A stretch of DNA of 51,172 nt from Girardia tigrina. Taxonomy: Eukaryota. Positions within the stretch are counted from its first letter, which is position 1; each line of letters starts with the position of its first letter. Positions 1-51,172 of this stretch are shown here, piece by piece. The position numbers were made by a program, and so were the translations under genes. A model generated the notes under the pieces. The model saw nothing but the letters and a program-made list of their open reading frames with translations, was not told the origin of the DNA and made no database searches. The stretch covers positions 6,862-58,033 of the forward strand of contig MQRK01237787.1 in the NCBI GenBank assembly GCA_001938485.1, written 5' to 3'.

Positions 1-636
1 TCCTGTATGATAACCGACGTCGATCTGCACAGTGGTTGGACAAATATGAAGTACCGAAACACTTTCCAAAACCGAAACTAACACTCCGTAAGGTTATGGT
101 GACAGTTTGGTGGTGTGATGCTGGAATCATCAACTATAGTTTCTTGAATCCAGGTGAAACAATCACAGCGGAGAGGTACTGTTATGAAATTGATGAAATG
201 CATAAAAAATTGAAAACCCTTTCTCCGGGATTGGTCAATCGAAAAAGTCCCATCCTTCTTCATGATAACGCTAGACCTCATATTCCAAAAGTGACTCTTC
301 AAAAGCTTAATGAGTTGGGCTATGAAACTCTGCTTCATCCACCATATTCACCAGACCTCTCGCCAACGGACTTCTACTTTTTCAGGCATTTGTACAACTT
401 CCTACGTGAAAATAATTTCAAAAACCAAAATGATGCTCAAAATGCCTTCCAAGAATTCGTCGCCTCGAGAACCGATGCATTTTATGCTGATGGAATAAAA
501 CAACTTGTCTCTCGTTGACAAAAATGTATTGATGCCAACGGTTCATACTTTGATTAATAAACTTTTGTTTCTGTGAATTTGCTCGTCTTTGAAGTTTGTG
601 TCCCAAAACCGCCATTATTTTTCGACCAACCTAATA
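1..636 (+). mobile_element. mariner DNA transposon (Hsmar1/cecropia-like), 3' part, with transposase pseudogene and right TIR
   Basis: ORF 36-518 has KVMVTVWW, LLHDNARPH and HPPYSPDLSPTDF (D,D34D motifs). A premature TGA at 516-518 replaces the conserved W of RWQKC..G.YFD; the natural stop is at 555-557. TIR ccgccattatttttcgaccaacctaa (609-634) is followed by TA. Confidence 0.95.
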
Positions 637-1514
637 TACAGTTGTTTAGATTTGATAGACTAAAAACTAAAATTGAATTTGATTAAAGATATATTTTCCC
701 ATTTTTTAAATTTTTTTATGTATAAAAGAATCAAAATTTATATATAAGTAAGCAATGTTTATTTATTGATAATAATTACCAAAATTATCAAATTTCAAAG
801 GATTTTTTATATAATATTTTTTGTTTTTCTGTTTGGATGCCTAATTTTCTATAATCTGTTGTTAAATGGACCGCCTTGGGTTTTAATAAATGAACATCAT
901 GCCCGTGTATTGGTAACACATGTTCTGAGATGTCTTAGCTTTCGAAAAGAATGCATGGATAGACATCAGAAAATATAGTATGGGGGCCAGTTTATTTATG
1001 CATGAATTGAAAATATATTATATTCATGTGGACCTATAGATTGTCGACGATAAGGAAATGACGATTTTTGACTTTTCTTTCTAAAAGGGTTCGGACTATT
1101 CTATGTCTTTTGACATGCTGAGAAAAGAAATTTTAAAATACAAAAATTATCCAATAAAAATCTCATTTCAATGCCATTGACACTGGTAGTTATGGAATAT
1201 TCAAAATTTTCCATTTTTTTTAATTACATTGTTTATGAAATGTACATTTTTTAAATACCAGAAAATTAGTCGTATATTGCCTTGTATATTGTGTTTATTG
1301 GGTGTATGCTTGGAGTATACTGACGGATGAGACATTATTTCTCATATATTTAGTTGTAATTAAATGTAACCACACTTTATTAAAGTATATTTTCATTTAT
1401 TTTCTACATTTTCATTGGTTATTTGATTTTAAATTCTGATTATTAATATAGAATTTCCGATTAAATGTCCAAATTTTTTATTAGCTAAAAATGAGTGTAA
1501 AATACGTATACTTT

Positions 1515-1555
1515 TTATAACCTGACGATGATGTTTATACCGTCGACATTATATA
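1515..1555 (+). ncRNA. degenerate minimal hammerhead ribozyme (Penelope pLTR remnant)
   Basis: CTGACGA (1522-1528)-T-GATGT-TTATA-CCGTC-GACA is homologous to the hammerheads at 10021-10059 and 22983-23029. GAAA is mutated to GACA and stem II is mismatched. Confidence 0.6.
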
Positions 1556-2339
1556 TATATTTAAAAATAAAGCATTTTCCGTCAGTTTTATGATTTTAAA
1601 AATAAACTGTAGTGGTTTTTTTAATTATTTGATCCTTATATTATTAATTTTATAGTCCTTGCAGGTTGTGTTCTTCATTTCATCTTGTAATTCACTTCAA
1701 AACATTTTCATTTCCAGAAGAAGTTTGTTTAATTCTTTTATTTATTTTTTTATTTATTCTTTTATTTATTTTTCGTAAATTTCGTATAAAGATAAGAAGT
1801 CATGTTCTTTTTAACATAAACATTTTTGAAAAAATGCTAATTACTGCTGCATTTTAGATCCAGCATTACTGGAATTATTTTAAGCTATCATTTGCAAATT
1901 TTTAGACATAAATTTATATAACTTTAAAATCTTTTCTCATTTGTAAGAGACACAATATTTGATAATGATTATCATTTTTCATTAATTAAAGAATATTCAT
2001 GTTATAAAAGATGAACGCGATACAACACTGCCGATATTAATATACTTTCACCTGGCCCCCAAGTGTATCTTTAAACTGGGATATGCCTGTAAAATATCAA
2101 TATTTACAAAACTTTTACATAAAAATGATTTCTTATTTCAGTAATATCTGTTTTGAGAAGTTTATGAAAAAGGATTTTTAAATATATAGCATTTTTACAA
2201 TAAAATTGAACTTTTGCCAAATGAAATTGAACTTTTATGAATACATTTGAAAAAATAAAAATTAAAAAATAAATTGTATTGTTTATATACTATAAGATAA
2301 TTTATAATTTAAATTTTTAGTACCTTAAGAATGTTAAAT

Positions 2340-2680
2340 AATAATTCGTTCATTAATAACAGAAAGTAAAAGGCCTCTGCTGAAATTCGAAGACTTGTAA
2401 TTGAAAAGGCTTTTAATTGTGGTGAGAGAATGGTTAATGTAGCAAACGAATTGCAAATAAAAAATGAACGGTGGCAATGATAGTCAAGGTTTTTAAACTA
2501 CTGTTCGTTATAGAGAAATTTTAAGTCAGGGGAAAGTCAGTCAAGAAGATCACAATGAAAATTGGGGGTTTAGTTGAGATGCTAATTTAGGTAAACCAAA
2601 CGATAACTTTAAAATATATTAAAAACAAGTGTGAGCTCGAGCTGGATTTTGTATTATCAGAATCATCAATATATTCGTAA
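2340..2680 (+). pseudogene. possible IS630/Tc1-like transposase N-terminal (HTH) relic
   Basis: Frameshifted fragments (..LVIEKAFNCGERMVNVANELQIK..) resemble Tc1/IS630 N-terminal HTH regions. No catalytic domain seen. Confidence 0.3.
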
Positions 2681-3424
2681 AAAAAAAGAAAAAATGAGAA
2701 ATAATTAAAAATTGTTTTTTTAATTAAATCATTTTAATTAATTAAAATGTTAATAGGGAATTTTTTTTTAAAAAATCGTTATTTTAAATCTGAGTTTGAC
2801 ACTTTTTTTGGCTGGACCACAGTTCCTTAAAAAAATTTTTTTCTATACATATTTACGGTGGACTCCCATAAAACTCGAGTTTACACAACGCGTTAAGAAA
2901 GGTAAGACGACTTTTTTCATATAAAACGATGTCGGTATAACGCGTTATAAAATTTAATGTGGAAATTTCCATTTTAAACACTTTACATACATTAAATTTT
3001 TATTCAAACTCGTTTCTCCATTTCTTGTTTTTCAATGAAGTACTTTTGTATTGCTTTGTCAATTTAATTACATATACATCGTCATTATTAGCAACATCAC
3101 ATTTTGCGTAAACACATTTATTTACAATAAAAACAGTATGTTTGCTTTAAGATGATTACTACGCTAGCAAACCAATTAAATATTAAACTTGTTGTAACAC
3201 GACAGTGCAACAAAAAGAAACACCGGAATAATCATTAATCATCACACGTGGAAGATTATCTTGGCAAAACAATATTTATACCATATTTAGATTCAATAAT
3301 TAATTCTTTGAAATGCCGCTTTTCGGAAAGTAATTATGCACAGTTCAATCCTTTTTCATTACATCCAATTCAAATTAGTAACTTCAATCGTCAAAATGAG
3401 TGTTATAAATAATACTTTAAACAT

Positions 3425-3523
3425 GGGGATCTGTTACTTTGGTAACCTGTGTTAAGCCAGTCGGACATACCTCCACGTGGTGTCCCTGGGAAACTAGAGC
3501 TTGCTCTAGGCTAAAGTGTCCGA
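3425..3523 (+). ncRNA. HDV-like self-cleaving ribozyme
   Basis: P1 GGGGAT (3425-3430)/GTCCCT (3482-3487) with G1-U wobble; P2 TCGGACAT (3461-3468)/GTGTCCGA (3516-3523); P3 ACC/GGT around L3 TCCACGT; P1.1 CC/GG; P4 CTAGAG-CTTG-CTCTAG; J4/2 GCTAA with putative catalytic C at 3511. Confidence 0.85.
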
Positions 3524-3729
3524 AGTTTGCCTTGTTGGGGTGCTGACCAACATAGTACGGAGGTCTGGGCCTGCAATCCACCCCTTTAAAAGGCATTGCT
3601 ATCCGAGCGGGATGTGGAAATGTCTTCGGACAACGCCCACTATCAGTTGAGGGGTGAAACCCGATGAAAGACCGACTCGGCTCCTTTGGCTCCTGATGGG
3701 CGTATGCGGATTACCGCGGGAGGGAGGCG
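3425..3729 (+). mobile_element. 305-bp non-coding ribozyme-headed retroelement (SINE/SIDE-like)
   Basis: GC-rich island starting at ribozyme G1. Flanked by 12-bp direct repeats TACTTTAAACAT (3413-3424) and TACTTAAAACAT (3730-3741), one mismatch. Confidence 0.75.
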
Positions 3730-3967
3730 TACTTAAAACATAAAAAAGATCGAAAATGAAGTCATGATTTGGTATGATATCATAAATATGGTATGATATC
3801 ATATGTGATCTATCATAAAACTTAGAGTTATGTGATTTTGGCTTTCTGTATTTGTTATGATAAACTAGTTTGTTTCCAGTAATCCGTCATGCAATTTTGA
3901 TTTTAATAACGTTATCAACCACGTGTACAGAGAGGTCTTTTAGTACATTACGGAGAGTCAAAACTTG

Positions 3968-4336
3968 GCTGAGGACTATTATGTCTGATGACCATTATCT
4001 AGCATTATAGATTTGCATTTGTTGTTTAGATTTGTGACTCTCCTACTCAGATGGGATTGATATGTTATTTGATTAATTATTTGAATCTAATGAAATTAAT
4101 TTAATGATATTAAATTAAAGTACTAATTAATTAAAGTTTGATAATTATGAATTTTAATAATATTTTCAGTAAACGATTTTTTTCATATTTTTTAATAATA
4201 TTTTCAAATTTTTTCATATTTAAATATTTAATCAAAAACTATATTAATCAAAGAATGATGACCACTGAAAATTGTTGTGAAGAATCTGTTTGTGTTGTAA
4301 ATAAATGTTTGCATTCAAATTGTGATGTTGTTAATA
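3968..4336 (+). mobile_element. LTR, family copy A (degenerate 5' end)
   Basis: Starts near GCTGAGGA. Has the TCTCCTACTCAGATGG box, ATG 4255 (MMTTENCCEESVCVVNKCLHSNCDVVN) and AATAAA 31 nt before the end GTTAATA. No TSD recognised. Confidence 0.7.
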
Positions 4337-4467
4337 GATTTGTAAAGTGCACACACTGAAAAAAAATAAGAACAAAAAGGCGAAATTCATGGATAGTGTA
4401 ATTAACAAGTTTATTACTGACCGAAGAAGGCTTGAATTTTTATTCAAGCAAGATTCATGTAAATAAA

Positions 4468-4787
4468 ATTTGTTGTTTAGATTTGTGACTCTCCTACTCA
4501 GATGGGATTGATATGTTATTTGATTAATTATTTGAATCTAATGAAATTAATTTAATGATATTAAATTAAAGTACTAATTAATTAAAGTTTGATAATTATG
4601 AATTTTAATAATATTTTCAGTAAACGATTTTTTTCATATTTTTTAATAATATTTTCAAATTTTTTCATATTTAAATATTTAATCAAAAACTATATTAATC
4701 AAAGAATGATGACCACTGAAAATTGTTGTGAAGAATCTGTTTGTGTTGTCAATAAATGTTTATATTCAAATTGTGATGTTGTTAATA
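4468..4787 (+). repeat. near-identical direct copy (A') of 4017-4336, a 5'-truncated LTR
   Basis: Direct repeat at 451-bp offset with only a few substitutions, ending at the same LTR terminus. Confidence 0.9.
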
Positions 4788-5659
4788 GGGGCCATGAAAA
4801 AAAATTAAAATTGGGGGGGACACGGAAACTTCTTTAGGGGACCACAAAATTTTTTGAAATACAATTATTAATTTTTGCAATCCGATTTTTATTTTTTGAA
4901 ATACAATTGTTAATTTTTGATAAAATTGTTGATAATTGTATTGTTAAAAATCAAAAATAATAATCGTATTTCAAAAATTAACAATTGTATTTCAGAAATT
5001 AGCAATGGTATTTCAAAAAATTAATAATTGTATTTCAAAAAATAACAACATCGATTTTAATTAAAAAAATTGAGCTAAAACATTAAAATACGTTTAAATG
5101 ATAAATATATTTTGTTAAGTTTATTAAAACATGTAAAAAAATGAAACGAATAAATCGTTAAAATAATTTTAGGTAATAATATGTTTTTTAAATTTAAATA
5201 TTGATAATAAATAAAAACATTAAAATCTTTTATTAATTAAAACGTTTTTAAAAATAAAATAAAATAACATTAAACTAATTTTAAAGTAATAAAAAATCTT
5301 TTTGTTAATTTAGTTAAAATAATTATGTTGATTGCTTATTTTATTTTAAATTAAATTTTAAGAAATAGTAGAATGTTAATCTATAAAATTAAGGGAATAA
5401 AAAAATAAAACTTTAATTTTTTCAAATAACGTTTTTAATAAATAGCTTATCAGTATTTATAATCCGATATTTTTATATATAAGGAATCTGGTCAAAAGAA
5501 AATGAAAGAAAAGTTCCTCGGCGAAAAATTGTTTAAATAACTGTAATTTTTGTTATAAATAAAATTTGGTGTTAATGAATTATAATCTTGATGAAGAACC
5601 CAACAATAAATATAAGACAATTTTGGATAAATAAAATCACTAAAACCGTTAATATAAAT

Positions 5660-5995
5660 CAGGGGTTCTCAACCTTTTTTTAGTCGTGCCCCCCCCAAAA
5701 TTATATTTTCACTCGTGGCCCCCTTTTTATTTTTAAAAAAGGCATTTATTTTATAATTTTTTTATACAATATACATAGAAAAAACAAATGTGCAATATAA
5801 AGAGTTTTTATTCTATAAAATTTCTGAAGGATCTCATTAAGAAGTTTTATTTTGTGAGTTCCTTGTACCTGATGTAAACTAGCCAATTTTTTAATATCTG
5901 TTTCCAAATTTGTCAAAGACAGACGAAGGTCTCCTCTTTTTTCAATATCAAGTCGATTCCGTTCTTTTGATAACAAATAAACCACTCTACTAAAT
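5660..5995 (-). mobile_element. hAT (Charlie/Buster-type) transposon 3' end
   Basis: Terminal CAGGGGTTCTCAACC at 5660. Minus-strand peptide LLSKERNRLDIEKRGDLRLSLTNLETDIKKLASLHQVQGTH matches the Buster/ZBED5-8 transposase C-terminus pattern. Confidence 0.85.
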
Positions 5996-7511
5996 GTTCG
6001 TTTTTTTAATGATAATCAACTTTTTGTAGAAATTCTTATTGCACAAAAACTCAAGATGGATACTAAAGACGTAAAGTAAAGTAAATTAATCGATTAAATT
6101 TGAAGTTTAAATGAAGTCAACGAAAACTAACTTTACGATATCGCCAAAAAATAATAATCAATATTCCGATTAAATAGTCAAAATCGGTAATCATATAATT
6201 ATTTCAATAGCTGGACTTGGTATATATTTCCTAACTTTTGTCTAGAGAGCATTAGATTAATATTTCAGGTATCAAAGAAAAAAAACAGAAAACGAATTCG
6301 TAAGGTCGACTTCAATTTTGTCCTCGAAACAAAGTTATCAATTTATTCGTCCGAATTTTTCGTCACCATTTATTTCCTGATAACCGATCGATTATTTCAA
6401 TTAATTTATCGAAGATTATCAAAAAATATTATTTTTGTCAGATTATTTCATCTTTCCCATTTTAGCAAGTTATTATTTTTATTTATCATTTACTCCATCG
6501 GTCTCTCACGAAATACAGTGACTCAATTATATTAGTTGCATGTGGTCTTGGTATCTTGTTCATGTTATTTATTTACTTTATCTTATATTAAATATTCACA
6601 TATTAACTTAAATTTATTTTATTCTTTATTTATTACATATTGTTATTGTATATTTACTAATATCCAATAGAGACCATGTTTTATCAAAGATTTTCATATT
6701 AAATTATTGAGTTTTGGTAATTTGTGGAATATATATTTTAATATATCTATTATTTATTTATTTACAACGAACGATCTTGGCAGCTAAGGCAGATACCAAA
6801 ATAATTTTATAAGTTTAATGTTTTATAATGTTTAATGAATATGAAAGGGAGTTGTCGAATCCTTTTTTAAAACATGATCTCCGCAAACAGTTTATATGTA
6901 TAAATATTTTTTTTAATTCGAAGAATAATGTTACATTAATGTATTTCTCTGTAATGTAGGTAGTTTTGTATTTTTTTTCCTTTTCTAAATCTATTTTTTG
7001 TAAATTATTAACATATTTTTAATTTTATATTTTACAAAACTGTTTTCTTTTATTTTTTTGAAATACAATAAAATTTTACAATTTGATTTTATTTTGTTAT
7101 TTGTTAGAAAACATTTAGATGCAAACTGCAAAATGAAAGTAAAAGGAAATTCCAAGGCAACAATTTTAGTTGATCATGTTTGAACTTGGAACATCAAAAC
7201 TAGTTTGAAGTTATCTTTCTTTTACCTTTATCCCAACCTAATTATATTTATTTCCTTTTTGTTATTTTCAATGCAAAGAAAATATTTTATCATAATTGTT
7301 TAAAATGTATTTTACTTTTAATAAGTGAATTGATTGAGAATATTCAATGAGAGGAAAGTTTTAAAAAAAAACTTTTATTTTATATTTTTAGAAATGTAAC
7401 TTATGAACATTTGAATAATTTTAAAAGAATTTATGGTTGAAATTTAAGATTTTTCTAAAATTTATTTAATGTAAATGCTTTTAAGATCCTACTGAAAAAT
7501 AGACTAAACAT

Positions 7512-7924
7512 TGTGAGGAACGTTTTGAATTGTGTGTTGATATTGTGCATGTTGTATGTTGATTCGGATTGTACCTCTCCTGCACAGATGGATGATTGAT
7601 ATTTTCTTTGATTCTTACTAATTAAAAATAATTTAATTTAATTTTAAAGTAAAAAGATTTATAATAATTTTTGAATGTATTATTTATTTTTTAATGTAAT
7701 TTAAAATTTTAATATATTAATTTAATATGTTCTTTTTTAAAAAATGTTTAGATTTAATTTTAACCAATTAGATTCTTTAAAATTAATAATTTTATTAACA
7801 TATTTTCATTTATTGAAAATAATTAGTTTGATCTCAGAAATATATTGATCAAGAGAGATGTCAAATAGTGAATGCGCTTGTGATATTAATAAATGTTGTA
7901 AAACTCATATTGATGTTGTTAATA
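7512..7924 (+). mobile_element. solo LTR, family copy B
   Basis: TGTGAGGAA...GTTAATA with perfect TSD AACAT (7507-7511/7925-7929). TCTCCTGCACAGATGG box; ATG 7858 (MSNSECACDINKCCKTHIDVVN). Confidence 0.9.
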
Positions 7925-8159
7925 AACATAAAATACTGAATATATATAACTGCTGTCTAGGAACAAGGATATATAACCCCAAATTGGGCCAAAGTAAAAT
8001 TTTTGGTTAATAAAGATCAAACCCTTTATCATATTTCTTTTATATTTATGTTCGAAAAAACTGTTAGGGGTTTTATTTAAACACTTATCAATTTCCTTTC
8101 GCCCACTTTAGCTTTGATATTTCTTTAAAAGATTGAAGGAAATATACGTCTGTTGATAT

Positions 8160-8498
8160 TATTAACAAAATCAATATAAGGTTTACAACATTTATTAATA
8201 TCACAAATGCATTCAATATTTGACATTTCTCTTGATCAATATATTTCTGAGTTCAAACTAATTATTTTCAATAAATGAAAATCTGTTAATAAAAATTATT
8301 AATTATAAAGAATTTAATTGGTTGAAATTAAATCTAAACATTTTTTTTAAAAAAAAAGAACATATTAAATTAATATATTAAAATTTTAAATTACATTAAA
8401 AAATAAATAATACATTCAATAATTATTTAAAATATTTTTACTTTAAAATTAAATTATTTTTAATTAGTATGAATCAAATAAAATATCAATCATCCATC
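8160..8498 (-). mobile_element. inverted, 5'-truncated LTR copy B'
   Basis: Reverse complement of 7587-7924 with scattered substitutions. ATG 8226 (MSNIECICDINKCCKPYIDFVN). Confidence 0.9.
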
Positions 8499-10020
8499 CA
8501 TATTTTTGGAGGACATCATTTTTAGTGGGCGATTGGCGGAATAACTTCACTACTGACCTCACCTTTTTTATCAAAGAATAGAATTCCATCACTAGGTCCA
8601 CTAGAATAAAATTTCATGTAATAATTTAACAAGTAATGTTTTCCGAAACCGTTACCCGGTTATGAGGCCTAGTTAAAACCGGTTATAGGTTCTGACAAAT
8701 ATTCCTGTCTACCCAGGTACCTGGCTTCCGTGAACCACGGTTTACATGCCTTAAGCTCGAACCGCAGGTTGTCCCGAAAATCGGATGGTGGTATCAGGAC
8801 TGCGCAGTAAATCATTCTGATTGTGTTGTGCTAATCAAAACAAAAATAAATCACTCTTCTTTGAAGAATGAAAATAATCAATCACAAGCGCACAGTAATA
8901 ATCATTTGAGTTCAGAAATATGATAAAGAGGCTCTAAATCACAATATTAATGAATTTATAAAGTTAAAATAAATAACGCTAATTAAAGTTAGATTACTTT
9001 TTATTATCTTTCGATTCAACGATAAAGCTCTCACAAATCAACAAATTCTGAATTAATTAAAATAAATAGCTTCAGCCAAACTCAATATCACCCATAGAAA
9101 TTGAAAATGTACCTCATCAAAAAATGATCACAAAAAATATCCGCTATAATTCCATTTAATCACAAAGAAAACATCTCCCCGTCAAAAGAATCTCTTCAGA
9201 AAATCAATCTATAATTATTTTTCAAAAAAAAACAAAACCAAACTATTGATAATTTTCCAAAAAAAGATATCTATAATGTGTGCAACCAATCAGAGTTGCA
9301 CACAAAATGACTCATGTGACTCAGTTTTGAAGAATCAAAATTTTTCAAAAACGTAAATTAAGTTAAAATCATTACTTAAATTAATTTATTTTTTTTATTT
9401 ATTTAATTTTTAATTATCATAGATTGCCATTTGATAATTCTGTTTGAAAAACAGAGAGAATGAAAGACAGTTAATTTGCTATAATTAAAAAAATGATAAT
9501 ATACATAATGATATCAAGTGAATCCCGAGAAATTTGATTTAAAAATAATAAAAATAAGTAAGTAAATAAACTTAAAATATGAAAATAAATGTGGATAATT
9601 ATATAAAAATAATAAATATACATTAAAATGTGTATACGTAAAACATACAATATATTTTAATTCAGCAAATATCGTTCTTGCGAGATGGTATGGGGTACGC
9701 AGGAATAAATAATATATTCAGTAGAAGTATTTGTATGGATTCACTGTAAAATAAAATAGAATTTACCAATATAGACAAAAGCGATAAAATTAGCAAATTA
9801 TTATCATTGAAATTATAAAAATAATTTCAAAAAAAATCCGAAATAAAATCAAAATCTTAATAAAACTCAAAATCAAAAATCACCAATATAAATCAGAAAT
9901 TCCTAATAAAAAGAAAAAAATCAAGCTAAAATAAAAATCTCAGTTTAAAATAAAAAATCTCAATTTAAAATTAAAGCCTCAATTTAAAATGAAAACACTA
10001 TAAATGTATATTTTTTTCGT

Positions 10021-10059
10021 GACAATTAATTTCGACGGTATAACCGTCATCGTCAGGTC
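10021..10059 (-). ncRNA. minimal type-I hammerhead ribozyme (intact core)
   Basis: GAC-CUGACGA-U-GACGG-UUAUA-CCGUC-GAAA-UUAA-UU-GUC, with palindromic AAUUAAUU replacing stem III. Confidence 0.85.
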
Positions 10060-10130
10060 TCAAGAAAAAAATGAATTTTAAATCTGCTTATATAGGCAAG
10101 CAGTGATTATGTCATCAATGAATTATTATG

Positions 10131-10703
10131 TCATCTAAACACGCTCAATAGGGTTTTCGAGAGACCCATTTGCACATTAATCTTAGGATCTAAAGATCTG
10201 ATATAAAGTGCTTCACAGGCCACCCTCTCACAATAGTTTTTAAAACGAGAACACAGAATTTTAAAATCATTTATGTTTGTGTTTTCATTCGACTTACAAC
10301 CCTTTCTGTGTTCTGCAATATTACTCCCACCTACATTCCGACCATGTTCTTGGATTATCTTATAAAGATGACGGGACGTCTCTCCAATGTATGTGGCATT
10401 ACACCCATTACATGTAAATTTATATACGAGATCCGAAAATAATCCAAATGGGGTTGGAGATTTATTACAAAACACATTTTGGATTTTATATGTTTGTGAT
10501 ATTATTTTTAAATTAAAGGCATTATTTACGCATTTTAAAATAGAACGTTTAAATTGACCAACTCCCTCTGAATATGGAATGCTTAAAACGTATTTTAAAG
10601 TTGTTGAGTCTTTATCATTTATAATCGGTTTATTAATTAATTTATCAATTGTTTCTTTGGTCAATTTCTCAACAATTGATTTTGAGTAACCATTTTTATT
10701 CAA
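10131..10703 (-). CDS. Penelope-like element ORF C-terminal fragment (linker plus GIY-YIG endonuclease)
   Basis: LVYKFTCNGCNATYIGETSRHL..IQEH...IAEH...EALYIRSLDPKIN, a typical PLE GIY-YIG domain. RT core is missing. Confidence 0.9.
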   Translation of the reverse strand: MNKNGYSKSIVEKLTKETIDKLINKPIINDKDSTTLKYVLSIPYSEGVGQFKRSILKCVNNAFNLKIISQTYKIQNVFCNKSPTPFGLFSDLVYKFTCNGCNATYIGETSRHLYKIIQEHGRNVGGSNIAEHRKGCKSNENTNINDFKILCSRFKNYCERVACEALYIRSLDPKINVQMGLSKTLLSVFR

Positions 10704-10926
10704 TTGATTATTTTAGTTAATTGATTAATGCTATCACAGCTTTTTGTATAAGCTGATAATATATCAGATCAAGTTAATATTATATCAGATCTTTAGATCA
10801 TAAGATTAATGTGCAAACGGGTCTCTAGAAAACTCTATTGAGCGTGTTTAGATGACATAATAATCCATTGATGACATAATCACTGCTTGTCTATATAAGC
10901 AGATTTAAAATTCATTTCTTTCTTGA

Positions 10927-10965
10927 GACCTGACGATGACGGTTATACCGTCAAAATTAATTGTC
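10927..10965 (+). ncRNA. minimal hammerhead ribozyme copy, probably inactivated
   Basis: Same motif as 10021-10059 but GAAA is changed to AAAA (10953-10956). Confidence 0.75.
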
Positions 10966-11039
10966 ATGAAAAAGAAATGTATATTTAACAAATGGCGTAT
11001 TTTTGTTTTTTAAAAAATAAGATGCCATCATTTTTTAAT

Positions 11040-11220
11040 TTTTTGAATAACTATAAATATAGTTTGAATTTCTGAAAATTACCAAAATTCATAACAATAT
11101 ATTTAAAATTTAAATAAAGTTAATTATAAATATTCAATATATTCGCGATATCAGTCGACTTTCTGGACAGGAGAGAAACCACTCTAAAACAACATAACAT
11201 TGAGACAACAATCCTCTAAA
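11040..11220 (-). mobile_element. LTR family 5' fragment (copy I)
   Basis: Minus strand reads TTTAGAGGATTG...TGTTATGTTG...TCTCCTGTCCAGAAAG..TGATAT, matching the family's 5' boxes. 3' part not seen; left boundary approximate. Confidence 0.5.
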
Positions 11221-11789
11221 TTGAATTATAAATGACAGATGTGATATATAATGTAGCAATTTTAAAAAATATTAAAAACTAAAAAATAATAATTTTATAA
11301 AACAGAATATTATTCTCGGATATAAATTTCATTTTCCTTCATCCTCATAATGAATGTCAATTGATTTGGGTAATTATTATAAAGAATCATTGAAAAATTG
11401 GTATCAAACAATTTTCTTGGATAAAATCCCAAGAGAAATTGAGAATGAGCGATTTTAGTTTGCCTCATTTATCAATAATTAATATGCAAATAAATTATAT
11501 CAATTACTATTTCGATATTATTTGATCTGTTTTTTATAATTTCTTTGATTAATTTGCCTTTTTATACATTTACTATATTTATCCAAGTAATGTTTTTCAA
11601 AGGGAACTAAAAGTATTTTAGATTTAGCATTTTTAACAAGGAAAACAACTTTTTTGAAATATTGAATTGGTTTTATATTTTTGAACATAACGAAAACGAA
11701 TTTGTAGTTGCATTTTTATTAATATTTTTGTGATACATTATTTAAAAACTTAACTCTTCATATTTTAGCTTTTATATGACGCATGAGGT

Positions 11790-12210
11790 AGCAGACAAAT
11801 GCGCACAAAAATAATTTTTATATTTATGAATTTATACATTTTTAAATTTACATTTCAAAAATATTTTTAGTAATAACAAATTAATGATAAACTAGTAAAT
11901 CAAAAAAAACATTTTAATATCCATTCTTTATGCAGACAGAACTCTGCTTGGCCAACAGAATTTTTTTTGAACAAATTTTTACATAATCATTTATTGACAT
12001 AAAAAATGAGTAAGAATGCAAAGTTTGGAGAAAATTGATTGAGTAAAAAGCCTTCAAAAATATTTTTCTAAATTCAATGGATACATATATATAGAAAGTA
12101 AGCTAATAGAAAGAATTGATAAATCAACATATTTTCAAAAAAATTTATTAAATTTATTTTAGCGCATTTGTCGTGCGTCCACTTGTCGCCGCTTATTTGT
12201 TGGGTCACGT
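11790..12210. mobile_element. possible non-autonomous TIR element remnant (MULE-like)
   Basis: Inverted motifs GACAAATGCGC (~11793) and GCGCATTTGTC (~12162), followed by CACTTGTCG-type subterminal repeats. Confidence 0.3.
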
Positions 12211-13391
12211 ACACATAAATATGTATATTTTAGTTCCAAACCCAATTAGAACAAAAATACTTTGTATTTGACAAAAAGAAGTTCACGAACAGTTTACAAA
12301 AATTCTCTATAAATTTAACATTTTTTAATTCATTCTTTAATAATAAATTATTTCAACATTCCTCAGTAAATGTTAGGAAAAACGAAATTATATGTTAAAA
12401 TATATTTTTGTTACGAATATTAGATTTGTGCGCTATTACACATTTATTATTTAAACAGGTTTCCAATATGAAATATTTGGTATATGTTTAAGAAAGGTAA
12501 CTAATTTAAGGTATTAATTAGTGAGCCTCCTTAAACTGATTAAATATAAATAAAACGAATAATATAACTAATAATTTAATTGAAGAATATTTAACTCCAA
12601 AAACAATTAGAAAGAGTCAAAGGAAATAGAGTTGATGACATAAAAAAGGAAAGACGTTATTAGTAATAGAAGAATTCGATCGAATCGAAGAATTGGTTTG
12701 CCGTTGCAACTTAAGAAAAGGAATTACATATTATAAATTTATAAATATAAAAAGGAATTAAAAACTTTAACCAATATTTTTAGTTAAAATATATAACTAA
12801 TCCCGTATTAATCCAAAATTCAAAATTTTAATCGACAAAATTTATTTAAATTTCATATGGAGAATTTCAATAAGAACATTCTTGAACTATATATAATAAA
12901 TATTTTTTCGTTTAATTTAAATAATTTAATGCAATTAAGTTTATTTAATTTATTTTTTGTTATCTAATTATTAATTATATCTATTTCATCCATTTACACG
13001 ATAAATAAAAATAGTTCATAATGTATTTACATCATTGTGTACCCATCTCCACGCAACTTTTATTTAATGCTTCATTTATTTTCAAAATTTCAATTTTAAT
13101 TTTCTTCAATTACCAAATCGAGTTTCCGATGGTATATAACTAAATTTTTACTAATTTTTACTATTTTTTTATATTTTATGTCCTCTTATTAGATTACTTA
13201 GGTAATAAAAAGTATCTATTTAGGACAAAAAACATTTTTTGATAATTTTTAAAATACTTTTTATTTAATAGAAATTTTTCTTTTAGGAACACTAATTTAT
13301 TGATTGAAATATTGTCAATCAAGATGTGGAAATTCTGACCTACAAATATTGTCTCCACAAAGATGTAAGAAATGATCCAACCTTTTGTGAA

Positions 13392-13686
13392 TGTGAGGGT
13401 TGCATGTGAATGATGTATTATACGATGAAATGTTGAGTGCTGAGTAAGTTCTCTCTCAAAAAAACAATTACCAACCGTTAACTAATTAAAATTAAATTAC
13501 AAAAACAAATTCGATTATAATTAACAAAAGTTGAATTCATTTAGAAAAATATTAAATTACATAATTTGTTTTAATATTATTTTAAATTTTATTGAGTTAT
13601 TTTAAAATTTATTGATGCAGAAGAAAATTAATGAATTTTTGTGTTGAATAAATCGTTTGGAAATTGTATTCCATCTTCTCCCAACA
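13392..13686 (+). mobile_element. solo LTR, diverged copy C
   Basis: TGTGAGGG...CCCAACA with TSD GTGAA/ATGAA (one mismatch). AATAAA lies 34 nt from the end and the small ORF is disrupted. Confidence 0.7.
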
Positions 13687-15049
13687 ATGAAAAATCTTCA
13701 TGGCAGGTGCTGATGATCATAGTAAAGATTTTCTGTTAATGTACTTTATAGAAAAATGGTATTTCTTTTTTTTTGATTTGACGATTCTGGATATATATTT
13801 TTTTGATATCTCAACACTAGCAGTAGTGATATCACTAGCAGTAGCAAGTAATTCAAAAATATTTTTATTTTTATTTTAATTTATAAGATAAAGCCGATTT
13901 GTGTGAACCTTATAGGTTAGTTTACTCGTAGAAATAATAATTATATTTATGTCCAAATAATATTATCTTAAATGGGGATCGCTTTATTTTCATAAATGTA
14001 TTTATGATTGAAAGAACCATCTGTTCCTTGGCGTCACATCACAAAACATTTGAATTTATTAAAAATTATGTTTAACTTTTTATCCACTGAGGGTATTTAT
14101 TAGTACCAGTCACCACAGTACAACAACAATTGCTTATAAATATCTTCTTATGGTACTTTTAGAAATAGTCTTTTAACTCTACTTATTCATGATAGACGGG
14201 AGAAGTTGTTCTAGACTGATGAATTTTGCGAGGAAGAAAATAACTAAAACAATATATTTATGAAGAAATTTTAAGCAGTTGAAAATGCATTAGATAACTG
14301 GTTAAATCAAATTCTTCTTGAAATTTTGTTTTTCAAAAACCTTAAAAAATATATAACATAAATTTTTAATTTATAAGAACATACTATCTCAAATTACTAA
14401 AGAGTCATTATCACATTCTTATAATATACAAAATATAAACATTAATTACAAGTAAATAATTAAAAATAATTTATAAATTTAATATTTGTTTATAAATAAT
14501 ATTTATTATAGAAATTATATTTCTTTCCTATTTATACTATAAATATTTTCATCATAATAATCAATTATTTAATTAATTGATTAATACCTCAGAAAATATA
14601 GAAGAAATAAGTACCTCAAATTTATATCAAAAATATTTTATTTAATATAATTAATTTTAATTAATTTTCTAAAAATTAATAATAATCAAGTTAAGCATTC
14701 TCTAAAAATATAAAATAGAATTTTAAATTAAAAAGCATTTCTTAATGATAAAATATTGAAAATTAATAAATTTTATAAATTAAGTCTGAGTTTAAATTTT
14801 TAAGTCAATTTGAAATTGCTTTAATATTTGTTACTAAAGTCAAACTATTTCAAACCTGTGCTCAAAATTTAATTTGTGTACTTGGCGCAGATTTACTGCG
14901 GTGGAGGCCCTTGTTACTCATTATTATCCAATAAGTTTTGAGTAAATATTTTAATAAAATATTTATTTCTCCATTTACTAAAAAAATAAAAAAAATAATT
15001 TATTATTATTTGTTTGAATAATAAGACGCTAAAGAATATTATTAAAGAT

Positions 15050-15161
15050 TATCAATCAAGAATGATGACGAGCTACACAAGTTTTACGGAGAATTGTTTT
15101 AGTGGTAATTCAAATTGTGATATTAATAAATGTAAAGAAAACTCAATTAATGTTCTTAATA
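15050..15161 (+). mobile_element. LTR family 3' fragment (copy D)
   Basis: ATCAAGA-ATG 15062 (MMTSYTSFTENCFSGNSNCDINKCKENSINVLN); AATAAA 31 nt before the end CTTAATA. Confidence 0.7.
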
Positions 15162-18100
15162 ACTATAATTAAATTACATTTAAATAATTTAAATTACGCT
15201 GCTAACAGTGTTTGTTTATTATAGAATTAGGTGGCTATGGCCTGCGAGCAGGGTATGGTTTGCTGTGGTAGAGGCCCCGGTTCTACCAAACTGGTTGAAC
15301 ACCCTTAAAATTGGCCAATACAAAATATTCAAATTGCTAAATTAAGTATAGCTGTTTTATTACTATAAACGCACTTATAAAGACCTATTAAGAACTTTTT
15401 TGAAGTTAAATTTTATTTTCAAGCATGTATTGTAGCATTTCAAAAATATTTTTTATTGCGCATTGTGGGCCATAATTCACCGTGGAATACCAATTAAAAA
15501 AATAATTTATTCTTTAATTCTATTTCATTTTCAATTATTTTATTACAATTGCTTTTATTATCGCTATGAAAATCACATAGTACGAATTTGTGAAAACCCC
15601 AGAATCTGTGTTTGGGAAATCGTGACATAAATTATTTATAATATTCATTTAATCATTGTTTAATAAACATTCTTTACTTTGTTTTAGAGAACATCTTTTG
15701 AGACATATCCATAACTTGTAAATAAGTGGAGTGAACTCTTAAAGATTGTTAGGCAACCACAATACAAAATCAACAATCAACTGGGAAACTAACTGAAATG
15801 TACGTTTATTTGATACACAATTTGGAGCTTTTTGTTATCTTAATAAAATATGTTTCGAAATTTAAATAAATTTTATTTAGATTTTTGATTTCTCTATTTA
15901 TATTCAAATGTCCCTGTAGTTGTCACGTTTATAAGATTAATTTAAAAAATTAATTTCTATATAATTATTTATACATATAACTTAAATATTAAAATCACTA
16001 TATAATTTATTTATAGAAAAAACTAATGATAAATTATGTAAACATTGTTTTTGTGTTGTATAATAAAGTTTTTATGGCTGAAGTAAATCTTAATAATAAT
16101 TCCGAGGATGTTCCAAGAACCTCTAATATCAAGTATTCAATTATATTGTTTGAAGACACAAATCGTGTTATTGAAATGTTTACCACTTATCTAAATTTCT
16201 TTCTGCATTTATATATATACTAATTAATTAATTAATTAATATATATTAATTAATTAATTATATATTGTAAGTAATTATATAAAAAAATAATTAAATGTTA
16301 AAAAAATTAAAATAAAAAAATAATTAGATTGAATAATTCGAATGGTTTGAGTTCTGATCATTTTTAAACTCGAACAAAGACGTCTTTGTTCGGGTTATTG
16401 TCGGTAATTTTCGTGATAATTGATGCCATTGATGATTCATCAAGAGTCAATATGGAATGATCGAACTTTGCTGGCGTGTTGGTCAGTTTTGGTTTAGAAA
16501 ACGCTTTGAATCAAATATTTAACCAACCATAGCGAGCTTCGTATCAAATAAATTTGTTAATAATTGTAAAATTACTTTTAAAAAATTAATCGAGTTACAA
16601 ATTGTCTATATTTTTTAAACTAATTTAACGAATTGTCTTATTTTTTTGAAAATTAATTTATTATTTATCGTCTGAATTTTAAGGAATTTAGTATATTGAG
16701 CGAAATGAATTTTTTTAAATAAATTTTAAAGTTACAGATTTTTTAACGAATAAAATTTACTATTTTTAAATTTACTTTTCAAATTTGTATATCGAATTTT
16801 CCGTTTCATTTATAATCGAACGAAATTTTTTGTATCTGATTGACAATTAACTAATTTATTTAAATTTCATTTTGAAAAATATTTAATATTTTAAAAACGA
16901 CTTATCAATAAATAAAAAACTCACAAATGAGCCGTGTATAGATATCATGACTTTGCTACCCCCGTCAGTCTCTAGGGCAACAATAATTTATTAAAAATTT
17001 AATAACATGTAATTATTTTTTGAGAACCTTTCTTAATGTGTCAATAAATGACCATAAATCCATTATGATAACTATTGTTATCAGAAAGCTTAAAACTAGG
17101 AATTTATACAATAAAAAGTTTATTTTTCTTCATCTATATCTTCACCTAATTTTTGATATAAAAATTTGTTTCAAACAGAAAACTTATACAATCAATAGAA
17201 GAAATATTATTAATTAGACGTCACGTATCAGAAATTCATGAAATATTAATTATCCTTTTCGCTGCAGTTCGCCGTTCAGTACATTCAAAGTAACCTGACT
17301 CGGCATACTTTCTGACTTTCTTTCTACATAATCTAATTAAATAATTTTGTATTAATTCAATTGTCTTCATATTAAAATTCATCGTTAGGAATTAAAAAAT
17401 AAAATTTTTAAATTAATTTCATAAACGAATAAAAATATAATAAATATAATGATAATATTTTATTATTAAAGATTATGAAACAATTTTTGTAGAAATGTAT
17501 TTAGCTTTCATTACTACTAAGTAAAACAACATTTTAGAGCTAAATTTCCGTCGTAAACAATCAACTTACCGAGAAGTTAAAAACAGTTTCAACACAAGAC
17601 TATTGTTTCAAATTATCGAAAGTTTTTTAATGACGAATTAAGTCAGAGGTTGTACTGAAAATCGCACTGAAAGAAAGATTTGATCTCTTTGTTAAGAATA
17701 AAATTTTTAAGGAAAACGATTTTTTTGGTAATTGAAAATAAATCTAATAATTTGAATATTACGATTAAAACACTGTTGATAATGTCTTTGAATTGTTACA
17801 AATATGAAAGAATCTTTTTAAAATGTGCCTTAACGGCAGTTCTCTGGCGCCACTCAGAGACTGTCCAAACACGAATATTAGCTCGAATTTTAAAAGTTGG
17901 GCTCAATTGTCTGGACAAACTGTGCCTAACTCCAATTTGCAAGTCTAACAATGTCATTCTCTTGCAAAGGATTTTCTATTAAATATTTAATTGTACCTAG
18001 ATTTAATTGTAATATACTATTACATATGTAAACTGTAGTGGTCATAAATATATTTTTTTAAAAAAAAATAAAAGAAAACTAAAAGTGAATATTTGTGTGG

Positions 18101-20419
18101 TTCCTGGTAACGTGAGTCTGGAGAGTTTAATATGTATTTCTTTTTTTTGATCTCGGTTGGTGAAATAAATTTTATAGCTTTTGTAAAAATAGAGATTTGG
18201 GCGTGTTGTCAAATCTCTATTTTTACTATAAAATAAAAACAGTTAACTAAACTAAACCAGTCTAACTCAATGCTTATCACGGAATTGAGTTAGGCTAATT
18301 TAACGACAGTGAAAATAAAATCATTAACATCAAGAAATAACCAAATAACGAGAAAAAACTCTTTAATTCATAAAAAACCTGCATAAGATACAATCAGCGG
18401 TAATTAAGTTCATAGTTAAAAGTTTTTATAGTCATAATATTTTTGATCGAATTTAGTATTGATCCAATTTTTTTGTATTATTATTATTATTATTACTTCT
18501 CAAATGCCTACACAACCGATTGACGATTTATTACATAAACTAAAGGAAAACCAATTGAATTTTTCATTTTATAATAAATCCGTTTTATTATTTTGGCTGA
18601 ATTAAAAAACGAAATAAATGTTATTTGAAAAACTATAAAAAAAGCAAAATTTATCCCTGATACGAACATTAACGAAATGATATCGGAAATAACGTTCGCT
18701 GTGACATATATCGTTTCACCGTTATATTCGAATTTACCGAGACGTCGAGTCGACGATTTTGTGATAGAATTGAACAATCTTTTGAAATTGAAAAATAAAA
18801 TTAAATACATAAATATAAAAAACACTAGAGATCAAGTCTGAAATAAAAAACAAGGTCTAGCACACTCACGCAGCAAAAAGAAATAACAGACAAATACATT
18901 CGGCAAATGAACACACCATACGACCGAAAACTATACGATGGACAAAGACAATTATGTACGTCCCAAACACATCGTATGCAGACACAGTAAAAAAAATGAA
19001 ATCCAGTGCAATTAATTCATCAAAAATGAAGTATCACAGCTTTCATTTGTAATTATGATTGTGTAGCTCATTTATTTTAGTTGTTAGCATTATTTTGTTC
19101 AATTTTTTTATTTGTCTTTTTGAAAAGATGATTTATTATTTTTTTAGTGTTTGGTAAGGAGTAAAACTAAAGATTAAAGAAAGAAAAAAATAAACAAAAG
19201 AATGAAAAGCAGTTAATTAATTATATAATATGTCAAGTTATTAGTGATAAATTAGAAGAAATAAAATAAATTCAAATCTCTTTGTTAAGAATAAAATTTT
19301 TAAAAAAACGATTTTTTTCGTTATTGAAAATAAATCTAATAATTTGAATTTTACGATTAAAACACTGTTGATAATGGCTTTAAAAAATCGATAATCTAAT
19401 TAATATCCCAGTGGGATATTCATAATTACAATTACAATTAAAAATTATATTGCGGATTGCATACTGCCATTCGGGCATTTGTATTTTTTATCTCGAATAA
19501 AACAATTACCCTACTGATCAAAGTGATTTTACAAATCTGGTACTACATATTACTGTCCCATTAAAGAATGAAGGAGAAAATAAAGAGAAAACTTTATTTG
19601 TTCTTACAAAATGTACGAAGGTTCATTTCAGATCAAGTACTCCTTCTGAATTTGTTTATTACCACTTACCTGACGTATAAATAGATTTGACTGATAATAT
19701 TATTCTGGTGTCAACTCTTGTTATTATTATTATCATTATTATTATTATTTGGTGAATAGGAAGATCCTAATAAGTACTTTTAATTGTTTGATATTAAAAT
19801 TTCACTGGTTTGAGTGTTGATACGATGGTTTTTTTAATCGGTCGCGTTAAATTTAAAATACATTATTTATTAACTTCCACAAGTACTCATTCATGTTGAT
19901 CTTTCAAAGCAGCGTAAAGTTAGAGAGAGAATTCTCTGATTAACTTTGATTTTAAAGAATTCATCAAAGAATGTTTTCTACCTCAACTTGAGCTTATTTA
20001 TTTGATTTAATATTTCAATAAAGTTATATTTCCCTCTCGTGACATCTAGTTTTATCTAGTTTTGTTAAAGTTTACTAGTTCCACCATTGAATATAATTGC
20101 AAAACGCCTAATAATCACATTATAACAGTCGATAACCTTTCCAAAACATAAGCAAAGGAGACAATGACTCTAACTTTACAACAACTGAATATCTACAGTC
20201 TAGCTTTATATTTTTAATCATATTTTTATCAAAGTTTGAATTTCGACTTGATGGCAAAATTTTTTTATTTATCATTATGAAAATTTCTAAAATTTAAAAG
20301 TGTTAATATGAATTCTAAAATAAATAAGAAAGTTTTGCGCCAAGTGAAAAAATTGTCTTGTGATTAAGAAAATTAACTAGACAAAAAGTGTTGTAAAAGA
20401 GAATTTGTTGCAATAAACA

Positions 20420-20845
20420 TTTCGGACTTTCGTATTTTAAATAAAATGAGTGTTCCAATTTATAAATTAGATTTATGTGACAATTATTTATCATTCGAAA
20501 AAAAGAATAAAGTTTATAAGAGACTGCCTATTAAGATGGAGGTGATGTTTTTTTCCGAGTAATGTTATTGACTGTGTCGGTGAGGGATTCCACAACCTTT
20601 TCTTTCCCGAATTTCAAAAAGGTTTCATTTCTCCTTTGTTTTCAAAGTATTTCTGACTTTTGATATTAGATGAATTTAGTATATTAGAATCAAAGCAAAG
20701 TATGTGCTGACAAAATAGTTGATATAAAAATTATAACAAAATGGATATACTGCCGGCAAGGATTATATAATCAAGACGTCATCATCATACGTTCTTAACC
20801 ATTACCTCCAACTTTGGCTTCAATTTTTCTTTCGAGCGTTGAAGA
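20420..20845 (+). pseudogene. decayed Penelope-like reverse transcriptase fragment
   Basis: YNQDVIIIRS*PLPPTLASIFLSSVE (~20765-20840) resembles the PLE motif YxQxxGxxMGSPLSPxLANIFMxxLE. May be the upstream part of the PLE at 22226. Confidence 0.4.
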
Positions 20846-21538
20846 TGTAAGGATTTGACGAATTAATAAATTTTTGAATATTTAAAATTAAAAATATCTA
20901 AAATATTTAAAATCAGAATTTTATTGAGAAGAATTTTTATAATTAAAACATCTTTTTTAAATCATTAATTAAAATTAATTTTTAAAAAGTTATCAGAAAT
21001 TTTTTTATAATACAATTTTTAAGTGAAAATACTTTCTAAATAATTTTAAAGTTGATTTTTTTTAAAATAAAAGTTATTCAAAATTTTTATTGAGCAGAAT
21101 TTTATAAGATAAGATATTTTCTAAATAACTTTAAAAATGAAATTTTAAAAAATTAGTTGTTTAATAATTCAAGTTAAATTAAAGAAAAACTAGAAAATTT
21201 AAAAACGAAGTAAAATGAAATAATATAACTCTATAATATATATTGCAAAACAGACATACAGAGAGTTTATGAAAAGTAAATAATAAATAATAAACCCGTA
21301 ACCCAAACAACATTTCCAAAATGTCACTGAAAATTTATAAAATATGGGAGAAACTCTGTACTAATAATAAAATAATAATTATTTAATTATAATTAAATAA
21401 AGTTAAAGCATTCAATATTTATAAATAAACACATTCACATTTTGATTCAATAAATTTTTTCAATTTTTATTAACTGTAAATGTTTGGTTGGATTTTCGAC
21501 ATTGTAAGTCTCTTCTTTTATTTTGCAACACTGAGAGT

Positions 21539-22172
21539 TCAAATGAATGATAGTAACTTTGCTATTTTCCCGAATGGAAATTGTATACATTTCAATAATG
21601 TTTCAGTTGATAGACCAACCATTATGATACTTTCATCGTTCGTGTCCATTAGATCAGCCATTTCTTTTCTTAATAAATTAATAGTTTCTAAAATATATAC
21701 TTTAATCCAATCCTTAAAATTGTGTGGCCCATAAGAATCCAAAATTAATAAAATTGACTGGCGAAGAATATTAGTTTCTGGTCTTGACATTATTATATTT
21801 AAAATATATTGATTTAATGTATCTATGATCCATATTTTCCTGTTATTTACTTCAACAATACACCCACTGTAAACTTTAAGATTTATTTTTAAGTTTGAAA
21901 ATAACAAATGGAGCTTTAAAATTTTTCCATCACCCGAGATTGTAAAACTTACCGTAAATTTTTTATGTGAACTTCCGGTTTTTCTTATAAAATTTTATTT
22001 TTATCAAATGATTGAACCGGCTTATTAAACTTTAACCTTGTATTTTAAAATTTTAAACATGTATTTCAATAGCCATAAATATTAGTAATAAATTCTTAAA
22101 AATTTTTTGATAAATAATTGAGTTTCTCTCAAATATTGCACCCTGAGCTCTTTATTCGAATTATGCGCCCAG
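21539..22172 (-). mobile_element. pogo/Tigger-type (DDE_1) transposase relic
   Basis: TGSSHKKFTVSFTISGDGKILKLHLLF...SILLILDSYGPH; putative TIR ending in TA near 22170. Confidence 0.75.
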
Positions 22173-22225
22173 TATGTGTACTATTCAAACACAATGCCTA
22201 GGCGTTTTTTTGAGGTAAGACGGTA

Positions 22226-23030
22226 GCGTTTAAACGCTATGTTAATGACATTTTGATTTTTAAAAATGAGAATGATATCACTCCATTTTTAAATTATATC
22301 AATTCTTGGCATGCAAATGTTAAGTTCGCTATGGATACCAAGAATGAAAATAAATTATCATTTCTAGATTTCTTAATTGAGAGACAGAATGGTTTTTATG
22401 GTATTGAGATTTGTAGAAAGAAAACTGATACAGATTTGTATACAAATCCGAACAGTTTCTATAAACCTAAATATCGTAGAAATATGAACAAAAGCCTTAA
22501 TTTTCGTTCATCCACATATAAACGATGTGATGAAAATGTGAATAAATTAACAAAATTACTATATGAAATGGATTTTCAAAATCAATGGTTGATAAACTAA
22601 CGAACGAAACTGTTCATAAATTATTTGAAAAAAATAGTAACAATAAACGTACAGATCTTCAAGATCAATATCAATATGTATTGTTGAAGTAAATAACAGG
22701 AGAATGTGGATCATAGATACATTAAATCAATATATTTTAAATATAATAATGTCAAGACCAGAAACTAATATTCTTCGCAAGTCAATTTTATTAATTTTGG
22801 ATTTTAATGGGCCACACAATTTTAAGAAGCCACACAATATATGAGATCTTTGGATCCTAAAATTAACTTTCAAAATGCACTCTCGACAACTTTATTGAGG
22901 GTTTTTAAATGATTTATTGATGACGTATTGATTGCACAATCATTACCGGCATTAAATATAAATACTTATATTTTTTAAAATCAGTTGTTCTGAAGATGAC
23001 GGTTGATCCGTCGAAACTATTAAACAGTTA
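22226..23030 (+). mobile_element. Penelope-like element 3' part with internal rearrangement
   Basis: KRYVND (YVDD-like) and LNYINSWHANVKFAMDTKNENKLSFLDFLI..RKKTDTDLY (PLE RT C-terminal region). The C-terminus YMRSLDPKINFQNALSTTLLRVFK* is homologous to ORF 10131-10703. The GIY-YIG core is replaced by pogo-derived DNA. Confidence 0.85.
22983..23029 (+). ncRNA. minimal type-I hammerhead ribozyme (intact core)
   Basis: AGUUGUU-CUGAAGA-U-GACGG-UUGAU-CCGUC-GAAA-CUAU-UA-AACAGUU; stem I has 7 bp including G-U pairs. Confidence 0.8.
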
Positions 23031-23934
23031 AAAGCATTTTAATTAGCTTGTTAATTTTAATTTAAATGATTTTTTATTTTTTCAAGTTTATATATAATAT
23101 TTTATTGATATTTATGTAAAACCTCTTTTTTGTATACAATTCATTTTACGAGGGTACATAAAACGGAAAATTTTATTCTACCACCTTGAAATTTAAAATT
23201 AAACGGTAAAAATTTGATAATAAAAATTATACTTTATAAAAAAATTATTTATTATCAAAAATAAAAATTTTAAAATAAATCATAATTTTAATGTTTCTTT
23301 CAACAGAAAAGTGATTAGAAAAATGAAAAAAAAGATTTTTTTATAAAATTATATGAAAAAACAGTTTCTAAAAACTGTAGCGCAAATATTCCCAATTGAA
23401 ATCTGACAGATGTCTTTCTATTATCTCCGAGACAAAAAGAAAATTAGTTTGGTAAGAAAAGAAAAATTATTTTTAATGTAAGAAAGATATTTCAATTAAA
23501 AAGAGAAAAAAACAATATTTCCATACCATATTTATAAAAAAATCATTTAAAGAAAAATAGAAGAAAGAAATAAAATATTCAGATAAAAAACTGCAAATTT
23601 TGCATTCTGTTGCTTTTGTCTGGTATCGACCTTTAATGTTTCGTACGAAAGGGTAACACATGGTGTTCTAATTTTCTTTTCTACATTTTTATAAATGAAA
23701 GAAATTATATATTATTGCTTGTTTTATAGTTTTCTTCAATAAGTTATTCTTACAAAAGAGTGTTCTAAATAACTTTAAAAAAGAGAAGACAATTTGAATA
23801 AATACTTATTACTCGGTATACATGTTGCAGGTGCAAATGGAATGAGAATTTCAATACGTGAAAATAATAAAATATATTTTAAAATGTGTATAATAAAATA
23901 AAGAGACTAAAATATAATATATAGTGATATAATG

Positions 23935-23952
23935 ATATATATATTTATATAT

Positions 23953-24000
<48 letters not shown>
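23935..24000. repeat. (AT)n microsatellite
   Basis: Long, slightly interrupted TA dinucleotide run. Confidence 0.95.
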
Positions 24001-24001
<1 letters not shown>

Positions 24002-24148
24002 TTATATAATATATAATGATAGAAAATTGTAAAAAAAATCATTTTAATATTTAAGTAAATTAATATTTAATCATTATCATTATTGTTCTTTGATTTGGTT
24101 TTTGTACAAACAGTTTGTGAAGTATTTAATTTATCTTTAATTTAAATA

Positions 24149-24590
24149 CAGGTAGTCACCGACTTACGACTTATGCAACTTACGACCATTCGACTTTACG
24201 ACCACAATCGCTAGCCGCGGTGTACGACAGTGCATACCAGGTTCCGGTAGCACTACCATATATACGTGTACCATTTCAACTGTATCTGGTCTGCAGACAC
24301 TCCAGGCACCTCATGAGTTGTTTACAAGTAAAAAAATGAATTTATTTATTATAATCATTATAAATTAAATATTAATTACTTACTTACTGAAATGTTTCAT
24401 ACATGTCTATATATTTGTATATGTTATGTTTTGCAATTGTTAAAATGTTTCCTATTGTATTTTTTAAACCTGTATTTTGTAATTTTGTATGTTTTGCAAA
24501 TATTAAACCAGTTGTACCAGTTGCACAGTACTGTACATATAGCCTACTCAACTTACGACCGAATCGTGGTCGTAAGTCGACGACTACTTG
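24149..24590. mobile_element. Tigger/pogo-type MITE, 442 bp
   Basis: TIRs CAGGTAGTCACCGACTTACGAC and GTCGTAAGTCGACGACTACTTG, TA on both sides, internal ACTTACGAC repeats. Confidence 0.92.
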
Positions 24591-25559
24591 TACTCCTACT
24601 AATGATATTTATCTGAATGTTTTCTGTAATTCAAGTCCTAAGATAGTGGAATTTATTTCAAAAGCACAAGATATCACCTTTTTTAAAAGTAAAATTTTAT
24701 ATATTGTTGTTATTATAAAGTGCTCTAAGTATTAATTTATATAAATAATATTAATATAGATCTTAATTATTAGAGAATGAACGTAAAAAGAATTTTGTGC
24801 GTTCAAATAATATTTACACGAAAGGAAATGGGGTAAATTGACTGAGTAAGAAAGATAAGTCAGAGATTTTATTTTTTCGTTATAAAACAACAAACCTCTA
24901 CATGTTTACTTATCAATATAAAAACAGTTTCTTCTCACATACTTTGGAAGACTATGATAATTTTTGCATTTTCCAGAAGCAGTCTCATTGATGAAGCTTT
25001 TTTTTCTACATACAGATTATATAGCAGCAATGAATGAGGCATGAAATTCTCTACTAATTTTGATTATTTTTTTCAGCAAATTCCAGTTAAATGAGGCCAA
25101 GCATATTCAAAAACACAGTGCCATAAGTCATATCTGATGGCTTGTTTTTGACTTTATGTCCAGGACTGCTTGTACGAAAGAGCATCCAAATGTTTCGTGG
25201 AAAATTAAAACTGAATACATGGAAAATGATATATTAACATATAAGTGATCATCAGAATCATTGTCAAATTTCTCAATAAAGTAACTTCGTATGCGGACTC
25301 ACTTTTCCCATCGTTTTTTTGGATTTCAAATGTCCCTATTGAATAAGTCTTTAGGTACATCATTTATACACTTTTTATGGTTTCCCGATCAACATCGTAG
25401 AAGTGGTGACCTCGTTGTGGCTGCTTGGGTGCTGAAAGTAGGTTGTTAACGATTGGTACGAGGTTTGGCGAATTCATGACATGAGAGAATAATTGGTATA
25501 CCAGTCAGTGTCGAAGTATGGGTAATTTCCCACAACGTTGTTTTCAGAGCTTGACGATG

Positions 25560-26265
25560 AACATTTTTTGAAAGATCATTTTAGTCCGATATTTCTCATC
25601 GAGATTTTCCATCATTTAACGCACAAAATTCTTTTACGTTGATTCCATAAATATTAAGATCTATATTAACAAGCTGTCGGGCGATTTTACTTTATGAAAT
25701 CAGTAAGAAGTTGTGACACCTATCTTGTAGAAGGTTTCTTCATTTAAGGTTCGATGGTCGATCGCCTTAGAAGTATATTAATAAGGATCGCAATCTTCTT
25801 AACAATGATACGAAGATATCCGTCAATGATTTCTTTGATTGCTTTTACATTTTCTACAGTTGATAAGGTTGTTTGTCGGCAGCTCTAGGCATCATCCTCC
25901 AATGATTGCCAAATGTTCTCGAATCTTTCCATCCACCTTTAGACGGTTTTTTGGTGTATGGCTGTATTACCAAATACAAGGGATACACTTTGCTTACTCT
26001 TAGCTGGTGATGTACCTTCCTTCCTCAGTAAAAAAGAAACATTACGTATGCACTGTGCATTCCATTTATTATGAAATATAAGAAACTGAGTGATTCATAA
26101 CACAGCCAACTGTATTCCTACATATAATCAGTTTATTACGTCTATCCTATTTTTTAATTGGTTGACATCTACGAGACCACACGAATAAGGCAGTAGTTAG
26201 CTGTAACACATACACTTATAACGGCAGTGATTTGACTTTTACCACGAACTTTTGAGATACCCTAG
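25560..26265 (-). mobile_element. mariner remnant (5' TIR plus decayed N-terminal transposase)
   Basis: TA-CTAGGGTATCTCAAAAGTTCG TIR at 26265, ATG near 26065, and FGNTAIHQKTV*RWMERF..SLEDDA*SCRQTT..TVENV HTH motif. Left boundary approximate. Confidence 0.8.
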
Positions 26266-27647
26266 TAATCGCTGAAATTCAATTCCTTGATCTCCCAAAG
26301 ATAGAGACTTACTAAGGTGTCATCTAAAATGAAAATATTTTATAAAAACCGTTCGCCATATTTTTGAAACAAATTCAGTTAGTCTTGACTCAAGACTCTT
26401 GGGAATGCTTCAAACATTGGTTGCATGTCTCAGTAAACACTTGATAAACTTTTGTTTTGCCTATCCTCTGACTGTCTCCAAAAGCCTTTAATGTTATATC
26501 TATTTCTGTATCTATAACATCCTTGCAACTATTCTCTAAAGTGCCTTGATTGCTTTTCACTGATCATTTTGAATTGTGCAATTTTATTTCAACTTTATTT
26601 CCTTTTTGAGGTCTAAATTCTGTCATCAGCTTCCTCTAATTAATTTCCATGATAATTTACTTGTTGTTTATCTTGTGTAACTTAATAAATATGGTACAAT
26701 ATTTAATGGGATTCATTGAAAATGGCAAAAAATGTGAAATATTGAATTTATAGTTTTTAATTTAACCATAGAAATTTCGATTAGAATAGGCACCCCTTTC
26801 TGATATATACCGACTACTTAATGGTTCAACTACATCAAACCAAATTGTTCGTAAATTTATTATTTTTTACATGAGTATTTTTTAGAGAATAAATTTCGAG
26901 AATCTTTTTACATCTCTTAAACCTACCTCTTCAAAATTGATAGCATTTGTCGATTATTATTGAAAAATATGTGTATGAAGTTAAAATTATTATTTGTTTT
27001 TGAAAAATCAAATTGATATAAAAAAGAAATTATTTATCTCATTTGTACGATAAAAAAGTATTTTCATAAAAGAAAACAAATTTATTTATAGATAACATTC
27101 GCAACGAACATTTACAATATTTAACTCAAACTCAAAAAAGACGAACAATTAACTCAAAAAACTCATAATAAATTACATCTGAGACGATGGAGAAAACTGT
27201 CGTTCTCGCTACGAAGGCTTTATTTTTCTTACAGCAATTATTTAAAAGCTAAATTGCATTAATTTTGCCATGAAAAAATTGTAATTGAATTCTCCAAATT
27301 ATTTAAAATTTTTATTATGCTAATTATTTTAAAAAGAATACAGGACAAAGCAGTTGTTCCATTAGTAATATTTTGTAGGTTATCTTATCCATATCAAATT
27401 TTAAGACCAAAAAAACCCTCACATGGCAAAAAATCCCCCGCGAAAAAAAATTCCACATAACAAATGACCATATAGAAAAAAAACCCGAAAAATTCCGCTC
27501 TAAAAATGTAATTACAGCTAAAACTCCATTATCATGATAGCCCACACCGTAAAAAAGCCAACATTGTAAGATAATCATAATTAATTTAGATAATAAATTT
27601 ATAATTTTGGTATGACTCACAAATCATTATAAAAAGTCTTTGTGTCG

Positions 27648-28110
27648 TGTGAGGAATATTTGGTGTATAATTGTTTTTTGTAGTGTTTGCATGTTTAAAA
27701 GTTGTATGTTGATTTGGGATTGTGCCTCTGCTAACCAGATGGATTATCAATATTTAATTTTTTATAATCTGAAACTAATTTATTTAAATTTAGATTTAAT
27801 ATTCAAATTTTTAGTTTTTATTATTGCAACTTTTAAATAATTTTAATGATTTTATTTTTGTAAATTTTTATATAATTAAAATCAAATGAATGTTTAAAAA
27901 TGTCTATAAAAATATTTTATTTTAGCCAATCAAATTTAAATTCAATATTTTTAAATAAAATATTTTTCTCAAGTATAGTTCAGATTATAATGAGAGATAT
28001 TGAAAATTGATTAATGGATTCTAGTGAAAGCAATAATATTGATCATCATAAAGATGATAAAATTTGTGAATGTAATAAATGTTCTGTCAAATGTGTGAGT
28101 TCTCTTAACA
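27648..28110 (+). mobile_element. solo LTR, family copy E
   Basis: TGTGAGGAA...CTTAACA with perfect TSD TGTCG (27643-27647/28111-28115). CAGATGG box; ATG 28014 (MDSSESNNIDHHKDDKICECNKCSVKCVSSLN). Confidence 0.92.
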
Positions 28111-28119
28111 TGTCGGAAA

Positions 28120-29320
28120 AGCGCCATTGAATAATTAAGATTTCTGCAAACAATTTTTATTGAATTATGAATGTAAGAGATACTTTAGTGTACGGGTTTT
28201 TAACTTGTGGATGTGTTCTAACATGGAAAAATAGTTATTGTAAAAACTTCTTTCTACTTTATTATTTTGTGTAATTAAAAGTTGTACAATTGTTTTCAAT
28301 GTTAGATACAACATAAGTTTCATATTCGTTGTTAACATTTGCTCATATACCCAATAAAACTGTCTAATCCGGAAGAGTAGCAGTTACTTCTTAAGGGAAT
28401 TACCAAATTCAATTTATTTGTACTGCCTTATTTTGTTTATATTATTCCTCTTATCAAATGAGGTTTTGATATCAATGGTTTGGAATTTTTTAAATTTAAT
28501 AAGTCCTTTAATTAACACTCTCTGGTCATTGAAAATTAAAGAATCCGTTTCTCTGTGTCAAGTCTTGAGGCAAACAATTTCATGTTCGTACTGCATTTGA
28601 TTGTTATTAGAGGGATGTTTCTGCAACATCAGTACATAACTTGATCAGGAGTCTTAAGCTTTCTGTGGTTTTTTTAATAAGGTCGAAAGCTCGTTCTCGC
28701 CTTTTAAATTTTCATTAAATAAGACTTTGTGATTTTCACTGTTCATTTTTGTAAATCCAGTCTCCATTCGACTCTGAAAATTCGAAAATTGCAACTGAAT
28801 ATACATTCTATGAATTTGAGAAGAAAGAGACCCATTTTGGGTAGTAATTCAGGAACTTTTTAAGTAGATGATCGCAGAGTGGTTTGCATAGCACCGTTTT
28901 GTCATCGTGGTCATCCTTCATTGTCTCGCTTGACTATAGAAAATAAATCCCTGCCCTCTCTCGTTCATTTCGTGTTATCCCGCTCCCCGTGACAGCTTTG
29001 TGTTCCTCTGGTCGCAAATCACGAAAATCCTCTTCTACAACAACTATAACAGTCAAATCGCCAAAATATCCCGATAGAGCGTTTGTGTGTAGAGAATCGA
29101 TAGCAATTGCAAAAACTTCCCTACAAAATCGATTTTTATAATCATCGATATTGTCCCAATTGAACAGAGTCATCAATTATCTTCACAAAATCACTATAAT
29201 ACGACGACAAAATTGATTTTATAACTTTCCTGGAAGTTCAATCGCAGTTGGCGGTCCTCGATTCGTAAAATAAAAATTGCGAACACATCGACCGATTGCT
29301 TTTTTTCTCGGCCACTTAAC
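28120..29320 (-). pseudogene. possible heavily decayed LTR-retrotransposon internal region
   Basis: Scattered fragments resemble RNase H (LCTDVAE) and integrase zinc-finger region (RIRQFYW) motifs. Weak. Confidence 0.3.
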
Positions 29321-30399
29321 AGTCAAACAACAGCAAATATTTGAGACAAAAATTTAAATGGTTGTATTTCTTTTATTAAAACATCTGCCAACTTTGAACG
29401 TTTAAAGAAATTCATACTTTAATAATAATTTTTTACATTTACATTTATTTTTCTTTTTTTACAAATTCAAAAAATAAATCCCATTCAATTTACCAACACC
29501 AACAAGTAAAAAAATAATTTGATGCAATTTTCCAATTTATTAATTCTATAGTAATAAACTCGAAAAATCCTCAAGTTGTGTAGATTTAGGGAAACTCTTT
29601 ATAAATTTTTGAATTAAAGATAAAAAAACATTTAAAATTAATATTCAATTATAAAAGTAAAAAATAGAAATTTATTTGTAAAATAAGTAAAGGCGGTAAA
29701 ATGTGGAATAAATTTTCAATATTCATATTATTAAAAAAATGTTTTTGATAAAATGTAAAGTAATAAAATTTGTAATTTAATAGATTTAAATGACGAATTA
29801 AATTTAAAGTAATAAAATTAGCAAATAAAATAGATTTGAAAACGAATTAAATATAAGATCTTCAAAAATATCCGAATTATCCTCAGAATGTATTCCTGAA
29901 CCTAACACAAGACATAAAATGTATTGTCAAATAACTTCTTATATTGAAACGTATAAATCAATGTTTAACCGCAATGACAAAATTTTGAACTCAGAATTCA
30001 TATAATAGCGATTATAATTAATATAAGGTTGCTATGAGCCGAATGGACGGAATGTCCGACCGATAATAAAAATCCCCCTTTGCCCGACGGGCAAATCTCG
30101 GATCACATAACAATTAAAAAACAATAAAAGTAAAAATCCAAATTTTAAAACGATCAATCGAAAATATATATTATTAAAACAAAAAAAACATTTCCAATTG
30201 TTTTTATTTTAATTATTTATAAAAATGTTCGTCCAATTATTTCGATCACCAGTTGCGAGGAAACAACAAAATTATGAATCGTAAAAATGATAAAGTTAAA
30301 TTGGATTAGAACATGTAAATATCGGATGTCAAATTCCGCAGGGAAACATTTAAATAAATTAATTCAAAATTTAAATTAAATTTAAATTTTATAAATTTG

Positions 30400-32050
30400 T
30401 GGGCACTACAAAGGTAAATATAATGATAATTCTCTTTTCGAAGACACCTTTTAATCACCTCCAATCATTCCTATGGCTCAACCTGCGGGCCACTCAGACT
30501 CAGAATCAGAAAAAAACAAGAAAAGGCAAATGAAATCCACAAACCTATTTTGATTTACGAACAGTAGGATATTGATCCCAAGATAATGAATCATATTTTG
30601 AATTTCCACCAATATTTATATTTTTTTCTCCAAAATTAATCCATTCCACAGCTTTAACTATATCAAAATGAACTCTGCTTTTCTTAGTCTCATTAAAGTG
30701 CTGATTAATTTCATTTTAGTCAGTGTCAATATCCTTTTCTCTGTCTAAAACTTGTTTCTTTTATCTTATATTCATTTTTGTGGCAATAGAATCAAATGAT
30801 TTTTTTCAAAATATTTCATTTGTCATCAATAGATTGATTTTAAGAGTTTGGACTGAATTCGTTGTTATTTCGATAATTTTCCTGCTTGTGATTTTCAGCT
30901 CTTTTTTGGAGAAAAGCTGTTGAAGTGTCTTGATGTCCAAAGTCTGGCATGACACAATTTCATATTCTATAATTATGGATGGCAAGATACCAAGAGTTAA
31001 TTTATAAACAATTCATAGACATCGTTCTTCTGTTATAAAGGGATGAAGTAACAATTAACTTTAAATGTCAGATAATTCATTAAAAAGCTTTTAACTCTAG
31101 ACATCAGAATCCTTTATCATCTTTCACAATCGGTATCCTTATCATTTCAGATGTAGATCTATTACTTGGATTTTGGTTTGCCCAAATATTTATATTAACC
31201 CGACAAAAACGTTATTGAACACCATTTGACTCCTTCTTTGATCAAAGCAGCAATTAAGATATCATCATCAGAATAAGCCAAACAAAGTACTTTAATATTT
31301 TCATTGAGGATGCCCTAATCAGCATTATTTTACAATTTATTAGAATGGGATTCATTTACGCATGAAACAGCGCATGGTTGGTGGATATCGTGAATGAAAA
31401 CCCTTTTGATTAATATTTCTTCAATAGTGTTTGATAAAGAAACATACTTTAATGAACAGTCAACATAGATTTCTCTGACAAGGCTATGTGATGTTAGAAT
31501 CTCTCTTTCAATTACAGTTTATGAATGAATTCTTTCAATTAACATTCTCATAAAAACTTCTGCGAGATTTAGGAAGCTACATGTATCGCAGCCAGCTCCT
31601 CCTCAATAGTTCTCTGTATACTGTTGTGTTCAGCGCATTTTCTCGCATGACAAAATATTTTTTATATTGAGTCAAGATTCAAGTTTATCGAGAATGCAAA
31701 CAGAAAGGATTTTTTAAATGCATTCCATAAGTGCAACCGGTCTCCATGAGCTAAATCTGTTCTAATAACTATTCTTTCCGGGTATTGGTATAAGAACACT
31801 CAAGAATGCTTATCTTCTAGAAAACTTGTTTCGTTTATTTTGTTAGTAAGAATGTCAAAACAATGACATCGAGGGCTACAAAAGTCTGTGTCTGCCTATA
31901 TCATGAATTAAAAAGGTCCACCTACAATCTATAGAGGATCTGATCAGTTGCTTTCATGAAGACTCAGAGTTTTGCTTTCTCTATATTAGAAAATCAAAAC
32001 ATTTTTTCGCTCTGTTCAGTCTCCTTGCTAAACCGTGTTAAAAATCATTG
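30400..32050 (-). pseudogene. decayed non-LTR retrotransposon RT (R2/NeSL-like, RLE-type)
   Basis: Minus-strand fragments in the expected order: VLIPIPGK, SSWRPVALMECI*KILS, CAEHN, LVREIY, CLAYSDD, KYLG, then a possible Cys/His knuckle. Many stops and frameshifts. Confidence 0.6.
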
Positions 32051-32765
32051 AACTAGATATAATTTATAAGGATTGATATAAAAGTTGAGTACTTTATTAG
32101 ACAATAATTTTAGCATATTATACTTTTCTAAAAATCTGTAGTTCCATCAAATTAAAAATTGATCCTGACAATGTTTAATCAGTATATACAAAAGCAGTTT
32201 CTTAAATTGATCAATTTTGATAAAAAATATTTCGAAAAAATTGAAGCGCTCTTACGGTTGGAAAGGTCATTGACGACAGAATTAATTTAGTGAAAATATT
32301 TTAAACAAAACCTATTCAACACTAAACATTTACAGATTATAAATTAAATTCTCCGCTTATGTTTTTTTATTTTATTTCTTTATTCTTTGATGCTTATCCT
32401 TTGATCTTAATTTGTACATCATTGTGTTGTACTATCACTAAACGGTATTGATAATCAAAAAACCTGATATGTTTTCACATTTCATTCGAATTATATCCGG
32501 ACAAAAATTTAATAAAACATTTCATCAAATTGAAATAGAAAAAAATCTTATTTTTAATTATTTTCATTATAATATAGAATATAAATTTTTCGAGAAAAAT
32601 AATTTATTTGTATATATATAAACATATTTCTAAAAATCAGAGTTTTGATTTTCCTTATCTAAGAAAGAAATTGAAATAAAATTAGATATTAATAATATGC
32701 TGAATTATTGCTTAACTGTACCTTATTATGAAGGATTTCAAAACTTTAAAGTGCATTGTTTAAGG

Positions 32766-33200
32766 CAGGGGTGGCTAACCCGGGCTTGCAGACCATACGT
32801 GGCACCATTTTATACATTTTTACAGCCCATGAAATTCATCACACTATTACAAAATATATTACAAAATAAAATTTTTTCAAAATGTATGGTTGACTTTCGA
32901 TGCAATATTGAATTGAAACACATTTTTGAAACATCAGAATCAAAAATAGATTTTTATTAAAAAAAAGAGAAATTTTCGAATTTCAGAAATCTGACACAAA
33001 ATTTTATCAGCACTTTTGGTTCGACTAACACCTTCAAATTGTTCGAAAATGAAAATAACTAAACACAAAACACGGTCAAACATAACAGACACTAATTATG
33101 ATGTACAAATACCTTAAATATAAATCGATTTGCAAGGCCGAAGTGGAAGAATGGAGAAACAAATATCGCACTAGTAAAATAAATATGTTTTAATGAATTC
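32766..33200 (+). mobile_element. internally deleted hAT (SPIN/Charlie-like) element
   Basis: Terminus CAGGGGTGGCTAACC at 32766. STFGST...KMKITKHKTRSNITD (33008-33095) matches the hAT dimerisation motif. Confidence 0.75.
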
Positions 33201-33349
33201 ATTTTTTTATTTTATTTGTATTTATATATTTCTTTACAATGTGAGTTCATTATGATTATTATTATATTATCTATGTTAATTTGTAGGAATATTAGTAAAC
33301 ACAATAATAATAAATCATTATATTTCATTTCTAACTCCATATATATATA

Positions 33350-33465
33350 CAGCTGTGGACAAAAGTCTGTTGACTTTCACATTTTCTACACATTAAGTGC
33401 ACTTTGTGGTTCTTGCCTCCAAACACCACCATGAGAAGTGAAAATTATTTAAATGTGTTGAAAGA
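33350..33465 (+). mobile_element. Tc1-like element start, internally deleted, running into the gap
   Basis: TA-CAGCTGTGGACAAAAGT TIR; LWFLPPNTTMRSENYLNVLK resembles a Tc1 DDE-domain segment. Confidence 0.7.
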
Positions 33466-34163
33466 NNNNNNNNNNNNNNNNNNNNNNNNNNNNNNNNNNN
33501 NNNNNNNNNNNNNNNNNNNNNNNNNNNNNNNNNNNNNNNNNNNNNNNNNNNNNNNNNNNNNNNNNNNNNNNNNNNNNNNNNNNNNNNNNNNNNNNNNNNN
33601 NNNNNNNNNNNNNNNNNNNNNNNNNNNNNNNNNNNNNNNNNNNNNNNNNNNNNNNNNNNNNNNNNNNNNNNNNNNNNNNNNNNNNNNNNNNNNNNNNNNN
33701 NNNNNNNNNNNNNNNNNNNNNNNNNNNNNNNNNNNNNNNNNNNNNNNNNNNNNNNNNNNNNNNNNNNNNNNNNNNNNNNNNNNNNNNNNNNNNNNNNNNN
33801 NNNNNNNNNNNNNNNNNNNNNNNNNNNNNNNNNNNNNNNNNNNNNNNNNNNNNNNNNNNNNNNNNNNNNNNNNNNNNNNNNNNNNNNNNNNNNNNNNNNN
33901 NNNNNNNNNNNNNNNNNNNNNNNNNNNNNNNNNNNNNNNNNNNNNNNNNNNNNNNNNNNNNNNNNNNNNNNNNNNNNNNNNNNNNNNNNNNNNNNNNNNN
34001 NNNNNNNNNNNNNNNNNNNNNNNNNNNNNNNNNNNNNNNNNNNNNNNNNNNNNNNNNNNNNNNNNNNNNNNNNNNNNNNNNNNNNNNNNNNNNNNNNNNN
34101 NNNNNNNNNNNNNNNNNNNNNNNNNNNNNNNNNNNNNNNNNNNNNNNNNNNNNNNNNNNNNNN
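33466..34163. other. assembly gap (N run)
   Basis: Run of N. Confidence 1.
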
Positions 34164-34169
34164 AGCGGA

Positions 34170-34350
34170 AAAAGTTTACCATTATTTAAAGGATAAATTT
34201 GATATGGAAGAGGAACGGAAAACAGTGAAAGAAGTAGTTGGAACTTGTATAGAATGTCAACAAACAAAAACATATACGTCGATAACTAAAGAAGAGACAA
34301 TCAAGATAACATCATCTGAACCGTTTGAGAAAGTATACATCGATATATAG
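34170..34350 (+). pseudogene. Gypsy-type integrase fragment (zinc-binding CxxC to first catalytic D)
   Basis: VKEVVGTCIECQQTKTYT...TSSEPFEKVYIDI*. Confidence 0.8.
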
Positions 34351-34365
34351 GAAGAAGAATACGAC

Positions 34366-34760
34366 TTTTTGCGTTTTTTATTTTTGTAATCTTCCCATTT
34401 CTTAAGCATTTCTTGCCATTTTCTCTCACGACTACGAATTATTTGAATGGGAATGATATCTCTGTCGGGGTCCGTGTACTGATTGCCCCTCAAAAACCCA
34501 AATCTATCTGGCTCGGCCCTCTCGGTGACTGGTACAGTGGCAATGATAGCATCTCCATTCTGTAGTGTTACTGTGTCCGCATTTGTGTCGAGATTATTCT
34601 GGTGATCCGAACTATCGGGATCCGTGTACTGATTGCCGCCCAGGAACTCGAATCTGTCCGTCTCGGTCGTCTCCGTCCCGACTACAACAGCCAAAATCTC
34701 GTCCCCGTTCTCGATCGCCCCCCTGTCCGCACTGTTGCCTCGATCGTCCGGTCGTGATCC
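34366..34760 (-). pseudogene. TBC1D10: TBC1D10 (EPI64-family Rab-GAP) N-terminal fragment with internal duplication
   Basis: PDRFGFLRGNQYTDPDRDIIPIQIIRSRERKWQEMLKKWEDYKNKKRKK matches the pre-TBC segment of TBC1D10A/B as I recall it (DKxGFxxGSQ...RxRExKWxxMxxxWD). No ATG and no TBC domain follow. Confidence 0.75.
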
Positions 34761-35369
34761 ACGATCTCCGATCGATCAACGCAACCGTCTCGGTCGGGTT
34801 AAAATCTTAAATGAAAATATATAATTTTTAATGCGGTCCGTTACGTTATGAGGGTTTCCCAAAGTGGCCCGTAAGATCATTTAAGTTGACCACCGCCTTA
34901 AACTATAGGGCAACTAAAAATAAATTAAATTGTAAATTATATCACGATCTCATAAAATTCAAATATGTTCAGTAATTAATTTATTACACCTTTAACACTT
35001 TGTTCTGATATTGTTTATGAATATATGTAATAATGTAGGTGTCAAATTTATCACAGGGACAGCTCCTGATCTCTGTAAATGAATTCTAGAAGATTGTCGA
35101 AAAAAGAGTAACAGAAATATTGAAGAACATATGAAAAATGTGAATTTGATATTAATGTTGATAAATTTAAGTCTGCGTAAGCATTTTGATAGTTATCTGT
35201 AGATAGTGTCGTGTGAAGTATTGTTAGTTATGCCGTGTTGCTTAAATTCAATGTTCAAAGGGCAATGTTCAACCAGTTTATTGAGAATTTTCGATAAGCA
35301 TTAGATTATATAATCATTATTCTGCGTTTATTTACTGGTGAATTAAATTAGAAGTCTGAAGATGATAAA

Positions 35370-37203
35370 TGGCTGCGTTTCACACAATTCACAAACCAAA
35401 ACTCTTTTTGTCGCAAACGGGAGTACAATTAAAACCTTTGCAAAACAAAATTTAACATAATTATTAATTAAAAACAATACCCATGGACTTTCATCATGGC
35501 TGACGAGACAAATGCACTAATCGGAGCAGATTTTTTTATCATTTTACAAACTAGTAGTAGATTGTAATCTCAGGAAAATTTAAAATCCAACTAATCAAAC
35601 AGATATGAAAAAAGAAAACAATATTACAAATATAATCGGAATAGTAAATATTCAAAGATAACTAGAATCAATACCAAAAATAACCACTTTCTACAATTCA
35701 AATAAAACTATAAACAGATAACCCATTAAGACTTTAAATGACCAAAAATTCAATCAAAACAACTGCATTAATATAGTTTTAACGAAAACTAAGAAAATAC
35801 AAAACAAATAAATACATTTGATTACAGAATTAAAAAAAAACTATTGAGAAATATTCGGAAATAACTGAAAAAAAACTAGAAACGAAATCACAAAATAAAA
35901 TATACAATCGTTACAAACGGATTACCCGTACACAAGAAAACCAGACCTTTATCACCTGAAAAATGCGAAGCCGCAAGTAAAATTTTCAATGAACATTTAG
36001 AATCCGGCATTACTGCGCCTTCAATTCCAACAGGTCTGCAGCTTTAATGATGAAACAAAAAACAAGTGGTGAATTTTGCGCAGGTTATCGTCAATTAAAT
36101 GGCATAACCAAATTATCATAACCATTGTCATTAATGAAAGACCTAACAACTAGATTTAACCAGGTAAAAATTTTCAGCAAAATAGCCTTAGAATCTGCCT
36201 ATCATCGAATTCAAATGAGTCTAGGCAAACACCATGCATGACTTGATCATTACAGTTACAAAACAATATCTCAAACAATACATTTAGAAGTATGTTGGCC
36301 ACATATGAGGAAAGACATCAAACAATTTTGATCTCAACAAAATATGTAAACACCCACAAATCGAAAAGATCAATTATCCAGAATCTAATAAACTAGAAAC
36401 TATTCACATCGACGAACAAACAAAACACAAAATACTTATTAACAATCATTGACAGACATACCAAACTGGTTCGAAGTAATGTTTTTCAGGGACATCACCA
36501 CCGACAAAATAGCAAATAAATTTCAAAAAGAATGGACCAGTAGATACGGATCACAAAAAACATTATTAGTGACCAAGGGAGACAGTTCGAAGCCGAACTT
36601 TTCAAAGCATTATACAAGATATATTAAATAAATAAAATAAGAACAACGCCACAATCGAATGAGAAAATCGAACGTTTTCACAGGATATGGAAAAAAACCT
36701 TAAGAACTAAAGGCTACGATTACAACTAGCTTGAAAAAACTTCCAGAAATCTGACTCGCTTTAAGAATTAGACCAAACGCAAAAAGCAAAAAAAATCACC
36801 ATCAGAAAAAACTATTTAAACAATACGCTAAACATACAAATTCGTATTAACAAAAAGACACACAATCGGATACAATAATAAGAGAACAAACAACAACAGA
36901 AGAAAAAATACGAAAATCTTCAAGCTTTTGTTAAAAATTTCGAAAGAAGACTTCGAGCAAAAATACAAAGGACATTACAAAATTCTCAAAATACTCAATA
37001 ATACCGATTTAATCAACATAAAACGAACAAAAGATACTTAAATTTAAGAAGAATAAAAATCAAACTGAAAGATTCATGCTCCATAATCTGGACTTCACTC
37101 AACTCTTATAACGAACTCATACATATGAAAGAATACAACAAAACACAAAAACTGACAACAATTTATTTAAAATTCACGTTCCGCTCTTTTCGGCGCGCGC
37201 TAA
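35370..37203 (+). mobile_element. decayed Ty3/Gypsy pol region (protease, RT, integrase)
   Basis: Protease LFVANGSTIKTF..PWTFIMADETNALIGADF; RT TNGLPVHKKTRPLSPEK..FSKIALESAYHRIQM; integrase ETIHID..KYLLTIIDR..WTSRYG..SDQGRQFEAELF..PQSNEKIERFHR. The order PR-RT-IN is the Gypsy arrangement. Confidence 0.88.
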
Positions 37204-38329
37204 TGTTAATTTGAGTTTTATATAATTATTATTATTTTTTCTTAGATACATCTAAATATTTTGTTGGCATTTTCAGGATGTGTATTATGTATTCCATTGT
37301 TTTATGTATAATTTTATTTTATTATTTTTTTAATTTTTCCAGATTGGTCATGAAAGAAAATTTTACTTAAAAATAGATCAAAAGAGCAAGAATTGGACAC
37401 AGAAAAAAACCCTCCAGTTATATATTATAATTATTAATTATAATTATGAGGAGATAATTTTAATTTGCATTTCGCCAAAATAGTTTATTATTTTAATTTG
37501 AAAGTTGTAAAAAAAGTAAATAAATACAAATTTTTTAAAATTAAAATCATATTATAAAGAAAACTACCAAAAATTAAATACTTATTTAAAAATTAAAAAT
37601 ATTTACAATTATAACAATTGATAAATTTTAATAAAAGTTTTGAAATAAAAATTTTTAAATCAATAATAACGGATTAAATATTATAATATTTCAAGAAATA
37701 ATTTTTTAAATAAAAGGCTTTTGGTAAATTTAAATTAATTAGTTTTAGGATAAAATTAATTAATTATTTGTATTAATTAATTGTATTAATTAGATGTTTT
37801 GAAATTTATTAAATTGTACAAATTGAAGGTTGAGAAAAATTTTAAAAAAATTGATTTTAACAAAATAATTGAATTAACAAGAAATTTGTTTGAATATGTG
37901 AATTGTTGTCATTAATAAAATTTTGGTGTTAAATTATGAGTCTTGATTTTTGTGATAATGAAAGTGTCATAGACGCTACTTACAATAATGATATTAAAAT
38001 TCGATATTGATATTGAATTTAATAAATCTTTAAAAAAACTAATGCTGATTGAAACACGACAATAAATACTTTTGAAGTCTCTGAATTGAATCAAACAAAC
38101 AACACAAAAGTTCTAATAATTATACTTAATATTTTATTTTGGATTTTAGCATCGTTTTTTATTAATTCTGTTTATTAATATAATTTTGTGTAATTGTTAT
38201 ACGACCATGATTATGTTTTCTGCATTGTTGAACAAGGTTTATCGAATAATATTTGTATTCGATTAGCTTTATTACTTTAAAGGCTACCACAGTAAATATT
38301 TCAATTAAAGATGTTTTAAAAATATGACA

Positions 38330-38720
38330 TGTTTCAATTTTTACACCACGATAAAGAATTATTAATTATCGCCGAACTACCACAAATTATAGCCGCGGTC
38401 CTCTTTAAGTCGGCCATAAAAAATTCCAAGCTCTATCCAGGTACCAGTCATCGGAAGACAAAATTCATCTATGAGAGCTTTGGGAATAGAACAAAAGCCT
38501 CTGTGAAGGCAGTCGCACTCTTTTCAAAATCAACCCGCGTTGCCTCATTAATCCTCGGAACACGGACGACACCTACCCCGTCAATGCCTGCGGCAGAACC
38601 AGCTACGTATCCTCTTAAAATGAGTCTGTGTACTCTCAATATCACTCTAGTCAACTCAAACATTCCTCCTGCCTCTATGATCCTCCGACGCAATGATCTT
38701 CAGTGTCTTCATAGTTTCGT
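38330..38720 (-). other. GC-elevated orphan coding-like segment of unknown origin
   Basis: Minus ORF 38469-38693 has protein-like composition and the plus strand is open for 163 codons. No motif recognised. Confidence 0.3.
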
Positions 38721-39058
38721 GTTATTTTCAAAGCCAAAAAATCAGAAATCCAATAACACAAAACTTTATATAATCCAAAAAAATAAGACCGAATCATATT
38801 TCAGACTTTTTTTCCAATGATTCAAACAATCACTAAACATAAAATCACGTTACAACGTTGTAAAAATATAATTTTTAAAAAATATTTTACGAAATTATAA
38901 TAAATTTAAAATATTTAAATAGCGATATTTGTCGAACTTATTATTAAATCGGTTTGAATTTTACTTGATTAATATACAATTTGTATTGATTGTCTTAAAA
39001 TTAATATTTGTATGAATACTAATTGGAGTAAGTTTCAATAGATATTGATCAATAATGT

Positions 39059-39572
39059 TGTGAGGAATATTTTAAATATGGTATGTTGAAATTGGTTTGT
39101 TGAATTTTGTATGTTGAGTTTAGTATTTGGAAATGTGTTTCTCCCACCCAGATGGAAAATTGATATTTTGGATGTTCACGATAAATAATTATTCGAGTAT
39201 AATTTATATTTTAAAGTACAGCATAAGATATTTAAAAACATTAAAAATATTAAATCGTTTCAAATTTTCATATTAACATTTAAGTAAAGTAAATAGTTTT
39301 AACTAAGTTTTGAATTAAATAAATGTTCTTTATTTCCATAAAATAATTTTTTAAATAAAATTAATATGTAAATAGAATTATTAATAAAATTACAAAATTT
39401 GAACTTTAGAAATAAAATCTGAAAATAATGAAAAATTTGTTCGAATAATTGTTTATTAACAAACATGAACAAAAAATTATCAATTTAGAACGATGTCGAA
39501 TGACGAAAGTTTTGCTGAGAGTTTTCCAAAAGACAATTCTGATTGTATTGAAAATAAAAGTTCGAAAACCCA
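39059..39572 (+). mobile_element. LTR family copy F (3' terminus lost), close relative of 48071-48540
   Basis: TGTGAGGAATA start, TCTCCCACCCAGATGG box, ATG 39493 (MSNDESFAESFPKDNSDCIENKSSKT). Highly similar to copy G. Confidence 0.88.
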
Positions 39573-40366
39573 AAAAAGCTCAATTTGTACGATATTGTGT
39601 TTTACAATATTGTGTTTTATTTATATATTTATAAAGGGAAACTATTTTTACTTTATAATCGTAAATTTCCACTGTCTATTTAAATAGAAAATAGACAAAA
39701 TAATTTCTAAACACTTTAGAAAAGCAATGACAAAAGTGAGGGAGATGTTTTAAAAGTGTATTAATTTTTAATCTTCTTAGTAACCAAGGAAATGTTTTAT
39801 CTCTCTTTGAGCAAACTTTATTTCTAAGAAAATTAACTGAGATAAAAATCAAAATTTATCAAATAATTATTTCTTATTCGTCAAAATTACTACAATTAAT
39901 ATTGAAAAGAAGTTTTTTTTAATTAAAATTTATTTAAATAATTTCATAATAAAAGATATAAAAATGCATAAATATATAAAACATTTTTTTAACTATATTT
40001 AATTTTATTTTTTTAATTTAAATAAACTTTTAATTAAAATTATCACATTTTTTTAGATAAAAATTCATGAAAAAAATATCAAAAAATAGGAAGAGATTTA
40101 TTACATTTTATCGAAGAAGAGAATCTGAAGTAAAAAGCGTTGGCTTTTATAGAAAAAAATCGCCTTCAAATTTTCAAGAAATGAATATTCCGTTTTTAAT
40201 AACGAAAATTTGAACTAAAGAAAATATTTACCTTCAGATGAAGTCTACGGAAGTTTGTCAATTTTTTTCAAATAAAAAAGACTAAGAAATTTTGGATGCT
40301 CAAATCATCCTGAAAGAATTATGCATCCATAATTACTACATTTACAGAGGTCACCTTAGAGAGGTT

Positions 40367-40644
40367 TCTTAAAAAAAAGTTAAATTATTGTTAAAATATT
40401 TATTTATATAACAATTTAAATTGTTATAATTGACATAATCTTTATTAACAATTTAAGAATTATTCAAAATTTTAAATTTTTTTCAATTATTTTCCATTAT
40501 TCGAATATATATAAATATTTTTCAAATCTAATATTAATAAAAATATTTTAATAAAAAAATATTAAACATATTTTTGATACATAGGTCAACCATCAGTGCA
40601 GGAGAAAAAAACACAAAAGACAACATTTGAAAACAGCCCTCGTG
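40367..40644 (-). mobile_element. degenerate LTR family copy H
   Basis: Minus strand reads CACGAGGG...TCTCCTGCACTGATGG...AATAAA about 32 nt before TTAAGA. ORF broken, no TSD. Confidence 0.55.
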
Positions 40645-41319
40645 TTATTTAAATAAATAATAATTTATTATAAACTACGGCTGGATGATAAAATTATTTT
40701 TAAAAAATTAATAATTTAATACGTGGGCCGTCCAAAAAGTTCTTAGCCTAACAATGAAAAACAAAAGTTAAATTTGAAAAGGATATATTTATTGTTAATT
40801 ATAATCTCCTAAAACAATAATACATTTATTATAATGTTTTTCTAACAATTCTATCCCATGTTGAAAATGATTTTCTTCGAGCTCTGCAAAATAACTGTTT
40901 ACAGCTGCAATAATTTCATTTTTTGATGTGAAACGCTTTCCAGCAAGGAACTTTTTTAGGCTAGGAAACAAATAATAGTCTTTGTGAGCCAAATCTGGTG
41001 AATACGGTAAACGATAAGCAATTCATACTTTGATTCATTCAATTTAGCCATCGTCAAACCACTTTTGTGAGCAGGTGCATTGTCTTGTTGAAAAAGGATT
41101 TAACACGAACTATTGCATTGCGTTGATCCAAAAGTCTTATTGATCCAAAAGAGTAATATTCTTACTTGACTGTTTTACCTTTCTCAAGATAATCGAGCAA
41201 TAAAACATCTCTGTAATCCCAAAAAAAATGTTGCCATAACCTTCCCGTCTGATTGAAAAATTTTAAAATTTTTTTTGTGCACTTTCATCACCTTCAATCC
41301 ATTGTTTCTGTTGCATAAC

Positions 41320-44300
41320 AAGGGGCGGATTTAACGGGTGCCAAACCTGGCGGTCGACAGGGGCCCCGAGCTTTTTAGGGCCCGAGATTGTTTAGGAATA
41401 AAAAAAAAGTTTTTTAATTTTTTTGTGTGCCGAAATATTTTATTTCGATCTTTGAATAATTTTCAGATTGAGGAATTTATTGGAGTTTTGTCAACTAGCC
41501 GTATCTAATATGTCACTTAACTACTATATATATTGGTAATATGAATAGGAATTACATGGAATATTATAAATATTCACACGGTGAATTGTTGTTTACTGGG
41601 ACACTTTGACTTAATGTGTCAATAAGAAACAAGTCAAAAGTAATTTAACCATAATTTAATTTATTACAACAACGTGCTGAATTAAAAGAACTGAAAATTT
41701 AATTGATATCATAAAATCAATTTAATTGACGTCATTAAAATCAATGGTAATTCTGATTTTTACTAGTTTTAAATGGGAAAATATTTTTCTTTTAATTTAA
41801 TTTTCAAATTATATGCCATAATATGAAGCGGCATCAAAGTGGTTCAGAAAAGAGAAAGGTAAGTAAATGTAAAGAAGAATTGTATGCAAAAGATAAGAAT
41901 GCTCTTTTGAAATTTTTAACTGTTCAAAATGATTTCCAAAAAACCATCGAAAGAGATTGAATATGGTGGTACAAATGATGTTGCTAACGTAACAATTGAA
42001 AATTGCGCAATAAATAACACTACTCTTGGAGACTCTGCAAAAGTTAACTAACGAAAATGAAGAAATAACATGTCAAGAAAAAGAACTCGATCTAGGTGAC
42101 ATTGCTATGTGGCCAAAAATATTGACCGATGAATTAATTGAACGTATAATTTTAATGAAACCCAAAAATATTGGCGATATTCATAATTTAAGATCTCTGT
42201 ACAAACGATAACGAAAAAGAATATTACCGAGGCCTCAGTGAAGAACATTATTTTCGTACAACCCAAAACAACAACAAAGAAAAAAGAAATTGGCTTGTGT
42301 TTTCGGAAACAAGTAAGTCGGTATATTGTTATCCTTGTAAAATATTTTAAAAATCTCAATCAATATTAATAACTGGAAAACCATTCCTAGTACTCTATCC
42401 GATCATGAATTATCTAAGGCACATGTGTCAGCAATATTTAATTTATAAAGGCGCCCTTCAATTTTAAACAGAATCGAGTCCAATGTTCTTAAAGAAAGAG
42501 AAATTAAAGAAAATTATTGGAAAAAGTCTTAACAAGGGTAATATCAACCATAAAATTTATGGCTAGCTTAGGTTTAGTCTTTAGGGGTCACACTGAAAAT
42601 GTGAATTCTAGTAGAAAGAATTATTTAACGTGTTTGGAATATCTGAGAGAATATGACGACTTTTTAAAAATACATTTAGACAAATATGGAAACTGTGGTA
42701 GTGGCACTACGAATAATTTATCTCATCAAACATACGATGAGTTTATTGGTATAATTCATGATTGCGTACAACAATACATAATTAACGAAATAAACAATGC
42801 GAATTACTACAGTATCATAATAGATTCTACACCCGATATTTCACACATGGATCAACTAACATTGATGATACGATATTTATTAAAAAAAACCGAGAAATTA
42901 AAGAAAGATTTGTGTGTTTCCTACAGATTAAACGACATAATGCTGACTATTTAGAAAACGTGGTACTGAAAAAGTTATATCAACTCAACATTGACATTAA
43001 ACAGTGCAGAGATCAATTTTATGACAACATTCCTAACATTTCCGGCAAATATTCAAGTTTACAAACGCGGATTAAACACTACAGTCCAACAGCACATTAC
43101 TTACCATGTGCAAGTCACTCGTTAAATTTAATTGGAAACTTTTGAGCTGAAAGCTGTACAACAGCAATTCATTATTTTACGTTCGTCCAAAACCTTTTTG
43201 TTTTTTTTTCTTCATCAACTTATCGTTGGAATATTCTACAAAAGAAACTCAAGGAGCGGAAAGAGACGCTTACAATTAAAAAACTCTCAGATACAAGATG
43301 GTCTGCCAGAGCGGATGCAGTATTGGCTTTAAAAAAAAGGTTATAGTAAAATAAGAGAAGAGTTAATTCAGATAAATGAAACTGAAACAGAAAAGCAGAG
43401 CCCTAAAACAGAAGCCATTGCATTAATTTAAAAGCTTGAAAATTATGAAATAGCTTTAATGACAATTATTTGGAATAGTATTATGCAAAGAGTAAATGCA
43501 ACAAGTAAATCTCTCCAATCTGTTGAATGTAACTTACAAAAAGGCGCCTCACTAATAAGATCTCGGGGAGATTTTATAAAAAATTTTCGCAATGAATTCG
43601 AATTAGTTGAAGAGGAAGCCAAACAACTGACGTCTAATACAACATTTAATCAACTATCGAGAACTAGAAAAAAGGCAGAAGAAGAACGTTTATTCGACCT
43701 AAAAAATATTTTTATTTTTAATACATTTTATGTCATTTGTGATAGTTTACTCTTTGAATTTAATAGAAGAAATGAAGTATATTTAGCTCTCTTAGAAAAT
43801 TTCCAAATTTTTGTCGATTTAGAATTAGAAAACGATTCAAAATCAGATTATATTAAATGTATTGCTGAATTATATAAGAATGATTTGATTCAGATCTTTT
43901 CCGAGACGAAATAGAACAATTTTTACATTTGATAAAAATGAATTTCTCAGTAATGATGGTGTGAAAAATCAAATTACTACTATGTATAAAGTTGCATTAT
44001 ATTTAAAATCTACAATTCCCAATGTAGAAATAGTTTTTAAAATTTTTTAACGATGCCAATATTAAATTCTTCCGGGAGAGATCATTTTCAGTATTAAAAG
44101 GAGTTAAAAATTATTAACGAAACTCTATAAAGGAAGAACGGTTGAATTCTCTGACATTGCTTTACACGGAGTATGGGCTTATGAATAATATTGATTGCAA
44201 TTTCTTAATTAAGAAATTTGCCAAAAACAAAATAAGAAAAAAGTTTATGTAAAATATAGTTGTTGCTCTTTGAATTTGTTTAATTTGTTAATAAACTTTT

Positions 44301-45027
44301 CGAATAATAAATATAATTTTTTTAAAAGATCACCTATTGTAAACCTTTCGTTTTATTTGGAAAATGTATATCTAATTTCTTAGAATTTAGTAAGGATGAT
44401 TAGTAAATAAGAAATATTTTTGTTGTATTTTGAATCTCTGGTTAAAGATAATCGAAATAAAATATTTATGAATTAATATTTAAGCAATTTTTAAATGCCA
44501 CGAACCAATGGACCTGGTTTATTGTGGCTATAAATAGCCAGTAAAAATGAGTTTTTTCTTAAAAAAATTTGTTTCTTTACAGCATTGTATGAAATAAAAG
44601 AAAATGACAATTAAATTAATGTTATATCGTATGTTGAAGTAATACTACATTATGTTAATTAGTCTTAAATTATTCTTTAAAGTATACATTAGTGTCTTAA
44701 CCTAAAGAGGTAACCTTTTAAAGAATAATTTACTCAATACATAATTTATTTCATATAGATCACTTACCTCTTTGGGTTTTCATAAAATAATATAAAGGTA
44801 AAACAAAAAGGAATAATTATGAAGCTTAATAAACCATATTTTATTCAATCTACTTAATCTGTTACCAATACGCCATTGTCCAACTAACGCCATTGTATCT
44901 ACCAACGATACATCAAGTCTGGTTCCCTCATACGAGGTTACGACACATGTAAAATAAATTTTTTTTCAAGCATGTAGTTTTTAATTTTTTTATTCACTCT
45001 GACCGGTCCATGCTAAATACGCCGCTG
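41320..45027 (+). mobile_element. hAT transposon (Tip100/ZMYM1-like), full length, non-functional
   Basis: TIRs AAGGGGCGGATTTA and TAAATACGCCGCTG; 8-bp TSD TGCATAAC/TGCATAAT (41312-41319/45028-45035). Confidence 0.92.
41823..44252 (+). pseudogene. hAT transposase pseudogene (ZMYM1-like/DUF4371 type)
   Basis: MKRHQSGSEKRK start, LVFRGH, YYSIIIDSTPDISHMDQL, CASHSLNL, LSDTRWSAR and an ERSFSVLKRVK-like C-terminal motif. Multiple frameshifts. Confidence 0.92.
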
Positions 45028-46950
45028 TGCATAATGGTGGATCCATGTTTCATCAACAGTCATGAACCGACGTTTAAAATCAGCTTTTATTTGTCTAAAA
45101 TGATCCAAACAAGCTTGAGAATTTCTCATTCAAAAACGTTTATGATCGATCGTTAACAAATGCGGCACCAATCTTGCACCAAGCTATTTCATGCACCAAG
45201 CTATTTCAAGCTATTATCTCTGGTTAAAGATAATCGAAATAAAATATTTATGAATTAATATTTAAGCAATTTTTAAATGCCACGAACCAATGAACCTGGT
45301 TTATTATCTTCATGCAAAATATATCCAAATCGATTTTTTTGCGATGCTCATAGCATTAGCTATTTTACGTACGTTGAAACACCGATAATCTAACACCATA
45401 TCATGCACTTCACGAACAATTTATGGTGTTGGCGCAGTTTTTGGACGCCCACTTCGTGATTCATTTTCAATGCTTTTACGACAACATTAAATTCCGAAAT
45501 CCATTTTTTTACTGTGACATACGAAGGATTACTTTTATGTAACATATTCATATATCAGGATAAATTCCCTCTCCTTTTAATCCTTTTATAAATAAATATT
45601 CCAATTACCGCCCTATTCTTGAATTTATCCATTACTAAAAAATCAATGTCAAGTCAATTTGAAATAGCTTTTAAACAAAGAAAGAAATGACAAGTCATAA
45701 TAAAATTTAACATGTGTACATATGACATATATGACTTTCTAACACACATATTTTTTGCAGTATAAAGTGCCATATCTGTGTTAGGTGGAGAACCTTTTGG
45801 ACAGCCTATGTAAAGTTATATTTTGTTATATTTTTAGAAAATTATGTTGCTAGATCTATTTTTCTTTCACAGTTCAGTGGCTACTTGTGTTTCTGCACCA
45901 ATCATTGTCTATTTCATCTAGGTCTAGTTGATTATTTTGTTCATCTTCTTCTCTTCGAGCTTATTTATCCTTTTATTCAAAGGTTACGTCGGTTTAAAAT
46001 TGTAAGGATTTTGGGAAACTCTTCTAAATTTTTGAATTAAAATTTACCTAAACAACTTTTTTTTACAAATTAATAAAATATTTAAAATCCAAAATTAAAT
46101 ATTAAGTTACTTTAAATTAAATATATAAAAACTATATTCAAAAAGAGATTTCAATAAATTATTAGAAATTTTAAAAATATAAATTACAAGATTTCAAATT
46201 TTAATTTAATTTATCTATATTTATATTTACAATTATTTTGATATTATTGGTTTGCGCAAGAAGTGTTCCTCAGAAATTTACTTAAACAAAGCTTGCTTAA
46301 ATTTATGTTATATTGAGATATTAAATAAGTTTCAAAAATGTCTTCATCTGAGTTTATTTATTTTAGAAAAAACATTGTCGTAAATGCTCACAAAAATGAC
46401 GTTATTGGTCGTAAAATGACTTTATTAATTGCAATAACGACGTAAGAAATCAAAAATAATTGCAACCTCATTGTTTTCTCAAATAAAGTTACAGAATTAA
46501 GTAATTATTTTGGACAATTTGAAGATAAAAAACCAAAACTTTTATTTTTCATTTTACTGAACATCTTTCAGTATAAATGTTCAATATACTGAACTTAGTT
46601 CTGAATACAAATAAATCCAAACTATGTTAATTTTTAAACTAAATTTTAAATATATTCAATCCAAAACTAAAACTAGAAATTAAAACTATTATTGAAATAA
46701 AAACAAAACTGAAAAATATCCGAGGCTTTAAACTTTTTGTCGGTTTCAGAAACAAATTATGGAAAATATTTGAATTTCTTCTTTACAATTTATATTACTT
46801 AGGAATGAAAATGACTCCTATGAGATGAACGACGAATGACAAATATATAAAATTTATTTTTCAACACAAATACTTTTTAATAGATATTATTTAAACAAGT
46901 AATTATCCATATTCTTTTCATGTTAAATATTTAATTTAATAAATAAATTT

Positions 46951-47481
46951 GGATCATGTTAAAAGTACGCCCCTAAAATTACACAACTAAAAAATATGCC
47001 CCCGTGTAATAAATACAATAAAAACACAATACAAAATTAATTAAGGTAATCCTGCAAAAATTCTTTTTTGACTCCCTTCATTTTCTTGCACAGTGTTTTG
47101 TTTTTATTCCAATAAGATTCAACATTTTGTGTGTGAATCCCGGTTCTAGGCTCTACAAAATTAATCGAATGATTAACTGTATCATGATCATATCCTAGAG
47201 CATTTAAATTGGAATATGNNNNNNNNNNNNNNNNNNNNNNNNNNNNNNNNNTTCTTATGATTGTTTCATACGTACTAGGTGACGTGATCCAAAAAATATT
47301 TATGAACATTAAAATAAATAAGATGTATTTATAATGAGATATAATTACACAACTAAAAAGTACGCCCCTAAAAAATACACAACTAAAAAGTACACCCCTA
47401 AAATTACACAACTAAAAAGTACGCCCCTAAAATTACACAACTAAAAAATATGCCCCTGGGGGCATATTTTTAACAAGATCC
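46951..47481 (-). mobile_element. Merlin (IS1016/ISXO2-like) non-autonomous element
   Basis: TIRs GGATCATGTTAAAAGTACGCCCC and GGGGCATATTTTTAACAAGATCC; perfect 8-bp TSD ATAAATTT; peptide GYDHDTVNHSINFVEPRTGIHTQNVESYW; 28-bp subterminal repeats. Small N gap at 47219-47251. Confidence 0.93.
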
Positions 47482-47665
47482 ATAAATTTAACATGTAGCA
47501 TTCATTATCTGACCTTTTCAGTTAAAAAATTTAGGGGTATTTAAAGTTTATTTAATAATTTATTGCTTATTTATCAAAATTAATAAAATTAATTAATTAA
47601 GGTAAATTTCAATTTAAAAAACATTTTTCAGTTCATTTTCTATCGTTATTTTCGATTTGAAGATC

Positions 47666-47893
47666 TGAAGTCTGGGTGGTCTCTCGGTTTGATCCCGCTC
47701 CAGAGCACTTTATTTGCGTGATCTCATCTGGAAGTCGGACTGCCCTCTAGATCGTGTGGGGACAGTGAGGGCGCGTCGGTCTGCTCATGAATTCCGGGGG
47801 TTCACGGGATGTGTGTAGTTCCGGCCTTAATAATTCTGATTTAAATGCCAGTCGTCAGTCGGTTGATGTGCCGGGACGAATTCAGATTCGACA
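47666..47893 (-). mobile_element. possible solo LTR of an unrelated GC-rich family
   Basis: Minus strand TGTCGAATCTG...CAGACTTCA with imperfect terminal inverted repeats and AATAAA (47709-47714) about 43 nt from the end. No TSD found. Confidence 0.5.
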
Positions 47894-48070
47894 GGTATTG
47901 ATGAAACGAATATTAATAATAAAAAAGATATGATTTTGAGAATAAGAATACGATATGGAACTTCAATTATTTATTTACATTCAGCAATTTTCAAAACTTG
48001 TGTAAATGAAATCTTTATTTTCAAACAAGCGTATTTAATTTTTATTCAAACAAAGTTAATTAATGTTTAC

Positions 48071-48540
48071 TGTGAGGAATATTTTAAATTTGGTATGTTG
48101 AATTTTGTATGTTGAGTTTAGTCTTTTGAAATGTGTTTCTCCCACCCAGATGGAAAATTGATATTTTGGATGTTCACGATAAATAATTATTCGAGTATAA
48201 TTTGCATTTTAAAGTACAGCATAAGATATTTAAAAAACTTTAAAAATATTAAATCGTTTCAAATTTTCATATTAAAAATTTAAATAAAGTAAATAGCTTT
48301 TAACCAAGTTTTAAATTAAATAAATGTTCTTTCTTTACATAAAATCATGTTTTAAATAAAATGAATATGTAGATAAAATTATTACTAAAATTACAAAATT
48401 TGTTTATTAAAAAACATTAACTAAAATTTATCAATTTAGAACGATGTTGAATTACGAAAGCTTTGCTGAGAGTTGTCCAAAAGACAATTCTAATTGTATT
48501 GAAAATAAAAGTTCGAAAACCCATGTTGGTCTTCTTAATA
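48071..48540 (+). mobile_element. solo LTR, family copy G
   Basis: TGTGAGGAA...CTTAATA with perfect TSD TTTAC (48066-48070/48541-48545). ATG 48444 (MLNYESFAESCPKDNSNCIENKSSKTHVGLLN). Confidence 0.92.
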
Positions 48541-49399
48541 TTTACTATTTTTAACAGTTTTTATTGTTTTTTCTTAGTCTCACAAGAAGAAAATTTAAAA
48601 AATAGAATATAGATAGAAAAAGGTGAGCTGTTAAAATTAAATTGAACAACTCCAACTTATATTCATAATTTCAACAAATCATCAATCAATAAAACCGATA
48701 TTAAAACCGAGAAATCTGAAGATATTAAATCATCATTGACCTCGGATAATCAACAACCCTGAGACACGGTGTGACATCGCGTGGACGGATCGACCCAGTA
48801 GTAGAAGAAACATGATCTCCCCGATTGAGGATGATGTCAAGGAACTAATAGGACGACTTGTAATTTTATCGGTCAATCTGTCACATCATTCCGGAGACCA
48901 AATCCACAATATAAACATTTAAATTCAAGCCTCGATGTTCTCTTTCTGGCTCATTTAATCAAATTACTAACCAATATTTAGTTTGTATTTTTAATATAAA
49001 TTCTGTGTCAAATTTTCACTGATGAATGAAAAACCTGACGAAAATCTTATACTTCACTATTTCCTTATTAGTCCACCTAATTTGAAAACTAAGTATTCTT
49101 CAAAAAAATAATGATCGACATTTTTGAAACATATAATTGAGAACCTATAATTATTTTTCTACGATATTTCTTACTTAAAATTAATTGCTAAAATATTTCC
49201 CCTCATCCCAATTCGCCTTATATCGCATCTATCAGTAGAGATATTTCCACAGTGTGACAGAATTTATTTCAAACAAAAATGATAAATTCGTTCATCAAAT
49301 TTCAAAAAATAAGTCAACCAAATTAAAATTTAATTAATTACAATCTTTGAATATTAATAAAATTACGTGAAAATTATTTTTAAAAAACGTGAAAATTTT

Positions 49400-51158
49400 A
49401 AAACTGAAGGGATACAAACCGGTTGGTATAATACACATTTTTATTTATTCAAACAGTAATTAATACATCGTTCTCTGAAGGATACGATAAATATGTACAG
49501 ACATAATTTAATATTTGACTTTTATATCCATAGTCAGTTAGTTTGCGCTAGGGGAGGTCCTATAATATTTTGTCTTAATGAACTCAACTATTCAGAGATC
49601 CTACATTGAATTCAGTCGCATTATCTGACCACAAAAAAACGAATTTACTAATATTAATATAAGCTTTTGATCTTGTACATAATCATGGTCCACATTAAGA
49701 ATACTTTTACTTTATCACATATCGAATAATCCTCAAAACAAATAATTTCAATATATACCAATGGCAATTCATTCTTCCTCCTTGTTCCAGGAAATGAATT
49801 TACCCAACACCCCTATGTGAGAAACTGCCCCAAAAATGAACTAAAAGGTTGTTTTTTACATTTTGGCGCATATGTTGAGGTAAATAAGCTTTTTTTCTAA
49901 ATCCTTGCCCTATTTCCTCCATTAAATAGAGATATATGTGTTTCATCAGTAAAATCAACAGTTTTCCAAAAGGCTAAAGACTCAGACAAATGGGACTTGG
50001 GCCACCTCATTCTTCTAGTCCTTTGAAAAGCAGTTACATAAGGCTTTTATTTTGCAACAAAATTTTTCAATTTCATGGATTTTAAGCAGTTCCATATAGT
50101 CTTGACAGTCACTGCAATACCACCTATATATATCAGTTCTTTTGATGACAGAAATTGATTTCTTCTGGCAGCCTACTTCAGTTTCCTTACAGCCCTTGGT
50201 GTCATCTTCATACCCCATGACAAATTTCACGTGTACCATGGTAGGATCCTGTTCTATTGAACATCTACATTTGAAAAAATCAATTAATAACTTTTAGGTC
50301 TTACCATTAATTAACTTAAATTGTACTTACCCTTAGTGTACTTTCCACAGCTCCTCTAGATACACTTAAAATAGCAGTTATTTCATGAAAGGACTTACAA
50401 TCCTTCCTCAGCTTTAAAATGCATTCTCTCATCTGTGGAGCCAAATCTTGTTTTTTACCAATTCTACTATGATGCAGAAAACAGATAAACTGAAAATGTG
50501 CGTGATTTTTATCTGGCAAAACAAAATGAATTAATATATTATTTAAATTTTATTTAACACATGGCGTCTTTAATTCAATTTCCCCACTGTATTGGTAATA
50601 TGTTAAAACATTCAGTTTAATTTAAAAACTTAAATCAATTTTATAACCATTGTACAATCTTCGAAAATTGCCTTAATTATATATGAGAAAATTATTTGGA
50701 ATGTTTTTTGTGTAAATATTAGATCGCCTATAGTTTTACCTGTCCATGTTTTATCTAAAAAGTAAATGTGAACGGATATGCTTGCAACTGTTGCAACAAC
50801 CGAACAAAAGAGAGTTGTTTTTTACAAAAACGTTATTGAAAATTGTGGTATAAAATTTATTATGTCAGATCAATTTTTCCAGAATGTTTATTTAAAAACA
50901 AATAGAATAAATTAAGTTGAAAATCTTGAGAGAGGAAAGCAAATACCTTGCTGCATCTAAATTCATCAATTTGTTTAGAGGCAGTTTTGAAGCTTTACAT
51001 TGACGGTATTTGTGAAAAGATTACTGAGATAATTTGAAGAAATCTAAGTTCTTCATTTTGTATGATTAAACACTTTATGTCTTAAATAAATAATGTTTTA
51101 TTACTTTTTAAAGAGTTTATATTATTTGGGGTGCATACTTTGTATCACGAATAAAGTA
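49400..51158 (-). mobile_element. decayed Tc1-like element with intron-containing transposase
   Basis: GKKQDLAPQMRECILKLRKDCKSFHEITAILSVSRGAVESTLR, then GTAAGT...TAG intron 50330-50265, then MFNRTGS, later FWKTVDFTDETHISLF. Termini approximate (GATACAAA-containing motifs near 49410 and 51140). Confidence 0.7.
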
Positions 51159-51172
51159 ATTCAAAATGGGAA

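Follow-up and report, generated by a model that had tools for sequence, protein, structure and literature searches.

A Short Ribozyme-Headed Noncoding Retroelement Family of Girardia tigrina and Its Candidate RTE-Like Helper LINE

We present here a short noncoding retroelement from Girardia tigrina, found in a 51,172-nucleotide stretch of contig MQRK01237787.1 (the window), and the multicopy family, family A, to which it belongs. The element is real, active-looking, and nonautonomous, and it works like a SIDE or NARTc. Family A is probably a non-LTR retroelement of that kind, moved in trans by an RTE-like LINE with APE, RT, and C2H2 domains. Ribozyme-headed nonautonomous elements are established as SIDEs, NARTc, and RIME (PMC3414825, PMC4035085). 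Reports of them come from few groups and mostly show little diversity; in the present genome, one helper lineage appears to serve at least five families. Such a guild is a natural experiment on the RNA needs of a LINE protein, and its most interesting part is the target preference of the helper and its passenger set.

Boundaries, ribozyme head, and body of the element

The element forms a 55% GC island within the AT-rich eukaryotic window. Its features are listed in Table 1.

Table 1. Features at the insertion, in window coordinates
Feature	Positions	Strand	Remarks
Unclassified host repeat hosting the insertion	3146..4006	.	168 first-look candidates
Target motif (A)GTGT-n-A-AA...-^TAC	3399..3415	+	Degenerate match to 28S site GGTGTCAGAAAAGT^TAC; 8/14 upstream bases here
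Left TSD copy	3413..3424	+	One substitution, 3418
HDV-like ribozyme	3425..3523	+	P1-P4 fold; predicted cleavage 3424/3425; catalytic-position C3511
Hairpin TGTTGG/CCAACA	3533..3552	+	Retained in A and B; at the corresponding position, family D forms another stem
17-base word	3566..3582	+	Identical to V5 LINE 5′ UTR just past the V5 ribozyme; related words in other LINE subfamilies
Body, origin not matched	3583..3717	+	Aligns to sister families B and C; to none of the examined LINE ends
Tail-less 3′ end GGGAGGGAGGCGT	3718..3730	+	Family B GGGGAGGAGGCCT; LINE GATGGGAGGCCC; terminal 5 bases predicted to pair with 3633-3637
Right TSD copy	3730..3741	+	First 1 to 3 bases common to element end

The initial annotation described a 12-bp target site duplication (TSD). 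Its copies match at 11/12 positions (TACTTTAAACAT versus TACTTAAAACAT) and so are not exact. Because 17 of 19 left-flank paralogues (19 viewed among 40 scored) pass from a single 12-mer directly to the right flank, the repeat is a true duplication whose left copy has mutated; the empty paralogue at locus L292 carries exactly the right-hand version. The 3′ boundary, previously placed at 3729, is corrected to 3730, possibly up to 3732. TA follows all 59 distinct family A copies, yet 4 of 47 left TSDs begin CAC, so that T3730 at least is encoded by the element. Sequencing depth in independent runs steps at 3427 and 3732.

The nested double pseudoknot claimed for the 5′ end is present and complete. 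P1 (3425-3430/3482-3487, GGGGAT/GTCCCT) has 6 bp, the first a G·U pair. P2 (3461-3468/3516-3523) is TCGGACAT/GTGTCCGA, and P3 (3469-3471/3479-3481) is ACC/GGT, closed by the L3 loop TCCACGT. A GGG at 3488-3490 precedes P4 (3494-3499/3504-3509, CTAGAG/CTCTAG) and the J4/2 segment GCTAAA (3510-3515), whose catalytic C, C3511, is present in 48 of 49 family A copies. The nested P1-P4 arrangement with L3 and a J1/4 GG is that of the HDV-like class, and the stems covary across families. Within the window, the HDV descriptor matched at 3425 alone, and it matched 0 of 100 window shuffles and 0 of 5,000 element shuffles; a looser first descriptor gave one extra, AT-rich false match at 1929. An Rfam search returned no match to the element at gathering score. 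The best subthreshold matches were two HDV-like families (21.3 bits, E 0.12, gathering 44; 16.2 bits, E 1.6, gathering 37), whose models are species specific. Judged from its sequence, the head would cleave itself from upstream RNA at 3424/3425.

Covariation, proposed earlier as a check on P1 through P4, was found in P1, P2, and P3 between A, D, and the LINE subfamilies, whereas the stems are nearly invariant inside A and inside B (RNAalifold covariation term for 15 A/B copies, only −0.12). Variants across families are GGGGAC/GTCCCT, AGGGAT/ATCCCT, GGGATAC/GTATCCT, and GGGGTC/GGCCCT for P1; TCGGACAT/GTGTCCGA, TGGGCAT/GTGCCCG, and CCCTCTCA/TGAGAGGG for P2; and ACC/GGT, ACT/AGT, and GCG/CGC for P3. 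Within family A, position 3430 is C or T, and either keeps P1. The head could alternatively be mainly an internal promoter of the Pr77 type, with transcription from +1 and the ribozyme secondary. Pr77 of L1Tc/NARTc is both promoter and ribozyme (PMC4035085), and J1/2, which is dispensable for cleavage, is conserved among family A copies as strongly as the stems (1.8% mismatch). We consider this improbable: J1/2 differs freely in length and sequence between families, whereas the stems covary, and the sense tandem placement inside 28S described below fits cotranscription.

The lack of an ORF and of a poly(A) tail, observed at the outset, was borne out, as was the lack of obvious Pol III boxes: there is no tRNA and no TTTT, and the nearest B box has one mismatch, at a base private to the window copy. 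A Pol III SINE with a small-RNA head is ruled out, as no tRNA, 5S, or 7SL head with A and B boxes is present. Shuffled versions of the 3′ 207 nt fold as well as the native sequence (z +0.55), so the two hairpins quoted at the outset carry no weight on their own. The closing pairing predicted between the last five bases and 3633-3637 shows one G-C/C-G swap between A and B, and a similar stem closes the predicted folds of the LINE 3′ UTRs. Changes private to the window copy lie at 3526, 3561, 3670, and 3697.

Family A and its sister families

All 40 scored matches (among 1,560 first-look candidates) are near full length, with 92 to 100% identity. Exact patterns gave 150 matches of a 27-base head, 63 A-type 3′ ends, and 50 B-type 3′ ends (controls, 0, 0, and 3). 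These exact matches and a divergence of about 2.6% per copy suggest a copy number of several hundred for family A; the median identity to consensus is 97.4% (49 copies). The junction set, which covered 61 of 63 A-type and 50 of 50 B-type 3′-end matches, contains 59 distinct A junctions (80 loci, duplicates removed). The noncoding multicopy family with individual TSDs that had been anticipated is found here: 46 of the 51 full-length A copies carry a TSD, 25 of them perfect, of 9 to 16 bp (mode, 12; 27 of 12 to 13 bp). In being noncoding and multicopy, with TPRT-type TSD junctions, family A resembles SIDEs and bipartite LINE derivatives. Family B has 35 distinct junctions (49 loci), 21 of them full length and 17 with a TSD. 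Sequence comparison makes A a young, shortened subfamily of B, an older family of 345 to 350 bp.

No copy was found to continue into an ORF, an outcome the initial annotation had named as counting against an independent family: each of 42 heads leads to the short 3′ end and stops there (loci mostly chosen by 3′ end), and none of the 95 distinct A/B 3′ ends terminates an ORF-bearing element. LINE coding sequence lies within 900 bases upstream of 3 of the 95, and in each case a complete short element comes after the end of the LINE itself, with a TSD between them. At L053, L197, and L206, an A or B copy stands directly behind a LINE 3′ end with a TSD between; L197 also has an inverted LINE 3′ fragment behind its B copy. 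A one-off deletion product with a chance repeat is refuted by the copies with distinct TSDs and by the empty sites. Tandem arrangements do exist, as a retrozyme-like circular RNA element would lead one to expect, but they mix different families split by TSDs, and there are hundreds of copies with distinct TSDs. There is no hammerhead match, and no 3′-to-5′ joint of A occurs in contigs of four runs, which is weak evidence since contigs only were covered. We give either origin next to no credence.

Other elements of the system are family D (270 bp), D2 (410 bp), and the noncoding, ribozyme-headed family E. E (L239, 1,695 bp; also L240, L241, and L246-L259) has an HDV-like head with an apparently enlarged insert between the L3-like and P1′ segments and is the commonest occupant of the 28S site. 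Because the searches that yielded D and E were anchored on 28S, ascertainment bias affects their apparent restriction to rDNA.

A candidate helper LINE

The predicted LINE donor has a plausible candidate in this genome, with a matching integration signature. An RVT_1 search led to a LINE with a single ORF encoding APE, RT, and C-terminal C2H2 fingers and lacking RNase H, the organization of the RTE clade. The microsatellite or poly(A) 3′ tail of that clade was seen at 0 of 11 distinct LINE 3′ junctions, which end in ...GATGGGAGGCCC or ...GGGGGAGGCTTT. Subfamilies V1 through V5 have an HDV-like ribozyme immediately after a 12- to 13-bp TSD, with the same upstream motif as A. In a quick tree of 55 RT rows, all of them kept, with the careful search unfinished and no labelled references, V1 through V7 form one clade (98). 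They fall within a group (SH-aLRT 94) that also takes in the classical RTE-type RTs of this genome and leaves out the L1-like, PHD-bearing, and RNase H-bearing rows. The label RTE, for the helper LINE and for these classical RTs, is provisional and based on motifs; the LINE may instead belong to Vingi. The closest proteins to the LINE are two at 92% and 80% identity and one at 32%, followed by other APE-RT proteins at 25 to 31%. ESM Atlas and PDB comparisons confirm APE-RT and nothing further, and a metagenome scan with the LINE alignment found one distant relative (31%) among 268 stretches, with an uninformative flank. The classical RTE family (L120-L123) was rejected as a partner, having no common ends and, at the single 3′ end viewed, a (GAA)n tail.

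The initial annotation proposed a search for an autonomous partner sharing both ends with A. The 5′ end is homologous to the LINE 5′ UTR, as in bipartite LINE derivatives: the ribozyme core is 87% identical over 29 bases, J4/2 and the base of P4 match closely, and the V5 5′ UTR shares TGGGCCTGCAATCCACC with 3566-3582 (17/17). Such a 5′ UTR word may be an RTE hallmark; the Kojima 2018 supplement (PMC5786205) held no match backing this. Beyond the core and the 17-mer, A gave no alignment with any LINE end examined. At the 3′ end there is no blastn match between A and the LINE, and common to both are a terminal GGAGGC and a similar closing stem, with about the last 7 bases alike; sister family D resembles the last 40 LINE bases, judged by eye. 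No LINE with A-type ends was seen among the RVT_1/APE matches examined, and none of 213 listed APE-domain matches lies on the 98 contigs with a listed A head.

Family A might instead be a strict internal-deletion derivative, a true SIDE, of an unsampled or extinct LINE subfamily, with both ends from one parent. Its ribozyme and UTR word are LINE-like, its first 13 to 15 bases resemble V4, and R2Dwi_SIDE likewise has a 197-bp center without known origin and 64% 5′ identity (PMC3414825); the APE candidates scored were the best 150 of 3,817 and the best 150 of 3,141. Against it, 0 of the 95 distinct A/B 3′ ends close an ORF-bearing element, though 5′-truncated LINE copies should be common, and no A-type head occurred among about 80 APE-upstream loci viewed. 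We regard such descent as unlikely, though a serious alternative to mobilization by a LINE that shares little sequence with A.

The V7 subfamily (L242/L260, L261-L267) has over 900 conserved, partly E-like bases upstream of its ORF and a long 3′ region, and family E may be derived from it. REL-type elements ending (TTTAG)n lie beside the R2-site region of 28S, adjoining an APE LINE (L124, L158/L244).

Target motif, the 28S rRNA site, and comparison with known systems

Family A inserts at a bipartite motif. Aligned on the 3′ junction (n = 46), its sites have G at −13 in 39, T at −12 in 31, G at −11 in 34, A at −8 in 39, and T at −1 in 37, followed by T (42), A (45), and C (32). G at both −13 and −11 occurs in 32 of 46 A sites versus 1.8% of window TA positions. 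The best match to the motif is a single 28S rRNA site, GGTGTCAGAAAAGTT^ACCACAGGGAT, which makes 28S the likely home of the system. The mean match of A sites to it is 7.8/14 versus 3.8/14, and the 28S sequence GGTGTCAGAAAAGTTACCACAGGGAT recurs in the motif in degenerate form. At L190 (family A) and L089 (family B), the 3′ junction falls precisely on the 28S site, inside Rfam LSU matches. As a point against the proposed mobilization, 28S holds no more than 1 junction out of 59 for A and 1 out of 35 for B. Immediately past the element, all 59 A copies have T, against C at 9 of the 11 LINE junctions, and the left copy varies at this base. The base would therefore be owned by the element, and the nick is best placed at TT^AC.

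At L157 the order is 28S, D, a full LINE, D2, and an E-like element, with the same 12-mer between each pair; at L243, E, V5, and V1 are separated likewise. Because the left TSD retains the motif, mixed tandem arrays build up with later elements in front of earlier ones. The downstream junction CACCACAGGGATAACTGG has 14 exact matches, and every one is a 3′ junction formed by an element of this system (11 E, 2 LINE, and 1 D). Among 24 exact matches of the upstream 28S fragment, 11 run into these elements, 12 lie in an unrelated tandem repeat, and 1 is elsewhere; none is an intact empty 28S site. An AT-rich tandem repeat of about 215 bp carries a 26-base 28S target fragment (L217, L218, L222, L224, L229-L232, and L235). 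A second hot spot is a dispersed repeat with GGGTGTCAAAACTCG^TACATCGGAGAG, repeatedly hit by A, B, and LINE copies (L057, L062, L065, L072, L160, L161, L166, L174, L175, L283, and L290).

The start of family D, CAGGGAT, repeats the end of the 28S TSD and pairs with the D P1′ strand; other heads start GGGAT or GGGGAY, and 28S bases often serve as P1 in R2 ribozymes (PMC3774820). From these observations, an rDNA origin of the ribozyme head is plausible. Mobilization by a restriction-like-endonuclease element at the same 28S stretch, such as the planarian REL element LIN9_SM, seems very improbable. LIN9_SM inserts at most 3 bases from this site (PMC4640811), and 28S-linked loci of this genome contain REL-type ORFs. 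LIN9_SM, however, inserts antisense, carries a T tail, and lacks a TSD at the junctions shown (PMC4640811), whereas A inserts in the sense orientation and has the same 12- to 13-bp TSD as the APE LINE.

Under mobilization by the APE LINE, host read-through transcription, by Pol I inside 28S and by Pol II elsewhere, would yield a longer RNA, from which the ribozyme would remove everything 5′ of G3425. The LINE protein, from a helper subfamily that we infer to lie among those described, would bind the tail-less 3′ end and nick DNA at G-T-G-T-n-A-R-R-A-nnn-TT^AC, as the TPRT model would have it. Microhomology of 1 to 3 bases of TA(C) would help prime reverse transcription, and a second-strand cut about 12 to 13 bases downstream, suggested by the junction pattern, would produce the TSD. 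Relaxed recognition from a 28S home would spread family A genome-wide. We propose tentatively, at somewhat below even chances, that an RTE-like APE LINE independently evolved a 28S preference, as a third APE origin beside R1 and Tx1. Such a LINE would read a 17-base bipartite motif, need no tail, and carry ribozyme-headed passengers, 0.27 to 1.7 kb long, that have hardly any sequence in common with it, are recognized by RNA shape, and have a P1 that began as 28S-target pairing. If true, target specificity would have arisen anew in this lineage, with the C-terminal zinc fingers as a candidate reader. A compact APE writer that prefers rDNA and works with short tail-less cis elements would have practical interest.

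Like family A, the R2 and R2/R1 hybrid SIDEs of Drosophila are short and noncoding, with a 5′ HDV-like ribozyme, no Pol III head, a center without known origin, a 28S link, and movement in trans (for A, inferred); the hybrids have an APE-type 14-bp TSD (PMC3414825). Unlike A, they have 64 to 87% identity to a named parent and are described within rDNA, and R2Dwi_SIDE ends in poly(A) (PMC3414825). Family A is mostly dispersed and tail-less, and only the core, the 17-mer, and about 7 terminal bases are common with its probable helper. NARTc, RIME, and SIDER of trypanosomes are likewise dispersed elements of a few hundred bases with an HDV-like head and an APE-type helper (for A, a probable one), but they are clearly collinear with their parent, and that helper, L1Tc/ingi, has RNase H (PMC4035085). 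The candidate helper of A lacks RNase H and falls with RTE-type RTs in the quick tree. The bipartite RTE/Vingi elements RTESINE, Bov-A, and MAR4 have an RTE-type helper, a 5′ UTR piece plus 3′ end, and no ORF, a makeup that A probably shares, and differ in their poly(A) or microsatellite tail and in that the available text reports no target-site preference (PMC5786205). RTE is one of four clades known for bipartite derivatives, and several RTE families have HDV-like ribozymes (PMC5786205). LIN9_SM has in common with A the same short 28S stretch and differs in its REL endonuclease, antisense orientation, T tail, and lack of a TSD in the junctions shown (PMC4640811).

RTE-1 and Vingi gene-writing platforms are listed as random integrators (PMC13708176), and R1 and Tx1 are the only APE clades given as target specific in PMC4640811. 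A literature search including few subscription papers (among the sources, PMC5035012, PMC6765202, and bioRxiv 10.64898/2025.12.11.693146) found no description of family A and none of an RTE-type element preferring this 28S site; the families may be catalogued in Repbase or Dfam. The concept of a ribozyme-headed nonautonomous element is known; an RTE-like 28S-preferring LINE with several ribozyme-headed passengers was not found in print.

Part of the element is present in 20 of 24 sequencing-run rows, from 12 studies with six organism labels and including leaf-litter and aquatic metagenomes; the small shares in these runs are no evidence of range or transfer, and the RNA data are contigs only, which carry no information on start, strand, or expression level. 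In one leaf-litter contig, the flank is that of L043. Elsewhere in the window, 4017-4316 and 4468-4767 form a 300-bp direct repeat (99% identical, spacing 451), possibly a recent duplication or an assembly artifact. Long, MITE-like inverted-repeat elements occupy 7587-8498 and 9999-10987, and weak matches to DUF4371 and an ISXO2-like DDE domain mark DNA transposon remnants at 42508-42954 (+) and 47037-47411 (−).
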